DNA of 64,000 nucleotides, taken from positions 1,600,001 through 1,664,000 of the forward strand of contig OZ257156.1 in the NCBI GenBank assembly GCA_965279375.1, given 5' to 3'. A program made the position numbers and the translations under genes. The stretch comes from Gemmatimonas sp. GTDB lineage: Bacteria; Gemmatimonadota; Gemmatimonadetes; Gemmatimonadales; Gemmatimonadaceae. Below the pieces are notes generated by a model. The model saw only the letters and a list, made by a program, of their open reading frames with translations. It did no database searches and was not told the origin of the DNA. This document shows, one piece after another, positions 1 through 64,000 of this stretch; the stretch's first letter is position 1; each line of letters starts with the position of its first letter.

Positions 1-684
1 CAGCAGACGTTCGCCATTGTAGAACTTCGCCAGCTCGCCCATGGTGAGCCCATGAATGACTGGCACGGTGGCGTACGCACCAAAGCGAAAGCGATGTGCC
101 GCGTCGGTCACGAAGCCGTCGGCGCGCAACCCGCTGATCGGATTGGGGCGATCGAGTACCACCACGTCCAATCCGTACTCGGCCGCCGCGTCCATCACGA
201 AGCCAAGGATGTTGATGTGCTCGTAGAAGCGTGCACCGACTTCCTGAATATCGAACACCACCACCTGCGCATCGGCAAACATTTCGCGCGTCGGGCGATG
301 TACGTCGCCGTAGAGGTTGTACTTCGCGAGCCCCGTTGTGGCATCGATTGCGCGCTCGTCGTCGCGCTTGGCCGAGTAGTCGTTGGAGCGAATGTCGTGA
401 TCCATGCCGAAGAGCACGCGCAGTGGAGCTCCCGGGAGCGCGAACAATACGTCGGCGAGATGTTCTCCATTGGCGAGCCGACCGCTGTGATTGGTCACGA
501 GCGCGAGTCGCTTGCCCTTGATGAGATGCCCGAACTCGCGGAGCAGGCGGTCGGCACCAACGGATACGGCGACAGGTGCGGGCATCGTACCGGAGACATC
601 GCGATCGAACGGCTGCGCGGACGCCATGTCAGCGTGCATGCTCAAGACAGCCGTCGTGACGATTGCGAGCAGCCGAAGCCGCAT
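1..684 (-). CDS. Exo-beta-N-acetylmuramidase NamZ/YbbC family (DUF1343), runs off the window start
   Basis: Not in the ORF track. Manual translation from the ATG at 684 gives signal peptide MRLRLLAIVTTAVLSMHADMASA, then GADRLL, GKRLALVTNHSG, FDIQEVGARFY, VVVLDRPNPI and HGLTMGELA, which are DUF1343 motifs. Confidence 0.9.
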   Translation of the reverse strand, partial: MRLRLLAIVTTAVLSMHADMASAQPFDRDVSGTMPAPVAVSVGADRLLREFGHLIKGKRLALVTNHSGRLANGEHLADVLFALPGAPLRVLFGMDHDIRSNDYSAKRDDERAIDATTGLAKYNLYGDVHRPTREMFADAQVVVFDIQEVGARFYEHINILGFVMDAAAEYGLDVVVLDRPNPISGLRADGFVTDAAHRFRFGAYATVPVIHGLTMGELAKFYNGERLL

Positions 685-969
685 GTGGTGACGCCCGCTC
701 ACCGCGTCACCCTACTCAGCATAAAGCGGGGAACTGCACGCCACTTGCCGACGCGCCGGGTCAAGTGCGCGAACGTTCGCGAGATGTCGCATCGGGATGG
801 GTAGTTCAATCGGAGGGAGAGTATCTGTCGAGCATACGGCGCGATCGCCGATCTCGCCAGCGCTGCGCGACGGGTAGTTGCTCGGCGCGCGTACCTGCTG
901 TGCCCAATCACTCACTTCGAGAGTAGTTTCCGACGTCACCGCTCCATTCTGCCCTCGCACCGCGCCGTC

Positions 970-1530
970 ATGCCCTGGTATCTCTACTTCAAGATCTTCC
1001 ATCTGGTCGGCATGGTGTCGTGGATGGCCGGCCTGTTCTACCTGCCGCGCCTGTTCGTGTACCACGCTGAAGCGCGCGAACTGGCCGAGTCGTCACGTGG
1101 ACCGGTGCAGCAGCAGCTCGCGCTGATGATGGGGCGGCTGCTCAACATCATCATGACGCCGGCGATGATCATGACGTTCATCGGTGGCGTCGGCATGCTG
1201 ACGCTCAATCCAGATCTGCTGCGCCAACCGTGGATGCACGTGAAGCTCACGCTCGTGATCGGGCTGGCGGGCTATCACGGCTGGTGCTCCGCGACGCGCA
1301 AGAAGCTTGCACGGGGCGAAGTGGCTGGCACCGCAAAAGGCTATCGCATGGCGAATGAAGTGCCAACGGTCGCGCTGGTGCTCATCTGCACCTACGTGGA
1401 GCTCAAGGACTCGATCGGACTGCTGGGCGGACTTGGTGTGTCGGTCGTGATGATCCTGCTGTTGGGCATCGGCATTCAGGCGTATGCGGTGTTTCGCAAG
1501 AAGGCCGAGGCCGCGGGTCGCGTCGTGTAA
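970..1530 (+). CDS. hemJ: Protoporphyrinogen oxidase HemJ
   Basis: KIFHLVGMVSWMAGLFYLPRLFVYHAE, WMHVKLTLV and NEVPT motifs; several TM helices. Confidence 0.9.
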   Translation: MPWYLYFKIFHLVGMVSWMAGLFYLPRLFVYHAEARELAESSRGPVQQQLALMMGRLLNIIMTPAMIMTFIGGVGMLTLNPDLLRQPWMHVKLTLVIGLAGYHGWCSATRKKLARGEVAGTAKGYRMANEVPTVALVLICTYVELKDSIGLLGGLGVSVVMILLLGIGIQAYAVFRKKAEAAGRVV

Positions 1531-1556
1531 CTCGCCCCGCGTCGTGCTGTCACGCC

Positions 1557-2687
1557 CTAACTGTGCGTTTCGGCAACCGCGATCGCCATAGCCCGCGCCA
1601 AGCGCCGCACCCCCTCGATCAACACCGGTGTGTCGTAATGCGCAAAGCTCAGTCGCAGCGTGTGTGCGAACCCATCGCGGCTGATGAACCGCGAGCCCGG
1701 GTGAAACGTGACGCCCTCCGCTCGGGCGAGCGGAAGCAGCGCAGCCGCACTCAGCTCCGGCGGCAGTTGCACCCACACGAAGTAGCCGCCACTCGGCTCA
1801 TCGAACGACACCGTCGGCAGCAGCTCGCGTAGCGCGTGGCACAACGCAGCCGACCGTTCGGCGTACACACGGCGCAGCGCATCGAGGCCGCTGTCGGCCA
1901 GTCCGAGGTCGATCATGCTGTGCATCACGCCCGACACATAGGGATTGAGCCCGCCGCCGCTCTGTACCACCCCTGACTGCGTGAGATGGTAGAGCAGCGC
2001 GGGCGCTCCCTGAATCCACCCCAGCCGCAATCCGGGCGCGCAGATCTTGGAGAAGGAGCCGAGCGAAAGCACCCGCGCCGAGTGGACGTGTGAGGCGAGC
2101 GGCGGCGGCGGTACGACGCCGAAGTCGAGCAGGTGATAGACCTCGTCGGCAACGATGAGCAAGTCGTGTGCGCGACTGACCGCCATCAGTTCTTCGCGAC
2201 GCACCGCGGACATCGTGACACCGGTCGGGTTCTGGAACGATGGGATCGTATACAGCAGCGACGGACGATGCTGCGTCAGCGCTTGCTGTAGCGCGTCGAT
2301 GCGGATTCCCTCGGCGTCGATGGGAATGCCGACCACGTTGAGCTGGTGGTCGCGAAAGACGTCGAGCGCGAGAAAATACGTGGGTTCTTCGACGAAGATC
2401 GTGTCGCCCGGGCGCGTGCAACGCGTGCATATCAGATCAAGCGCTTGTGACGCACCGGCTGACGCGATGAGATCGTCGACGGCGACGGGCATGGCGTAGC
2501 GTCGCGCGAGAAACCCTGCGAGCGATTCGCGGAAGCCGGCGTCGCCTTCATCAGCGCCGTACTGCAACACGGTCGCGTCGCCGCGCGCGAGACAGTCATT
2601 TGCGGCCGTTCGCAGCGCCTCCATCGGCAACAGCGACAGCGAGGGCTGGCCGTTGCCGAAGTCGATCGGGGCTACGTCGTGCGACAC
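1557..2687 (-). CDS. PLP-dependent class I aminotransferase (LysN/MocR-like, no HTH)
   Basis: YTIPSFQNPTG, DEVY and GSFSKICAPGLRLGW. Start uncertain (GTG 2687 versus ORF start 2768). Confidence 0.85.
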   Translation of the reverse strand: MSHDVAPIDFGNGQPSLSLLPMEALRTAANDCLARGDATVLQYGADEGDAGFRESLAGFLARRYAMPVAVDDLIASAGASQALDLICTRCTRPGDTIFVEEPTYFLALDVFRDHQLNVVGIPIDAEGIRIDALQQALTQHRPSLLYTIPSFQNPTGVTMSAVRREELMAVSRAHDLLIVADEVYHLLDFGVVPPPPLASHVHSARVLSLGSFSKICAPGLRLGWIQGAPALLYHLTQSGVVQSGGGLNPYVSGVMHSMIDLGLADSGLDALRRVYAERSAALCHALRELLPTVSFDEPSGGYFVWVQLPPELSAAALLPLARAEGVTFHPGSRFISRDGFAHTLRLSFAHYDTPVLIEGVRRLARAMAIAVAETHS

Positions 2688-2895
2688 GGCTGCGGCTCGG
2701 TCGTGGTGGGCGCCCTCGAGAGGCGGTGCAGGGAAGAGATCACAGCACGAAAGATGCGGCCACGACAATCACTCGGCGAGGTCCGTCCGCATTCCGGCCG
2801 GCGCCTGCATACGCGATCGCCTGCGCAGTCGCATCGTTGACGAACGACGGCGGTGGTTTGCGGGACTTGGTCATGCAGCGCATACTCTGGCTGTC

Positions 2896-4467
2896 ATGAT
2901 CCGCCCCATCGTCGACGCACTCCCCACGCGCTTTCGCTTCGCGAGCGGCGACAGCGCCCGCGGCAGTGACGACATTTCCGTCACGCTGCAAGCGCGCCTG
3001 CGCGTGATCGCCGTGGTGGGCGTTGCCACACTGCTCGCCGTATTCGTGACCTACAGCGTGCGCTTGCTGGCACTGAGCGGCGACGCACGTGCGTCCATGG
3101 AGTCGGGCCGGATCGCCAACGGCGTGACGATACTTCCGGTCGCGCTGCTGGCCTGGTGGCTGCGCAAGAGCCAACCGCGAGCGCTCGGTCAGCTCCGATG
3201 GCTGGAAGTCGCGTTCTTCTTCGGCTTCAGCATCTTCTTCGCCCTGTTGATGGCGAGCGACTTCCCGTCGATCGCGCCCGTCATCGACAGGGCGCCGCTG
3301 GATCTCGGCCTGAGTCAGGCCGCGTGGATGTCGTTCCTGATCGTCGCGTACGGGTTGCTCATCCCCAATCGTTGGCAGCGCGCCGCCGGGATGATCGCGT
3401 TCATGCTCGGGTTGGTGGTGGTGGTCGACGCGTGGAGACTGAGCCAGTACAACATCGCCCCGCCCGTTGCGGCCACGTACCTCAGCTCGCAGTGGACACT
3501 GCTGCTCGGCTTCACCGCGATCGCGCTGTTCGGCGCGTACCGGATCGAAGCGGCCACCACCGTGGCACGCGATGCGATTCGCCTCGGGCAGTACGTGCTG
3601 GTCGAGCAGCTCGGCGCAGGCGGAATGGGCGAAGTGTACCGCGCCGAACATCGACTGTTGCGACGTCCGTGCGCGATAAAATTGATCCGGCCGGAGCATG
3701 CGGGGAATCCGGACGTCTTGCGACGCTTTGAGCGCGAAGTGCAAGCCACCGCGACGCTGACGCATCCCAACACCGTTGCGATCTACGACTACGGCATCGC
3801 CGATGACGGTACGTTCTACTACGTGATGGAATACCTGCCGGGTGCAACGCTCGAGCAGGTGGTGCAGCAACACGGACCGATGTCAGTCGAACGCGCCGTG
3901 CATGTGCTGCGGCAGGTCGCCGGTGCGCTGCACGAAGCCCATCGTGCAGGCCTGACGCATCGCGACATCAAGCCTGGCAACGTGATGCTGGGGGAGCGCG
4001 GTGGAGTCCCCGACGTTGCCAAGCTGCTCGACTTCGGACTCGTCACGGCGCACGACGCCAGCGGTCGCGTGGCCGGCGACGTCACCGGCGGCACCACCGG
4101 CAGCATCACGCAGTCGGGGATGATCCTCGGTACGCCGGCGTACATGTCCCCCGAACAGTGCGCCGGCGATGCACAGCCCGGGCCGGCGAGCGATCTATAC
4201 AGCCTCGGCGCGCTCGGGTTCTTCCTGCTGACGGGACGATCGCCGTTCGACGGGCGTGCGCCTCTGCAGATGATGCTGGCGCATCTTGGCGAAGCACCGC
4301 CGTCGTCGCGAGCGATTCGGCCGGAGGTTCCCGCCGAACTCGACGCATTGTTACAGCGGTGTCTGGCCAAGCGGCCCGAGGATCGCTTCGAGAGTGCGCG
4401 GGCGCTGGAGTCCGCGTTGGTGGCGGTGGTCAATCCGGCGCGAACAGCTCCTGCAGGGGTAGCGTAA
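2896..4467 (+). CDS. Membrane-bound Hanks-type Ser/Thr protein kinase (N-terminal multi-TM region, C-terminal kinase)
   Basis: About 6 hydrophobic helices, then LGAGGMGEVY, AIKLI, HRDIKPGN, DFG and GTPAYMSPEQ. Start chosen at ATG 2896. Confidence 0.92.
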   Translation: MIRPIVDALPTRFRFASGDSARGSDDISVTLQARLRVIAVVGVATLLAVFVTYSVRLLALSGDARASMESGRIANGVTILPVALLAWWLRKSQPRALGQLRWLEVAFFFGFSIFFALLMASDFPSIAPVIDRAPLDLGLSQAAWMSFLIVAYGLLIPNRWQRAAGMIAFMLGLVVVVDAWRLSQYNIAPPVAATYLSSQWTLLLGFTAIALFGAYRIEAATTVARDAIRLGQYVLVEQLGAGGMGEVYRAEHRLLRRPCAIKLIRPEHAGNPDVLRRFEREVQATATLTHPNTVAIYDYGIADDGTFYYVMEYLPGATLEQVVQQHGPMSVERAVHVLRQVAGALHEAHRAGLTHRDIKPGNVMLGERGGVPDVAKLLDFGLVTAHDASGRVAGDVTGGTTGSITQSGMILGTPAYMSPEQCAGDAQPGPASDLYSLGALGFFLLTGRSPFDGRAPLQMMLAHLGEAPPSSRAIRPEVPAELDALLQRCLAKRPEDRFESARALESALVAVVNPARTAPAGVA

Positions 4468-5044
4468 AGCCGGGAAGCAGCGTCTCGCCCGTGAGCGCAT
4501 CGGTCGCGCCGAGCACCGACACGCTGCCATCCGCGCGGTAGACCACCACCTGTTCGCGCGCGGGATCGACACTCCACACCAGTACTGTTCCGGCTTCGAG
4601 CCAATCGCTGACCTTCGCGGCGACGGCTCCCGCTCGGTCATTGGGCGAGCGCACCTCAACGGCGAGATCGGGCGCGAACTCCGGAAAGCCGTCGGGCATG
4701 GGTCCGGCGAAACGCTCTCGCGACACGTAGGCGACGTCCGGCGCACGCACGGTGTCCGGGTTACGCGCGAGAGTGAAGCCGGGATCGGCGGTGGCAAGGC
4801 GGCCTCGCGACTGTGACCAGCCGAACTCCTCACGTTCACGCGCGAGATGATTGCCGAGCGCGATGCCAATTCGCAACGTCAACGAGCCGTGCGGAAAACC
4901 GGCGGGCTCGTGCACCAGCAGCTTGCCACGCACCAGCTCCACGCGCTTGCCGGGCAGCTCGTAGCCCAGCAGTTGCTCCGCGGTCATCCCCAAGGCAGCG
5001 GCAACCATTGCAGGCCTCCGTAGTCTCGATCGGGTTCGCGTCAT
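4430..5044 (-). CDS. Uma2 family (DUF820) putative endonuclease
   Basis: VELVRGKL, HG, RAPDVAYV, PDLAVEVRSP, VWSVDP and LLPGFTL motifs. Confidence 0.88.
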   Translation of the reverse strand: MTRTRSRLRRPAMVAAALGMTAEQLLGYELPGKRVELVRGKLLVHEPAGFPHGSLTLRIGIALGNHLAREREEFGWSQSRGRLATADPGFTLARNPDTVRAPDVAYVSRERFAGPMPDGFPEFAPDLAVEVRSPNDRAGAVAAKVSDWLEAGTVLVWSVDPAREQVVVYRADGSVSVLGATDALTGETLLPGFTLPLQELFAPD

Positions 5045-5148
5045 GAACACACGGTACGCCCTCGCGTCACCGCGCCGTCATCGCCCTGCAACCGAAAGCT
5101 ATTGTCGGGGCGCGCCGAGTCTACACGAGACCATGTCCCGCGCCGCCG

Positions 5149-7584
5149 CTACTTGGTGACGGGCGTCGGCTCACCTCGAACGGCTCGCACGATCGCCGCC
5201 CATCTCGGGTCGTCGTGCAGCGATGCGATGCCTGGGTTTGGAATGTTGTGAATGACGTTGGATTCGCGCTCGGCGACGGACTTCTGCAACGCCTGCATCG
5301 CGCCCTCACGATCTCCAAGCCGCGCCAGAAACACAGCCCGATCGGACAACGTCAGCACGCCAGCAGGCAACCGTCTCACCAGAGCAAGCGCTGCCGGCCG
5401 CCCTGCCGCCTCGCCACTCAACCCACCGATCAGCGTGCTGCAGTCGTCCGCGGTCAGGAGCTGTGTGCACACGCGAATTGCATCACTCATGCGACCGCTG
5501 GCGAGATATGCGCTCGTCAGGTTGGCCTTCCAACGCGCTTCGTTCGGCGCGAGTGCAACTGCGCGTTCGGCGCTGGTGATGGCACTGTCGCTCATGCCGG
5601 CATTGACAAAGAATCCCGCGCGTGCTGCGTGCACGACAGGCGCGAGCCGGTCGAGCTGCACCGCCTGTCGGAACGCCTCACCCGCCTCCGTCTGTCGACC
5701 CAGTCCCTCCAGCGTCTCGCCCTTGAGAATCCACACAAACGCGGACGTCGAGTCGGAGGCGATCACGCCGTCGAGCGCACGCAACGCATCCGCCATTCGA
5801 AACTGACCGAACAGCACGCGCGCAAAGGCCAATCGCACGTCGACCGCCGAACTATCCAGAGCCATTGCGCGCTGCACCGCAGACATCGCCTCGGCGAGAT
5901 TCTCCATCGACGTGTGGACGGTATCGCTGTACGCCGACCGCAGATACACCGACTCGGCGCGACCTGCCCACGCCCGCGCATACGTCGAGTCGAGCGCAAC
6001 GGCTTGGGCAAACAGCGATTGCGCCTGATTCAGATTCGCCAGACCACGTTGGCGCAGCAGGGCACGCGCGCGCAGCTGCGCGTCGCGGGCAGCGGGCGGA
6101 ACCTTGTCATCGCGCTCGACGGCCGCGCGCTGCGCGGGACTCAACGTGACCGCCAGCGCGTCGGCCACTCGCACCGCCACACTCGCCTGCACCTTGAACA
6201 CGTCGCGCAGGCGTTCCTCAAATGGTTGGCTCCACACGCGATCACCTGCTGACACCTCGGTGAGCAGTGGCACCACCTGCACGCGCGCATTGCCGTCGAT
6301 GGAGTCGCCAGCAGCCCGCGCCCACTGCACGGTGCCCGTGAGCACATACTGCGCATCCAGCGACGCGGCCAGTTCGCGCGGTCGCATGCCGGCCACGGTC
6401 GCGCCGCGCACGCCATCGCGGCCGATCACGCGAACGCCCGGCAACTGCGCGAGCTGATTGGCGATCTCCTCACTCACGCCGTCGGCGAAGTACGCGTCCG
6501 ACGGATTGCCGAGGTTCTCGAACGGCATGACGACGACGGTGCGCTTGGTTGGATCGATGGTGGGGCGCACCATGTAGCGAAGCGCGACGACCAGTGCGAT
6601 CGCGAGGGTGACGAGCGCTGTGGCACGAACGGCGGTGCTGAAGCGCGGCTTGGCCGCAGCGGCGGGCGACGACGCAGTGGTGACCGACGCGGGCCGTGGC
6701 ACTGCAGCCGGTGCCGACGTGTTCGCCGAATCAAGCGCGGCGAGGATCGCACCCGCCGATGCGGGACGATCGGCTGCGGCCTTGGCGAGGCACTGCATGA
6801 CGATCGTACTCACCGCGTTCGGAACGGGTGGCGCGATGTCGTTCAGGTTTTTCGGCGTTTCGGCGATGTGCGCCGCAATCAGCTGCGATGTGCCCGTCTT
6901 GCCCGCAAACGGATGCGCGCCGCTGAGCACCTCGTACGCCACGACGCCCCACGCATAGAGATCCGCGCGCGCATCGACCGATTCACCGACCGCCTGCTCC
7001 GGCGCCATGTACGCGGGCGTGCCGATGCTGCTGCCGACCTGCGTCAGCGTACCGTCAGGTGACGCAGGCGCGGCGCCGTCGAGCGTGCGCGACGCACTGA
7101 TCGCCTTGGCGATGCCGAAGTCGGTGACGACCGCTGTACCCGCTGAGAGCAGGATGTTGTCGGGCTTGATGTCGCGATGGATCACCCCTTCGCCGTGCGC
7201 ATACGCCAGCGCGCGCGCGACGTCCCGCAGCACATGGAGGCGATCGGTCAACGGCAGCGCAACGCCGCTCGCAAGCTGCGCCCGCAGCGACTCGCCTTTG
7301 ACGAACGGCATCGTGTAGTACGACACGCCGCCCGACGTCCCCGCGGACAACACCGGGACGATGTTCGCCTGCTGCAATCGCGCCGCTGTCGCAATCTCGC
7401 GCGTGAAGCGCTCGGCGCTGACACTCGCCGAGAGTTCCGGCGCGAGCACCTTCACCACCACCTCGCGTCCCAGCGCGTTGTCGCGCGCTACGAACACGCG
7501 CGACATGCCGCCGCCGCCGAGTTCGCGCTCGAGGGTGTAGGCGTCGCCGAGGGTGGTTTGGAGCTGAGCGCGGAGTTCGCTCAC
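5149..7584 (-). CDS. Ser/Thr kinase with TM helix, TolB-N-like domain and TPR repeats
   Basis: ELGGGGMSRVF, HRDIKPDN, DFGIAK, GTPAYMAPEQ; VVMPFENL...YFADGVSEEI; helical repeats. Confidence 0.92.
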   Translation of the reverse strand: MSELRAQLQTTLGDAYTLERELGGGGMSRVFVARDNALGREVVVKVLAPELSASVSAERFTREIATAARLQQANIVPVLSAGTSGGVSYYTMPFVKGESLRAQLASGVALPLTDRLHVLRDVARALAYAHGEGVIHRDIKPDNILLSAGTAVVTDFGIAKAISASRTLDGAAPASPDGTLTQVGSSIGTPAYMAPEQAVGESVDARADLYAWGVVAYEVLSGAHPFAGKTGTSQLIAAHIAETPKNLNDIAPPVPNAVSTIVMQCLAKAAADRPASAGAILAALDSANTSAPAAVPRPASVTTASSPAAAAKPRFSTAVRATALVTLAIALVVALRYMVRPTIDPTKRTVVVMPFENLGNPSDAYFADGVSEEIANQLAQLPGVRVIGRDGVRGATVAGMRPRELAASLDAQYVLTGTVQWARAAGDSIDGNARVQVVPLLTEVSAGDRVWSQPFEERLRDVFKVQASVAVRVADALAVTLSPAQRAAVERDDKVPPAARDAQLRARALLRQRGLANLNQAQSLFAQAVALDSTYARAWAGRAESVYLRSAYSDTVHTSMENLAEAMSAVQRAMALDSSAVDVRLAFARVLFGQFRMADALRALDGVIASDSTSAFVWILKGETLEGLGRQTEAGEAFRQAVQLDRLAPVVHAARAGFFVNAGMSDSAITSAERAVALAPNEARWKANLTSAYLASGRMSDAIRVCTQLLTADDCSTLIGGLSGEAAGRPAALALVRRLPAGVLTLSDRAVFLARLGDREGAMQALQKSVAERESNVIHNIPNPGIASLHDDPRWAAIVRAVRGEPTPVTK

Positions 7585-10004
7585 TGTTCAATCGACTTCA
7601 TGATCGCGTCGGCGCGCGGATCCTTGCGCAGCGCGTCGTAGCGTTCGGCGCGGTTGTACATCTGCAGCCAGCTATCGGGTTGTTTCACGGCGCGCTCAAG
7701 CATCGCCAGCGCGGCGGTGTGATCGCCCAGCTGTTCGAGCGTTGCCGCCAGCACGCCCATCGGTGGTGTCTCGCCGCCATTGACCGTGCGCAGGTGTTCC
7801 ATGGCGCGACGCGCATCTGCTGCGCGACCCGCGCGCGCGAAGACGTACGCGAGAATTCCTTCGGTCTGGTTCGGTCGGTCCTTCGGGAGCTGGTCGAGAT
7901 TGCGCTGCAGCGCGGCGATCGCGTCGTCGTGGCGGCCAAGAAAGCTGAGCGCCTCGCCGCGTGCGTCCCACGCCAGCGCGTACGTCGAGTCCATCGAGAG
8001 GATCGATCGCGTCGCGGAGTCAGCTTCGCGATAGCGTCGCTCTGTCATCATCAGCTGCGCCCCCCACGTCCGCGCGATCAGCGATGCGGGCTCCGCTGCC
8101 TGCGCACGAACGGCGCGATCTCGAGCTTCGGCGAATCGCCCCATGTGCACCAGATTCAGCGCGTGCCAGCCCCACAGGATGGCGATGCTGGAGTCGAGTG
8201 CCTGCGCGCGTCGGTAACTGGCATCCGCGAGACGATTCTCGAATACGCCCATCTGCGCGGACGCGATCGCACCCCATGCCTCAGCGACAGTGGAGTCCAG
8301 GGCGATGGCCTTTCGTGCGGCCTCAATCGCCAGCGGCGAGGTCGTACGAGCCGTGCCCTGTTCGTAGAACGGGATCGATGCCAGCGCCAACCCCAGCGCG
8401 GCGTGAGCGCGCGCAAACTTCGGGTCCCGTGCGACCGCTCGCTCGAATAGCGCGATCGACTGACGCACCGTCTGCGCGGTTCGGCGCCCGAACATCACCT
8501 GCCCTTGCAGATACAACGCGTACGCCTCAGGGTCGGCCGTCTCTACGCGAGTGGCCTGCGCCGCACCGGTACCTCCCAGCGCGCCGAGCAACTTGGTCGC
8601 CACCGCGCGCGCGATCTCATCCTGCAACGCGAAGACATTGGTGAGTGGCCGGTCGTACTTCTCCGTCCACGTCACCGAGCCATCGCTGGCCGACACGAGC
8701 GAGACATTCACGCGCACCTGTCCCGCCGCGCGCTGCACACTGCCGGTGAGCAGCGAGCCCACGCCGAGCTCGCGCGCGATCGCGCTTTCGTCCATGCCGC
8801 GCGCCTGCAACGCGCCGGCGCTCGAGCGCCCGATCACCCGCACGCCCGTCTTCGACAGCGCCCGCGTCATCTCCTCGGCCAGTCCGACGCCGAAGAAGTC
8901 GTCGGCCTTGTCGCCACTGAGATTCGCGAGCGGCAGCACGGCGATGGAACGGTTCGGTGCAGCCGGTGCCGCGCTCGCGACGACGGTCGACGTCGGCAGG
9001 TCAGCGCTGCGGGACTTCACCACTACTGCCACTACGACCGCAACCGCCAGCACACCGCCCGCGATCAGCACCGAATTACGCCGACCACCTGCGGGTGCGG
9101 CCGTGCTACCCGTGCGCGCACCCGTCGCTCCACTCGGCGTCGCCACTCCATCGAGGATCTGCAGGACTTCTTCCGCATTCGCCGGACGCCGCGCCGCGTC
9201 CTTCTCGAGACATCGCAGCACCAGATCGCTCAATGCTGCCGGCAGCGCGGCGTTGCGCTGCGTGAGTGGCAATGGCACTTCGGACAGATGCGCCGCAATC
9301 ATCTGCGCCGCATTCGCCTTGCCCGCAAATGGATGCGCGCCCATCAGCAGCTCGTACGCCAGCACGCCCCACGCGTAGATATCCGCGCGCTGATCCACCT
9401 CGGCGCCGATTGCCTGCTCCGGGGCCATGTACGCCGGCGTGCCGATGGACCCACCCGCCTGCGTGAGCGACGCACTCGTCGCTGCAGGGCCTCCGTCGCC
9501 GATCGTGCGCGACGCGCTGAGCGCTTTGGCGATGCCGAAGTCGGTCACCACCGCCGTGCCACCGGAGAGCAGAATGTTCTCCGGCTTGATGTCGCGATGC
9601 ACCACACCCTGCGCATGCGCATACGCCAACGCGCGCGCCACGTCTCGCAGGATGCTCAGTGACTGCGAGACCGTGAGCGGCGAGCCGCTCGACAACCGGG
9701 CGCGCAGCGACTCGCCCGTCACGAACGGCATCGTGTAGTACGGCAGCGATCCCGAACTGCCGGTGCTTAGCACGGGCACGATGTTCGCCTGCTGCAACCG
9801 CGCGGCCAGCTTCACCTCACGCGCGAAGCGTTCGGCGCTCACGCCTTCGGCCAGCTCAGGGGCGATGACCTTCACCACCACCGCGCGTCCGAGCGCGTTT
9901 TCGTGGGCGACGAACACGCGTGACATGCCGCCGCCGCCCAGCTCGCGCTCAAGGGTGTAGCTGTCGCCGAGGGTGGTCTGAAGTTGGATGCGGAGGTCGG
10001 TCAT
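7581..10004 (-). CDS. Ser/Thr kinase with TM helix, TolB-N-like domain and TPR repeats (tandem paralog)
   Basis: Same architecture: HRDIKPEN and SIAVLPLANLS. Its stop overlaps the next start by 4 nt. Confidence 0.92.
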   Translation of the reverse strand: MTDLRIQLQTTLGDSYTLERELGGGGMSRVFVAHENALGRAVVVKVIAPELAEGVSAERFAREVKLAARLQQANIVPVLSTGSSGSLPYYTMPFVTGESLRARLSSGSPLTVSQSLSILRDVARALAYAHAQGVVHRDIKPENILLSGGTAVVTDFGIAKALSASRTIGDGGPAATSASLTQAGGSIGTPAYMAPEQAIGAEVDQRADIYAWGVLAYELLMGAHPFAGKANAAQMIAAHLSEVPLPLTQRNAALPAALSDLVLRCLEKDAARRPANAEEVLQILDGVATPSGATGARTGSTAAPAGGRRNSVLIAGGVLAVAVVVAVVVKSRSADLPTSTVVASAAPAAPNRSIAVLPLANLSGDKADDFFGVGLAEEMTRALSKTGVRVIGRSSAGALQARGMDESAIARELGVGSLLTGSVQRAAGQVRVNVSLVSASDGSVTWTEKYDRPLTNVFALQDEIARAVATKLLGALGGTGAAQATRVETADPEAYALYLQGQVMFGRRTAQTVRQSIALFERAVARDPKFARAHAALGLALASIPFYEQGTARTTSPLAIEAARKAIALDSTVAEAWGAIASAQMGVFENRLADASYRRAQALDSSIAILWGWHALNLVHMGRFAEARDRAVRAQAAEPASLIARTWGAQLMMTERRYREADSATRSILSMDSTYALAWDARGEALSFLGRHDDAIAALQRNLDQLPKDRPNQTEGILAYVFARAGRAADARRAMEHLRTVNGGETPPMGVLAATLEQLGDHTAALAMLERAVKQPDSWLQMYNRAERYDALRKDPRADAIMKSIEQ

Positions 10005-10146
10005 GGCACGGGGAGCCTACCGACCGAGGCGGGCGCGGGCAAGCGAGCGCGCGGCGTCGTGCCGACCTTTTTCGCCGAGGGCCAAAGGACGACGTACCTT
10101 CTCTACCATCACCACAACACGCCTCGTCACCGAGACCGCGATCCCC

Positions 10147-10662
10147 ATGCCCCAATTGACCAACTTCCCCTGGCGCGCTCGCGTCGCCCTTTCTGCCGCG
10201 CTGATCGGCCTCGTCTCCGGCCGCGCGCACGCGCAGTCGCCCACTGCGCCCGACGCACGCGCCGCCGTCATCGCCGTCGCCGATTCGGCGCTGGCTGCCA
10301 TCACCCGCGGCGACGTGGTCGCCTTCACCGATCTGATGGTGCCCGAGGCGGTGATGTTCCCCACGTCCACACGCAACGGCGTCACCGGCTACGGCGTGCG
10401 CACGCGCGAAGCGCAGCGTAAGGATCCGATGAACGGCTACGTCGAGCGCGGATTCAAGGCGCAGGCGATGGTGAACGGCGGCGTGGCGATGGTGTGGATG
10501 CCGTACGACTTCTACAACAAGGGCGTATGGTCCCACTGCGGCGTCGACGTCTTCACTTTGGTCAAGCACAACGGCGCGTGGCGCATCGCGTCGCTGGCGT
10601 GGAGCGCCGAGCAGCCGCCGGCGTGCGAGAAACACCCGTCGGGACCGCCAACGAATCGATAG
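10147..10662 (+). CDS. Secreted NTF2-like (DUF4440-type) protein
   Basis: Signal peptide ending AHA; VAMVWMPYDFY...SHCGVDVFTLVK...WRIASL. Confidence 0.75.
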   Translation: MPQLTNFPWRARVALSAALIGLVSGRAHAQSPTAPDARAAVIAVADSALAAITRGDVVAFTDLMVPEAVMFPTSTRNGVTGYGVRTREAQRKDPMNGYVERGFKAQAMVNGGVAMVWMPYDFYNKGVWSHCGVDVFTLVKHNGAWRIASLAWSAEQPPACEKHPSGPPTNR

Positions 10663-10713
10663 TGGCGCGCGTGTACGTATAGCGCTCCCCACATCCAAGG
10701 TTACGATAGGCTG

Positions 10714-11391
10714 ATGATGAGTTCACGCTCCGCGCGCCTGCTGGCGCTCGCATCCCTCGGCGGGCTCGGTGCCTGCGCATCGGCTCCGACTCGAGCGCCG
10801 GTACTGGCCGCCGGCGCCGGCGTGGTCGTCGCGGGCTCGCCCGCACTGGCCGTAGCGCTCGCTACGGCCGACAGCGCCGCGCGCGCCTTCGCCCCGGCTG
10901 ATGTCGACTTCATGCAGGGGATGATCCCGCATCACGCGCAGGCCGTGATCATGGGACAATGGGCGGCGACGCACGGCGCGCGCTCGGACGTGCAGCGGTT
11001 GTGCCTGCGCATCGTGGCCGCCCAGAGCGACGAGATCGGCATGATGCGACGCTGGCTGCGTGAGCGAAAGCAGGATGTGCCCGATTCCAACGCCACACGC
11101 CACGTGATGAAGATGGCTGGCATGTCGCACGAGATGATGATGCCCGGCATGCTCTCGGACGAGGAGATGGCGCAGCTCGACAAGGCGCGCGGGTCGGAGT
11201 TCGACCGACTCTTCTTGAACGGCATGATCCGCCATCACCAGGGCGCCATTGCGATGGTCGAGACGTTGCTGAGCAATGGCAACGCCGGACACGACGAGTC
11301 CGTATTTCGTTTTGCCAACGACGTGGTCTCGGATCAATCGGCCGAGATCGTCGTGATGCGCCGCATGCTGGAAACGGTTCCCTCCCCCTAA
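10714..11391 (+). CDS. DUF305 ferritin-like lipoprotein
   Basis: Lipobox LGAC; two HH motifs (MIPHHAQA, MIRHHQGA); Q..EI..M repeats; Met-rich loop. Confidence 0.88.
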   Translation: MMSSRSARLLALASLGGLGACASAPTRAPVLAAGAGVVVAGSPALAVALATADSAARAFAPADVDFMQGMIPHHAQAVIMGQWAATHGARSDVQRLCLRIVAAQSDEIGMMRRWLRERKQDVPDSNATRHVMKMAGMSHEMMMPGMLSDEEMAQLDKARGSEFDRLFLNGMIRHHQGAIAMVETLLSNGNAGHDESVFRFANDVVSDQSAEIVVMRRMLETVPSP

Positions 11392-11405
11392 CTCTGGATC
11401 GGACG

Positions 11406-13346
11406 ATGCGCCGTACTGCTGTCGTAGTGGCTTCGCTGGCCGTAGTTGCCGTGGCCTGTTCACGCGCGACACAGCCTGCGGCCGGTGGACCGCCGTCACC
11501 CGCGGAGGGGACGACCATTACAGGCGATGTGTCGCTCGCCAAGTCGCCGCCTATGAAGTATCCGGACAGCGCCAAGCCGCCCAATCCGGATCCGCGCATC
11601 GGCCTCAAGCCGGGTGAGGCGGCATCAGAAGCGGGCGAAGCGTCGTTCAACATGAAGCTGCTCTCGAACTCGCCAGCACCGGCCGGCTTCACGGGACGTG
11701 GTGCGACGGGATCGGACCTCGCCTTCAGCGGCAACTACATCATTCAGGGCAACTACCGCGGCATCATCATCTGGGATGGCACCAACCCGCGCGCGCCGAA
11801 GCTCGTCTCGTCGTATCTCTGCCCCACGAGCCAGGGCGACCCGACGGTGTACGGCAACCTGCTGTTCGTCTCCGGTGAAGGCTTGGGCGCCCGCAACGAC
11901 TGCGGCTCCACACCCATCACCGATACGGTCAGCCTCGAGCGCTTTCGCGGTGTGCGCATCTACGACATCGCCGACAAGGCCAAGCCGCGCCTGATCACCA
12001 ACGTGCAGACGTGCCGCGGGTCGCACACCAACTCGCTCCTGCAGGACCCGAGCGACAAGAACAACATCTACATCTACGTGAGCGGCTACTCCTCCATTCG
12101 CTCACCCAGAGAACTGGCGGGATGTCAGGACGCGCCTGCCGGCGACTCGGCCAGCGCGCGCTTCCGCATCGAAGTCATCAAGGTGCCGCTCAAGAACCCC
12201 GAGCGCGCCGCCGTCGTGAACTCGCCGCATCTCCTGGCCGACCTCGCGGGCCGTACGGTGCATGCGCCGCCGCCGAGTGACACGGGCGCGCGTGGTGGAC
12301 GCGCGGGCCGCGCTGGTGGTCCTCCGGGCGCACCGGGCGCGCCGGCTGTCGCAGGTCGGGCCGGTGGTCCGCCGGCTGGTGCACCGGGTGGTGGAGCTGC
12401 GCGCGGCGGCGGCGTCGGCCAGAGCGGTTGCCATGACATCACCGCGTATCCGGGCTCGGGCTACGCCGGCGGTGCCTGCGCAGGCTACGGATTGCTCTTC
12501 GACGTGCGCGATCCCAAGAACCCCAAGCGTCTCAAGTCCGTCGCCGACTCCAACATGTCGTTCTGGCACTCGGCGACGTTCACCAACGACGGCAGCAAAC
12601 TGCTCTTCTCCGACGAGTGGGGCGGTGGTGGCGCGGCGCGCTGCCGCGCGACCGACAAGCTCGAGTGGGGCGGCAACGCGATCTTCACCGTCGAGAACGG
12701 CGAGCTCAAGTTCCAGAGCTACTACAAGATGCCCGCGCCACAAACCACCGAAGAGATCTGCACCGCGCACAACGGCTCGCTGATTCCGGTGCCGGGGCGC
12801 GATATCATGGTGCAGGCGTTCTACATGGGCGGCGCGACGATCTTCGACTTCACCGATCCGGCGCACCCGATCGAAATCGGTTTCTACGATCGCGGTCCTG
12901 GCGGCGGCTACTGGAGCACGTACTGGTACAACGGTGCGATCGTGTCGTCCGACGAACAGCGCGGCCTCGATGTGCATGAGCTGACGCCGAGTGGCTATCT
13001 GTCGCAGAACGAGATCGATGCCGCCAAGACGGTGCGCTACGAGCAGTTCAATGCGCAGGAACAGCCGCATACGGTGTGGCCGCCGAGCTTCCCGTTGGCG
13101 CGCGCGTATCTCGATCAGCTGGAGCGCAACAGCGGCCTCAACGCCAATCGCATCGACGAGATTCGTCGTGGCTTGACGGCGGCGGAGAAGGGCGGCTGCG
13201 GCAATCGCAACACGGCGCTGGCGGCATTGGTGCCGCAGATCCAGGCCGAGCTCGCAAGTGCAGCGGACAAGGGTCGCGTGGAGCTGGTGGCCAAGGCGAT
13301 CGCTGCGTTGTCCAAGACGACCTGCGTGCCCGCGCCGATTTCGTAA
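11406..13346 (+). CDS. LVIVD-repeat beta-propeller lipoprotein
   Basis: Lipobox AVAC; SDLAF, QGNY, CRGSHT, CHDIT, WHSATF, DEWGGG and CTAHNG. Confidence 0.8.
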   Translation: MRRTAVVVASLAVVAVACSRATQPAAGGPPSPAEGTTITGDVSLAKSPPMKYPDSAKPPNPDPRIGLKPGEAASEAGEASFNMKLLSNSPAPAGFTGRGATGSDLAFSGNYIIQGNYRGIIIWDGTNPRAPKLVSSYLCPTSQGDPTVYGNLLFVSGEGLGARNDCGSTPITDTVSLERFRGVRIYDIADKAKPRLITNVQTCRGSHTNSLLQDPSDKNNIYIYVSGYSSIRSPRELAGCQDAPAGDSASARFRIEVIKVPLKNPERAAVVNSPHLLADLAGRTVHAPPPSDTGARGGRAGRAGGPPGAPGAPAVAGRAGGPPAGAPGGGAARGGGVGQSGCHDITAYPGSGYAGGACAGYGLLFDVRDPKNPKRLKSVADSNMSFWHSATFTNDGSKLLFSDEWGGGGAARCRATDKLEWGGNAIFTVENGELKFQSYYKMPAPQTTEEICTAHNGSLIPVPGRDIMVQAFYMGGATIFDFTDPAHPIEIGFYDRGPGGGYWSTYWYNGAIVSSDEQRGLDVHELTPSGYLSQNEIDAAKTVRYEQFNAQEQPHTVWPPSFPLARAYLDQLERNSGLNANRIDEIRRGLTAAEKGGCGNRNTALAALVPQIQAELASAADKGRVELVAKAIAALSKTTCVPAPIS

Positions 13347-13393
13347 GCGGCTGGGCTAACGGTTGGTTGCATGAATAGTTGCACGAACGGTTA

Positions 13394-13435
13394 CACGAAC
13401 GCCGGGCTCCGTGGTACAGGGGCCCGGCGTTCGTG
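13394..13435. terminator. Hairpin between convergent genes, probable bidirectional terminator
   Basis: cacgaacgccgggctcc pairs with ggggcccggcgttcgtg; no long U tract. Confidence 0.6.
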
Positions 13436-13458
13436 CGTCATAGTCCAATCGCCCTCGG

Positions 13459-14601
13459 TCAGCCGCCCCAGATCTGTCCAAACACGCGCTTGAAATTTCC
13501 GCCGAGGATGCCCTCGATCTGCGTGTCGGTGTACTTGCGACGAATCAGCCCTTCGGTGAGATCGAACATGCGCTTCGGGTGATCGACGCCCTCGATATCG
13601 ATCTTCTCGCGGAAGCCGTACACACCCTTGTAGCTCGCCTTGAGCGCCTTGTACTGATCCGGCGGCATCTTGTCGTATCCGTAGAGATCGATATCGCTGC
13701 CAACGCCGAGATGCTCCGGGCCAATGAGCTTGCCCACGTGGTCGAAGTGATTGAGCAGATCTTCGATCGTGGTTGGTTCGCTGCCTTTGACAAACATCCG
13801 CACGCCGGTAATCCCGACTACGCTGCCCGATTTCCCGGCTGCCTTAAAGACCTCATCAGGCTTCGTGCGCGGATGCCCGCTCGCGAGCGCGCGGGCATTG
13901 GAGTGCGTGATGAGTACCGGCGCCTTGGATACCTCGAACGCATCGAGCGAGGTCCTATCACCGCAGTGTGACACGTCCACCGCCATGCCGACCTTGTTCA
14001 TGCGTTCGACGATCGCCACGCCGTAGTCGGAGAGTCCTTCGTCGCGACGTTCGGTGCTGCCATTGCCGATCATGTTGCGCGCGTTGTACGTCAGCTGCGA
14101 TACACGCTGGCCGAGCTTGAAGAACTCGTCTACATCATTGGGCGTCCGGAAGTGCTCGGAGTTCTGCAGGCCGAGCAGAATCCCGACACGTCCCGACGCC
14201 TTGATGCGGTCGAAATCTGCCGCGGTCGTCACGCGCCCGAACCATTGATCGTGCATCGTGACGAACGAGTTGTGCATCGAGAGGTAGCGGTACGCCTGCT
14301 GATACGCGTCCGGACCGCCGAGCCCCACGGCGATATGCAGGGCATTGATCCCCGATGACTTGAACACTTCGAAGTCCGCGGCCGTGAATGCGCTCGGTAC
14401 CGTCAGCCACTTCTCCATGAGCGGAAAGTTGAGGCTCAGCGGGCTGAGCATGTCGATGACGGTGCTGCGCCGTACGAGCTCGATGGCGCGCGCCGAGTAC
14501 TCGGTGGTGCTATGGGCGAAGAGCGAGAAGCGCTGGCGATTGAACGCCGGGGCGGCGACCGCGAGCGCGGCAGTGGAGAGGAAGGAGCGTCTGGTCGTCA
14601 T
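13459..14601 (-). CDS. Membrane dipeptidase (M19 family), Tat-exported
   Basis: Tat motif TRRSFL; QLTYN, VDVSH, ITHSN and GVGSD. Confidence 0.88.
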   Translation of the reverse strand: MTTRRSFLSTAALAVAAPAFNRQRFSLFAHSTTEYSARAIELVRRSTVIDMLSPLSLNFPLMEKWLTVPSAFTAADFEVFKSSGINALHIAVGLGGPDAYQQAYRYLSMHNSFVTMHDQWFGRVTTAADFDRIKASGRVGILLGLQNSEHFRTPNDVDEFFKLGQRVSQLTYNARNMIGNGSTERRDEGLSDYGVAIVERMNKVGMAVDVSHCGDRTSLDAFEVSKAPVLITHSNARALASGHPRTKPDEVFKAAGKSGSVVGITGVRMFVKGSEPTTIEDLLNHFDHVGKLIGPEHLGVGSDIDLYGYDKMPPDQYKALKASYKGVYGFREKIDIEGVDHPKRMFDLTEGLIRRKYTDTQIEGILGGNFKRVFGQIWGG

Positions 14602-14644
14602 GGCTCGAAGCGTGGGGGAATCTGATCGTCGGCTCGATGCCGAC

Positions 14645-16297
14645 CTACCGACAGCCGGGCATCCTGAACGCCCCAATCCGCGACGAGTACGCCGTCGCAT
14701 CCTTCTTGAGGTAGTCGCCCACGTACCAGATCGTACAGTCGTCCACCGGGTCGACCGCCGTCTGCGTGTAGTCTTCCCAGCGAAGCGTGGACTGCTGCGA
14801 CGCTTCACCGTTCACCAGCACTTGCTCGCGCAGTGTCAGTTGGCCAAGCGGATCTGTCGCGAGTCGTCCGGCAAAGCGCTGCCCGGCGAAATTGGGTGTT
14901 CCGCCAAACGAATAGCCGATGCCGATGTTGCCACGTGCGTCCATCGCGGGACTCGCCATCCAGCGATAGAAGCCGTCGGGCGCATACGTACCCTGTTGAT
15001 GCAAGCGCAGCGTGCGAGACGCATCACGTGCGTCGAGGCGCAGCTCATACCAGCGCACGCCACCGCCGCGGGCTGCCGTGTTGACCGAATGCACCGCCAC
15101 GATGGACTCGCGGTTGCCGATGCGTCGATAGACCACACGCGCCATCAGCTTGTCGCCCTGTGCATCCAGTTTGCGCTCCACACCCGGCTGTGGTACGCAG
15201 CTGGTTAACTGTCCGTCGCAGAGATAGTGGTACGGCGCGACGGGAATCTTCACCGGTCCGGTGAGCGCCGTCTTGCTGGGGTCGGCCCAATCCACGTGAT
15301 ACGACCACGCGTAGATGCCGTCGTCGTCCATGACCTTCTTGAGCTGCGAGCCACCGGCAGCGAGCATGATGTTGGGCGCACCAGTCGGTGGCAGCTGCCG
15401 TCCATCGAGATCGACGTTGTTGAGAAAATTCACCCCATCGATCACCACGCACTGCTCCGTGGCGCTCTCGCCCTTGAGCATACGCGCGCGATCGACGACA
15501 CAGGCGTGCTTCTCGATCACATCGTCGCCGGTGCTGGTGGGCACGTAGTAGCCATCGGGCCACACGGCCGGGCGCGGATAGTCGGGGAAGAGCGGCCGCA
15601 CGAATTCGTAGCGATAGTACGGGCCAAACGGATCGGGGCCGGTGCTGATTGCGTAGCACATAGCATACGAGCCGCTGTCCGGCGGTGTCGTCGGACGTGC
15701 CGCAGGCGCAGGAGCAGCTGGCGCGGGAACGGTCTGCGCGGTTCCAGCTGGCGGTGGAGCCATGACAGGCGGCTCGTACAGTCGCACCGCGGCGCCGGGC
15801 TGTCCTGGGTTGCCAATCATGCTCAACGACGCCGGCTCTCCACCGCGCGGAGTGCGCGGCTCATTCGCACGACGCGGCCCGCGCGTGAAGATCGGCAGCA
15901 CGATCAGCCACCGATCCGCCAGCTGATCGTACCGCACGACGGCATCGCCGCTGTTGCGCAGCTCGCACGCCCCACCAAAGCCGCGAAAGACGTTGTTGGT
16001 GGGCACGGGGCCATACAGCACGCGCCCAGTCGTGTCGAAGAGCTTGCCACGCTTGGTGAAGATCGCCATGCGGCTGTTCACCGTCTGCACGATGTGATCG
16101 CGACCCACGGCGACGCTGTTGTCCGATGGATTGCGCAGCGAAGTAGTCCCCTGCGGTCCAACAAACCCGACGCCCAACCCATCGAACGAGGCGATCAGTC
16201 GCGCAGGCGCTCGACGACCTTGCGACGTTTGCTCGACACTCAGGGCAGAGACGCCTACCACGGCGAGCGTGCACACACCAATCAGAAGAGGACGCAT
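14645..16297 (-). CDS. Secreted hypothetical protein, probably a beta-propeller
   Basis: Signal peptide from ATG 16297; PSDNSVAVG, GDAVVRYDQLADRW, FPDYP and RWEDY...DPVDDCTIWY motifs of an uncharacterised family. Confidence 0.7.
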   Translation of the reverse strand: MRPLLIGVCTLAVVGVSALSVEQTSQGRRAPARLIASFDGLGVGFVGPQGTTSLRNPSDNSVAVGRDHIVQTVNSRMAIFTKRGKLFDTTGRVLYGPVPTNNVFRGFGGACELRNSGDAVVRYDQLADRWLIVLPIFTRGPRRANEPRTPRGGEPASLSMIGNPGQPGAAVRLYEPPVMAPPPAGTAQTVPAPAAPAPAARPTTPPDSGSYAMCYAISTGPDPFGPYYRYEFVRPLFPDYPRPAVWPDGYYVPTSTGDDVIEKHACVVDRARMLKGESATEQCVVIDGVNFLNNVDLDGRQLPPTGAPNIMLAAGGSQLKKVMDDDGIYAWSYHVDWADPSKTALTGPVKIPVAPYHYLCDGQLTSCVPQPGVERKLDAQGDKLMARVVYRRIGNRESIVAVHSVNTAARGGGVRWYELRLDARDASRTLRLHQQGTYAPDGFYRWMASPAMDARGNIGIGYSFGGTPNFAGQRFAGRLATDPLGQLTLREQVLVNGEASQQSTLRWEDYTQTAVDPVDDCTIWYVGDYLKKDATAYSSRIGAFRMPGCR

Positions 16298-16465
16298 GGC
16301 GCGAATGTAGCGTTCCCCTGCGGGCCCTCGCCATGCGTGCGCCGACGGTGCAACCTTCCCGAGCCCCACTACGGGAAATACGTTCGCACAACGCTGTCCG
16401 ACGGAACGAACCACGTCAGCGCCACCGTTTGCCACAACGCAGTGCCCTCCCACGACCGAACCGCC

Positions 16466-17827
16466 ATGCTCCTGCGCTCTCGCCTTCCGCTCGTCGCCGC
16501 GACGCTCCTGTCAGCTACCGCCGCCGTCACCGTCGCTACCGAACGCGCCGACGCGCAGGCCGTCAGCATGCAGAGTGCCGGTTCGCCGGAACTCATCAAA
16601 CTGATCGAGTCCAAGCTCCCCGCCGTGATGCCCAAGGTCGTCGCGTGGCGCCGCGACCTGCATCAGCATCCGGAGCTCAGCTTCGAGGAAGTGCGCACCT
16701 CCGCGATCGTCGCCAAGCACCTCCAATCGCTCGGCATCGAAGTCCAGACCGGCATCGGCAAGACGGGCGTCGTCGGCATCCTGCGCGGCGGCAAGCCGGG
16801 ACCGGTGATTGCGCTGCGCGCCGATATGGACGCGCTCCCCGTCACGGAGCTGGTGGACCTGCCGTTCAAGAGCACGGTCAAGACGCAGTGGCAAGGACAG
16901 GAGGTCGGCGTGATGCACGCCTGCGGTCACGACAATCACGTCGCGATTCTGATGGGCGCGGCCGAAGTGCTCGCTGGCATGAAGGCGAGCGTACCCGGCA
17001 CAGTGAAGTTCATCTTCCAGCCGGCCGAAGAAGGGCTCGGCGGCGCCAAGGCGATGCTGGCCGACAACGCCTTCGCGAACCCGGCACCAAGCGCGGTGTT
17101 CGGATTGCACGTGTGGCCCAACCGCGTGGGCTCCATCGCGATTCGTCAGGGTCCGATCATGGCCGCGGCGGGCAACTTCAAGATCATCGTGAAGGGACGA
17201 CAGACGCACGGCTCGCAGCCGTGGTCCGGTGTCGATCCCATCGTCGTCTCCGCACAGGTCATCCTTGGCCTGCAAACGATCGCCAGTCGGCAGGTTAACG
17301 TTGCGTATCTGCCGAGTGTGTTGACCGTGGGGCAGATCACGGGCGGCAATCGCAGCAACATCATTCCGGATAGCGTCGTGCTGGTGGGCACGTTGCGCAC
17401 CTTCGACGACAACATGCGTGCCGACATCGCTGCGCGCATCAAGCGCACCGCCGAAGACATCGCACACTCTGCGGGTGCGTCGGCCATCGTGACGATCGAT
17501 CAGGCTGGACTCGTGACGTCGAACGACACCACGCTCACCGATCGCATGCTTCCTACGCTGCGTCGCGCGGCCGGGGCGAACGGTGTGCAGTTCATCAATC
17601 CGGTCATGGGATCGGAAGACTTCCCCGAGTTCACGCGCAAGATTCCGGGCGTCTTCTTCTTCCTCGGTGTCACGCCCAAGGATCGCGATCTCAACACCGT
17701 GGCCGTCAACCACTCGCCGCTGTTCTTCGCTGATGAAGGCGCGCTGGAGATCGGCGTGCGGGCCATGGCCGGGATGGCGATGGACTATCTCTCGATGAAC
17801 GCGGGCAAGAAGGCCGCCAACAACTAG
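16466..17827 (+). CDS. M20D amidohydrolase, secreted
   Basis: RRDLHQHPELSFEE, ALRADMDALP, MHACGHD, FQPAEEG and SEDF. Confidence 0.92.
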   Translation: MLLRSRLPLVAATLLSATAAVTVATERADAQAVSMQSAGSPELIKLIESKLPAVMPKVVAWRRDLHQHPELSFEEVRTSAIVAKHLQSLGIEVQTGIGKTGVVGILRGGKPGPVIALRADMDALPVTELVDLPFKSTVKTQWQGQEVGVMHACGHDNHVAILMGAAEVLAGMKASVPGTVKFIFQPAEEGLGGAKAMLADNAFANPAPSAVFGLHVWPNRVGSIAIRQGPIMAAAGNFKIIVKGRQTHGSQPWSGVDPIVVSAQVILGLQTIASRQVNVAYLPSVLTVGQITGGNRSNIIPDSVVLVGTLRTFDDNMRADIAARIKRTAEDIAHSAGASAIVTIDQAGLVTSNDTTLTDRMLPTLRRAAGANGVQFINPVMGSEDFPEFTRKIPGVFFFLGVTPKDRDLNTVAVNHSPLFFADEGALEIGVRAMAGMAMDYLSMNAGKKAANN

Positions 17828-17915
17828 CATCAGTATCACGTCTCGGACCCCGCCCACGGTCGGCGGGGTACCGGGCTGCAGCGTCACTGCCACAACGTCC
17901 TTCACCCGATTCTGC

Positions 17916-19367
17916 ATGCCTGTTTCCAGAGCGGCTCACGCGCGCGGTTCGCGTCGCCGAATGTCCACCTTCATGCTTGGCCTCGCGCTTGGTGTTGTAT
18001 CGCCGCTGAGTACGCCCAGCACGGTGCTCGCCCAGTCCCGCGCAGAACTCAACAAGGTGCTGCAGCGCAAGGTGCTCGCCAACGGTCTCGAAGTGATCGT
18101 CGTGGAGAACCACGGTGTGCCCATCGCGACCCTCGAGATCGATGTGCGCAACGGTGCGTTCACGCAGACGCCCGAGTATGCAGGGCTCGCGCACATGTAC
18201 GAGCACATGTTCTTCAAGGCCAACAAGGACCTGCCGAGTGCCGATGCATTCAACGATCGGTCGGCGGAGCTGGGCGCCAAGTACAACGGAAGCACACAGG
18301 AGGAGCGCGTCAACTACTTCCTCACGTTGCCCGCAGATTCGCTGAAGGGTGGCCTGCAGTTTCTCGCGAGCGCACTGCGCGGTCCGCTGTTCCTGGAAGA
18401 AGAGCTCAAGCGCGAGAAGGAAGTCGTGCTGGGCGAGTACGATCGCAACGAAGCGCAGCCCGGTTTTGACTTTCAGCAGAAGGCGACCGAGCTGTTGTAT
18501 CCGGGGCAGTTCAGCCGCAAGAACACGATCGGCGATCGCACAGTGCTCAAGAACGTCACGCCCGAGCAGATGCGCGTGATTCAGAAGCGCTACTACGTCC
18601 CCAACAACTGCTCGCTGATCGTGACCGGCGATGTGAAGCCCGATGTAGTGTTCGCCTACGCCGAGCAGATCTTCGGCGATTGGGCGCGTGGTGCGGATCC
18701 GTTCGTGGCCGATCCCATTCCGCCCATTCCTGCGCTCGATGGCAACAAGGCGCTCATCTCCGAAGAGCCGATCAACGCCGTCGCGGTGCTGATTCAGTGG
18801 CAGGGGCCGAGCGTTGGGAAGGATCCCGGCGCGACGTATGCAGCCGATGTGTTCAGCGATGTGCTGAATACGCCGGGCTCCACGTTCCAGAAGAACCTTG
18901 TCGACACGGGACTCTGGCAGGGCGTTGGTGTGAACTACTACACGCTCAATCAGGTGGGTCCGATTTCCATCAGCGGACAGACCACGCCCGACAAGTTTCG
19001 CGCGGCGATGGCTGCACTGGAGCGCGAGATCGCGCGTTTCACCGATCCCACGTACATCACCCCCGCTGAACTCGAAGCGGTAAAGTCGCAGCGCACCGTG
19101 TCGAGCGCGTTCGGCATCGAGAAGGCGTCGGAGATTGCACACACGATCGGATTCTGGTGGAGCGTCGCCAATCTCGACTACTTCATGGGCTACACCGATC
19201 AGATGGCCCAACAACGCATCACGGATCTCATGCGCTACACGAGCACGTACATCGCCGGCAAGCCGCGAGTGACGAGCGTCCTGCTGCCCCCCGAAGCCAA
19301 GCGCGCGATCGGGTTGACGCAGACCGAATTGCTCACGCCGTTCAAGCGTCCGGTGGTACGTCCATGA
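17916..19367 (+). CDS. M16B zinc peptidase, catalytic subunit
   Basis: HxxEH motif (GLAHMYEHMFF) and EKEVVLGE. Start may be 17961. Confidence 0.9.
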   Translation: MPVSRAAHARGSRRRMSTFMLGLALGVVSPLSTPSTVLAQSRAELNKVLQRKVLANGLEVIVVENHGVPIATLEIDVRNGAFTQTPEYAGLAHMYEHMFFKANKDLPSADAFNDRSAELGAKYNGSTQEERVNYFLTLPADSLKGGLQFLASALRGPLFLEEELKREKEVVLGEYDRNEAQPGFDFQQKATELLYPGQFSRKNTIGDRTVLKNVTPEQMRVIQKRYYVPNNCSLIVTGDVKPDVVFAYAEQIFGDWARGADPFVADPIPPIPALDGNKALISEEPINAVAVLIQWQGPSVGKDPGATYAADVFSDVLNTPGSTFQKNLVDTGLWQGVGVNYYTLNQVGPISISGQTTPDKFRAAMAALEREIARFTDPTYITPAELEAVKSQRTVSSAFGIEKASEIAHTIGFWWSVANLDYFMGYTDQMAQQRITDLMRYTSTYIAGKPRVTSVLLPPEAKRAIGLTQTELLTPFKRPVVRP

Positions 19368-20800
19368 ACACGACTCCGAAATCCTTCATCGTGCGCACTG
19401 CGTTCAGTGCGCTGACGTTTCTCTCGCTCGCTGCCGCTCACACTACGGCGCTGCATGCACAGGCGACAACCAAGCGCCCCGCAGCGCCGGCGAAGGCGCC
19501 TGCCAAAGCACCGGCCAAGGCGCCTGCCAAGACCGCGGCGGCCGAAGCCGAAGAGATCGGTGGCGACACGCTCACCGTGCGCTTCGAAGTTTCGGGTATT
19601 CCGGTCATTCTGCGTCGCGTCTCCGCAAATGCAGTCGTCGCTGCGAATCTCTACCTGCTGGGTGGTGTGCGTCAGCTCACGACGGCCAACGAAGGCATCG
19701 AGAGTCTGCTCCTCGAAGCGAGCGAGCGCGGTACGCAGAAGTATCCGCGCGACCTGCTGCGCACCAAGATGGCGCGTTTGGGCAGTGCGATTGGTGTGAG
19801 CCCCGGCCTCGACTGGACGACGGTTGCGCTCCGATCGACGGTGGCGGGCTTCGATTCCACGTGGGCCATTCTTGCCGATCGCATCATCGCGCCGCGACTC
19901 GAATCGGCCGATGTGGAACTCGTGCGGGAGCAGTTCGTCACGGGACTCAAGCAGCGCACCGATAGTCCGGACGCGCTGCTTGATCATCTCGCCGACAGCA
20001 TCACCTACGTTGGGCATCCCTACGCGCTCGAACCACTCGGCAGCGAAGCATCGCTGAGCAAGCTCACCATCGCTGACCTGCGCGCGTATCACGCGCAGCA
20101 GATGGTCACGTCGCGGATGATGCTGGTAGTCGTGGGCAACGTATCGCGTGCCCGCGTGGAACGTCTCGTGCGCGAATCCATCGGACGACTGCCGCGCGGT
20201 ACGTATAGCTGGAAGGTGCCGCAGCCGCCGGCCGCGTTGCCGACGGCGTACGTACTGGTCAAGCGCACGCTGCCCACGAACTATCTGCAGGGCTACTTCC
20301 AGGGACCGTCCGCCACCTCCAAGGATTACGCCGCATTGCGTCTCGCCTGCGCCGTGTTGTCGGGGCGGCTCTTCTCCGAAGTGCGACAGAAGCGCAATCT
20401 CACGTACGACGTTGGTGCGCCGTTCGTGGAGCGCGCGTTCGCGTCGGGGGGGCTGTACGTCACCACCACCGCGCCCGATGAAGTGCTGACCATCATGCGT
20501 CAACAGATCACCGAGTTGCAGGAGGGATACATCACCCCTGAGGGACTCGAGCGGTTGGTGCAAGGCTTCATCGTCACCTATTTCCTGGACAACGAGACGA
20601 ACGCCGACCAGGCCAACCTGCTCGCGCGAGCGGAGTTGTATCAGGGCGGTTTCGAGAAGTCGTCGAAGTTCGTGGATGAGCTGCGCGCGGTGACGCCGGA
20701 AGACATTCACAACGCGGCACGCACGTACATGACCAAAGTCCGCTGGGCATATGTAGGCGATCCGAGCAAGGTCACGCCCGCGCGCTTGATGCGCTTTTAA
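19364..20800 (+). CDS. M16B peptidase, non-catalytic partner subunit
   Basis: ATGA overlap with the previous gene; lacks HxxEH; has RLFSEVRQKRNLTY; KAPA-repeat linker. Confidence 0.85.
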   Translation: MNTTPKSFIVRTAFSALTFLSLAAAHTTALHAQATTKRPAAPAKAPAKAPAKAPAKTAAAEAEEIGGDTLTVRFEVSGIPVILRRVSANAVVAANLYLLGGVRQLTTANEGIESLLLEASERGTQKYPRDLLRTKMARLGSAIGVSPGLDWTTVALRSTVAGFDSTWAILADRIIAPRLESADVELVREQFVTGLKQRTDSPDALLDHLADSITYVGHPYALEPLGSEASLSKLTIADLRAYHAQQMVTSRMMLVVVGNVSRARVERLVRESIGRLPRGTYSWKVPQPPAALPTAYVLVKRTLPTNYLQGYFQGPSATSKDYAALRLACAVLSGRLFSEVRQKRNLTYDVGAPFVERAFASGGLYVTTTAPDEVLTIMRQQITELQEGYITPEGLERLVQGFIVTYFLDNETNADQANLLARAELYQGGFEKSSKFVDELRAVTPEDIHNAARTYMTKVRWAYVGDPSKVTPARLMRF

Positions 20801-20818
20801 TGTGCTTCTGATTCGGCG

Positions 20819-21577
20819 TTGAGCACGCTTTCCATCGATCTCGCCTACACGCGCCACTCCGATATCGGAGTGGCGCTGTTGCATCGGGATGCGCACAACC
20901 GCACACGCGCGCGTGCGCTGCGCATCGACCTTCCCGATCCACCGGATGTCGCACGCCTCGCCGACTGGATCACGTGCACCGCCGACGAGCACGATGTGCG
21001 CTGCCTCTGCATCGACGGACCGCTGGGCTGGCGCGACCCCGAGCGTGCGGCGGCGCACGGCGCAGTGCATTCGCGCGTGAGCGAGCGGCGGCTCAATGCA
21101 CCGGGCAAGACCGGTGCGCCCGGCACCTGCAAGCCACAGCTTTATCTGCCATTCATTGCGTTCTCCATCGCGCTGTTCGAGCGGCTCACTCAGCAGGGTT
21201 GGGTGCTTCCCGATGGTACGCACCGCAGCGCGCACGACCGTTTGGCGCCCCAACGCCTCATCACGGAGACGTTTCCGACGGCAGCGTGGCGTGCATTCGG
21301 CTTGCCGCCGCTGCCCGGCAAGGCACGAGCGGCCAAGGACCCATCCATCCTGAGGGCGGCGCTCGCGACGCTCCACGACACGCTTGGCGTCGAGCTGGAC
21401 GGCATCGCCACGCACGATGAGGTGCAGGCCGTGATCGGCGGGCTGGCCGGGCTGGCCTGGGAGGCCGGCGACGCCGATCAGGTACGACTGGAGGGACTTT
21501 CCCCCGAACGTCTCGACGGGACGTGGCGCGAGGGTTACATCATGATTCCTGCTCCGTCCCCGCCGATTCGACCGTGA
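20819..21577 (+). CDS. DUF429 family protein (predicted RNase H-like fold)
   Basis: SIDLA, CIDGPLGW, R.SE, ETFPT and EGYIMIP. Confidence 0.7.
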   Translation: MSTLSIDLAYTRHSDIGVALLHRDAHNRTRARALRIDLPDPPDVARLADWITCTADEHDVRCLCIDGPLGWRDPERAAAHGAVHSRVSERRLNAPGKTGAPGTCKPQLYLPFIAFSIALFERLTQQGWVLPDGTHRSAHDRLAPQRLITETFPTAAWRAFGLPPLPGKARAAKDPSILRAALATLHDTLGVELDGIATHDEVQAVIGGLAGLAWEAGDADQVRLEGLSPERLDGTWREGYIMIPAPSPPIRP

Positions 21578-21587
21578 TCTTCTCGCC

Positions 21588-22355
21588 GTGATGTCCGACT
21601 CGTCCCAGCCCCTGAATCGCCGCCGTTTCGTCTCGATGGCCGCTGCCGCCGCGGCCACGGCCTCGCTGACGCCTTCACTCGCGCAGGCCCTCTCAGGCGC
21701 TGACGACGCCAGCGCGCCACACGGTGCGGGTGGCATCGTGCTCTTTCAGGGCGACTCGGTCACGGACAACGGACGCAGTCGCACTCGGCCCATGGCCAAC
21801 GACGCGAGCGCCTTGGGGAACGGCTATCCGCTCATGGTCTCCAGTCAGGTGCTCCGAACGGATTCGGAATCGCCGTGGCAGTTCTTCAATCGCGGCGTCA
21901 GCGGCAACAAGATCCCCGATCTCGATGCGCGCTGGGACGCCGACTGTCTGGCCATCAAGCCAGACATCCTGAGCATCCTGATCGGCATCAACGACTACTG
22001 GCACACCAAGACGCTGGGCTACAAGGGCACCACTGCCGAATTCGAGTTGGGCTTCATCGCGCTGATCGATCGCACGAAGAAGGCGCTGCCGTCGGTGCGA
22101 CTGGTCATCATGGAGCCGTTCGTGCTCAAGGTCGGCGCCGTGGACGACAGCTGGTATCCCGCATTCCCCGAGCGCCAAGCCATCGTCGCCCGCATCGCCA
22201 AGACCGTCGGCGCCAAGTACGTACCACTGCAGGAACCGTTCGATCGCGCCGCAAAATCAACGGGCCCTGCGCACTGGGCTGCCGACGGTGTGCATCCCAC
22301 ACCAGCAGGACACGCGCTGATCGCCGAACGCTGGCGCGCAGCCGTCAAGCTCTGA
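21588..22355 (+). CDS. SGNH/GDSL hydrolase, Tat-exported
   Basis: Tat motif NRRRFV; FQGDSVTD, NRGVSG, GIND and DGVHP. Confidence 0.92.
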   Translation: MMSDSSQPLNRRRFVSMAAAAAATASLTPSLAQALSGADDASAPHGAGGIVLFQGDSVTDNGRSRTRPMANDASALGNGYPLMVSSQVLRTDSESPWQFFNRGVSGNKIPDLDARWDADCLAIKPDILSILIGINDYWHTKTLGYKGTTAEFELGFIALIDRTKKALPSVRLVIMEPFVLKVGAVDDSWYPAFPERQAIVARIAKTVGAKYVPLQEPFDRAAKSTGPAHWAADGVHPTPAGHALIAERWRAAVKL

Positions 22356-22386
22356 CACTTACCCCGCACACCTTCCCCCTCCCGTC

Positions 22387-23904
22387 ATGTCGAACGACTA
22401 CTCGCGTCGCGATTTCGTCAGCGATTCCACGAAGCTCGCCTTCGGTGCCATGATCGTCCCCCGCTTCGTGCTCGGCGGACCTGGCTATCGCGCACCAAGC
22501 GCCAAGCTCAACATCGCCTGTGTCGGCGTGGGTGGCATGGGCATGAGCAACATGTCGATGATGCTCGACGAGAACATCGTCGCGGTGTGCGACGTGGATT
22601 TCGCGTACGTTGAGCGTTCGCTCAATAGCCGCCTCAAGCCAGCGCGTGGCGAAGTCACCGCGCAGAACGTCAAGCTCGGCGAAGCGTTCGCCAAGGCGAC
22701 GCGCTACACCGACTTCCGCGTGATGCTCGAGAAGCAGAAGGATATCGACGCGGTGGTGATCGCCACGCCTGACCACATGCACGCCACCATCGCCAACATG
22801 GCGATGAAGATGGGCAAGCATGTGTACGTGCAGAAGCCGCTCACCTACTCGGTGTACGAAGCGCGCCTGCTCGCCAGGACGGCCGCAGAAACGAAGGTCG
22901 TTACGCAGATGGGCAATCAGGGCCACTCGGCGGAAGGCACGCGTCGCATCAACGAGATCATCGCGTCTGGGGTGCTGGGAAAGATCCACGAAGTGCACGT
23001 GTGGACTGACCGTCCTGTGCGCTATTGGGCGCAAGGCATTCCGCGTCCGATCGCACCGGGCACCGTGCGCCCGTTCCAGGCCGCCGAGAACCCCAACATT
23101 CCGCGTCAGTGGAATCAGGGCACCGTCGATCGTGCCGTGCGTGATGCGATGGCCATTGCGCCGTCGTCGCCACCGCCGGGACTCGATTGGGATCTCTTCC
23201 TCGGTGCGTCACCGGATGTGCCGTATCACCCGGCGTATCACCCGTTCGCATGGCGCGGCTGGATCGATTTCGGCGTTGGCGCGATCGGCGACATGGGCGC
23301 GCACCTCATCGATCAGTCGTTCTGGGCGCTCGGTCTCGACTATCCCACCAGCATCTCGGCGTCGTCATCGCCGTGGGGCGGTGGTGCACAGACGCCGGCC
23401 ACGTACCCGATGGCGACGATGGTGCAGTACGAGTTCGCTGCACGCGGCAAGGAACCGCCGGTGAAGATGCATTGGTACGACGGCGGCCTGATTCCGCCGC
23501 GTCCGGATATGCTCCCCACCGATGCTGCGCTCTCGCAGGGCGACGGTGGTGGCGGACTGTTCATCGGCGAGAAGGGCATCCTCACGCACGAGACGTACGG
23601 CGCGAATCCCAAGATCTACCCGGAAGCGACCGCCAAGAAGGCCGAAGCAGTGCCCAAGACATTCCCGCGCGTCACCGTGCCACACGAAGTGAACTGGATC
23701 CAGGCGTGCAAGGGCGAAGCGAAGGCGAGCTGCCCGTTCGACTACGCCGCCAAGCTGACGGAAACGATGCTGTTGGGCATCGTGGCGCTGCGCACCGGTC
23801 AGGGAAAGAAGCTGCTGTACGACGGACCGAACATGAAGGTCACCAACATCCCCGAAGCCAACCAGTATCTGACGCGCGTCTATCGCAAGGGCTGGGAGCT
23901 GTAG
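22387..23904 (+). CDS. Gfo/Idh/MocA oxidoreductase with Tat-like N-terminus
   Basis: SRRDFV; VGVGGMG, IATPDHMH, VYVQKP and GDMGAH. Confidence 0.92.
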   Translation: MSNDYSRRDFVSDSTKLAFGAMIVPRFVLGGPGYRAPSAKLNIACVGVGGMGMSNMSMMLDENIVAVCDVDFAYVERSLNSRLKPARGEVTAQNVKLGEAFAKATRYTDFRVMLEKQKDIDAVVIATPDHMHATIANMAMKMGKHVYVQKPLTYSVYEARLLARTAAETKVVTQMGNQGHSAEGTRRINEIIASGVLGKIHEVHVWTDRPVRYWAQGIPRPIAPGTVRPFQAAENPNIPRQWNQGTVDRAVRDAMAIAPSSPPPGLDWDLFLGASPDVPYHPAYHPFAWRGWIDFGVGAIGDMGAHLIDQSFWALGLDYPTSISASSSPWGGGAQTPATYPMATMVQYEFAARGKEPPVKMHWYDGGLIPPRPDMLPTDAALSQGDGGGGLFIGEKGILTHETYGANPKIYPEATAKKAEAVPKTFPRVTVPHEVNWIQACKGEAKASCPFDYAAKLTETMLLGIVALRTGQGKKLLYDGPNMKVTNIPEANQYLTRVYRKGWEL

Positions 23905-23921
23905 TCAGCAGCAACCGCAAG

Positions 23922-25508
23922 TTAGCGGCGTTCCAGTTTGTCGACGCGTGCTTCGAGTGTTGCGAGGCGCGCGTCGATCGAACCGGAAGGCGCGGGGGCC
24001 GTCGTGACGACGGAGCTCGCAATGATAGCAGGCCGCGTCGATACCGATGCGGCCTCTGTCGTTTGCGCCGACGCGTAGCCACCGAGCCGCCGACCGACTG
24101 CACTCAGCCACAGGACGCGAAACAGACGTTCGTCCGCCGGCATCTTGAGCGGATTGCGCAGTAGCAGCACGACACTGATCCCGAACCAGATCATCGCGAC
24201 GAATAGCAGCGTGATGCCAAGTCCCGGGTCATAGTGCTGGCCGTTTCTCTCCTCTCGCAGCGCGAAGCGTCCTGCGAACGAAGCTGCAGCACCGAAGAGA
24301 AGCACCAGAGCTGTCCGACGGGTGCGCTTCCGCTGCGCCACTACGGTGGCATCCGCGCGCAGCTGCTGGCGACGTTCTTCCCGCTCAGCCATCACCGCCA
24401 GCAGACCGCGATGAATGTCATCGCCGCTGAATCCCGCCGCGCGAATGCGTCTCACTTCGGAACGCGATTGCAGGAAGCGACCGAAGAGCACGGCAATCAT
24501 CACCAGCGAGGGAAGCACGCCAGCCAGCGTACCCGGCGTCAGCATCAGGCTGAACGAGAACAGCAGCATGAACATCAGAAACGCCGCAAGGATCTGCACC
24601 ATCGACATCTCGTTCGCGAGCAGTCGAATGGAGAGTGGAATTTCGGGCGCTGCCGCCTGCGCTGCGTCCAGCGCTTCGATCAACGCGGAAGCATCCGCAA
24701 AGCGATCGTCGCGTTCCTTCGCCAGACACTTGTCTACGGACGGTCCCAGCGTGGGCGGGAGATCCGGCCGAATCGTACCCAATGGTGGCAACAGCTCCGT
24801 TAGCTGCCGCACGAGAATGCGCGCCGCGCTCTCGCCCGCAAATGCCACGTTCCCTGTCGCGGCAAAGTGTCCGACTAACCCCAGCGAGTAGAGATCGCTG
24901 CGTCCGTCGATCTCTTCACCGGTCGCCTGCTCCGGACTCATGTACTCGGGCGTGCCCACCACTTCGCCAACACGCGTCATTCCATTCCGCGCAGCGGGCG
25001 CTGCGCCAATCGCGCGTGCCACACCAAAGTCCATCAATAGCGCGCGGCCCGTCACGCGCTCCAGCATGATGTTGTCCGGCTTGAGATCCCGATGCACCAC
25101 GCCGCGGCCGTGCGCGTACGCCAGCGCGTACGCGACGTCGAGCAGCAGACGAATCGTTTCACGCGCCGACAGCGGCCCGGCGCGCTTCACACGCTCCGTG
25201 AGGCTCTCGCCCTCCACGAAACCCATCACGAACGCCAGCGAGTCGCCCTCGGCTTCCACCGAATACACCGGCACGATGTTCGGATGCGAGAAGCTCGCCG
25301 CCATGCGCACTTCACGCAGAAAGCGCTCGCGCAACAACGGGTCGCTCGCGAATTCCGACGGCAGCTCCTTCACCGCCACCAGCCGGTCCAGCGTCAGGTC
25401 GCGGGCGAGATACACGGCGCCCATCCCACCACGGCCGAGCAGTCGCTCGATGCGGTAACGATCGGCGAGTCGCGACTGGAGATCTGGCAACGTGGAATCA
25501 GTGGGCAT
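23922..25508 (-). CDS. Ser/Thr kinase with C-terminal 4-TM domain
   Basis: LGRGGMGAVY, HRDLKPDN, DFG and GTPEYMSPEQ. Confidence 0.92.
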   Translation of the reverse strand: MPTDSTLPDLQSRLADRYRIERLLGRGGMGAVYLARDLTLDRLVAVKELPSEFASDPLLRERFLREVRMAASFSHPNIVPVYSVEAEGDSLAFVMGFVEGESLTERVKRAGPLSARETIRLLLDVAYALAYAHGRGVVHRDLKPDNIMLERVTGRALLMDFGVARAIGAAPAARNGMTRVGEVVGTPEYMSPEQATGEEIDGRSDLYSLGLVGHFAATGNVAFAGESAARILVRQLTELLPPLGTIRPDLPPTLGPSVDKCLAKERDDRFADASALIEALDAAQAAAPEIPLSIRLLANEMSMVQILAAFLMFMLLFSFSLMLTPGTLAGVLPSLVMIAVLFGRFLQSRSEVRRIRAAGFSGDDIHRGLLAVMAEREERRQQLRADATVVAQRKRTRRTALVLLFGAAASFAGRFALREERNGQHYDPGLGITLLFVAMIWFGISVVLLLRNPLKMPADERLFRVLWLSAVGRRLGGYASAQTTEAASVSTRPAIIASSVVTTAPAPSGSIDARLATLEARVDKLERR

Positions 25509-25590
25509 TGTGCCTATGTTATCCTGTGAAACTGGTCCCGTCGAGGAATCAGACCTCGCGCACCTTCGTCACCTCGCTCTCCGATCCTCC

Positions 25591-26430
25591 ATGCTCACTC
25601 CGCCAGTCGATCATGTCGTCGTGTCCTCCGTCGATGGTGCACGCGCGGTCATTGCCCTCGATGGCGCCCACGTCGTCTCATGGATTCCAGCAGGCAGTGA
25701 GAGCGATCGACTATTCGTCAGCGCGCGCTCTGGGTTTGGCGAGGGCGTATCAATTCGAGGCGGCATCCCGCTGATCTTTCCGCAGTTCGGTGCCGATGGT
25801 CCGCTGCAACGGCACGGCTTTGCGCGCAATCGTCGCTGGGTGCTTGTGGCGCAGCAGAGCGGTGGGGCGGAAGCAGTTGCGCGCTTTGCGCTCATTGACG
25901 ACGAAGTGACGCGCGCGATCTGGCCCCACCCATTCCATGCACAGGTGACGGTGCGCGTGAAGGGACCGCGGCTTTCCGTCTCGCTGGAGATTGCGAACTC
26001 CGCGAGCGAGCCAGCGACCTTCACTGCGGCGCTACATCCATACTTCGCCGTCGCGAACGCATATGCCACACACGTCGTCGGCCTCGAGGGCCGTCAGTAC
26101 CGTGACGCGCTGCGCGAGCGCTCGGTGCATGTCGAGGAGTCCGCATCGCTCGCGATCTCCGGTGAAATCGATCGTGTCTACTTCGATGTGGCGAACGCGA
26201 TCGAGATTCGTGAACCCGATCGTGCATTACGCATCGAGAAGGTCGGGTTCCCAGATGCAGTGGTGTGGAATCCTGGCCCGGACGGCACACGCGGCCGTGC
26301 CGACTTCGAGCCGGGTGACGAGCTGCGCATGCTCTGCGTCGAGGCGGCAGCCGTGCAGCATCCCATCACGCTGGCGCCCGGTGCGCGATGGGAAGGCACG
26401 CAGATCATGACCGACATTGGTGGGAGCTGA
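25591..26430 (+). CDS. D-hexose-6-phosphate mutarotase (aldose 1-epimerase family)
   Basis: GAHVVSW, IRGGIPLIFPQFG, HGFAR, ALHPYF, VVWNP and MLCVE. Confidence 0.9.
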   Translation: MLTPPVDHVVVSSVDGARAVIALDGAHVVSWIPAGSESDRLFVSARSGFGEGVSIRGGIPLIFPQFGADGPLQRHGFARNRRWVLVAQQSGGAEAVARFALIDDEVTRAIWPHPFHAQVTVRVKGPRLSVSLEIANSASEPATFTAALHPYFAVANAYATHVVGLEGRQYRDALRERSVHVEESASLAISGEIDRVYFDVANAIEIREPDRALRIEKVGFPDAVVWNPGPDGTRGRADFEPGDELRMLCVEAAAVQHPITLAPGARWEGTQIMTDIGGS

Positions 26431-26455
26431 CGGGGATTCGAATGGGATACGAGAT

Positions 26456-26595
26456 GATGAACTGCTCGGCCACGGATAGAAACCGATAGAAACAGAAACG
26501 GCGCACGAATACTGCAAACAGCAGTTATTGCTCTTGTTGTATCCGTGCGCTGTTTCCGCGCGCTTCAGCTCTTATCCGTGGCCGAGCAGTTCGTC
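26456..26595. repeat. ~140-bp palindromic REP/REPIN-like element, copy 1
   Basis: Arms gatgaactgctcggccacggata and tatccgtggccgagcagttcgtc; homologous to copies at 43792 and 55966. Confidence 0.9.
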
Positions 26596-26617
26596 CGTTC
26601 ATATCCCCACCCATCCC

Positions 26618-28309
26618 CTACATAGCCGACTTGACCGGCGCCTTCCTCGGAAACAGCCCCGCGCGATTCGCCGTGTGGTACACGAACGATGCGATGACCG
26701 CCGCGTTGAGCTTCATGTCCGCTTCCTGCACGCGCTCGTAGGTATCCATGTTGGAGTGATGCGTACGCGTGCCGTACTCCACGTCGTCCTGAATGAACTG
26801 GAAGCCCGGAATGCCCACGCCATCGAACGACAAATGATCGGTGCCACCCGTGTTGGCCAGCGTGACCGCCTTCACGCCCTTGTCTTCGAACGGCTTCATC
26901 CACGCACGAAAGATCGGCGCGGCCGCAGCGTTCCCCTGCTCGAACACGCCGCGAATCGCGCCCGTGCCGTTGTCAAGGTTGTAGTACGCCGACAGCTTGC
27001 CGGCTTCAGCCTTGGCCGAGTCGCGCGTGCCAAAGTGATCGCGTACGTACGCGCGTGAACCGAGCAACCCCTGCTCCTCACCCGTCCAGAGCGCGATGCG
27101 AATCGTGCGCTTGGGCTTGAGTCCGGTCGCCTTGAGAATGCGCACGGCTTCCAGCATCGCCGCCGATCCCGCGGCGTTGTCCGTCGCACCCGTACCCGCA
27201 TGCCACGAATCGAAGTGCGCACCCAGCATCACCACTTCGTCCTTGAGCTTCGGATCCGTTCCCGGAATCTCGGCGATGATGTTGAACGAGTTCAGGTCGT
27301 TGTCGTAGAACGTGTTCTTGACCTCGAGCTCCATCTGCACCGGCGATCCCTTTTCGAGGTTGCGCAGAATGCGGCCATAGTGCTCGATCGCCAGCACGAT
27401 CAGCGGCGTTCCGTACGGAGTTTTTGGATCGCGCGATTGTCCATTGTTGGTGAACACCGTTCCGCCATCACCACGTCCCGGCTCCAGCACCGCCGCAACA
27501 TGCTCATCGGCGATGAACGCCTGACGCCGCGCTGCCGTCGCCTGTGAGGCGCGTTGTGCTTCCAGCTGTCGCAGGCGCGCGCTGTCCTGCGCCGTCACCG
27601 GCGCAGACGCCGTCGCTCGCGGACCAACCTGTCCCTGCGGCGCGGGCGCCGGTGCCGCCTCCATGCGCGCCAACTCCTCATCCGTGCGACGTGATGCCAG
27701 CGGCGCGAAATTCGGGGTCACATCGCGCATCGGCGACAGCATGACGATCTTGCCGGTCAGCTTGCCGCGGTACTTCGCGTAGTCCGCTTCACTGTCGATT
27801 TTCACGTAGACCACGTCGCTCTTCACCAACCCGTTGGTGCCCGGAGTCCACGCCTGCGGATAGCCGATCGCAGCAAAGGCCACGGGCGATGTGACCTGTG
27901 CGTAGAACTTGTCGTTCGTCCAGCCGCGCCCGAACGGACCCCACGTCTCCAGTCGCGCGTTGGAAACACCCCACGACTTGAGTTGCGCGATCGTGTAGTC
28001 CGCCGCGCGTCGCGTTACCGGTGATCCCGTCAGTCGCGGGCCATGCACGTCGGTGAGGTACGACATCAGCGACATCACCTGCGAGCGATTGAACGCTTCG
28101 TCGCGGATCTTCGAGACGGCGACGCCATCCACCGGTTCGTCGGTCTGCGCAGCGAGTGGTGTCGAACAGACCGCGAGCGGAACGCTCAGCGGTAGCGCCA
28201 GCGTCATCATTCGAATGGCGAACCGGTGTGCCACGCTGTGGGCACCGTGCGCGCCAAATTCGGAGCCGCGCGCGCGCGACCGCGAGAGACCTGCAATGAG
28301 CGAGACCAT
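26618..28309 (-). CDS. M28 family metallopeptidase, secreted
   Basis: GPRLTGS, GAHFDSW, GATDNAAG, WTGEEQGLLGS, TDH and HHSNMD. Start 28309 has a GGGAG SD. Confidence 0.9.
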   Translation of the reverse strand: MVSLIAGLSRSRARGSEFGAHGAHSVAHRFAIRMMTLALPLSVPLAVCSTPLAAQTDEPVDGVAVSKIRDEAFNRSQVMSLMSYLTDVHGPRLTGSPVTRRAADYTIAQLKSWGVSNARLETWGPFGRGWTNDKFYAQVTSPVAFAAIGYPQAWTPGTNGLVKSDVVYVKIDSEADYAKYRGKLTGKIVMLSPMRDVTPNFAPLASRRTDEELARMEAAPAPAPQGQVGPRATASAPVTAQDSARLRQLEAQRASQATAARRQAFIADEHVAAVLEPGRGDGGTVFTNNGQSRDPKTPYGTPLIVLAIEHYGRILRNLEKGSPVQMELEVKNTFYDNDLNSFNIIAEIPGTDPKLKDEVVMLGAHFDSWHAGTGATDNAAGSAAMLEAVRILKATGLKPKRTIRIALWTGEEQGLLGSRAYVRDHFGTRDSAKAEAGKLSAYYNLDNGTGAIRGVFEQGNAAAAPIFRAWMKPFEDKGVKAVTLANTGGTDHLSFDGVGIPGFQFIQDDVEYGTRTHHSNMDTYERVQEADMKLNAAVIASFVYHTANRAGLFPRKAPVKSAM

Positions 28310-28466
28310 ACCAACTCCCGGGCAGTTTCGGAGAATGCAGCGCCGCTGCGGCGTGTAACCTGCAGCGAACCAGACACTCCGCCTACGATGCACCCGGGAC
28401 GTTCGTTGAGCTACTGCGGATTGCGCTTGTCAGAGTGGCGCGGTCATCGCTCCGCGCCTGTGCTCG

Positions 28467-29078
28467 TCAGATCGAATCCGCCGATGACGCGCGCGTGGAT
28501 GGCGTCTCGCGTACTGCGCGCGCCGGGACCACCTGTGCATCGTTCACCACGTAGGCAAACTGTAGCGCATCACGTGGTACCAACACGCGCGCACGCCACG
28601 ACCCATCGCCCTCATGTGCCAGTGCGGTGGCGCCACGCTGCCAGGCGTTGAACTCACCAACGACGCTCGCCGAACGCACCTCGGGCCCGCGGAGAACGAA
28701 CTCCACAATGCGCAGCGTGTCCAGCAATCGCTCGCCCAGCGTGTCCGCACGCGCTGCACCCGACGTGTGCGCATGCGGGACTACGGAATCGCCGAGTATC
28801 AACGCCGATCCCACGAGTCCCCCCACCGCGCTGTGGCGCTCCACGCCGCGCAGCGTGATCATCGCCACCATTGCGGCCACCATCGCCATGCCGCCCATCG
28901 GAGTGAGCAATCCACGGCGCATCCAACGCGACGCACGCATGGGCGCCTCCATCAGACGTGGCGCCGGCTCGCGACGCACGCGGTCCATGATCGCCGAGCG
29001 CTGCGATGCGGAGCTCGATGCCGGGTGCCGCAGCGCGTCGCGCACCCACGGCGTGAGATGTTCGCGTGGTTCACGCAT
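28467..29078 (-). CDS. Putative anti-sigma factor with one TM helix and a C-terminal CBM48/AMPK-beta-like glycogen-binding domain
   Basis: Start overlaps the sigma factor stop; TM MGGMAMVAAMVAMITL; VEFVL...VVGEFNAW...GSW...FAYVVND. Confidence 0.75.
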   Translation of the reverse strand: MREPREHLTPWVRDALRHPASSSASQRSAIMDRVRREPAPRLMEAPMRASRWMRRGLLTPMGGMAMVAAMVAMITLRGVERHSAVGGLVGSALILGDSVVPHAHTSGAARADTLGERLLDTLRIVEFVLRGPEVRSASVVGEFNAWQRGATALAHEGDGSWRARVLVPRDALQFAYVVNDAQVVPARAVRETPSTRASSADSI

Positions 29079-29718
29079 GGAGATGCTCCGAAAGCAACGC
29101 ACGCAACTGGGCACATGCCCGTTGCACACGCATTTTGAGGGCGGACACGCCGACGCCGGTGATGGTCGCCATTTCGTCGTAACTCAATTCATCAGAGAAG
29201 CGCAGCACGATCGCTTCCCGTTGCGCCGGACCCAGCTGCGCGAGCGCATGCGCCAGTTCTGCACTGCGTTCGGCGCGTGCCAACGTCTCGCTCGTGCTGT
29301 CATGCGGGCTGTCGGACTCGGCGAGTGTCGTCGGGTCCGGGCCCTCCCACTTCATGCGCCGTGTGGCGTGCGTGCGCGCCTGATTCACCACGATGCGCAA
29401 CACCCACGCGCCAAACTTGTCGCGCTCGCGGTAGCTGCCGAGGTGACGATACGCGCGAACGAACGAGTCCTGCACCACATCCTCGGCGTCGTCGCTGTCG
29501 CCCATCAGGTGCGTGGCCACGCGCAGACAGCGGGCGTGATGTCGATCCACCAGCAACGAGAACGCCTCGGCGTCGCCCGCCAGCACGCGGCGAACGATCG
29601 CGGCGTCCGGCGGTGACGGCGGGGAATCCGGCTGCGATTCCGGCAGCGATTCCGAAGGTGTGAGCCGGTGCGGGGCCATCGCTGGCTCCGACTCCGGCGG
29701 GACATCCGACGAGGTCAT
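29071..29718 (-). CDS. ECF RNA polymerase sigma factor
   Basis: AFSLLVDRH, DAEDVVQDSF, FGAWVLRIVVN, QREAIVLRF..ELSYDEMA and LKMRVQRA. Start uncertain (29679-29751). Confidence 0.92.
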   Translation of the reverse strand: MTSSDVPPESEPAMAPHRLTPSESLPESQPDSPPSPPDAAIVRRVLAGDAEAFSLLVDRHHARCLRVATHLMGDSDDAEDVVQDSFVRAYRHLGSYRERDKFGAWVLRIVVNQARTHATRRMKWEGPDPTTLAESDSPHDSTSETLARAERSAELAHALAQLGPAQREAIVLRFSDELSYDEMATITGVGVSALKMRVQRACAQLRALLSEHLHA

Positions 29719-29913
29719 GCCCACTAACTCGGGGTGGTGCGGGAACGTCACATCGCGGCTGCGGGTGACGACGGGGAGGGACGGATCGACTCGCTCGACG
29801 GCACGTGCACTCGTAACTTCGCGCGCATCGATCCACAGGGAAGCGGGTGACGGATGTTCTCCCTCATGCCCGCGCGTGACTGCTACCCCGAGCCCCCCGC
29901 CAGGATGCCCTCA

Positions 29914-30900
29914 ATGCCAATCAAGACGTTCCGCGCGATCGGTCTGCGCCTCGCGGCGCCTCTGATGCTCACCGGCTGCGCCGCCGCCGGCTCGTCGCCC
30001 TCCGCGACGGCCTCGTCACGCACCGCGGCGCCGCAGGCTGTGGCCGTGCAGGCCATCTCACGATTGGGGGACACGCTGCGGACGTTCCCACTCTCCGCCG
30101 AGGTGCGCACGCGATACGAACGACAGCTGGCGGAGGCGCAGCGAGCCTACGAGCACACCCCCACCAACGCCGACTCCATCATCTGGTATGCTCGGCGACT
30201 CGGGTATCTCGGGCGGCTGCGCGAGTCGATCGAGGTGTACGGGCGCGGCATCGCGCTCTATCCCGACAACCCGTGGTTCTATCGGCATCGCGGGCACCGC
30301 TACATCTCCGTGCGCGACTTCGATCGTGCGATCGCTGATCTCGAGCGCGCGGCGAAGCTGGTGCAGGGGAAGCCGGACATCGTGGAGCCTGATGGACAGC
30401 CCAACGCGGCCAACACGCCGATCGGCACGCTGCACTCCAACATCGACTACCATCTCGCGCTCGCGTACTACCTCAAGGGCGAGTACGCGAAGGCGTTGCC
30501 CGTGTATCGGCGCGACATCGCGACGGCCAACAACGATGACCGACGCGTGTCCACGACGCATTGGCTGTACATGAGTCTGCGCCTGCTCAATCGGCCGGAG
30601 GAAGCGGCGCAGGCGCTCGCCCCCATCCGGCGCGACATGAACGTGATCGAGAACGGCGTCTATCATCGCCTCGTGCTGCTCTACAAGGGACAGCTCTCCC
30701 CCGATTCCGTGTTGAGCGTCGGCCCCAACGGCGAGATGTCCGTGACCGATGCCACGGCCGCGTACGGCCTCGCCAACTGGCATCTGTACAACGGACGTCG
30801 CGCGCAGGCCGAGCCGTTGCTGCGCCGCATCATTGCCGGCGGGCAGTGGGGCGCGTTCGGGTTCATCGCCGCCGAAGTGGAGCTGGCGCGCCTGCGCTGA
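29914..30900 (+). CDS. TPR-repeat lipoprotein
   Basis: Lipobox LTGC; TPR-like helices YRHRGHRY and YHLALAYYLKG. Confidence 0.8.
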   Translation: MPIKTFRAIGLRLAAPLMLTGCAAAGSSPSATASSRTAAPQAVAVQAISRLGDTLRTFPLSAEVRTRYERQLAEAQRAYEHTPTNADSIIWYARRLGYLGRLRESIEVYGRGIALYPDNPWFYRHRGHRYISVRDFDRAIADLERAAKLVQGKPDIVEPDGQPNAANTPIGTLHSNIDYHLALAYYLKGEYAKALPVYRRDIATANNDDRRVSTTHWLYMSLRLLNRPEEAAQALAPIRRDMNVIENGVYHRLVLLYKGQLSPDSVLSVGPNGEMSVTDATAAYGLANWHLYNGRRAQAEPLLRRIIAGGQWGAFGFIAAEVELARLR

Positions 30901-30914
30901 CGTGTGCGTCGAGG

Positions 30915-31262
30915 TCAGGCGCGCTTGTAGTCCACCAGAAAGTGCATGACACCGGCGGGCGAGGAGAATTCCGTCGGTGTCGCCTGTCCGGACAGATCGT
31001 AGCAGATGCGCAGCGTGTCGCCGTCGAGCGCAAAAATGGCGGGGAAAGTCTTGCCTGCGTTCGGCCCTTCAACGCCGGTCACCGACATGGACATGGGCGA
31101 CGTGCTCGCGTCGATCGACACCGTGCCCTTGTCGATCGTTGGCCCGACCGTGACGACGTACTCGCCGCCGGTGACGGTGAGTTGCATTGCCTGGAGCACT
31201 GGTGGCGGAAACGGTTGACCGGCCATGAGAGCCGTGGTGGGGACCCAGGTACCATCGATCAT
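30915..31262 (-). CDS. TIGR03067-domain protein
   Basis: IDGTW...GPNAGKTFPAIFALDGDTLRICY...PTEF; GGAG SD before ATG 31262. Confidence 0.8.
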   Translation of the reverse strand: MIDGTWVPTTALMAGQPFPPPVLQAMQLTVTGGEYVVTVGPTIDKGTVSIDASTSPMSMSVTGVEGPNAGKTFPAIFALDGDTLRICYDLSGQATPTEFSSPAGVMHFLVDYKRA

Positions 31263-31427
31263 TGCGAGTGTCTCCGAGCGGATGGAGTGCGTGCCGGTGT
31301 GAGTCCGGCGGTTGGAGCATCCATGGTAGGGAACCGAGGCGGCGCGCGCGTCACCCGAATGGGTGATTCTGCGCCGTGTGCACGCCGTGCGATCAACTAT
31401 TTGACGCAGCGTCGCGACGATCATCGG

Positions 31428-31471
31428 AAAAAAGCGACCCCGGTGCCAGCTCTTGCGAGCTAACACCGGGG
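31428..31471 (-). terminator. Intrinsic terminator
   Basis: CCCCGGUGUUAGCUC-GCAA-GAGCUGGCACCGGGG followed by UCGC-UUUUUU. Confidence 0.85.
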
Positions 31472-31547
31472 ATCCGTCTCCCGGTAAGGAGAAGCTGTGC
31501 TATTTCACTGCAACTGCGCGCTTCGCTCGAAAAACAGTTCCTTCTGC
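31428..31547 (-). ncRNA. Candidate sigma54-dependent small RNA, ~120 nt, three hairpins
   Basis: Bounded by a -24/-12 promoter and a strong intrinsic terminator; contains no credible ORF. Confidence 0.6.
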
Positions 31548-31557
31548 GAATGCGCGT

Positions 31558-31573
31558 TGCAAGCACAATGCCA
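31558..31573 (-). promoter_or_regulatory. Sigma54 (-24/-12) promoter
   Basis: Minus strand TGGCATTGTGCTTGCA, with exact GG-N10-GC spacing and one mismatch to TGGCAC-N5-TTGCW. Confidence 0.7.
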
Positions 31574-31751
31574 CGAAGTCATTTCGGGACGACCCGTAAC
31601 TGTTGAGAAATTCTTGCCGTCTTCGATCACACAAAAGGCGAGTTTTTGTCTGCACTCACGACGCATACACACGCTTATGGAAGAGCCCGCTGTGTCCATA
31701 CCCGTGCGTCCATGCATACAAACTGTTGCGCGACTGAAACAGTTTGCGCAT

Positions 31752-32396
31752 TCATCGTGCGCGTGATGCAAGTACTCGACGAACATCGTCCAACGATCCA
31801 CCGACGGCGCGCAATGCGACGAGCGCGTGATAGATGAGGTCGGCAACCTCCTCGCTCGCGCGCGGCAGGTCTCCGTCGGTGCACGCCACAGCAAGCTCGA
31901 CCGCTTCCTCACCCAACTTCTTGAGTCGCAGGTTACGGTCGCCCAACAGCTTGCGTGTATAGCTCGGTCTCGAGCTCTGAAGTGAGCTGTCGTTTGCTTC
32001 AAGGATCAGCTCGGCGGAGCGCGCTGCAATCGTCGCATCCAAAAGCCCAAGCTGGTCCGCGGACAAGGCGTCGTCGCGGAAGCACGACGTGGTCCCGTTG
32101 TGGCACGCTGGACCCGCCGGGCGCACCCGCGCCAACACCGCGTCGGCATCGCAGTCGGCAGTCAGCGACACCACATGCTGCACGTTGCCGCTGGTCGCGC
32201 CCTTGTGCCACAGCCCTCGCGTGCGCGACGTGTAGTGCATTTCACCGGTCGCCATCGTGCGATCGAGCGCGTCGCGGTTGGCGTGCGCCACCATCAACAC
32301 GGCGCCGGTCATCGCATCCTGCGCGACCACAGTGACGAGCCCGCCACCCTTGGCAAAGTCGAGTTCGTCGAGGTTGAGCATCACGTCCGCAGTCAT
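31752..32396 (-). CDS. hisIE: Bifunctional phosphoribosyl-AMP cyclohydrolase / phosphoribosyl-ATP pyrophosphatase
   Basis: SRTRGLWHKGATSGN, DCDAD, ACH...SCF, KKLGEEAVE and EVADLIYH. Confidence 0.95.
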   Translation of the reverse strand: MTADVMLNLDELDFAKGGGLVTVVAQDAMTGAVLMVAHANRDALDRTMATGEMHYTSRTRGLWHKGATSGNVQHVVSLTADCDADAVLARVRPAGPACHNGTTSCFRDDALSADQLGLLDATIAARSAELILEANDSSLQSSRPSYTRKLLGDRNLRLKKLGEEAVELAVACTDGDLPRASEEVADLIYHALVALRAVGGSLDDVRRVLASRAR

Positions 32397-33241
32397 TCCG
32401 CTGCTCCCGTGGGCGACGCCAGCATCGGCGCATCGTCGCGCAACACGCTGCGTACCGCCACATCGAGCGCAGCATTCGTTGCGATCACGCTGCCGCCGAA
32501 CGCGGTGTGCGCCCCCGTCCACGACGTGAACACGCCGCCCGCCTCGGTGATGATCGGTGCAATCGCCGCGGCGTCCCACGGATTGACGATGTCGTCCACC
32601 ATGATCTCCGCGCGACCCGTCGCGAGCAGCAGATAGCCGTAGCAATCGCCCCACGTGCGCGCGACACCAACACGCGCCGTCAGCGACCGCCACTGCTCGC
32701 CACGCCACGGACGCTCGAGAAAACGCTCGTCGGTGATGAGCGCCGTCGCCTGCGCCAAATCGCTCACGCTCGATACCTGCGCCCGCGAGCCATTCCACCA
32801 ACACCCTTCGCCCGGCGCCGCCACCACCAGCTCGTTCACCGCAGGAAAGCAGGCACCACCGGACAACACGGTATCGCCCTCGCAGCACGCGATCAGTGTG
32901 CCCCACAACGGCACACCACGAACGAATGCCTTGGTGCCATCGATGGGATCGAGAATCCACTGTCGACGCGCGTGTGGTCTCACGGCCGCAAACTCTTCGC
33001 CCTGAATGCCGTCTTCGGGAAAGCGTGCCGCGATCCACGCACGCGCCGCCAACTCGGCTTCGCGATCGGCAATCGTCACCGGCGAGCCATCGCCCTTGGT
33101 CTCCACATTCACCGCACCGCGATACCACCGCATCGCCACCGCCGCCGCCAGCTCGGCGACTTCCGCCGTCGCTTCGAGCAGCACACTGGGCGATGCGCCA
33201 ACACGAGATCCAGCACGAGACCCGCTACGCACACTGCTCAT
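32393..33241 (-). CDS. hisN: Histidinol-phosphatase, inositol monophosphatase family
   Basis: SPVTIADR, GEE, WILDPIDGT, WGDCYGY and WDAAA; lies inside the his operon. Confidence 0.88.
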   Translation of the reverse strand: MSSVRSGSRAGSRVGASPSVLLEATAEVAELAAAVAMRWYRGAVNVETKGDGSPVTIADREAELAARAWIAARFPEDGIQGEEFAAVRPHARRQWILDPIDGTKAFVRGVPLWGTLIACCEGDTVLSGGACFPAVNELVVAAPGEGCWWNGSRAQVSSVSDLAQATALITDERFLERPWRGEQWRSLTARVGVARTWGDCYGYLLLATGRAEIMVDDIVNPWDAAAIAPIITEAGGVFTSWTGAHTAFGGSVIATNAALDVAVRSVLRDDAPMLASPTGAAE

Positions 33242-34014
33242 GCCGCCACCTCGAGAATCGAGCGGACGGGCAGCCCCGCGCGCTGCATCGTGTCCTTGAG
33301 CGCACGCACGGTGGTGATGCCGTCGTGCAGAATCCCCGCCACCAGCACCGCATCGGCCCCACCATCGCGCACCGCATCCACCAGATGTGACGCCTCGCCC
33401 GCACCTCCCGACGCAATCACTGGTACATGCACCGCATCGGACACCGCGCGCGTCAGCGTGAGATCGTAGCCCGTGCGCGCGCCATCACGATCGATGGACG
33501 TGAGCAGAATCTCGCCCGCACCACGCGCCACGCACTCCTGCGCCCACGCGACTGCTTCCAGCGGCGTCTCTTCGCGGCCGCCCTTCACCCACACCTTCCA
33601 CACACCGTCGGCATTCAGCTTCGCATCGATGCTGGCCACCACACACTGCGCACCAAAGCGATCGGCCGCCTCGGTCAGCACCTCGGGACGCGACACCGCT
33701 GCAGAGTTGAGCGAAACCTTGTCGGCGCCAGCGCGCAACGCGCGCGCCACATCGTCCGACGTGCGCACGCCACCACCGATGGTCAGCGGCACGAACAGCC
33801 GCTCCGCGGTGCGACGCGCGACCTCCAACAGCGTCGCACGCTCGTCGGCGCTCGCCGAAATGTCGAGAAAGGTGATCTCGTCGGCGCCTTGCTGTTCGTA
33901 GAACTCGGAGAGCGCAACCGGATCGCCAACATCACGCAGCCCTTCGAACTGCACGCCCTTCACCACACGTGAGCCCTTTACGTCGAGGCACACGATCAAC
34001 CGGCGTGTGAGCAC
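33238..34014 (-). CDS. hisF: Imidazole glycerol phosphate synthase cyclase subunit
   Basis: IVCLDVK, GDPV, FLDISAS, GADKVSLNS and TSIDRDG. GTG start at 34014. Confidence 0.96.
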   Translation of the reverse strand: MLTRRLIVCLDVKGSRVVKGVQFEGLRDVGDPVALSEFYEQQGADEITFLDISASADERATLLEVARRTAERLFVPLTIGGGVRTSDDVARALRAGADKVSLNSAAVSRPEVLTEAADRFGAQCVVASIDAKLNADGVWKVWVKGGREETPLEAVAWAQECVARGAGEILLTSIDRDGARTGYDLTLTRAVSDAVHVPVIASGGAGEASHLVDAVRDGGADAVLVAGILHDGITTVRALKDTMQRAGLPVRSILEVAA

Positions 34015-34015
34015 G

Positions 34016-34558
34016 TCACGACTCCCGGATTTCGAGATGTACTGAGCCCTTGGTGCTGAAGACTGCGCCCGTTTCTGCCAACGCTTCGCGCAGCGCGAAA
34101 CCCAATCCTTTGATTGCCGCTTCGACGATGTGGTGCTTGTCCTTGCCGCGCAGCACACGCACATGCAGCGTCGCCTTCGCGTTGTCGGCGAACGACCGCA
34201 GGAAATGATCGTACAACGGCGACGGCAGCGGTCCGCGATAGTACGGACGCCCACCGATATCGATCACCACTTGCACGAGCGCGTCATCCATCGGCACGGT
34301 GCGCTCGCCGTAGCGCGCACAGCCCGCCGGCGCGAACGCCGCCACCGCCTGCCCCAGCACGATCGCCACGTCTTCAATCAGATGATGACGCAGGTCGCCC
34401 GTGGCCTGCACATCCAGATCCACGCCGGCATAGCGCGCGAACGCCACGAGCATGTGATCCAGAAACGCATCGCCCGTTTCCACGCGCGCGGTACCGGTGC
34501 CCGCCGTGATGGCGATGCGAATCTGCGTTTCCTTCGATTCCCGAATGACAACGGTCAT
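34016..34558 (-). CDS. hisB: Imidazoleglycerol-phosphate dehydratase (monofunctional)
   Basis: RESKETQI, FLDHML, HHLIED, PMDDAL and HHIVEA. Confidence 0.95.
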   Translation of the reverse strand: MTVVIRESKETQIRIAITAGTGTARVETGDAFLDHMLVAFARYAGVDLDVQATGDLRHHLIEDVAIVLGQAVAAFAPAGCARYGERTVPMDDALVQVVIDIGGRPYYRGPLPSPLYDHFLRSFADNAKATLHVRVLRGKDKHHIVEAAIKGLGFALREALAETGAVFSTKGSVHLEIRES

Positions 34559-35268
34559 GCGCCAAACTCCTCCGCGAGGCGACGCGCATCGAGCGCGCCT
34601 GTGTACAACGCCATCCCCAGGACCGCACCCGCGAGTCCACGATGTTCCAGCGCCCGCATATCCTCCAGCGACGACACGCCTCCCGATGCATACACGGGCC
34701 ATGCGCTGGCTTCCGCTACGTCTTCCATCAGCGGCAGGTCGGTCCCCTGCATCTTCCCTTCGAGATGCACGGCGGTCACCAGCACACCAGCCAACGGCAA
34801 CGATGACAGCTCTTCCACAAAGTCGATCACGTTGAGCCGAGACGTTTCCGCCCAACCGCGCGTGACCACCAGCCGCTCGCGCACGTCGGCCGCCACGATC
34901 AGTCGCCCCGGAAAGCGATGCGCCATCTCGCTGCGCCAATCGTCGTCTTCGATCGCGCGCGTGCCCACCACCACCCACGTCGCGCCGTCGTCCAGCAACC
35001 GCTCGATCTGCGATTCCTCTCGCACGCCGCCGCCCACCTGCACGGGCACGGCACTGTCGCGCAGAATCTCGCGAATGATCTCGCGATTGCCACCACGCCC
35101 AGTGGCCGCGTCGAGATCCACCACATGCACGCGCTCGAATCCCTGGCGCGCCCAGTCACGGGCGACTGCCACCGGATCTTCCAGACGCACGCGCTCGTCC
35201 GCGTAGTCGCCGCCAACCAACTGCACGCAGTGTCCGCCGCGCAGATCCACCGCCGGAATCGCAATCAT
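34555..35268 (-). CDS. hisA: ProFAR isomerase
   Basis: IPAVDLRGGHCVQL, HVVDLDAA, QVGGGVR and ASGGV. Confidence 0.95.
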   Translation of the reverse strand: MIAIPAVDLRGGHCVQLVGGDYADERVRLEDPVAVARDWARQGFERVHVVDLDAATGRGGNREIIREILRDSAVPVQVGGGVREESQIERLLDDGATWVVVGTRAIEDDDWRSEMAHRFPGRLIVAADVRERLVVTRGWAETSRLNVIDFVEELSSLPLAGVLVTAVHLEGKMQGTDLPLMEDVAEASAWPVYASGGVSSLEDMRALEHRGLAGAVLGMALYTGALDARRLAEEFGA

Positions 35269-35978
35269 CCCTGCTCCACGATTGTTGAAGGTGCCGCTGA
35301 GGACGGTGAGATACGCGCTCGACGCTCCGCCGCGCGACGATCACGCACTCGCGTCGCCTCGTCGAGAAACGCGCCTACAAATCGGACACCCGGTGCACTC
35401 GACTTTTCCGGATGGAACTGCGCACCCACCACGGCACCCACGCGCACCGCCGCGGCAAAACGATCCCCTTCGTGCGTGCTCCACGCAACGACCGCCCCTT
35501 CCGCGCCCGTCGCCGGACGACAGACATAGCTGTTGGCATAGTACGCCACATCCAGCGCGGACTCACGCAGCAAGCCGTCCGACGCATCCTCCAGCCGATT
35601 CCACCCGATCTGCGGCACCCGCTCCGCCTGCAGCTTCGTCACTCGACCGGGCACGATGCCAAGCCCATCACCCGGGCCCTCGTCGCTTGCGTCGAAGAGC
35701 AGCTGCATCCCCAGACAGATGCCCAGACACGGCAAGCCGCCCATCAACGCCTCGCGCATTGCGTCTCGACCCGGCGCCAATCGTTCTGCCGCGGGCGTAA
35801 ACGCACCAACCCCCGGCAGCACCAGCGCGTCGGTATCGCGCACCGCCGCCACGGGGTCCGTTTCGACGCGCACCTTTGCGCCACTCAGCTCCAGCGCTTT
35901 AACCAGCGAGTGCAGGTTGCCCGCGCCGTAGTCGAACACGGTCACGCGCAGTACCCCTTCCACGACGTCGTCAATCAT
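35265..35978 (-). CDS. hisH: IGP synthase glutamine amidotransferase subunit
   Basis: DYGAGNL, LPGVGAF, GICLGMQLL and QFHPEKS. Confidence 0.95.
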   Translation of the reverse strand: MIDDVVEGVLRVTVFDYGAGNLHSLVKALELSGAKVRVETDPVAAVRDTDALVLPGVGAFTPAAERLAPGRDAMREALMGGLPCLGICLGMQLLFDASDEGPGDGLGIVPGRVTKLQAERVPQIGWNRLEDASDGLLRESALDVAYYANSYVCRPATGAEGAVVAWSTHEGDRFAAAVRVGAVVGAQFHPEKSSAPGVRFVGAFLDEATRVRDRRAAERRARISPSSAAPSTIVEQG

Positions 35979-37048
35979 CCGTTCACCTCGGCCATCGCCG
36001 GTCCCAGTGCATCGAGCAGTCGCTGCATGAACGGCCACGGTCCCACCGAGATGCGCAGCGCATCGCCCACATGCGGCAACGCAGGGAACGGACGCACCGC
36101 CACGCCGCGCGCACGCAATGCCGCGCCAACGGCCACGCAATTCGCCACCGGCACGCACACGAAGTTCGCGTGCGACGGCATCGGCGAGAGCCCCATCGCG
36201 CGCAACGCATCGGCCAGTCGCTCGCGCAATGTCACCGCCAGCGCGACGTGTTCCTGCACCCACGTCAGGTCATCGCGAACCGCCGCCAACGCCATTCGTT
36301 CAGCGAGAGCATTCAGCTTGTACGGCCCGCGCGACTTCTCCACTTCCATCACCAGCTTCGGCTGCCCGATCGCATACCCAACGCGCAGCCCCGCCAATCC
36401 GAACGCCTTGGACATCGTGCGAATCACCAACACGCGGTCCGACTTGGCGACGAGATCCACCGCAGACACGCCCGCAAACTCCGCGTACGCTTCGTCGATG
36501 AACACCACGCCAGTCGACTCGGCGATCACGCGTTCCATCGTCTCGCGCGCGATCACTGCACCCGTAGGGTTATTGGGCGTGCACAGGTAGACGATCTTCG
36601 CGTTGGCGGCGAGCAACCCGTCTACATCCGGCTGCTGATCGGCCAGCTCGGTTACTCCCACGTACTCGAGCGCATTCATGCGCGCGAAGATCGGAATCAT
36701 CGCAAACGACGGCTCGGAGCCCGTCACCACATCGCCCGGCTCGCCAAAGGCACGCATCGCCGAATCGAGAATATCGTCCGAGCCACAGCCGGTCACGATC
36801 ATCTCCGGCGACACGCCCAGATACTCCGCCAGCGCTGCCTTGAGCTCCGCCGCGTACAACGTCGGGTAGCGCGTCACCGCCGACGACACCACCTCGCGCA
36901 TCGTGCGCTCGGCGGCGGGCGGAATGCCCCACAGGTTCGTGTTGTCGGTGAGGTCGAGATCGATCGGCGCGCGCTTGGGATCGTAGAGCGGCACGGCATC
37001 GTACGCCGCGCGGGCGATCGCGAGGCGGTCCGTAGTTGTTGTGGTCAT
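35975..37048 (-). CDS. hisC: Histidinol-phosphate aminotransferase
   Basis: GSDDIL, PNNPTG, DEAYAEF and RTMSKAFGLAGLRVGY. Confidence 0.95.
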   Translation of the reverse strand: MTTTTTDRLAIARAAYDAVPLYDPKRAPIDLDLTDNTNLWGIPPAAERTMREVVSSAVTRYPTLYAAELKAALAEYLGVSPEMIVTGCGSDDILDSAMRAFGEPGDVVTGSEPSFAMIPIFARMNALEYVGVTELADQQPDVDGLLAANAKIVYLCTPNNPTGAVIARETMERVIAESTGVVFIDEAYAEFAGVSAVDLVAKSDRVLVIRTMSKAFGLAGLRVGYAIGQPKLVMEVEKSRGPYKLNALAERMALAAVRDDLTWVQEHVALAVTLRERLADALRAMGLSPMPSHANFVCVPVANCVAVGAALRARGVAVRPFPALPHVGDALRISVGPWPFMQRLLDALGPAMAEVNG

Positions 37049-38379
37049 GTGGTCCTCCACGCGCGTGCGGCGGCCGCATGTCCAGGCAGCCCTTCGGAAT
37101 CGGCAAAGCGACCGACATCATCCGCCAGTCGCGCGGCAGCATCGGGCGACACACGTTGCCATGTGGTCCAGCGCACGAAGTCGAGGGTGGACAATCCCGA
37201 GTAGCAACGCGCCGCGCCCGCCGTCGGCAACACGTGGTTAGCGCCAGTCATGTAGTCGCCAAACGCCACCGCGCTGCTCTCGCCAACGAATACCGTTCCA
37301 GCGCTGCGCAACGCGCTGAGTGTCGCGTCACGTACCTCGTCGCCAACGATCAGCAACAGGTGTTCCGCCGCCCATTCGTTCGCGAAGGCCACCCCTTCAC
37401 GCAGCGATGGCGTCGTCACGATCGCGCCGCGCGCGGCCAACGCCGTGCGCACGATCGATTGCCTCGGCGCAGCATTGACGGCGGCCGTCAGTTCCGCTTC
37501 CAGTGCGGCCACGCGTTCTGCGCTGTGCGCGCCCACCAACACCGCCACCACCGCGGCGTCGGGATCGTGCTCCGCCTGCGCCACCAGCTCGCGCGCGATC
37601 GCGCTGGGCGACGCCGATTCGTCGGCCAGCACCAGCAACTCGCTCGGACCGGCTGGCGCGTCGATGGCCACGTGCGCCACCAGCTGCAGCTTCGCCTCCG
37701 CCACGTAGGCGTTGCCCGGTCCCATGACGCGGTCCACCTGAGGAATCGTCGGCGTTCCCATCGCCAGCGCTGCGATGGCGCCAGCGCCACCGATCGCAAA
37801 CACACGGTCCACATTCGCCAGCGCCGCGGCGGCGAGCACCACGTCGGAGGGCATGCCGTTTGGACCCGGAGGGGAGCAGACGATGATCTTGCCCACGCCC
37901 GCCACACGCGCCGGAATGGCGCCCATCAGCAGAGAGCTGGGGTATGCCGCTCGTCCGCCGGGGGCGTACACACCCACGCGGCCCAGTGGATCGGGGCGAC
38001 GTCCAACCACGATCCCCGGCTCCGGCGAGACCTCCACCGCCTCGGGGAGAAACGCCCGATGCACCGCAGCGATGTTGCGCGCTGCCCGTTCCAGCGCGTC
38101 GCGCAGCGCGGGATCGAGCTGATCGAGCGCCTCGGTCCACCGTTCGCGCGGGACCTCCAGCGCCGTCAATACAACCCCGTCGAACTCGCTGGCCATCTCA
38201 CGCAACGCCAGGTCGCCGTCGCGTCGCACGCGCTCGATGATGGCGGTCGTACGCGCCCGCACCGTCGGGTCGCCACTCAACGTGCGGTCCGTGATCGTGC
38301 GCCGTGTGTCCGTATCGAGCGACGCCAGCGGACCGCTCGCGCGCAGTTCGACCGGGGTGGTCGTCTCGGACACGCTCAT
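37045..38379 (-). CDS. hisD: Histidinol dehydrogenase
   Basis: YAPGGRAAYPSS, GPGNAYV, AGPSE, QAEHD, EHL and GDY..GANHVLPT. Confidence 0.97.
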   Translation of the reverse strand: MSVSETTTPVELRASGPLASLDTDTRRTITDRTLSGDPTVRARTTAIIERVRRDGDLALREMASEFDGVVLTALEVPRERWTEALDQLDPALRDALERAARNIAAVHRAFLPEAVEVSPEPGIVVGRRPDPLGRVGVYAPGGRAAYPSSLLMGAIPARVAGVGKIIVCSPPGPNGMPSDVVLAAAALANVDRVFAIGGAGAIAALAMGTPTIPQVDRVMGPGNAYVAEAKLQLVAHVAIDAPAGPSELLVLADESASPSAIARELVAQAEHDPDAAVVAVLVGAHSAERVAALEAELTAAVNAAPRQSIVRTALAARGAIVTTPSLREGVAFANEWAAEHLLLIVGDEVRDATLSALRSAGTVFVGESSAVAFGDYMTGANHVLPTAGAARCYSGLSTLDFVRWTTWQRVSPDAAARLADDVGRFADSEGLPGHAAAARAWRTT

Positions 38380-39254
38380 GGCACCAGTCGCTCGATGCGG
38401 GTGACGAGAATGCCCTCGCCGCCGAGTGCGCGGAGCTGGGAAATCGTGCGGTAGATCGTGTCTGCAGCCACGACGGCGTGCACGGCGACGAAGCGACCGC
38501 CGTCGGCGATGTCGATGACGGTGGGGCCGTTGAGTCCCGGGAGAACGGCGCGCACAGCTTCCATCGCATCTCGCGGGACGTTGGCCATGAGGTACCGCTG
38601 CCCGCGCGCGCGAATGACCGACGCGAGCGCCGTGACCAGATCGTCGAGATGCTGGCGGCTGGCCGGGGCACCGTTGCGGGGGCCGTCGGTGGCGGTGACG
38701 AGGTGTGCGCTGGAGAGCAGCACTGTTTCCACTTCGCGGAGCCCGTTCACCCGAAGCGTGGACCCGGTGGACGTCAGATCGATCACGACGTCGGCGATCC
38801 CCAGGTGTGGCGCGATCTCGGCGGCGCCGGACACCGGCACGATCTCGACCGGGCGCCCGCGTTGGGCAAAGAACGCGCGGGCAATGCGCGGGAAAACCGT
38901 CGCCACCCGGGCGGGCTTGGCGTCACTCCCGATCTGCTCGACCGACGTAATTCCCGCATCGTCCTTGGCCGCGACCACCAGGCGGCAGCGACCGAAGCCC
39001 AGGTCGAGGTGGGACACGAGGGGGCGTTCCGACTCGCAGACCAGGTCCCAGCCGGTCACCCCCACGTCGGCGGCGCCATCGGCGACGAACTCGGGGATGT
39101 CCTGGGCCCGCACGAAGATGGCTTCGAACTCGCCGCCCAGTGACGCGGTCAGGGAGCGCTCGCTCGAGGAGCGCACCTCCAGACCGGCGTCATTGAACAG
39201 CTCACGGGTGTCTTCACTGAGGCGCCCCTTATTGGGGAGGGCAATGCGCAGCAT
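38376..39254 (-). CDS. hisG: ATP phosphoribosyltransferase, long form
   Basis: IALPNKGRL, RAQDIP, DLTSTGSTLR and C-terminal regulatory domain LPGLNGPTV. Confidence 0.96.
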   Translation of the reverse strand: MLRIALPNKGRLSEDTRELFNDAGLEVRSSSERSLTASLGGEFEAIFVRAQDIPEFVADGAADVGVTGWDLVCESERPLVSHLDLGFGRCRLVVAAKDDAGITSVEQIGSDAKPARVATVFPRIARAFFAQRGRPVEIVPVSGAAEIAPHLGIADVVIDLTSTGSTLRVNGLREVETVLLSSAHLVTATDGPRNGAPASRQHLDDLVTALASVIRARGQRYLMANVPRDAMEAVRAVLPGLNGPTVIDIADGGRFVAVHAVVAADTIYRTISQLRALGGEGILVTRIERLVP

Positions 39255-39303
39255 GGGGTGTCCGGGATGTCGCGGGGTATCGGGAGACGGACGGTGCCAA
39301 GAC

Positions 39304-39332
39304 AAAAAAGGCCCGTCCGGAGGGGACGGGCC
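39304..39332 (-). terminator. his attenuator terminator
   Basis: GGCCCGUCC-CCUCC-GGACGGGCC-UUUUUU between the leader ORF and hisG. Confidence 0.9.
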
Positions 39333-39372
39333 GAAGCAGGCTTAGAACGGTCGGGTCAGCGATCGACGCTGG

Positions 39373-39456
39373 TCACCCACACACGCGCACAGCGCCTCGA
39401 CCCGTCGGGCCGTGACCGTGATGCGCATGATGGTGGCGGAGAGCGTTGGTGATCAT
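39373..39456 (-). CDS. hisL: his operon leader peptide, 27 aa (MITNALRHHHAHHGHGPTGRGAVRVCG)
   Basis: 6 His codons in 8 positions, directly upstream of the terminator and hisG. Confidence 0.85.
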   Translation of the reverse strand: MITNALRHHHAHHGHGPTGRGAVRVCG

Positions 39457-39465
39457 TGTCGTAGG

Positions 39466-39494
39466 AGCGTAGCCGTCGTGGCCGGTATCGTCAA
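39466..39494 (-). promoter_or_regulatory. Sigma70-type promoter of the his leader
   Basis: TTGACG-17 nt-TACGCT, ending 9 nt before the leader ATG. Confidence 0.7.
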
Positions 39495-39530
39495 GCTCGG
39501 CAATGGGGAGCAGTTTGCTTCCCCGTGCGC

Positions 39531-39548
39531 TTGTGAATAACTTCACAA
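39531..39548. promoter_or_regulatory. Rex-type operator
   Basis: TTGTGAA-TAAC-TTCACAA, an exact match to the Rex consensus TTGTGAA-N4-TTCACAA. Confidence 0.75.
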
Positions 39549-39627
39549 TGCTTGCAGGGCCCTGCGAGCAGCAGGGCAAGTTCCTGTTGATGACACAAAT
39601 TCGAACAGGCTATGGAGGCCTCTCGAC

Positions 39628-40128
39628 ATGAAGTTCTTCGGTAAGGCGGTTCTGGCGGGTGCGGCGCTCGTGCTCAGCGCGTGCGGCGGCGAAAAGGCGG
39701 CTCCGGCTGCGGATACGGCGGCTCCGGCGATGGCGGCTCCGGCTGAGGCCCCTGCGGCCGCTCCGGCGACGGGCGCGATGGCCCCGATCACGGGCACGAC
39801 GCATGAAGTGAAGATGATCGGCGACGGCACGGGCTATAAGTTCGAGCCGGCTGAACTGACCATCAAGGCGGGCGACGGCATCAAGTTCGTGTTCGTCTCG
39901 GGTGGCCCGCACAACGTGGCGTTCGACGCCGCGTCGCTGTCCCCGGAAGCGAAGACGGCCCTCACGGCCAACATGCCGGAGCAGGCGGGCGAGCTGTCGG
40001 GCAAGATGCTCCTCAACGCTGGTGAGAGCTACACGGTCTCGTTCGGCAACGTCCCGGCCGGTTCGTATGACTTCCATTGCACGCCGCACCTCGCGATGGG
40101 CATGAAGGGCAAGGTCACGGTCCAGTAA
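39628..40128 (+). CDS. Plastocyanin/auracyanin-like blue copper lipoprotein
   Basis: GGAGG SD; lipobox LSAC; Ala/Pro linker; type-1 Cu ligands HNV...CTPH...M. Confidence 0.92.
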   Translation: MKFFGKAVLAGAALVLSACGGEKAAPAADTAAPAMAAPAEAPAAAPATGAMAPITGTTHEVKMIGDGTGYKFEPAELTIKAGDGIKFVFVSGGPHNVAFDAASLSPEAKTALTANMPEQAGELSGKMLLNAGESYTVSFGNVPAGSYDFHCTPHLAMGMKGKVTVQ

Positions 40129-40149
40129 TCGGACCGCTGTGCTGCAGGT

Positions 40150-40182
40150 CGCGGGGGCTGGCGCTTAGCGCCGGCCCCCGCG
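40150..40182 (+). terminator. GC-rich hairpin after the cupredoxin gene
   Basis: cgcgggggctggcgc-tta-gcgccggcccccgcg with a weak U tract. Confidence 0.65.
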
Positions 40183-40269
40183 CTCGTTTCATTGCAATAC
40201 GTCGCAAGACTTCATTCATGGCGAATCCGTCGCTTCTCCACCGCACCACGCGACTCTTCCGGCTCCTCG

Positions 40270-42117
40270 TTGACGACGTCTCATTCGCGATGGCGTAGTT
40301 CGTCGCCGCGCGCGGCGTGGATCGCCGCTCGAGCGCGCAACGCATCGCGGCGCTACTGGCGCATAGCGATCATCTCGGTGCTCGCCACGAGCGCCACCGC
40401 GCTCGCGCTCGTTCTCGTGCCGCGCACGGTCGATCGCCGATGGCGCGCGCAGCTCGACCAACTGCCGCCCACTCGCGACACGCTCACGTTACAGGCGCAA
40501 CTCGCTGCGCTCGCCGAACGCCGCGCCAACGCCGAGCGCGCCGAAGAAGCACGCGTGCGGGCAGTACTCGGCGACACGATCCTCTCCGATTCATTGCGTG
40601 CGGTGTCACCGCTGTCGTCGGCGAGCGATAGCGCGCGTGGTAACCAGGCAACGGCCGGCGTCACACCGAACGCCACGCCAATAGCGGCGGCGCCCGTGCG
40701 CGTCGTCACCGCTGCCGATGCTGCCGCCAATGCCGATCTCGCTCGTCGATTGCGTCGCGCCCGCACAGTGCCGCTCACCGAGAGCTATCGCGACCTCGCC
40801 GCATCTCCGCTGCTGCGCGATGAGCCGCGCGTCCGCGTGCTGCTCGATTCGATCGAAGCAGTGAGTCAGGAGCGCGATGCGTTTGCCGCGCTCGGTGGAG
40901 CGGATGCGCGCTATGCCGCACTGACTGCGCGACTTTCGACGCTCGGAGTGCGGCTCGTGCGTGTGGCAGAAACACGTCTCGCCGAGTCGCGCGTCGCGAC
41001 GCGTGCGACTCCGGCTCCGTCGGCACCTCCGGTACCCGCATCCTCGGCGACGGTGTCGTCGGCGACGGGCGCGAGTGCGACCAACACAGCAGCGAGTGAT
41101 ACGCCTGTTGCGACGCCCGCGCCGTCACCGAGCGATTCGCTGGCGCTCGTCGATTCCACGGCGCCTTCCAATCGCGATGTCGCGCATGACGAATTTCTGG
41201 CCGCTGAACGCGCGCGCACCGACACGCTCTTGCAGTGGACGATCGAACTCGACGCGGCGCGGCGGGAGAACGACGATCTGGTCTTGCGCCGCCGAGCGAT
41301 TCAATCGCGGTTGAGCGTCGCCGCGCCGCCGCTTGCGCTCGCGCTGGCGGCGCTTGTGGTTGGCGTCACGATTGGCTTCGCACTGGTTTTCTCGGGCGAA
41401 TTGCGGCGGCCGACCGTTGGCGACGATCGTGAGGTCGAGCGTCTCACACAGGCGCGTGTGATCGCGCGACGCCCGCAGAAGAGTGCGACGCGTCGCAAGG
41501 CCGTTGAATCGCTCACGCAGCTGCTGGACGAGGATCGCACGGCGTATGAACTGCTGCACCTCACGCTCACCGGGATCGGGGAAGTGGCGCGTCGCGTGCA
41601 CGTGATCGCGGACGATCCAACGTTGGCGACGGTGGTGGCATTGAATCTCGCGGCGACTGCGGCGCGGGACTCGCGCGTGACGTTGCTCGTTGAGGATCCG
41701 ATGGCGCGACTCCCGATGGAGCGACTCCCGATGGAGCGCGTGTCGATGGATGCTGCACGCGGTCCAACGCCACCGGACGCGCAGCCGTCGCCCGCGCTCG
41801 CGCGCACGGTCACGCTCTCGCGAGATACGTCGATCGGCGTGCTGACGGCGGCCACGCCCCAGGTGGAACGGCTGGCGACGGCGGATCGTTACGACCTCAC
41901 GTTGATGCCGGGTGATGCCGCGTCGATTGGCCGCGCCACCGCGTCGGGGTTGATTGCGCCGGATGTGTTGCTGTGCGTGCGACCTGGCGTGACCTCACTG
42001 GCGTGGTTGACCGCGGTGTCGCGCCAGACGCGCGCGTCGGGGCAGCGCGTTCGCGCCGTCTTGCTCTGGACCAGCGAGACGCCGCGCGCACTTTCTCCTC
42101 TCGCGTCCCGCAACTAG
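40270..42117 (+). CDS. Wzc/PCP-2a-like membrane protein with degenerate BY-kinase domain
   Basis: Two TM helices flanking a coiled region; C-terminal Wzc-like pattern without Walker motifs. Start uncertain (TTG 40270). Confidence 0.6.
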   Translation: MTTSHSRWRSSSPRAAWIAARARNASRRYWRIAIISVLATSATALALVLVPRTVDRRWRAQLDQLPPTRDTLTLQAQLAALAERRANAERAEEARVRAVLGDTILSDSLRAVSPLSSASDSARGNQATAGVTPNATPIAAAPVRVVTAADAAANADLARRLRRARTVPLTESYRDLAASPLLRDEPRVRVLLDSIEAVSQERDAFAALGGADARYAALTARLSTLGVRLVRVAETRLAESRVATRATPAPSAPPVPASSATVSSATGASATNTAASDTPVATPAPSPSDSLALVDSTAPSNRDVAHDEFLAAERARTDTLLQWTIELDAARRENDDLVLRRRAIQSRLSVAAPPLALALAALVVGVTIGFALVFSGELRRPTVGDDREVERLTQARVIARRPQKSATRRKAVESLTQLLDEDRTAYELLHLTLTGIGEVARRVHVIADDPTLATVVALNLAATAARDSRVTLLVEDPMARLPMERLPMERVSMDAARGPTPPDAQPSPALARTVTLSRDTSIGVLTAATPQVERLATADRYDLTLMPGDAASIGRATASGLIAPDVLLCVRPGVTSLAWLTAVSRQTRASGQRVRAVLLWTSETPRALSPLASRN

Positions 42118-42127
42118 TCTCCGGATC

Positions 42128-42562
42128 ATGTGGGCTGACACACTGCTCGTTCTCGAGCGCGGGCACTTGCTCCGATTGGCGCTCTGGGGCGGCGGCAGCG
42201 TGCTGGCCGGAACGCTGCTGTTGGCGGTGCTGACGATGCGGCGCATCGATGCGGCGCTCCTTCGTCACTTCGCCATCCAGACGGCCGCGTGGGGCGCTGT
42301 GGACCTCGCGATCTGCGCGTGGGGGTGGCGCGGTCTCGCGCTCCGTAACTACGCCGGCGCCCAGCAGCTGCTGAATATTCTCTGGCTCAATACCGGGCTC
42401 GACGCAGGGTACGTGGCGATCGGTGTCACGCTGGCCATCACCGCGTGGCGCTGGGGCGCTCGCGCCGGCGGCATCGGCGCCGGACTTGGCATCATCGTGC
42501 AGGGACTCGCGCTTTTCCTGCTCGACTTGCGTCTCATTCTCGTCATCGGTCCCATGCAGTAG
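42128..42562 (+). CDS. Small integral membrane hypothetical protein
   Basis: 4 TM helices; FAIQTAAWGAVD, LNTGLDAGY and GIIVQG. Confidence 0.75.
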   Translation: MWADTLLVLERGHLLRLALWGGGSVLAGTLLLAVLTMRRIDAALLRHFAIQTAAWGAVDLAICAWGWRGLALRNYAGAQQLLNILWLNTGLDAGYVAIGVTLAITAWRWGARAGGIGAGLGIIVQGLALFLLDLRLILVIGPMQ

Positions 42563-42605
42563 CGCTTGGAGCGCTGAATGGCACCAATCACCACACGGCT
42601 CAACT

Positions 42606-43115
42606 ATGGAACCCGCCATCCCGGACCTGCGCGACCTTCCGCGCGCTGACGCATACGCCCGGTTGCTCGAGATGCAATCGCTGTTGCTGGACGGCGCGGA
42701 CGATCCGATCTCCGCGATGGCGACGATGAGCGCGTTGTTGCATCACGCGTTCGGTCACCTCTGGACGGGTTTCTACCGCGTGGTGACGCCGGACGCATTG
42801 CTGCGGGTGGGCCCGTATCAGGGCTCGTTGGGTTGCCTCGATATTGCCTTTGGGCGAGGAGTTTGTGGCACGGCCGCCGCCGAACGACGGACGGTGGTCG
42901 TGCCGGACGTGCACGCGTTCCCGGGGCATATCACCTGCGATCCGCGTTCTCGCAGCGAGATCGTCGTGCCCGTGTTCGACGCGCATGGCGCACTGATTGC
43001 AGTGCTCGACATCGATTCGGGCGTGCCGAACGCATTTGGAGACGACGACCGTGCGGGCCTCGAGTCGATGGTGGCTTGGTTCGCGCGGACGACGTATGTT
43101 CCGCTCCCAGCCTGA
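42606..43115 (+). CDS. msrC: GAF-domain free methionine-R-sulfoxide reductase (MsrC/YebR-like)
   Basis: WTGFY, GPYQG..GC..I..GRGVCG, HITCD..SRSEIVVP and VLDIDS. Confidence 0.8.
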   Translation: MEPAIPDLRDLPRADAYARLLEMQSLLLDGADDPISAMATMSALLHHAFGHLWTGFYRVVTPDALLRVGPYQGSLGCLDIAFGRGVCGTAAAERRTVVVPDVHAFPGHITCDPRSRSEIVVPVFDAHGALIAVLDIDSGVPNAFGDDDRAGLESMVAWFARTTYVPLPA

Positions 43116-43140
43116 GCCTTCCCCGATCCCGACCTTGCGC

Positions 43141-43746
43141 ATGACCGGCTACTCCGATCGGATCAACCACGCGTTCGCCTTCGCCGCCAAGCACCACGAT
43201 CAACAGGTGCGCAAAGGCACGAAGCTGCCGTATCTCACGCATCCGGCCAACGTCGCCATCATTCTTGCGCGCTATGGCTGCGGTGATGACATGATCGTGG
43301 CGGGCATTCTCCACGATGTCGTCGAGGATTGCGTGCGTGACGGCTGGACGCGCGAAATGCTCGAGGAGCGCATCGGACGAAAGTTCGGCGCGAGCGTGCT
43401 CGAGACGGTGCTGACAGTGACCGAACGTCGCGTGGACGACGATGGCGTCGAGTTGTCCTACGATGATCGCAAGGACGACTATCTGTCGCGGCTCGCGATC
43501 GCGAGCGAAGACGCGCTCTGGGTGTGTGCCGCCGACAAGGTGCACAACGCCAACTCCATCCTCTCCGATCTACGTCGCACGTCGTTCCCCGAAACCGTCT
43601 GGGGGCGCTTCTCCGTCGATCGCGACGGCACGGTGCGAGGGTATCAGCGCGTGGCCGAACGTCTGCGCGAAGTAGGATTCACCGCGTCGATCGTCGACGA
43701 GCTCGAGATGGCGGCGCGTGATCTCGATACCGCGGGACGGGCGTAG
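43141..43746 (+). CDS. Stand-alone HD-domain protein, Mesh1/small alarmone hydrolase-like
   Basis: H..QVRK...PYLTHP, LHDVVED and ADKVHN. Confidence 0.8.
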   Translation: MTGYSDRINHAFAFAAKHHDQQVRKGTKLPYLTHPANVAIILARYGCGDDMIVAGILHDVVEDCVRDGWTREMLEERIGRKFGASVLETVLTVTERRVDDDGVELSYDDRKDDYLSRLAIASEDALWVCAADKVHNANSILSDLRRTSFPETVWGRFSVDRDGTVRGYQRVAERLREVGFTASIVDELEMAARDLDTAGRA

Positions 43747-43791
43747 CTGATCGTCAGGATTGGCTCGGGTGCGAGGTCGTGGATAGGAAGT

Positions 43792-43932
43792 GATGAACTG
43801 CCTTGCCACGGATAAGAGCAGAAACGCGCGGAAAAAGCTCGCGGATACTACGAAAACAACAATTGTTGTTCGCAGTATCCGCGAGCTTTTGTCTGTTTCT
43901 ATCAGTTCGTATCCGTGGCAGGGCAGTTCATC
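43792..43932. repeat. ~140-bp palindromic REP/REPIN-like element, copy 2
   Basis: Arms gatgaactgccttgccacggata and tatccgtggcagggcagttcatc; centre aacaacaattgttgtt. Confidence 0.9.
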
Positions 43933-43959
43933 CCTGGTATCCGAACCAATCCAGCGGGA

Positions 43960-45192
43960 CTACGCCGGCTGCAACACTCCGCCGCCATACGTCCGCTCCA
44001 CGTAGTTCTCGAGGATGACGAGGAACTCGGGCACGATGTTGTCGCCCTTGAGTGTGGTGAAGAGCTTGCCGTCCACGTACACCGGCGCCTTTGGCTCTTC
44101 GAACGTGCCAGGCAATGAGATGCCGATGTTCGCATGCTTCGATTCGCCTGGTCCGTTCACCACGCACCCCATCACGGCGACCTTCATCTCCACCACGCCC
44201 GGCTTGGATTCACGCCACACCGGCATCTGCTCGCGCAGATAGCCCTGAATGTCTTCCGCCATGTGCTGGAAGAACGTGCTGGTGGTGCGGCCACAACCCG
44301 GGCACGCGGTCACCTGCGGTGCGAACGAACGCAGCCCCAGCGACTGCAGAATCTGCTGCGCGACGAACACCTCTTCGCGACGATCGCCGTTGGGCTTGGG
44401 CGTGAGTGACACACGAATCGTGTCGCCGATTCCTTCGCTCAAGAGAATTCCCAGCGCCGCCGCCGACGCCACCACGCCCTTGGTGCCCATGCCCGCCTCG
44501 GTGAGTCCAAGGTGCAACGGATAGTCACACCGCTTGGCTAACCGACGGTAGCACTCCACGAGATCAGGCACGACGGAGATCTTCGCCGACACTATGATCT
44601 TGTCGTGCGCGAGTCCCACCTCTTCCGCCAGCGTCGCCGAACGCAATGCGCTCTCGAGCATGGCGTCCATGTACACATCCTTCGCGTCGCGCGGGGTCGC
44701 CGAGTTGGCGTTGTCGTCCATCATCTGCGTGAGCAGGTCCTGGTCGAGCGAACCCCAGTTCACGCCGATGCGCACCGGCTTGTCGTGATCGATCGCAGCT
44801 TGCACGATGGTGGTGAAGTTGGCATCGCGATGCTTCGAGCCAACGTTCCCCGGATTGATGCGGTACTTGTCCAGCGTCGCCGCGCACTCCGGGTACTTCA
44901 CCAGCAGCAGATGTCCGTTGTAGTGGAAGTCGCCGATGAGCGGGACGTCGAGTCCCATGTCATCGAGCCGCTGCCGGATTTCGGGGACCGCCTGTGCCGC
45001 CTCGTCGTTGTTGACGGTGATGCGCACCTTCTGCGAGCCCGCCTCGAACAGCTCGGCGACCTGCTTGGCCGTGGACGCCGGATCGGCGGTATCGGTGTTC
45101 GTCATCGACTGGACGACGATCGGAGCGGCGGAGCCGACCGTGACGCCGCGCACGCGGACGCTGGCGGTTTGACGACGAAGCGGAGAAGTCAC
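43960..45192 (-). CDS. ispG: (E)-4-hydroxy-3-methylbut-2-enyl-diphosphate synthase
   Basis: [37 protein letters not shown] and [10 protein letters not shown]. Confidence 0.97.
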
Positions 45193-45305
45193 AAGGAACC
45201 CTGAGCGGTGAAGAGCCGTACGGAGCGACGCGCGACCGGAGCTGTGCCCGGATCGTTGCCGCTGATAAGGTAGCGCGCCTCGCCCCTCCTCCCCAAGTTC
45301 CGCCC

Positions 45306-45791
45306 ATGGCTGATTCTTCTGGTTCCGATCGTTCGGGCGCCGACGAGCGCTCCGACGCCGCCGTCGAGAGCGGCATGTCCGAGGCGGCGACTCCCGTACT
45401 CGTGCCCAAGAAGTCCTTCGCCCGACGCAACTGGGGCAAACTCACGCTGGCGACCCTGTTCGGGCTTCCCGCGGCGACGCTGGCCATCTGGACCGCCGTT
45501 GCCATGACCTACACCTACTCCGATGGCGAGCGGGCCGGCTACGTGCAGAAGATGTCCCGCAAGGGATGGGTCTGCAAAACGTGGGAAGGCACGCTCTACA
45601 CCGACATCGCCAAGGGCTTTCGCTCGGACAGCTTCAACTTCACCGTGCGCAGCGACTCCATTGCGCACCTGGTCGACAGCCTCAGTGGCAAGCGAGTTGC
45701 AGTACGGTATGAGCAGCACGTCGGACTCCCCACCTCCTGTCTCGGGGATACGGAATATTTCGTGTCCGGGGTACGTGCCATTCCTGAATAG
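45306..45791 (+). CDS. Conserved single-TM hypothetical protein
   Basis: [24 protein letters not shown]...GDTEYFV. Confidence 0.75.
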
Positions 45792-45799
45792 AGGACCTC

Positions 45800-46351
45800 A
45801 TGCATAGACTGATTCGCAAAGCAGGGCTCGCTGCACTGATCGCCCCACTTCTCGTGCTTCCCGCGCTCGTGTCCGCTCAGCAGACCACGCCGGTGTCCTT
45901 TGGCGTGAGCGGTGGACTGTCGGTTCCCACGGGCAATCTCGGTGATGCAGTCGATGGCGGCTACAACATCGCCGGCCACATCTGGCTGCAGCCGCGCTCG
46001 ATCAAGTCGGTCATGTTTCGTGGTGACGTGAGCTACGACAACTGGAAGTACAAGCGCTTCAGTGCCAACTACCGCAATCTGGGCGTCACGGCCAACGCGA
46101 TCATCCATCCGGCGGTGTCCAACTCATCGGTCGTTCCGTACCTGCTCGGCGGCGGCGGTTTCTTCAACTCGAAGGCGTATACCACCTCGAGTGAGTCCAG
46201 CACGTCGACGAACCCCGGCCTGCAGGTCGGCGGCGGCATCGAGTTCAAGCTGTCTGGCTTCTCGACGTTTGCCGAAGCGAAGTTCGTCAACGCGTTCACC
46301 GATGGCAGCAACACGAACTGGATTCCGATCACCTTCGGCATTCGCTTCTAG
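45800..46351 (+). CDS. Outer-membrane beta-barrel protein
   Basis: GAGGA SD; signal peptide; amphipathic strands; C-terminal GIRF. Confidence 0.85.
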   Translation: MHRLIRKAGLAALIAPLLVLPALVSAQQTTPVSFGVSGGLSVPTGNLGDAVDGGYNIAGHIWLQPRSIKSVMFRGDVSYDNWKYKRFSANYRNLGVTANAIIHPAVSNSSVVPYLLGGGGFFNSKAYTTSSESSTSTNPGLQVGGGIEFKLSGFSTFAEAKFVNAFTDGSNTNWIPITFGIRF

Positions 46352-46487
46352 TCGCGACGAAGGCGGCGCCTAACCAGCGCCCGCCTGCACCACATCGCGA
46401 GTTCGGACTGACCCGAATTCGCGCCACATCTCGGGGCCAGCCGCATTGCAGTAGCGGTTGGCCCCGACGTGCTTGCACTATTCGCCC

Positions 46488-47789
46488 ATGCACGACTCCG
46501 CTCAACCCGTCATCATCGTCGGCGCTGGTGTCGCTGGCCTCGTCTGCGCGATTGAATTGCAGCGCGCCGGACGTCCGGTCGTTCTCCTCGAAGCCGCCAA
46601 CGATGTCGGCGGACGCGTGCGTTCGTCGCTGATGAACGATGTCGTCGTGGACCACGGCTTTCAGGTCCTCTTCACGGCCTACCCGACGCTCGGCGAGTAT
46701 CTCGATCTCGATGCCCTGTCGCCGCGCAAGTTCCTGCCGGCAGCGCGCATCGTGCGCGATGGTCAGGTCTCGCTCATCGGAGACGCGCTGCGGGATCCCG
46801 CGCTGCTGCTCGATACCGTGCTGGCACGCGCGGTGTCCGTGGGTGACAAGCTGCGGCTGCTCGCGCTCCGACGCTTCGCACAGCAGCTCTCCATCGATGA
46901 ATGCTTCAGTGCACGCTTTGCGAATGTGACGACGCGCGCATTTCTCGAGTCGCGCGGATTCGGCAAAGGCGTCATCGACGGCTTCTTCGCGCCGTTCTAT
47001 GGCGGCATTCTGCTCGATCGGACGCTCGCCACCAATGCGTCCATCCTGCTCTTCACCTTCAAGATGCTCGCCGCCGGCGACACCGTCGTGCCGGCGCGTG
47101 GAATGGGCGAGATCACCGCACAGCTCGCGTCGAAGTTGCCGCGCGGTTCAGTGCGGGTAGGTGTGGGCGTGCGTGCGATCGAAGCGAAGGATGGCCGCAT
47201 TTACGGCGTACTGCTGGAGGACGACAGTCGCTTCGAAGCGGCGGACATCGTACTTGCCGCCGAACCGCCGGCCGCCGCACGTCTCGCGGCCACGGCCGGC
47301 ATCTCGCTCGTCGTGCCCACTGGCGACGCACGTGGATGCACGACGCTCTACTACACGACCCAACGCTCGCCGCTGCCGGGCAAGGCGCTGTGGCTCAATG
47401 CGGAGCCCAACGCGGTGATCAGTCACGCCGTCACCCTCACCGATGTCGCCCCCGAGTATGCGATGGGGCAACAGCTGCTGGTGGCCACCGCGCTGGGCGA
47501 TGCGGCCAACCTCTCCGACGATCAGCTGGATACGGCGGCGAGACGCGAGATCGCCGCGATGGCCGCAGCCAGCGGCGATCGCGCGGCGACCACGTTGACA
47601 CGTCTGGCGATCTGGCGTGTACCATACGCTCAGTTCGCCCAGCCTCCGGGATGGCGCGATCAGCGTCCCACCATCGCCTGCGGCCTTCCGGGCCTCTGGC
47701 GTGCAAGCGAAGTGCTTCACAGCAGCTCACTCGAAGGGGCGGCGCGCGGCGGACAGATGGCCGCGCGCGCTATCATCCAGCCGCGCTGA
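46488..47789 (+). CDS. FAD-dependent oxidoreductase (amine oxidase / HemY-like family)
   Basis: IVGAGVAGL, VGGRVRS, DHGFQVLFTAYP and SLEGAARGG. Confidence 0.88.
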   Translation: MHDSAQPVIIVGAGVAGLVCAIELQRAGRPVVLLEAANDVGGRVRSSLMNDVVVDHGFQVLFTAYPTLGEYLDLDALSPRKFLPAARIVRDGQVSLIGDALRDPALLLDTVLARAVSVGDKLRLLALRRFAQQLSIDECFSARFANVTTRAFLESRGFGKGVIDGFFAPFYGGILLDRTLATNASILLFTFKMLAAGDTVVPARGMGEITAQLASKLPRGSVRVGVGVRAIEAKDGRIYGVLLEDDSRFEAADIVLAAEPPAAARLAATAGISLVVPTGDARGCTTLYYTTQRSPLPGKALWLNAEPNAVISHAVTLTDVAPEYAMGQQLLVATALGDAANLSDDQLDTAARREIAAMAAASGDRAATTLTRLAIWRVPYAQFAQPPGWRDQRPTIACGLPGLWRASEVLHSSSLEGAARGGQMAARAIIQPR

Positions 47790-47812
47790 CCACCTCACGA
47801 ACACACGCTGTC

Positions 47813-48379
47813 ATGCGAAAGACTCTCTCCTCCGTCGCACTGGCGTTACTCCTCCCGGCCGCACTCGCCGCGCAATCTCTACGCGAGCAGACGCGCGCGG
47901 TACGCACCGACTCGCCGAAGCACGTCATTGCCGTCAATCCGTTCCTCCCGCTCTTTGGGTACTTCCAGGGCGAGTTCGAGACTCGTCTCAACGCCAACGT
48001 CGCGTTCGCGATCGCCGGATCGCATGTGGAATGGGATAACGACCGCTACACCAACCTCGACGCGAAGCTGCGACTCTATCCGCAGGAGCGTGCGCTGCAG
48101 GGACTGGGACTTGCTGCATCGGTCGGTGTCGCCAACATTCGGCGCGCATCGTACCAGGACTGCAGCTTTCTGACCCCCGATTGCACGACCGTCGCGAAGC
48201 GCAACATCGGCGCGCCCACCTTCGCCGTCGAAGGGCAGTACCAGTGGCTCCTCGGCAGCAAGCGCGCCACCGCCGTGAGCACCGGCTTCGGCGTCAAGCG
48301 TTACTTCGTGGATCGCGATGACCTGAATGGCGATCGCGTTCGTCCGACCTTCAAGCTCGCGATCGGCTACGCGTTCTAG
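47813..48379 (+). CDS. Small outer-membrane beta-barrel protein (DUF3575-like)
   Basis: Signal peptide from ATG 47813; C-terminal IGYAF. Confidence 0.7.
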   Translation: MRKTLSSVALALLLPAALAAQSLREQTRAVRTDSPKHVIAVNPFLPLFGYFQGEFETRLNANVAFAIAGSHVEWDNDRYTNLDAKLRLYPQERALQGLGLAASVGVANIRRASYQDCSFLTPDCTTVAKRNIGAPTFAVEGQYQWLLGSKRATAVSTGFGVKRYFVDRDDLNGDRVRPTFKLAIGYAF

Positions 48380-48420
48380 TGCATCGCTGCACTGCACGGC
48401 TCGGGGGAGGGGCACGCGTG

Positions 48421-49017
48421 ATGGCCGCGCTCGGAATGCTTGCGCTCGTCGCAGCTACAGTCGCCGTACTCACGCCGACGGCGGCCCTCGCGCAGAACGG
48501 TGCGTCGCAGCGAACGGTCACACCGGACACGGTGCTGATGCCGACACGTGCCTTGTCGATCAATCCGTTCCTGCTTCTCTGGGGCAACGTGCAGGCGGAG
48601 TTCGAGCAGCGCATCAACGTTCGGTCCGCGTTCGCGGTCTCCGGCTCATCGATGCGCTTCGGCTCCGACCTCCGATACAACAATCTCGACGCCAAGCTGC
48701 GCTTCTATCCCGCCGAGGGCGCGCTGGAGGGGCTCGGTGTCGCGGCGGCGGTTGGTGTAGGTCAGCTGCGACGCGATCTCACCTACTACACCTGCGCTGG
48801 CACCGGCATCGAGCCTGCTTGCAGTCTCGGCAAGAGCAGTGTCACCGTACCCACGTTCTCGATGGAAGCCACGTACCAGTGGCTGCTCGGTCAAAAGCGC
48901 GCCACCGCCGTCGCCGTCGGCTTTGGTGCCAAGCGTTACTTCGCGTCGCGAGACGACTTCCGCAGCGAGTGGCGCACCTGGCCCACCGGACGGCTCACCA
49001 TCGGTCGCGCCTTCTGA
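48421..49017 (+). CDS. Small outer-membrane beta-barrel protein, tandem paralog
   Basis: Shares NPF, NLDAKLR.YP, YQWLLG.KRATAV and KRYF with the previous gene; C-terminal IGRAF. Confidence 0.7.
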   Translation: MAALGMLALVAATVAVLTPTAALAQNGASQRTVTPDTVLMPTRALSINPFLLLWGNVQAEFEQRINVRSAFAVSGSSMRFGSDLRYNNLDAKLRFYPAEGALEGLGVAAAVGVGQLRRDLTYYTCAGTGIEPACSLGKSSVTVPTFSMEATYQWLLGQKRATAVAVGFGAKRYFASRDDFRSEWRTWPTGRLTIGRAF

Positions 49018-49068
49018 CGCGACATTCGCTTGTTTGTGCTTGCGCTGGAACCTGCGTTGGAACTTGCG

Positions 49069-49614
49069 TTAGAACTTGAAGCCCAATCCGGCGAACACGA
49101 GCGGGACGTCACCAAGTCCAATCTGCCCGGCTGCGCTCACGCGTGACGAAAGCCAGTAACGCGCACCGACCTGCATCCCTACACCAAAGCCGAGATCACT
49201 GATTGCGCCGGTCGCCGCGCTGGTGATGTCCGCACTCGTGCGCAACAGCCCGGCGCTCGCGCCAATGTACGAATCGAGCTTCGGGTGTCCGGCGGTCGTG
49301 AGATGCAGATTGCCCGTCGCCAGCAGTGGAATGATCAGCTGCGTTGTCTTCACGCTGCGTTCGGTCTTCGAGTCACGCTCCGCACCCACGAACGCACCAA
49401 CACCCAAGTGTAGGTGCGCGCCGAGCGATGCCACGCCCCACTCGACGGTCGCACCACCGCCCAGTCCATCAAAGGCGCCGCCGGCCATCACGCCAAACGA
49501 GAGCACGCGCGTGCCTTTCGCGAAATTCGGCGCGGTAGACTGCGCACCAACGAGCGTTGGCGCGATCAGTGCCAGCGCGCATGCAGAGATCAGCGTTCGG
49601 AGTGAGTGCGTCAT
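49069..49614 (-). CDS. Outer-membrane beta-barrel protein
   Basis: GGAG SD; signal peptide; VGARYW; C-terminal GFKF. Confidence 0.75.
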   Translation of the reverse strand: MTHSLRTLISACALALIAPTLVGAQSTAPNFAKGTRVLSFGVMAGGAFDGLGGGATVEWGVASLGAHLHLGVGAFVGAERDSKTERSVKTTQLIIPLLATGNLHLTTAGHPKLDSYIGASAGLLRTSADITSAATGAISDLGFGVGMQVGARYWLSSRVSAAGQIGLGDVPLVFAGLGFKF

Positions 49615-49703
49615 CGTGTGGTCTCCAATTGCAAGGACAGGGCAATGCTGCGTCATGCTCGCAAGCCGGGAGTTCGCGAGTGCGGGTGGTCGTGCGTGAC
49701 TGA

Positions 49704-50396
49704 CTACGTCGTGGGAGTGAGGACGCCAACGAGCGCGCCCACGTCCATCATACGGGTTACGGTCGTCACGGCGCCCGCGTTCCGCAGCCGCTCCGCCGAC
49801 ACCATCTCGGCAAAGCCGATCACCGTCATGCCTGCATCGGTGGCGCCCTTCACACCCAGCGGGCTGTCTTCCACCACGATGGTGCGTGCCGGCGCAAACC
49901 CCATCTGTTCGGCGGCGTGGAGAAACAGATCCGGCGCCGGCTTGGGCCGTGCGACATCCATCGCCGAGAAACGCTTTCCTTCGAACCGTGCGAGTAGCCC
50001 GGTCTTGCCGAGCGTTGCACGCATCTTCTCGTGCTCACCGTTGGATGCCACGGCGTAGCGCACACCGGCGGAGTCCAACGCGTCGAGCAGCGTGGTGATA
50101 CCGGTAACCGCCACGAGATCGCGCTCGAGTTCGAGCAACGACTCCGCGTGAAAGCGCTCCAGCAAGTTGTCCGGCGGTGCGTGACCCAGCATCTCGGTCG
50201 TGATGGCCATGCACGTCGCCATCGAGTTGCCCATGAAGATGCCGAGCGATTGCTCGGTGGTCATCGGCAACCCGATCTCGGTGAGCAGGCGCGCCCACAC
50301 GCCGTTGGAGATGCGCTCGCTGTCCACCAGCACGCCGTCGCAATCGAAGATCACGCCGTCAAGTGCCGGCAAGAGCGGCGCCGTGATCGGACTCAT
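49704..50396 (-). CDS. HAD-superfamily IA hydrolase
   Basis: IFDCDGVLVDSE, ASN, KPAPD and VEDS..G. Confidence 0.92.
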   Translation of the reverse strand: MSPITAPLLPALDGVIFDCDGVLVDSERISNGVWARLLTEIGLPMTTEQSLGIFMGNSMATCMAITTEMLGHAPPDNLLERFHAESLLELERDLVAVTGITTLLDALDSAGVRYAVASNGEHEKMRATLGKTGLLARFEGKRFSAMDVARPKPAPDLFLHAAEQMGFAPARTIVVEDSPLGVKGATDAGMTVIGFAEMVSAERLRNAGAVTTVTRMMDVGALVGVLTPTT

Positions 50397-50401
50397 GCCG
50401 C

Positions 50402-51820
50402 TCAGAGCGCAGCCTCGCTGCCGAACGTCGGTGCCGCGAGGCTGGCGTGTGCCTGTTCGAGCTGTCGTGCGACGGCGTTCGGACCCGTGCCACCATCGAT
50501 GTTGCGCGCTTCGAGTGAGGCGCGCGCGCCCAGCGCAGTGATTGCGTCGTCGCCAAAGAGCGGATGCGCCGCTTTGATGCGCTCCAGCGGCGACTGGTCC
50601 AGCTCAATGCCTTCTTCCTCCGCCTGACGCACCAGTGAACCCACGGCGCCGTGCGCTTCGCGGAACGTCGCGCCGCGACGCACCAGATAGTCGGCGAGGT
50701 CGGTGGCCATCATCGCGCTGGATACGGCCCCGCGCATGCGCTCCGTGTTGAAACGCAGCTCGGCGATGGCACCTGCGACTGCAGGCAGCACGAGTAGCAG
50801 CGTGTCTACGGCATTGAACATCGCGCGCTTGTCGTCCTGCAGGTCCTTGCTGTAGCCGCTGGGCAGCCCCTTGATCGTGCCCATGAGCGAGACGAGATCG
50901 CCCAGCACGCGGGCACCACCGCCGCGCGCGAGTTCGAAGACGTCCGGATTGCGCTTCTGCGGCATCATGCTCGAGCCGGTGGAGAAGCCGTCGCCGAACT
51001 TCACGAAGCCGAACTCACTGGTGCCGTACACGATCATGTCTTCGGCGATGCGCGAGCAGTGCGCGGCGATCATCGCGCAGACGAACAGCGTCTCCGCTAC
51101 GAAATCACGATCGCCCGTGGCATCGATGCTGTTCTGCGAGATCTCTGCAAAGCCAAGCTCGCGCTGCAGCAGCTGGCGCGAGACAGGGAACGCCGAGCCG
51201 GCGATGGCACCTGAACCCAACGGCATGGTGGCCGTGCCGCGATGGGCCGCGGCGAGACGGGTGCGATCGCGATGGAGCGGCCAGAAGTGCGACAGCAGCC
51301 AGTGCGTTCCGCTCACGGGCTGCGCGCGCTGCATGTGCGTGTACGCGGGGAGCATCGCGTCGGTGAGCGTCTCGGCCTGCGCCAGCAGGGCGCCCTGCAG
51401 GTCACGCACGGCCGCATCGAGGCGCGCATGCGCATCCATCGTCCACAGGCGGGATGCGGTGGCTACCTGATCGTTGCGGGAGCGGCCTGTATGCAGCTTG
51501 GACGCGACCGTGCCGGCCTCTTCGTGGAGCAGCCGGTCGATCATGGTGTGAATGTCTTCGTCTGTGGCCACGGGCTGCGCGCCGGCGGCGATGCGCGCGC
51601 CAACCCGATCGAGCCCATCGCGGAGCGCCGTCGCTTCTTCGGTGGTGAGCACGCCACCTTCGCCCAGCGCGAGCGCCCACGCGCGCGAGAGCCGCACGTC
51701 GAAGGGCCAGAGGCGGAAGTCGGTGCCGATGGAGCGATTCAGCGCATCGAGCAGTGGCGACGGGCCGCCCGCGAAGCGACCGCCCCAGAGCTTGTGCGTG
51801 CCGGCGGATTCCGCGCTCAT
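50402..51820 (-). CDS. argH: Argininosuccinate lyase
   Basis: LWGGRF, HTGRSRNDQ, YTHMQRAQP and GSSMMPQKRNPD. Confidence 0.97.
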   Translation of the reverse strand: MSAESAGTHKLWGGRFAGGPSPLLDALNRSIGTDFRLWPFDVRLSRAWALALGEGGVLTTEEATALRDGLDRVGARIAAGAQPVATDEDIHTMIDRLLHEEAGTVASKLHTGRSRNDQVATASRLWTMDAHARLDAAVRDLQGALLAQAETLTDAMLPAYTHMQRAQPVSGTHWLLSHFWPLHRDRTRLAAAHRGTATMPLGSGAIAGSAFPVSRQLLQRELGFAEISQNSIDATGDRDFVAETLFVCAMIAAHCSRIAEDMIVYGTSEFGFVKFGDGFSTGSSMMPQKRNPDVFELARGGGARVLGDLVSLMGTIKGLPSGYSKDLQDDKRAMFNAVDTLLLVLPAVAGAIAELRFNTERMRGAVSSAMMATDLADYLVRRGATFREAHGAVGSLVRQAEEEGIELDQSPLERIKAAHPLFGDDAITALGARASLEARNIDGGTGPNAVARQLEQAHASLAAPTFGSEAAL

Positions 51821-51937
51821 GACAGCACCACAACGGCAGCGGAGGCGACGATATCCGTCGCGAAGATCAGGCGGAGCGCAGAGATCTGAAGCATGTCGAG
51901 AGCGAGGGAGACGCGTGCCGGAGAGTGCCCGCACTGT

Positions 51938-51976
51938 GACAGATAACTATGCAGCGCGATTGCATAATGGCGCGCG
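51938..51976. promoter_or_regulatory. Tandem ARG boxes upstream of argH
   Basis: ATGCA-N7-TGCAT junction, as expected for two 18-bp boxes with a 3-bp spacer; outer halves degenerate. Confidence 0.6.
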
Positions 51977-52041
51977 ACGCAGAGTGTCGAGGCAGGCGAA
52001 ATCACGCCGAGCCGAATGGGAAAAGCAAGCGCGTGCGGTGG

Positions 52042-52509
52042 CTACTGATGGCCGCGCAGATACTCCTTGAGGCGGCGCACGACACGCTCGCGGCCGGGCA
52101 CGGAACGACAGATGATCAGCACGGTGTTGTCGCCAGCGATGGTGCCGGCGATATCGGGCCAGCCGGCGTGGTCCAGCGCTTCCGCCACCGGCTGTGCGCC
52201 CGACGCCACGGTGCGCGCCACGACCATCACCTGCACCGCTTCCACGCTCAGCAGAAACTGCGGCAGCATCGCCTCGAACCGACGCGCCTCGGCGTCGCTC
52301 GCGCCATTCTCGGGAAAGGCGTACCGCACACGCCCTTGCTCGTCAGGGATGCGCGCCAGGCGCAGCTCGCGCAGATCGCGCGAGAGCGTCGATTGCGTTA
52401 CGTCCCAACCACGTCGTGTCAGCTGTCGTCGGAGCTCTTCCTGGCTCGCGACCATCTTGGCGGTCACGATCTCCCGGATTGCGTTGTGTCGATCGGTTTT
52501 GTCGGCCAC
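52042..52509 (-). CDS. argR: Arginine repressor
   Basis: SQEEL, VTQSTLSRDLREL and GTIAGDNTVL; AAGGA SD before GTG 52509. Confidence 0.95.
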   Translation of the reverse strand: MADKTDRHNAIREIVTAKMVASQEELRRQLTRRGWDVTQSTLSRDLRELRLARIPDEQGRVRYAFPENGASDAEARRFEAMLPQFLLSVEAVQVMVVARTVASGAQPVAEALDHAGWPDIAGTIAGDNTVLIICRSVPGRERVVRRLKEYLRGHQ

Positions 52510-52618
52510 GTGAGTTCCTTCCAGTCGTTCAGTCGAGAGCTGCAATCCGGTCGTTCTGCACCGTACTGCATGGGCCGTCCGCGCAGAGCCAGCAGGAGAT
52601 CGCGTCCGAGCGAATCCG

Positions 52619-52670
52619 TTGACAGAGCCCGGATGGGAAATTATGCATTCTGAGTGAATAGTATTCCTGT
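52619..52670 (+). promoter_or_regulatory. argC promoter overlapped by tandem ARG boxes
   Basis: TTGACA (52619-24), 17 nt, TATGCA; ATGCA-N7-TGAAT junction (boxes 52632-52649 and 52653-52670). Confidence 0.65.
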
Positions 52671-53655
52671 CGGGGTCCTCGGCGCTAGCGGGTATTCAGG
52701 ACGCGAACTCTGCGCCCTCATCGCCGGCCACCCTCAGCTCTCGTTGGCGTTCGCCACGGCGAACGCGCAGAAAGGCACCACGCTACGCGTGCGTGCCGGT
52801 GGGCGCGTGCATCCGATATCCCTCGTCGGTACCGACGAGATCGATCTCACCAGCGCGAAGCTCGTCTTTGCGGCGCTGCCGCATGGCGCGTCGGCGGAGT
52901 GGGTGGCCAAGGTCATCGCGGCCGGTGTGCGTGTGGTCGATCTCTCGAGCGACCTGCGCCCCGGGCACGGTGGGGTGCTGCATGGTTTGCCGGAAGGCGT
53001 GCCGTATGATGCCCCGTATGGTCTCACCGAGTGGCACCGCGACTCCATTCGCGGCGCGTCGGTGGTGGCCAATCCCGGCTGCTACGCCACCAGCATCCTC
53101 ATGGCGCTCGCGCCGCTGGCCCAAGCTGGACTGATCGCGCCGGGCGCGACGATCAACATCTCATCGGCCAGCGGTGTCAGTGGCGCCGGTGCCAGCCCCA
53201 AGCTCGAGCTGCTCTACGCCGAGGTGACGGAGAACTTTCGCGCGTACAGCGTGGGGAATGCGCACCGCCATCTGTTCGAGATGCGTGCGTCCTTGCAGCA
53301 GTTGGGCGCCGACTGTGACTTGTTGTTCACGCCGCACCTGCTTCCCGTCGATCGTGGCATTCTCTCCACGATCTCGGTCCCGCTCGCGCGTCCCGTCGAC
53401 GACGCGATGGCACCGTTCCGTGACGCGTATGCCAACGAGCCGTTCGTCGAGCTCACCAGCGACTTGCCGGCGCTGACGGATGTGGCGCATCGCAACGTCG
53501 TCCGGCTGAACGCGCGAATTCCTCAGGGCGTGCGCACGCCGACGATGCTGATCTTCAGCGCGCTCGACAATCTCGTGAAAGGCGCCGCCGGTCAGGCGAT
53601 GCAGAACGCCAATCTCATGTTGGGTCTCGACGAAACGTCGGGACTCGCGCGCTGA
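52654..53655 (+). CDS. argC: N-acetyl-gamma-glutamyl-phosphate reductase
   Basis: GASGYSG, ALPHG, ANPGCYAT, SGVSGAG and DNLVKGAAGQA. Confidence 0.96.
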   Translation: MNSIPVGVLGASGYSGRELCALIAGHPQLSLAFATANAQKGTTLRVRAGGRVHPISLVGTDEIDLTSAKLVFAALPHGASAEWVAKVIAAGVRVVDLSSDLRPGHGGVLHGLPEGVPYDAPYGLTEWHRDSIRGASVVANPGCYATSILMALAPLAQAGLIAPGATINISSASGVSGAGASPKLELLYAEVTENFRAYSVGNAHRHLFEMRASLQQLGADCDLLFTPHLLPVDRGILSTISVPLARPVDDAMAPFRDAYANEPFVELTSDLPALTDVAHRNVVRLNARIPQGVRTPTMLIFSALDNLVKGAAGQAMQNANLMLGLDETSGLAR

Positions 53656-53714
53656 CCGTTCGCACGCTCCGTCGCCGCTCCACGCATCTCCAAAGCTTCT
53701 CCCTCGCAACTTCT

Positions 53715-53762
53715 TCGCGTTTCCATCGCGCTTCCATCGCGCTTCCATCGCGTCTCCATCGC
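53715..53762 (+). repeat. 11-bp tandem repeat (tcgcgcttcca), 4 units
   Basis: tcgcgtttcca tcgcgcttcca tcgcgcttcca tcgcgtctcca tcgc, directly before the argB ATG. Confidence 0.85.
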
Positions 53763-53764
53763 CC

Positions 53765-54601
53765 ATGAACATCGCCGCTCTCGCCGCCACCATCGCGGCT
53801 AACACCGCCATCAACGCGTCGCTCGCCGCCGCGCGCCAGGCGGCTGTCGGTCCGTTGGTGGTGAAGCTGGGCGGCCGGACGCAATCCGATTCGGCGCTGC
53901 CGGCCGCGCTGGCTGCGCTCTGGACCGCCACGGAAGGCAAGCTGGTGATCGTGCACGGCGGTGGTGATCAGATCAGCGCGCTGCAGCGACTGCACGGAGA
54001 AGAGCCGGTGTTCGTCGGTGGTCGTCGCGTGACGACCGACGGTGCGCTCGAACTCGTGCGCATGGTCCTCTCCGGTCTCGCCAACAAGCAACTCGTCTCC
54101 GCACTCACCGCGGCCGGTGCGCCTGCGGTCGGTATCTCCGGCGAAGATGGCGCCACGCTGCGCGCAGAGCCGATCGACGTGGCGACCTTCGGTCAGTCGG
54201 GGACGCCCACCGGTGTCGAGCCGCGTTTGGTGCAGACGCTGCTCGCCGCTGGCTACTTGCCGGTGATCTCGCCGGTGGCCACGCACGCCGATAGCGCGGT
54301 GGGCGGCGCGCTCAACGTGAACGGTGATGACGCCGCTGCGGCGATCGCCGCCGCACTCGATGCGTCTGAGCTGTTTCTGCTCGCCGACGTGCCTGGCGTG
54401 CTCGACGGCGACAAGCAGCGCGTGCCCACGCTCACGCTCGAGGAAACACGCGCGCTCGTTGCGTCCGGTGTCGCCGGCGGTGGCATGGCCGCCAAGCTCG
54501 ATGCCTGCGCGCAGGCGCTCGCTGGTGGTGTGGGACGTGTACGCATCGGCGATCTCGCCGCCCTCACCGTGCCGGATGCCGGCACATCGATCGTTCGATA
54601 G
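53765..54601 (+). CDS. argB: Acetylglutamate kinase
   Basis: VVKLGG, VHGGG, GRRVT, NVNGD, DVPGV and GGMAAK. Confidence 0.94.
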   Translation: MNIAALAATIAANTAINASLAAARQAAVGPLVVKLGGRTQSDSALPAALAALWTATEGKLVIVHGGGDQISALQRLHGEEPVFVGGRRVTTDGALELVRMVLSGLANKQLVSALTAAGAPAVGISGEDGATLRAEPIDVATFGQSGTPTGVEPRLVQTLLAAGYLPVISPVATHADSAVGGALNVNGDDAAAAIAAALDASELFLLADVPGVLDGDKQRVPTLTLEETRALVASGVAGGGMAAKLDACAQALAGGVGRVRIGDLAALTVPDAGTSIVR

Positions 54602-54686
54602 CACCACCGACCCGCTCGAGTTCTCGCTGGTGTTTTACCGCAGTTCTGTCGTTGTCCCGCAGTCGTCTCTTTCCGAGTAGCCAATC

Positions 54687-55919
54687 ATGACCGCTCCTTC
54701 GACCGCCACGCCCGTTGCATCGCCGGCTGCTTTCGTGCCGCCGGCCCCCGCTGCCGCGCCGACTCCGATTCTCGGCACGTACAAGCGACAGGCGCCGCTG
54801 TTCGTCCGAGGAGAGGGCGTCTACATGTACGACGCGGACGGCAAGCGCTATCTCGATCTGGTCGCCGGCATTGCCGTCACCTCACTCGGCCACGCCGACG
54901 CTGGTGTGAAGAAGGCGATTGAGGAGACGCTCGCTACGGGGCTCATCCACACGTCCAACCTGTATCGCACCGAGCCGGGCGAAGCGCTCGCCAGCTGGCT
55001 CGTGGCGCACTCGTTCGCGTCGAGCGTGTTCTTCTGCAACTCGGGTGCGGAAGCCAACGAAGGCGCGTTCAAGTTCGCCCGTCGTTGGGCAGGCACGACG
55101 GGGCATCCCGCCAAGCACGAAATCATCGCGCTGCGCGGTGCGTTCCATGGACGCATGCCCGGCACGCTGGCCGCGACCGATCGGCCGGCGTATCGACTGC
55201 CGTTTCGACCGCTGATGGGCGGCGTGCGCATTGTGGAGCGCGATCTCGAGGAGCTGCGCATCGTGCTCGATTCCGAGACGGCTGCGGCGGTGATCGTGGA
55301 GCCGATTCAGGGTGAAGGTGGCGTGCGTGTGGTGGACCCCGAGTTCCTGCGCGGTCTCCGGCAGCTCACGCGCGAACGCAACGTGCTGCTCATTCTGGAC
55401 GAGATTCAGTGCGGTCTTGGACGCACCGGTTCGTTCTTCGCCTACGAGCAGTTGGGCTTCGAGCCGGACATGCTGACGATGGCCAAGCCGCTCGCTGGCG
55501 GCCTGCCGATGGGCGCGATTCTGGTGAACGACACCGTAGCGGCCGCGATGCAGCCGGGCGATCACGGCACCACGTTCGGCGGTGGTCCGCTGCTCGCCAA
55601 CGTGGCGCATCATGTGGTGCAGCGTCTCTCCGAGCCCGCGCTCCTCAAGCACGTGCAGGAAACGGGCGCCTGGTTTGGTGAGCAACTGCAGGCCCTCTCC
55701 GATCGCACGGGACGCATTCGCGCCATCCGCGGCAAGGGACTGATGTGGGGCGTGGATGTGAGCGAGCCCGCTGGCGCGATCATCCAGCGCGCGTTCGCGA
55801 AGGGGCTGCTGCTCGTCAGCGCCGGCGATCACACGCTGCGCTTCCTGCCGCCGCTGGTCATCACCAAGGCCGAGCTAGCGGAAGGACTGCGGATTCTCGA
55901 AGAGGCGCTTGTCGGGTAG
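54687..55919 (+). CDS. argD: Acetylornithine aminotransferase
   Basis: NSGAEANE, FHGR, EPIQGEGG, DEIQCGLGRTG, AKPLAGG and HGTTFGG. Confidence 0.94.
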   Translation: MTAPSTATPVASPAAFVPPAPAAAPTPILGTYKRQAPLFVRGEGVYMYDADGKRYLDLVAGIAVTSLGHADAGVKKAIEETLATGLIHTSNLYRTEPGEALASWLVAHSFASSVFFCNSGAEANEGAFKFARRWAGTTGHPAKHEIIALRGAFHGRMPGTLAATDRPAYRLPFRPLMGGVRIVERDLEELRIVLDSETAAAVIVEPIQGEGGVRVVDPEFLRGLRQLTRERNVLLILDEIQCGLGRTGSFFAYEQLGFEPDMLTMAKPLAGGLPMGAILVNDTVAAAMQPGDHGTTFGGGPLLANVAHHVVQRLSEPALLKHVQETGAWFGEQLQALSDRTGRIRAIRGKGLMWGVDVSEPAGAIIQRAFAKGLLLVSAGDHTLRFLPPLVITKAELAEGLRILEEALVG

Positions 55920-55965
55920 CAACGCTCTGCCGTGATGCTCGATATCCGAGGTGGGGATAGCAGCA

Positions 55966-56106
55966 GATGAACTGCCCTGCCACGGATAGGAGCCGATAGA
56001 AACGGAAGAAGCTCACGGATACTACGAAAACAACAATTGTTGTTTGCAGTATCCGCGAGCTTTTTTCCGTGTGAATCCGTTGGTATCCGTGGCAGGGCCG
56101 TTCATC
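55966..56106. repeat. ~140-bp palindromic REP/REPIN-like element, copy 3
   Basis: Arms gatgaactgccctgccacggata and tatccgtggcagggccgttcatc; centre nearly identical to copy 2. Confidence 0.9.
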
Positions 56107-56137
56107 CGTTCGTATCCGCCCCCATCCCCTGGCCGTC

Positions 56138-56788
56138 ATGTACATCCCCGGCTCCTTTCGCGAATCCGATCCCGCGGTGATGTGCGACTTCATCGCGGAC
56201 CATCCATTCGGCGCGCTGGTCACCGCGTCGCCGACGAGCGGGATCTTTGCCACGCATCTGCCCTTCCTGCTCCAGCGCGAGCGCGGCACGCACGGCGTGC
56301 TGCAGGGACACATCGCGCGTGCCAACCCGCATCACGATCTGCCGGACACGGCCGCCGAGGCGCTGGTGATCTTCACCGGTCCTGACGCCTACATCACGCC
56401 GACGTGGTACGCCAGCAAGCGCGAGCACGCCAAGGTGGTGCCCACCTGGAACTACGTCGCAATTCACGTCTACGGCACTCTGCGCTTCGTCGACGACCAC
56501 GCGTTTCTCATGCAGCACCTCGACGCGCTCACCGACTCGCATGAATCCACACAGCCGCATCCGTGGGCGATGCACGACGCGCCGAGCGATTTTCTCGAGC
56601 AACTCGCGCGCGCAACCATTGGCGTCGAGATCGAAATCACGCGACTCGAAGGCAAGTGGAAGATGAGTCAGAACCGTCCCGCTGCCGACGTCGATGGCGT
56701 GATCGACGGACTCGCCGCGTCGGACGACCCGCACGCGCACGCGGTTGGCGAACAGGTGCGCGCGAGAAAAATTTTCCGCGCTCACTAG
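56138..56788 (+). CDS. PaiB-like FMN-binding negative transcriptional regulator family protein
   Basis: MYIP..F, THLPF, GHIARANP, VPTWNY and KMSQNR. Confidence 0.9.
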   Translation: MYIPGSFRESDPAVMCDFIADHPFGALVTASPTSGIFATHLPFLLQRERGTHGVLQGHIARANPHHDLPDTAAEALVIFTGPDAYITPTWYASKREHAKVVPTWNYVAIHVYGTLRFVDDHAFLMQHLDALTDSHESTQPHPWAMHDAPSDFLEQLARATIGVEIEITRLEGKWKMSQNRPAADVDGVIDGLAASDDPHAHAVGEQVRARKIFRAH

Positions 56789-57065
56789 TGCGCGTCGGAG
56801 AATTGCGCAATATTTGCGTTGCCTTCACGTGCCTCCGTGAACGGTGCGGTTTTGCCACGCGACGTTTGCGTGTCGGCGGCCGCGAGAGCAACACGCTCCG
56901 CGTAGCTCGCTCACCGGCGGTGTAGCACCTGTCCTGACGCGTCGATCCGGCGGCGCGTACGAGGCCGGACAGGTGCCGCCGGTTGAGCTGCCCCCGCCAT
57001 CTCGTTGCAATGCGGTTGCACGCAGAGAGCAACCAGTGCCGTCCCAGCGCGCTAGTTTCCACCGC

Positions 57066-58703
57066 ATGCCGACCTACTCCGCTCCTCGTGCGGCGTCCGC
57101 ATATCTGCTGACGCTGCTCTCGCTCGCCTTGCCCGCCACGCTCGCCGCACAAGCGAAGGCGCAGGCGAATACCAAGCCCGCCGCACTGCCGCCAACGCTC
57201 GTCGTACAGATCACCGTCGATCAGCTGCGCCCAGACTACTTCGATCGCTTCGCACCGCAGCTCTCCGGCGGACTCGGACGGCTCATGCGTCAGGGCGCGC
57301 GCTTCACCAACGGCTTCCACGATCACGCCACGACCGAGACGGCGCCGGGTCATGCCACGCTCTGGTCTGGTCGCTATCCCGCGCACACCGGCGTCGTGCT
57401 CAACGAGATCGGCGTCGCCGATCCGCAGTCGCCGCTCCTGTTCGGTCGCGGCGGGGGCGCATCGCCGTATCGCTTCCGCGGCTCCGCGCTCTTCGACTGG
57501 GTTCGCACCGCCGATCAGTTCAGCCGCGCACTCTCCGTCTCGCGCAAGGATCGCGGCGCCATTCTCCCGCTCGGCCGCGCCAAGCAAAACGTCTACTGGT
57601 ACTCGCTCGACGGACGCTTCACCACGAGCAAGTACTACGGCGATACCATCCCCACTTGGGTGCAGAAGTACAACGCGACCAATCCCGTCGCACGCTACCT
57701 GGGCACCGAATGGACACCACTTCTCGCCGCCTCCGAGTATCCCGAGAAGGACTCGGTGCCGTACGAGAGTCAGGGGAAGGACTTCGTCTTCCCGCACAAG
57801 CTCGCGTCCGATGTGCGCACCGGTACCAGCGACTTCACGGAGTTTCCGTGGATGGATGACATCACCGTGGACTTCGCGCTCGCCGGCGTGAACGCGCTCG
57901 ACCTAGGCAAGGGTCCGTCGGTCGACGTGCTGGCCGTCTCGCTCTCCACCACGGACGCCGTCGGACATCGCTACGGCCCGGAGTCCAAGGAGCTGCACGA
58001 TCAGGTGCTGCGCGTCGATCGCGCACTCGGCCGCCTCATCGATTCGCTCTACAAGCTGCGGGACTCCACGCGCATCGTCTTCGCGCTGGGTGCGGACCAC
58101 GGCGTCGCGCCCTTTCCGGAGTCGCATTTTTCCGGCACCGATCCGGATCGCGGGCGCGTCGATCCGCGCCCCGTCATCGATTCGGCGCGCAGCCGTCTCG
58201 CCGCACGTGGCGTGGAAGGGGACGCGCTGCTGCTGCAGTCGGGGATCATCTCGCTCGATCGCGCTCGCCTCGCCGCCCGCGGCATCAAGGCCGACTCGGT
58301 GGTGGAAGCCGTGCGTACCGCGCTGCTGCGCGACAAGGGTGTCATGCGCGTCGATCGGGTCTCGCAGCTGGCCGCCGGCGCGGCCAAGGGCGACAAGTAT
58401 TCGCGCCGCTGGTTGCACTCCGTCCCGCCTGACCTCAAGGCCGTGCTGACAGTGACGCTCAAGCCGTACTTCTATTGGTACACGACGCGCTACGCCACAC
58501 ACGGCACGCCGCACGACTACGACGCGCACATCCCCATGCTCTTTATGGGCCCGATGTTCGTTCCGGGCACCTATCCCAAGCCGGTGCGTTCAGTGGACAT
58601 CGCCCCCACGCTCGCCGCCGCGATCGGAATCGAGCCCACGGAGACGGTGGATGGCCGAGTGCTGGTCGAGGCGATGCGCAAGCCGCAGTCCCGCAAGCCG
58701 TAA
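57066..58703 (+). CDS. Alkaline phosphatase superfamily protein, PafA-like (Thr nucleophile)
   Basis: VDQLR, TETAPGHAT, KDR.AI, D.VGH.YGP, ADHG and HGTP..YD. Confidence 0.9.
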   Translation: MPTYSAPRAASAYLLTLLSLALPATLAAQAKAQANTKPAALPPTLVVQITVDQLRPDYFDRFAPQLSGGLGRLMRQGARFTNGFHDHATTETAPGHATLWSGRYPAHTGVVLNEIGVADPQSPLLFGRGGGASPYRFRGSALFDWVRTADQFSRALSVSRKDRGAILPLGRAKQNVYWYSLDGRFTTSKYYGDTIPTWVQKYNATNPVARYLGTEWTPLLAASEYPEKDSVPYESQGKDFVFPHKLASDVRTGTSDFTEFPWMDDITVDFALAGVNALDLGKGPSVDVLAVSLSTTDAVGHRYGPESKELHDQVLRVDRALGRLIDSLYKLRDSTRIVFALGADHGVAPFPESHFSGTDPDRGRVDPRPVIDSARSRLAARGVEGDALLLQSGIISLDRARLAARGIKADSVVEAVRTALLRDKGVMRVDRVSQLAAGAAKGDKYSRRWLHSVPPDLKAVLTVTLKPYFYWYTTRYATHGTPHDYDAHIPMLFMGPMFVPGTYPKPVRSVDIAPTLAAAIGIEPTETVDGRVLVEAMRKPQSRKP

Positions 58704-58723
58704 ACCATTGAGGGTCGCAGCGC

Positions 58724-59347
58724 ATGACTGACGAGGGCGACGATTCGGCAACACACGGACTGCATCGCGCCTTCGACGAAATGCGTTTCAGCAGCGCGCG
58801 CACGCTCAACCTGCGCGCGCTGCAACCCACCGCCTCACAGGCGGCGACGCTCGCCGAGCAGTGGCTGCGCGGCAAGCAGATGGAAGGCGCCAACGAAGCG
58901 CTGGTCATTACCGGACGCGGCAATCGCAGTGTGGACGGCTACTCGCCGGTGCGCGAAGCGATCGTGAAGCTGCTGCCGTCGTTGCGCCGTCGAAACGTGC
59001 TGGCCACGTACGCGGAGCACACGCCCGGTTCGTTCGTGGTGACGTTCGCGGCCGTGCGCGCCCTCTTCGAGGCGCCCAAGCGCCGGCGTGAGCCGATCAA
59101 GCCGATGCCGCCCGTCGCGCCGGCCGCCCTCGACGCCCTCGACGGCGAGACGTTGCTCATCATGCGCGAGCTCGCCGCCACCACGCTTGCCTCGCTCGGC
59201 ATTCATTCCCCCACGCGGGCGATGGTGGAAGACGAAATGTGCCGGCAATTCGCACAGCTGAGTGCTGGACTACCGGCCACCACCGATCGCGAAGCGACCT
59301 TGCAGCAAGCCGCATTGCGCGCGCTCGAGGAATTCGAAGCGAGCTAG
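58724..59347 (+). CDS. Stand-alone Smr-domain protein
   Basis: LNLR, LVITGRGNRS and PGSFVV. Confidence 0.7.
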   Translation: MTDEGDDSATHGLHRAFDEMRFSSARTLNLRALQPTASQAATLAEQWLRGKQMEGANEALVITGRGNRSVDGYSPVREAIVKLLPSLRRRNVLATYAEHTPGSFVVTFAAVRALFEAPKRRREPIKPMPPVAPAALDALDGETLLIMRELAATTLASLGIHSPTRAMVEDEMCRQFAQLSAGLPATTDREATLQQAALRALEEFEAS

Positions 59348-59453
59348 TCGCAGGGCACGCGGCAGCGCACCCTTGCCGTGCGCGTACCGAAACGGCACTG
59401 TCCGATGATCCGTGCCGCTGCTCCCCGCTCTCTGTTTCTCCGAGGCTGCCTTG

Positions 59454-61628
59454 GTGTTCGTCTCCTCCCGTTCGTTCCAGGCGCGTGTTGCATCAGCGCT
59501 GGCGGTCTCGTTGGCCGCGTCACCGCTTGCCGTATCGGCGCTCGCTGCGCAGAGCAGTGTTCGTCCCATCACTGGCTACTCGACGGTCAACGCGGACGCG
59601 CAGCGCAAGGCGGAGCTCGACGCCATCCGCGGCACCGCGCCACTCAGCGCGAAGGCGCATTCACAGGCGCTCTCCAAAGAGCCGCACGTCGCCGGCACGC
59701 CGGCGCAGGCCCGCACGCGCGACTACGTGATCGCGCAGATGAAGTCGTTCGGCCTGGAGACGGAAGTGCGCACGTACGACGTGTGGTTGCCGCACGCCAC
59801 GTCGGTGAAGGTCACGCGCATGCTGCGCGACACCGTGGTGCTCGATCTCGCCGAACCCGCGATCGCCAGCGATCCCGTCACCGCGATGGCGCAGTATCCC
59901 ACCGTGAATGGATCGAGCGGCGCCGGCGTGGGCGAAGGCGAATTGGTCTTCGTCAACTACGGACTCATCGAAGACTACGCCACCCTCGACTCGCTCGGCG
60001 TGTCGGTCAAGGGCAAGGTCGTGTTGGCGCGCTACGGTCGGAGCTTCCGCGGCATCAAGTCGCGCGAAGCGGAGAAGCGTGGCGCTGTCGCGCTGCTCAT
60101 CTACACCGATCCGCTCGACGATGGCTTCGTCCGTGGCGATGTGTATCCCGAAGGCCCGATGCGACCGTTGCGCGGATTGCAGCGCGGCAGCGTGTGGAAC
60201 GGCACCGGTGATCCGCTGACGCCCGGATACGGCAGCACGCCGGGAGCACCGCGGCTCAAGCCGGAGGACACACCGCTCCCGAAGATTCCAGTCGTGCCGA
60301 TCAGCGCCGCGAACGCGGAACTGCTGCTCGCGCCGGTGCGTGGTACCGCGATTCCGTCCAACTGGCAGGGCGGCATGGGCATCCGCTATCACGTCGGGCC
60401 AGGCCCCGCCAAGGTGCGCGTGGAAGTCACCACCGACGCTGCGACCAACGGCACCAAGCAGATCTTCAATACGCTGGGCACCATTCGCGGCAGCGAGTTC
60501 CCCAACGAGTACGTGTACATTGGCGGACATCGCGATGCGTGGGGACCCGGCGCAGCAGACAACGTCAGCGGCACCGTCAGCATCATCGAAGCGGCGCGCT
60601 CGCTCGGCGCGATGGTGAAAGCGGGCTGGCGTCCCAAGCGCTCGATCGTGTTTGCGACATGGGACGCGGAAGAGTGGGGCTTGGTGGGCTCGACGGAATA
60701 CGTCGAGGACGATTCGCTCAAACTGCAGAAGGGCGCCGTCGCCTACTTCAATCAAGATGTCGCGGCGCAGGGCTCACAGTTTGGTGGTGGTGGCTCACCC
60801 TCGCTGCGCGCCACGTTGCGCGACGTCACGCGCGGCGTGCTGGATCCCAAGGGGCGGGGCACCGTCTATGACACGTGGCGTGCGGCGACGGGCACCACGG
60901 CCGACACGCTCGAGCCGCCCATGGGCGATCCGGGTGGCGGCAGTGACTTCGCCGGTTTCTACAACCATCTGGGCATCCCCATCTCCGAATGGGGTTTTGG
61001 TGGACCGGCCGGTACGTATCACTCCGCGTACGACACGTTTGCGTGGATGGAGCGCTTCGGCGATCCCGGATTTCTGTACCACGCAACCGCCGCAAGCATC
61101 GCCGCTGCGATGGCCGTACGCGTAGCCGACGCCGACATCCTGCCGTACGACTACGTGGAGTTCGCGCGCACCATGCGTCGCTATCTCCCGCCGATGCAGC
61201 GCAGCTTTGCCGCGAAGGGATGGAACGCCCAGGCACTGGACCAGATCTCGAGCGGAATTGCGCGACTGGAGACGTCGGCTGCCGCGTTCGCTGTCACGCG
61301 CGATAGCGTGCTGCGCAATGCGTTGCCGATGGCCACGCGACAGGCCGCGAATGCTTCGCTCATGAAGGTGGAGCGCGCGTTCGCGCGGCCGTCGGGGCTC
61401 AAGACGCGCCCGTGGTATCGCTCATTGATCTACGCATCGGACGTGGACAACGGTTATTCGACGATGAATTTCCCGGGGGTGAACGAAGCCGTTCGCGCCG
61501 GAGATCAGCCGACGGCGCTCGCCGAGATCGCCGACCTCGCCAAGCGTTTTGGTGCGGCCGCCGATGCGGTCGATGCGGCGCGAAAGGCGCTGGTCACGCC
61601 GCCGACAGCGGCGCCCATCAAGCGGTGA
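59454..61628 (+). CDS. M28B glutamate carboxypeptidase II-like peptidase (PA and TfR-dimerisation domains)
   Basis: FVNYG, QRGSV, GDPLTPG, GGHRDAW, WDAEEWG, GSDF and YHSAYD. Start uncertain. Confidence 0.92.
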   Translation: MFVSSRSFQARVASALAVSLAASPLAVSALAAQSSVRPITGYSTVNADAQRKAELDAIRGTAPLSAKAHSQALSKEPHVAGTPAQARTRDYVIAQMKSFGLETEVRTYDVWLPHATSVKVTRMLRDTVVLDLAEPAIASDPVTAMAQYPTVNGSSGAGVGEGELVFVNYGLIEDYATLDSLGVSVKGKVVLARYGRSFRGIKSREAEKRGAVALLIYTDPLDDGFVRGDVYPEGPMRPLRGLQRGSVWNGTGDPLTPGYGSTPGAPRLKPEDTPLPKIPVVPISAANAELLLAPVRGTAIPSNWQGGMGIRYHVGPGPAKVRVEVTTDAATNGTKQIFNTLGTIRGSEFPNEYVYIGGHRDAWGPGAADNVSGTVSIIEAARSLGAMVKAGWRPKRSIVFATWDAEEWGLVGSTEYVEDDSLKLQKGAVAYFNQDVAAQGSQFGGGGSPSLRATLRDVTRGVLDPKGRGTVYDTWRAATGTTADTLEPPMGDPGGGSDFAGFYNHLGIPISEWGFGGPAGTYHSAYDTFAWMERFGDPGFLYHATAASIAAAMAVRVADADILPYDYVEFARTMRRYLPPMQRSFAAKGWNAQALDQISSGIARLETSAAAFAVTRDSVLRNALPMATRQAANASLMKVERAFARPSGLKTRPWYRSLIYASDVDNGYSTMNFPGVNEAVRAGDQPTALAEIADLAKRFGAAADAVDAARKALVTPPTAAPIKR

Positions 61629-61650
61629 GACGCCCGAACACTTTCTCCTC

Positions 61651-62784
61651 GTGACTTCGCAAGACACGGCACACGCCCTCGAACCGCGTTACGCCCGTCA
61701 GGTCACGCTGCGCGGCTTCGGACTCGCCGCGCAGGAAAAGCTGGCCGCCGCCCGCGTGCTCATCGTGGGCGCGGGCGGACTTGGCTCGCCGGCTGCGATG
61801 TATCTCGCGGCCGCGGGCGTGGGCACGATCACGCTCGTCGACAGCGACACTGTCGATGAATCCAACCTGCATCGGCAACTGCTCTACAGCACGATGGACG
61901 TGGGGCGCGACAAGCTCGAAGCGGCGCTGGATCGGCTGCAGTCGCTCAATCCGCACGTGCGCTTGGGGATGGAGCGCGGCCGATTGAATGCGGCCAATGC
62001 ACTCTCGCTCGTGCAGGCGCATGACCTTGTCATCGATGCGACGGACAACTTTCCCACGCGCTACGCCATCAACGACGCCTGCCTCGAGTCCGGTCGCGTG
62101 TTCGTGTATGGCAGCGTCGCGCGCTTTCAGGGGCAGGTGAGCATCTTCGCGGCACCCGAAGGGCCGTGCTACCGTTGTCTCTTCCCCGAGGCTCCGCCGC
62201 TGGGCTCTGTCCCCACCTGCGCGGAAGAGGGCGTGCTGGGAGTGGTGCCCGGAGTCGTTGGGCTGCATCAGGCGACGGAGGCGATCAAGTGGATCACCGG
62301 CGTCGGCACCCCATTGGTCGGGAAACTGATGCTGCTCGACCTGCTCGAAAACGACAGTCGCTGTATCGCCGTGTCGCGCCGCGTGGATTGCTCCTGCGGC
62401 CGAATCGGACTGGGCGCCTCCTCTTCACGTACCGATTCACGTCCTGCCACACGAGCGATGACCTACGATCCCGACATCGAACCCGCCGAACTCTCCGTCC
62501 GACTCGCCCGTGGCGATGCGCTCACCCTGATCGACGTCCGCGAGCCGTGGGAGTACGACACGGCGCACATCGAAGGGAGCGTCCTGATCCCGTTGGGCGG
62601 GCTGCCGCAGGGTGCGGCCAAGCTGGACCCGGCAGCGGAGTACGTGACGCTGTGTCATCATGGCATGCGCAGCGACATGGCGGCGAACTGGCTGCGGCAA
62701 CACGGCTTTGCGAAGGTGCGCAATCTCGTGGGCGGAATTGACGCCTACAGCGAGAGCGCCGACCCCTCGATTCCGCGCTACTAG
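61651..62784 (+). CDS. moeB: MoeB/ThiF adenylyltransferase fused to a rhodanese domain (MoeZ/MoeBR-like)
   Basis: RYARQ, GAGGLG, SNLHRQ, CYRC, TCAEEGVLG; rhodanese IDVRE..E and CHHGMRS. Confidence 0.88.
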   Translation: MTSQDTAHALEPRYARQVTLRGFGLAAQEKLAAARVLIVGAGGLGSPAAMYLAAAGVGTITLVDSDTVDESNLHRQLLYSTMDVGRDKLEAALDRLQSLNPHVRLGMERGRLNAANALSLVQAHDLVIDATDNFPTRYAINDACLESGRVFVYGSVARFQGQVSIFAAPEGPCYRCLFPEAPPLGSVPTCAEEGVLGVVPGVVGLHQATEAIKWITGVGTPLVGKLMLLDLLENDSRCIAVSRRVDCSCGRIGLGASSSRTDSRPATRAMTYDPDIEPAELSVRLARGDALTLIDVREPWEYDTAHIEGSVLIPLGGLPQGAAKLDPAAEYVTLCHHGMRSDMAANWLRQHGFAKVRNLVGGIDAYSESADPSIPRY

Positions 62785-62828
62785 ACCGTCCCGGGCGACA
62801 AGGAGCGCGACGTGCGACGACGGAGATC

Positions 62829-63689
62829 GTGAGCGCTCGACGAGACAGAATAGCGGCACAATTCGAGCAGGATCATGCCAAACGACTGAGAATTGGTCCT
62901 GATGGTGTGATTGTTGGTGCGGCGCCGTATCGGCTCGATGGGAGCGCGACCCATGCCGTGCTGCTCATGCACGGTTTCAACGACACGCCGCAGTCGGTGG
63001 CCCCGTTAGCGCGGGTGCTGCATGCGGCGGGTTGGACTGTCGTGGCGCCGCTGTTGCCGGGGCATGGCCGGAGCTTGCCGGTCATGGCGGCGGAGTCGCG
63101 GGCGGAGGCGTGGCTGGAGTGTGCGCGGGCGGAGTATGCGGCGCTTCGCGCGACGCACGGCACGGTGGCGTTGTGCGGGCTGTCGATGGGCGGCGCGTTG
63201 TGTACGTTGCTCGCGGCCGAGCATCCGGAGGTGCCGGCGCTGGTCTTGTTGGCGCCGTATCTGGGGATGTCGTGGATGTGGCAGGCGAAGTTATTGCTGG
63301 CGTGGGGAGCGATGCTGTTCACGCCGTATCTCAGGGGTTCGGGCGGTGAGCGATCGATCCACGATCCCGAGGCGCGGTCGCGGGCGTTGGGGCCCGGGGT
63401 GAACACTGCGCAGACGCTGACGGGGCTGCGGACGATCGCACTGGCTGCAGAGTCCGTTCTCTCGGCGGTGCGGCAGCCCGTGCTCTACTTGCAGTCGCGG
63501 GAGGACAATCGGGTCACGAGCGCCGACGCCGAGCGACATTTCGCGATGCTTGGCGCGGCGGTTCGGGAGCAGCGGTGGCTGACCGGGTGCGGGCACATCA
63601 TAACGGCGGACTATTGCCGAGACGAGGTGGCGAGGCAGGTTATCGCGTGGCTCGAGCAGCACGCCCGGGGTGGGATCGGGAACGCCTGA
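62829..63689 (+). CDS. Alpha/beta hydrolase (carboxylesterase / monoacylglycerol lipase-like)
   Basis: HGF, LPGHG, GLSMGG, D and GH catalytic triad pattern. Confidence 0.88.
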   Translation: MSARRDRIAAQFEQDHAKRLRIGPDGVIVGAAPYRLDGSATHAVLLMHGFNDTPQSVAPLARVLHAAGWTVVAPLLPGHGRSLPVMAAESRAEAWLECARAEYAALRATHGTVALCGLSMGGALCTLLAAEHPEVPALVLLAPYLGMSWMWQAKLLLAWGAMLFTPYLRGSGGERSIHDPEARSRALGPGVNTAQTLTGLRTIALAAESVLSAVRQPVLYLQSREDNRVTSADAERHFAMLGAAVREQRWLTGCGHIITADYCRDEVARQVIAWLEQHARGGIGNA

Positions 63690-63763
63690 TCCCTATCTTG
63701 TGGTTCGTCGCGGACCGGAGTTTCTGAGCCGGTCTTCTATTCATCTACTCAATTTGGAACGCC

Positions 63764-64000
63764 ATGCGAATCTGCGTTGCCGCTGAAACGGCTCCACGCG
63801 AACACCGCGTCGCGCTGGTCCCCGACAGTGTGGCGAAGCTCGTCAAGGCGGGGCATGAGGTCGTCGTGCAGTCCGGCGCCGGTGCGGCCGCCTACCACGA
63901 CGACGCCAGCTATGTCGCCGTTGGCGCGACGATCGCGCCCGATGCAGCGTCGGCGCACGTCGGAGCGCAGGTGGTCGTACGCGTGCAGCGCCCGACCGAG
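63764..64000 (+). CDS. pntA: NAD(P) transhydrogenase subunit alpha, N-terminal part (runs off the window end)
   Basis: Manual translation MRICVAAETAPREHRVALVPDSVAKLVKAGHEVVVQSGAG...Y..VGA; alanine dehydrogenase not fully excluded. Confidence 0.8.
   Translation, partial: MRICVAAETAPREHRVALVPDSVAKLVKAGHEVVVQSGAGAAAYHDDASYVAVGATIAPDAASAHVGAQVVVRVQRPTE

Follow-up and report, generated by a model that had tools for sequence, protein, structure and literature searches.

A conserved small-RNA-like gene of Gemmatimonadales, missing from Rfam, with a candidate promoter, activator and target

Relation to described RNAs and promoters

The described RNAs closest to the element reported here are the csRNAs of streptococci, which belong to the CiaR regulon. 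In the part of PMC3091779 used for this comparison, they share with it a direct repeat of 11-bp period above the -10 element and a terminator, as well as a variable size and location and a conserved unpaired stretch between hairpins. However, the csRNA repeat is TTTAAG-N5-TTTAAG, whereas TGACR-N6-TGACR is found here. Moreover, the conserved motif is purine-rich here rather than an unpaired anti-SD or anti-AUG sequence, the CUCCU being paired, and the gene is mostly present in a single copy. The element would work like the csRNA-type regulated sRNAs, yet it is a member of no family tested.

A similar promoter layout is described for targets of SARP regulators, where 11-bp repeats are found and the 3' repeat is 8 bp from a weak -10 (about 8 bp above it at SARP/AfsR promoters such as that of afsS), the hexamer given for the afsS-type promoter in the portion of the source considered being CACTGT (PMC10936776). 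The corresponding hexamers of the sRNA family are CATTGT, CACGAT and CATTCT. PhoB boxes, in the part of PMC1906773 concerned, sit 10 bp above the -10. An 11-bp repeat ending 8-10 bp above the -10 is found in the family and is broken in the host genome. The likeness to SARP/AfsR systems would extend to a candidate regulator having OmpR-like, BTAD-like, ATPase and TPR parts. It is, however, a likeness of layout, and here a non-coding RNA would be driven, outside Actinomycetota.

Pxr of myxobacteria (RF01812) is likewise a clade-restricted three-hairpin sRNA of similar size, as far as the parts of PMC5684412 and PMC5568312 considered here describe it. One member of the present family (in genome G573) scores 26.1 against the 80-bit cut-off of RF01812, mostly via the terminator and with the first stem-loop unmatched, and no RF01812 match was found for the host-genome copy. 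Unlike in Pxr, sigma54 and an adjacent activator are not traits of this family. Guanidine-IV (Gd4v) riboswitches also consist of a hairpin followed by a terminator; in the parts of PMC7736828 and PMC9788692 concerned, conserved bases lie in the terminator loop and the riboswitch sits before genes, whereas here the terminator has a variable top and is often followed by a convergent gene. As for 6S RNA, no RF00013 match was found in the host genome (G000), where the copy of the element is multi-hairpin, some secA-linked copies elsewhere being long hairpins. A structured 160-nt gap after zapA (L077:1225-1390, minus strand), with a sigma70-like promoter and no Rfam match, was noted separately; from its synteny, we take it to be a possible divergent 6S RNA. 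In decoy RNAs of the CsrB/RsmZ type, a motif is shared between the sRNA and an mRNA leader region, and such a common motif is also found here. By contrast with these decoys, only one to three units are present, and GGA is neither required nor enriched (108 against 113.7 in shuffled sequences).

The element downstream of hisIE

The window, that is the whole stretch of 64,000 nucleotides that was analysed, contains a gap flanked by two minus-strand genes, hisIE (31752-32396) and a TIGR03067 gene (30915-31262); gene calls in G000 come from a codon-model gene finder. As the initial annotation had noted, the gap is AT-richer (57% GC against 65% genome-wide), and the motifs listed there are all in place: the sigma54-like -24/-12 match TGGCATTGTGCTTGCA (31558-31573, minus strand), a 15-bp GCAA-capped hairpin (31438-31471) with U6 (31428-31433), and two upstream inverted repeats. 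This hairpin is the one terminator-like site of the gap (mean of 0.5 in shuffles), and none of 200 shuffles folds as well as the segment 31420-31550 (z -3.5). The predicted small RNA would be about 120-130 nt long (31428..31558, minus strand), its 5' end lying near 31547 according to the sigma54 model or near 31558 according to the family -10 model. Rfam 15 gave no match at the gathering cut-off in the 64-kb window (best value in the gap, E 0.54), and ten family loci compared with Rfam gave rRNA matches only; the scan that had been proposed thus points to no Rfam family.

In related genomes, BLAST gave partial matches in 3 of 60 relatives, two of them syntenic, and the core is present at 6 of the 29 other hisIE loci examined. 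Exact-pattern scans returned eight genome and three metagenome stretches, nine of which are of Gemmatimonadales type and follow hisIE, the other two being chance matches in coding sequence; two archaeal-like and two viral pattern matches, located inside coding frames, were rejected. With a covariance model, full-length copies were found in 13 of 87 Gemmatimonas genomes, all after hisIE, plus two weak partial matches. These 13 copies and one from a metagenome contig make up the 14 distinct hisIE-linked copies discussed below, which have a mean column identity of 56%.

Invariant in all 14 are GAGCGAAG.G, CUC, ACCGGGAGACG and the CCC/GGG base of a stem. A box of two RAGCG units, GAGCG(A/G)AG(C/U)G (31519..31528, minus strand), lies mostly in a loop or linker and had not been singled out earlier. 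In the form GAGCGAAGYG, it is identical in 13 of the 14 copies, a C being changed to U in the last. Its mean unpaired probability is 0.47, against 0.35 for the whole RNA, and is the higher value in 30 of 41 cases. Among 57 related copies, 36 have the A form, devoid of an internal GGA, in a tally where the variants are partly fixed by the search patterns used. An E-R-S reading frame through the box was considered and dropped, and pairing of the box with the tail did not exceed shuffles in 14 of 14 copies.

Downstream of the box, the hairpin P3 (CUCCU-UACC-GGGAG, 31478..31491, minus strand) is restricted to the hisIE-linked clade. It corresponds to the second hairpin of the initial annotation and is indeed predicted to form, with a probability of about 1. 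This holds CUCCU in the stem (unpaired probability 0.00-0.18), so that the anti-SD-like sequence of the initial annotation is not exposed. Four P3 pairs are kept in 13 of 13 alignment rows, with C-G replaced by U.G in four, and the changes are one-sided only. P4 (31428..31471, minus strand), the GC-rich 3' hairpin with its U tract, is a probable intrinsic terminator: six pairs show two-sided changes, 94.6% of cells are paired in an alignment that was fitted to the model, and the 10 nt that follow contain 2-7 U in the 14 copies. The covariation score of 0.339 (0.182 when shuffled, reached by 0 of 500 shuffles) is overstated, since the alignment was fitted to the model and the sequences are related. 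Covariation is seen for the 3' hairpin. The first hairpin of the initial annotation would have a probability of about 0.5 if transcription starts at 31547 and of 0 if it starts at 31558. Like the GUGAAAUAGCACAGC stretch and both upstream inverted repeats, it occurs in 1 of 14 copies, that of the host genome. Enhancer repeats are accordingly unsupported as a trait of the family. ACAAAA-N7-TTTTGT (31631..31649) may be an enhancer site if sigma54 control was gained in the host genome. The other inverted repeat (31719-31746) lengthens via G.U pairs into a hairpin of non-conserved sequence immediately past the hisIE stop (31713-31750, minus strand), which is probably the mRNA 3' hairpin of the his transcript.

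The gene following the element varies. It is a convergent TPR gene in six hisIE-linked copies, a TIGR03067 gene in the host genome only, and elsewhere an ECF sigma gene, which carries its own promoter, or an unknown ORF. The element is therefore not the leader of one particular gene; with a convergent TPR gene in 6 of the 13 other copies, the attenuating leader of the TIGR03067 gene proposed as an alternative is refuted. Just before the ECF sigma gene, TGTGAC-N16-(G/A)GTT (29725-29752 of the window, minus strand) is kept in most of 30 loci and is a probable autoregulatory ECF promoter. The ECF factor was rejected as the sigma factor of the RNA, its promoter being different and the element being absent near 22 orthologues elsewhere.

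Beyond the genus, the covariance model matched 1 of 150 family genomes. In view of this weak match in another genus, a pattern combining the promoter repeat and the box was used. Within the genus, it matches 35 of 87 genomes, against 2 for the reversed control; in the family, the figure is 50 of 301 (reversed control, 9 to about 11, counted by eye). A stricter version matches 5 of 151 genomes of the phylum, three of which are among the 72 of a second family (control, 0). Fifty of the 57 rows of the family-wide listing and two further loci were inspected, and three loci that we take to be REP-like repeats were dropped. The copies lie after secA, after or opposite rRNA genes, opposite gyrA, or before convergent peptidase, dehydrogenase or mscL genes, and the scaffold is either a hairpin-box-terminator of 70-90 nt or a long hairpin with the box in its loop. 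No second copy after secA was found in G000, and there is usually one copy per genome. Two other order-wide patterns were set aside: a core pattern allowing one mismatch (84 of 401 genomes), whose matches we take to be largely fortuitous since the covariance model later matched 1 of 150 family genomes, and a flanked box pattern (19 of 401), at control level and with members only in genus g45.

Judged by its sequences, the element is a conserved small-RNA-like gene of a Gemmatimonadales family missing from Rfam. With its covarying 3' hairpin and the position of all 13 full-length genus copies after hisIE, it bears out the idea of an unannotated structured RNA gene, and it is very probably transcribed as a stand-alone RNA. 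A full-text literature search returned no description of the element, which large motif-discovery supplements could list, and no regulatory RNA described for Gemmatimonadota.

A candidate target and the decoy alternative

G000 has a single further 13-mer complement of the core, at G000:C1:4753420-4753443 (minus strand); 0.04 would be expected in intergenic DNA. The site matches the P3 segment (31474..31497, minus strand) over 22 of 24 nt, with 13 bp unbroken, and ranks first for non-self duplexes among 53,894 windows of intergenic DNA. With every one of the 14 P3 segments, it forms a predicted duplex of -31 to -42 kcal. Some 100 nt downstream of the site is a 23-codon ORF that has a strong SD and is followed by a MASE9/HD-domain gene whose product bears the GYP motif. 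HD-GYP proteins have a c-di-GMP phosphodiesterase role. In a sample of two plus two genomes, the 15-nt site is exact in both genomes with P3 (G000 and G017) and altered in both without it (G063 and G070); the G025 contig begins just past the site. The region, the small ORF and 3-4 box-like GAGCGG repeats are kept in all four. The opening costs are high (11.4 and 12.4 kcal). It should be noted that non-P3 RNAs reach -36.6 and -30.9 kcal through GC-rich pairings with other parts of their own gap, so that energy alone does not discriminate. The unannotated ORF itself (G000:C1:4753250-4753318, minus strand; L320) is conserved in 5 of the 5 genomes seen and ends in K-x-W-G; its product is a possible signal or regulatory peptide.

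The full reading that we favor, and to which we give an even chance, is that of a trans-acting Gemmatimonadales sRNA having a SARP/OmpR-type activation, a P3 target near the HD-GYP gene and a protein-binding box. An activator of this type, together with the housekeeping sigma factor, would drive the RNA. Within the clade linked to hisIE, pairing would begin at the UACC loop of P3, after which 13-24 bp would form in the region about 100 nt above the small ORF and the gene of a membrane, c-di-GMP phosphodiesterase-like HD-GYP protein. Pairing would alter the structure or stability of the target rather than cover a ribosome site. The box would be a protein-binding motif shared with the 3-4 copies in the HD-GYP region, and the RNA may thereby affect c-di-GMP turnover in trans.

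A quite unlikely alternative is that the RNA is a protein decoy only, following the logic of CsrB or CrcZ: the box would titrate an RNA-binding protein that reads the GAGCGG repeats, and the P3 match would be the relic of a copied stretch. The box is indeed the only order-wide motif, the repeats of the target region are kept in 4 of 4 genomes, and the 57 related copies contain an excess of GAGCG outside the box (23 against 13.5 in shuffles, reached in 2 of 200) and of RAGYG (45 against 31.9, 1 of 200). However, a relic would drift, yet two distant P3 genomes have both the core and the site in exact form. The leaders of G000, moreover, show no sense-strand enrichment of box-like 9-mers (19 against 26). 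Given the absence of GGA enrichment and the A-form boxes, CsrA, of which one gene is present in G000, fits poorly; no Hfq was found in this genome.

An order-wide circuit is conceivable, though unlikely as a whole, in which an AfsR-like STAND activator would turn on an sRNA that mimics the repeats of the neighboring small-peptide/MASE9-HD-GYP leader region and acts as a decoy for an RNA-binding protein, without Hfq. One Gemmatimonas clade would have acquired, in addition, a hairpin antisense to this region, and a 14-nt deletion would have switched the promoter class of the host genome to sigma54. For Gemmatimonadota, which are common in soil and fresh water, the family offers a predictable promoter along with candidates for the activator and for a target tied to c-di-GMP turnover. 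If these assignments are true, SARP-type activation would extend to a non-coding RNA outside Actinomycetota, and the family would be a case of an sRNA whose 10-nt box persists while its location, scaffold, target module and possibly sigma class change.

Promoter, candidate activators and the less likely explanations

Upstream of the RNA, TGAC(G/A)-N6-TGAC(G/A) is intact in 13 of the 14 hisIE-linked copies. An xAxxxT hexamer stands 9 nt below it in 8 of these 13 and is absent at 8-9 nt in five divergent copies. Among the non-REP pattern matches, it is found 8-9 nt below the repeat in 27 of the 37 located within 130 nt and in 2 of the 12 located farther (background, 5.7%); the form CATTGT also occurs in G035 and G573. 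The layout of the family promoter is thus an 11-bp direct repeat, 8-9 nt and a -10 hexamer, that of a SARP/OmpR-activated sigma70 promoter. Clear enrichment in intergenic DNA of G000 is seen for the strict repeat only (13 of 33 against 3-10); the looser form gives 15 of 45, against 17 of 60 at spacing 9. Separately, a perfect TGACG-N6-TGACG with TACCGT 8 nt below (5065-5080 of the window, minus strand) lies upstream of a Uma2 gene, and two further Uma2-like genes of G000 carry the repeat or a variant.

Two activators can be considered. The first, an AfsR-like STAND regulator to which we would assign odds neither better nor worse than even, is a protein of 1124 aa with ATPase and TPR parts and no PDB match; it has a weak OmpR-type (Trans_reg_C) score and a homologue has a BTAD score, both below Pfam cut-offs. 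A perfect repeat stands upstream of its gene in 4 of 4 genomes; for comparison, a repeat with at most one mismatch is upstream of 173 of 4311 genes. Two repeat-plus-box matches in other genera sit upstream of AfsR-like homologues, and the AfsR-like and MASE9/HD-GYP genes are adjacent and convergent. The second, a PhoB-like regulator, is a rather unlikely candidate: in 4 of 4 Gemmatimonas, variants of the repeat are located at corresponding places in the pho cluster, one short contig of G255 having none, and the counts of these variants (3-5) are near those of control spacings (0-7).

The initial annotation had proposed an sRNA driven by sigma54 and enhancers, whose CUCCUU would block ribosome sites. 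In its favor, the -24/-12 match is canonical, rpoN is present, as are ten strong matches to sigma54 activators, and the direct repeat is broken in the host genome, where an apparent 14-nt deletion has reduced it to ATGACT (31577..31582, minus strand), leaving CATTGT (31565..31570, minus strand) and creating the sigma54-like match around it. This match is at that position in the host genome only; three other copies have a distal canonical site and four a near match in which the first G, at -25, is changed. However, the site is absent in 10 of 14 hisIE-linked copies and in 43 of 43 other candidates, which speaks against sigma54 control as a family trait. The form with T at -25 is not enriched in G000 intergenic DNA (6 of 54). 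Moreover, in addition to the stem-locked CUCCU, CUCC is not enriched family-wide, and target prediction at start regions gave no outstanding target; for the box, neither start regions nor rRNA and tmRNA stood out (13 against 7.3 expected). As a general explanation, the proposal is improbable. Sigma54 use in the host genome alone keeps somewhat less than an even chance, since the ancestral repeat is broken there. With that repeat broken, transcription in the host genome would come from a gained sigma54 site, the bare -10, or his read-through. TGGCA-N6-TTGCW has nine sites in the genome and is not enriched genome-wide; the looser YGGCAY-N6-TGCW is intergenic in 29 of 121 cases, against 8-21 at five other spacings, so that about one in two of these intergenic matches may be genuine. 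A second sigma54-like match was noted at 45686-45701 of the window (plus strand). In Gemmatimonas devoid of the element, a canonical sigma54 site is often found right after hisIE (L016, L018, L023, L025, L028-L030, L032), preceding a small membrane-protein or lipoprotein gene.

Equally improbable is that the box and the core are DNA operator sites, present both here and upstream of the HD-GYP gene, and that the hairpin is a mere terminator. The same motifs do occur at both loci, and GCG(A/G)AGC, which as DNA forms a stable mini-hairpin, is also present in repeats of the attC-like and REP-like kinds. Nevertheless, many copies lack a same-strand gene downstream, the distance from box to promoter varies from 40 to 204 nt, and the changes in P3, P4 and the secA-linked hairpin are of the G.U type. 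Finally, a cis element (attenuator or riboswitch of the following gene, element of the his 3' UTR, or small ORF) has a very slim chance: a same-strand gene follows in secA-linked copies and in G098, G077, G017 and G071, and an SD-like GGGAG precedes an RTG in nine copies, but the neighbor is convergent in 6 of 14 hisIE copies and in most other genera, a separate promoter serves the ECF gene, and the small ORF starting at the RTG in P4 was rejected, the RTG being lost in five copies and stops and a frameshift occurring in others. The hisG leader was also rejected as a target, its match of -21 kcal in the host being unconserved in the other 29 leaders.

Some observations concern other loci. At G000:C1:1255600-1391800, six attC-like repeats, which bear the complement of the box at the apex, suggest a chromosomal integron array. 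In G034, G097 and G087 (L091-L093), a common intergenic motif and a terminator hairpin follow a lipoprotein-like gene and are unrelated to the sRNA family. A his attenuator lies before hisG (39310-39456 of the window, minus strand), comprising a His-rich leader peptide (39373-39456) and a terminator (39310-39332); a similar peptide is found in 28 of the 30 loci examined.
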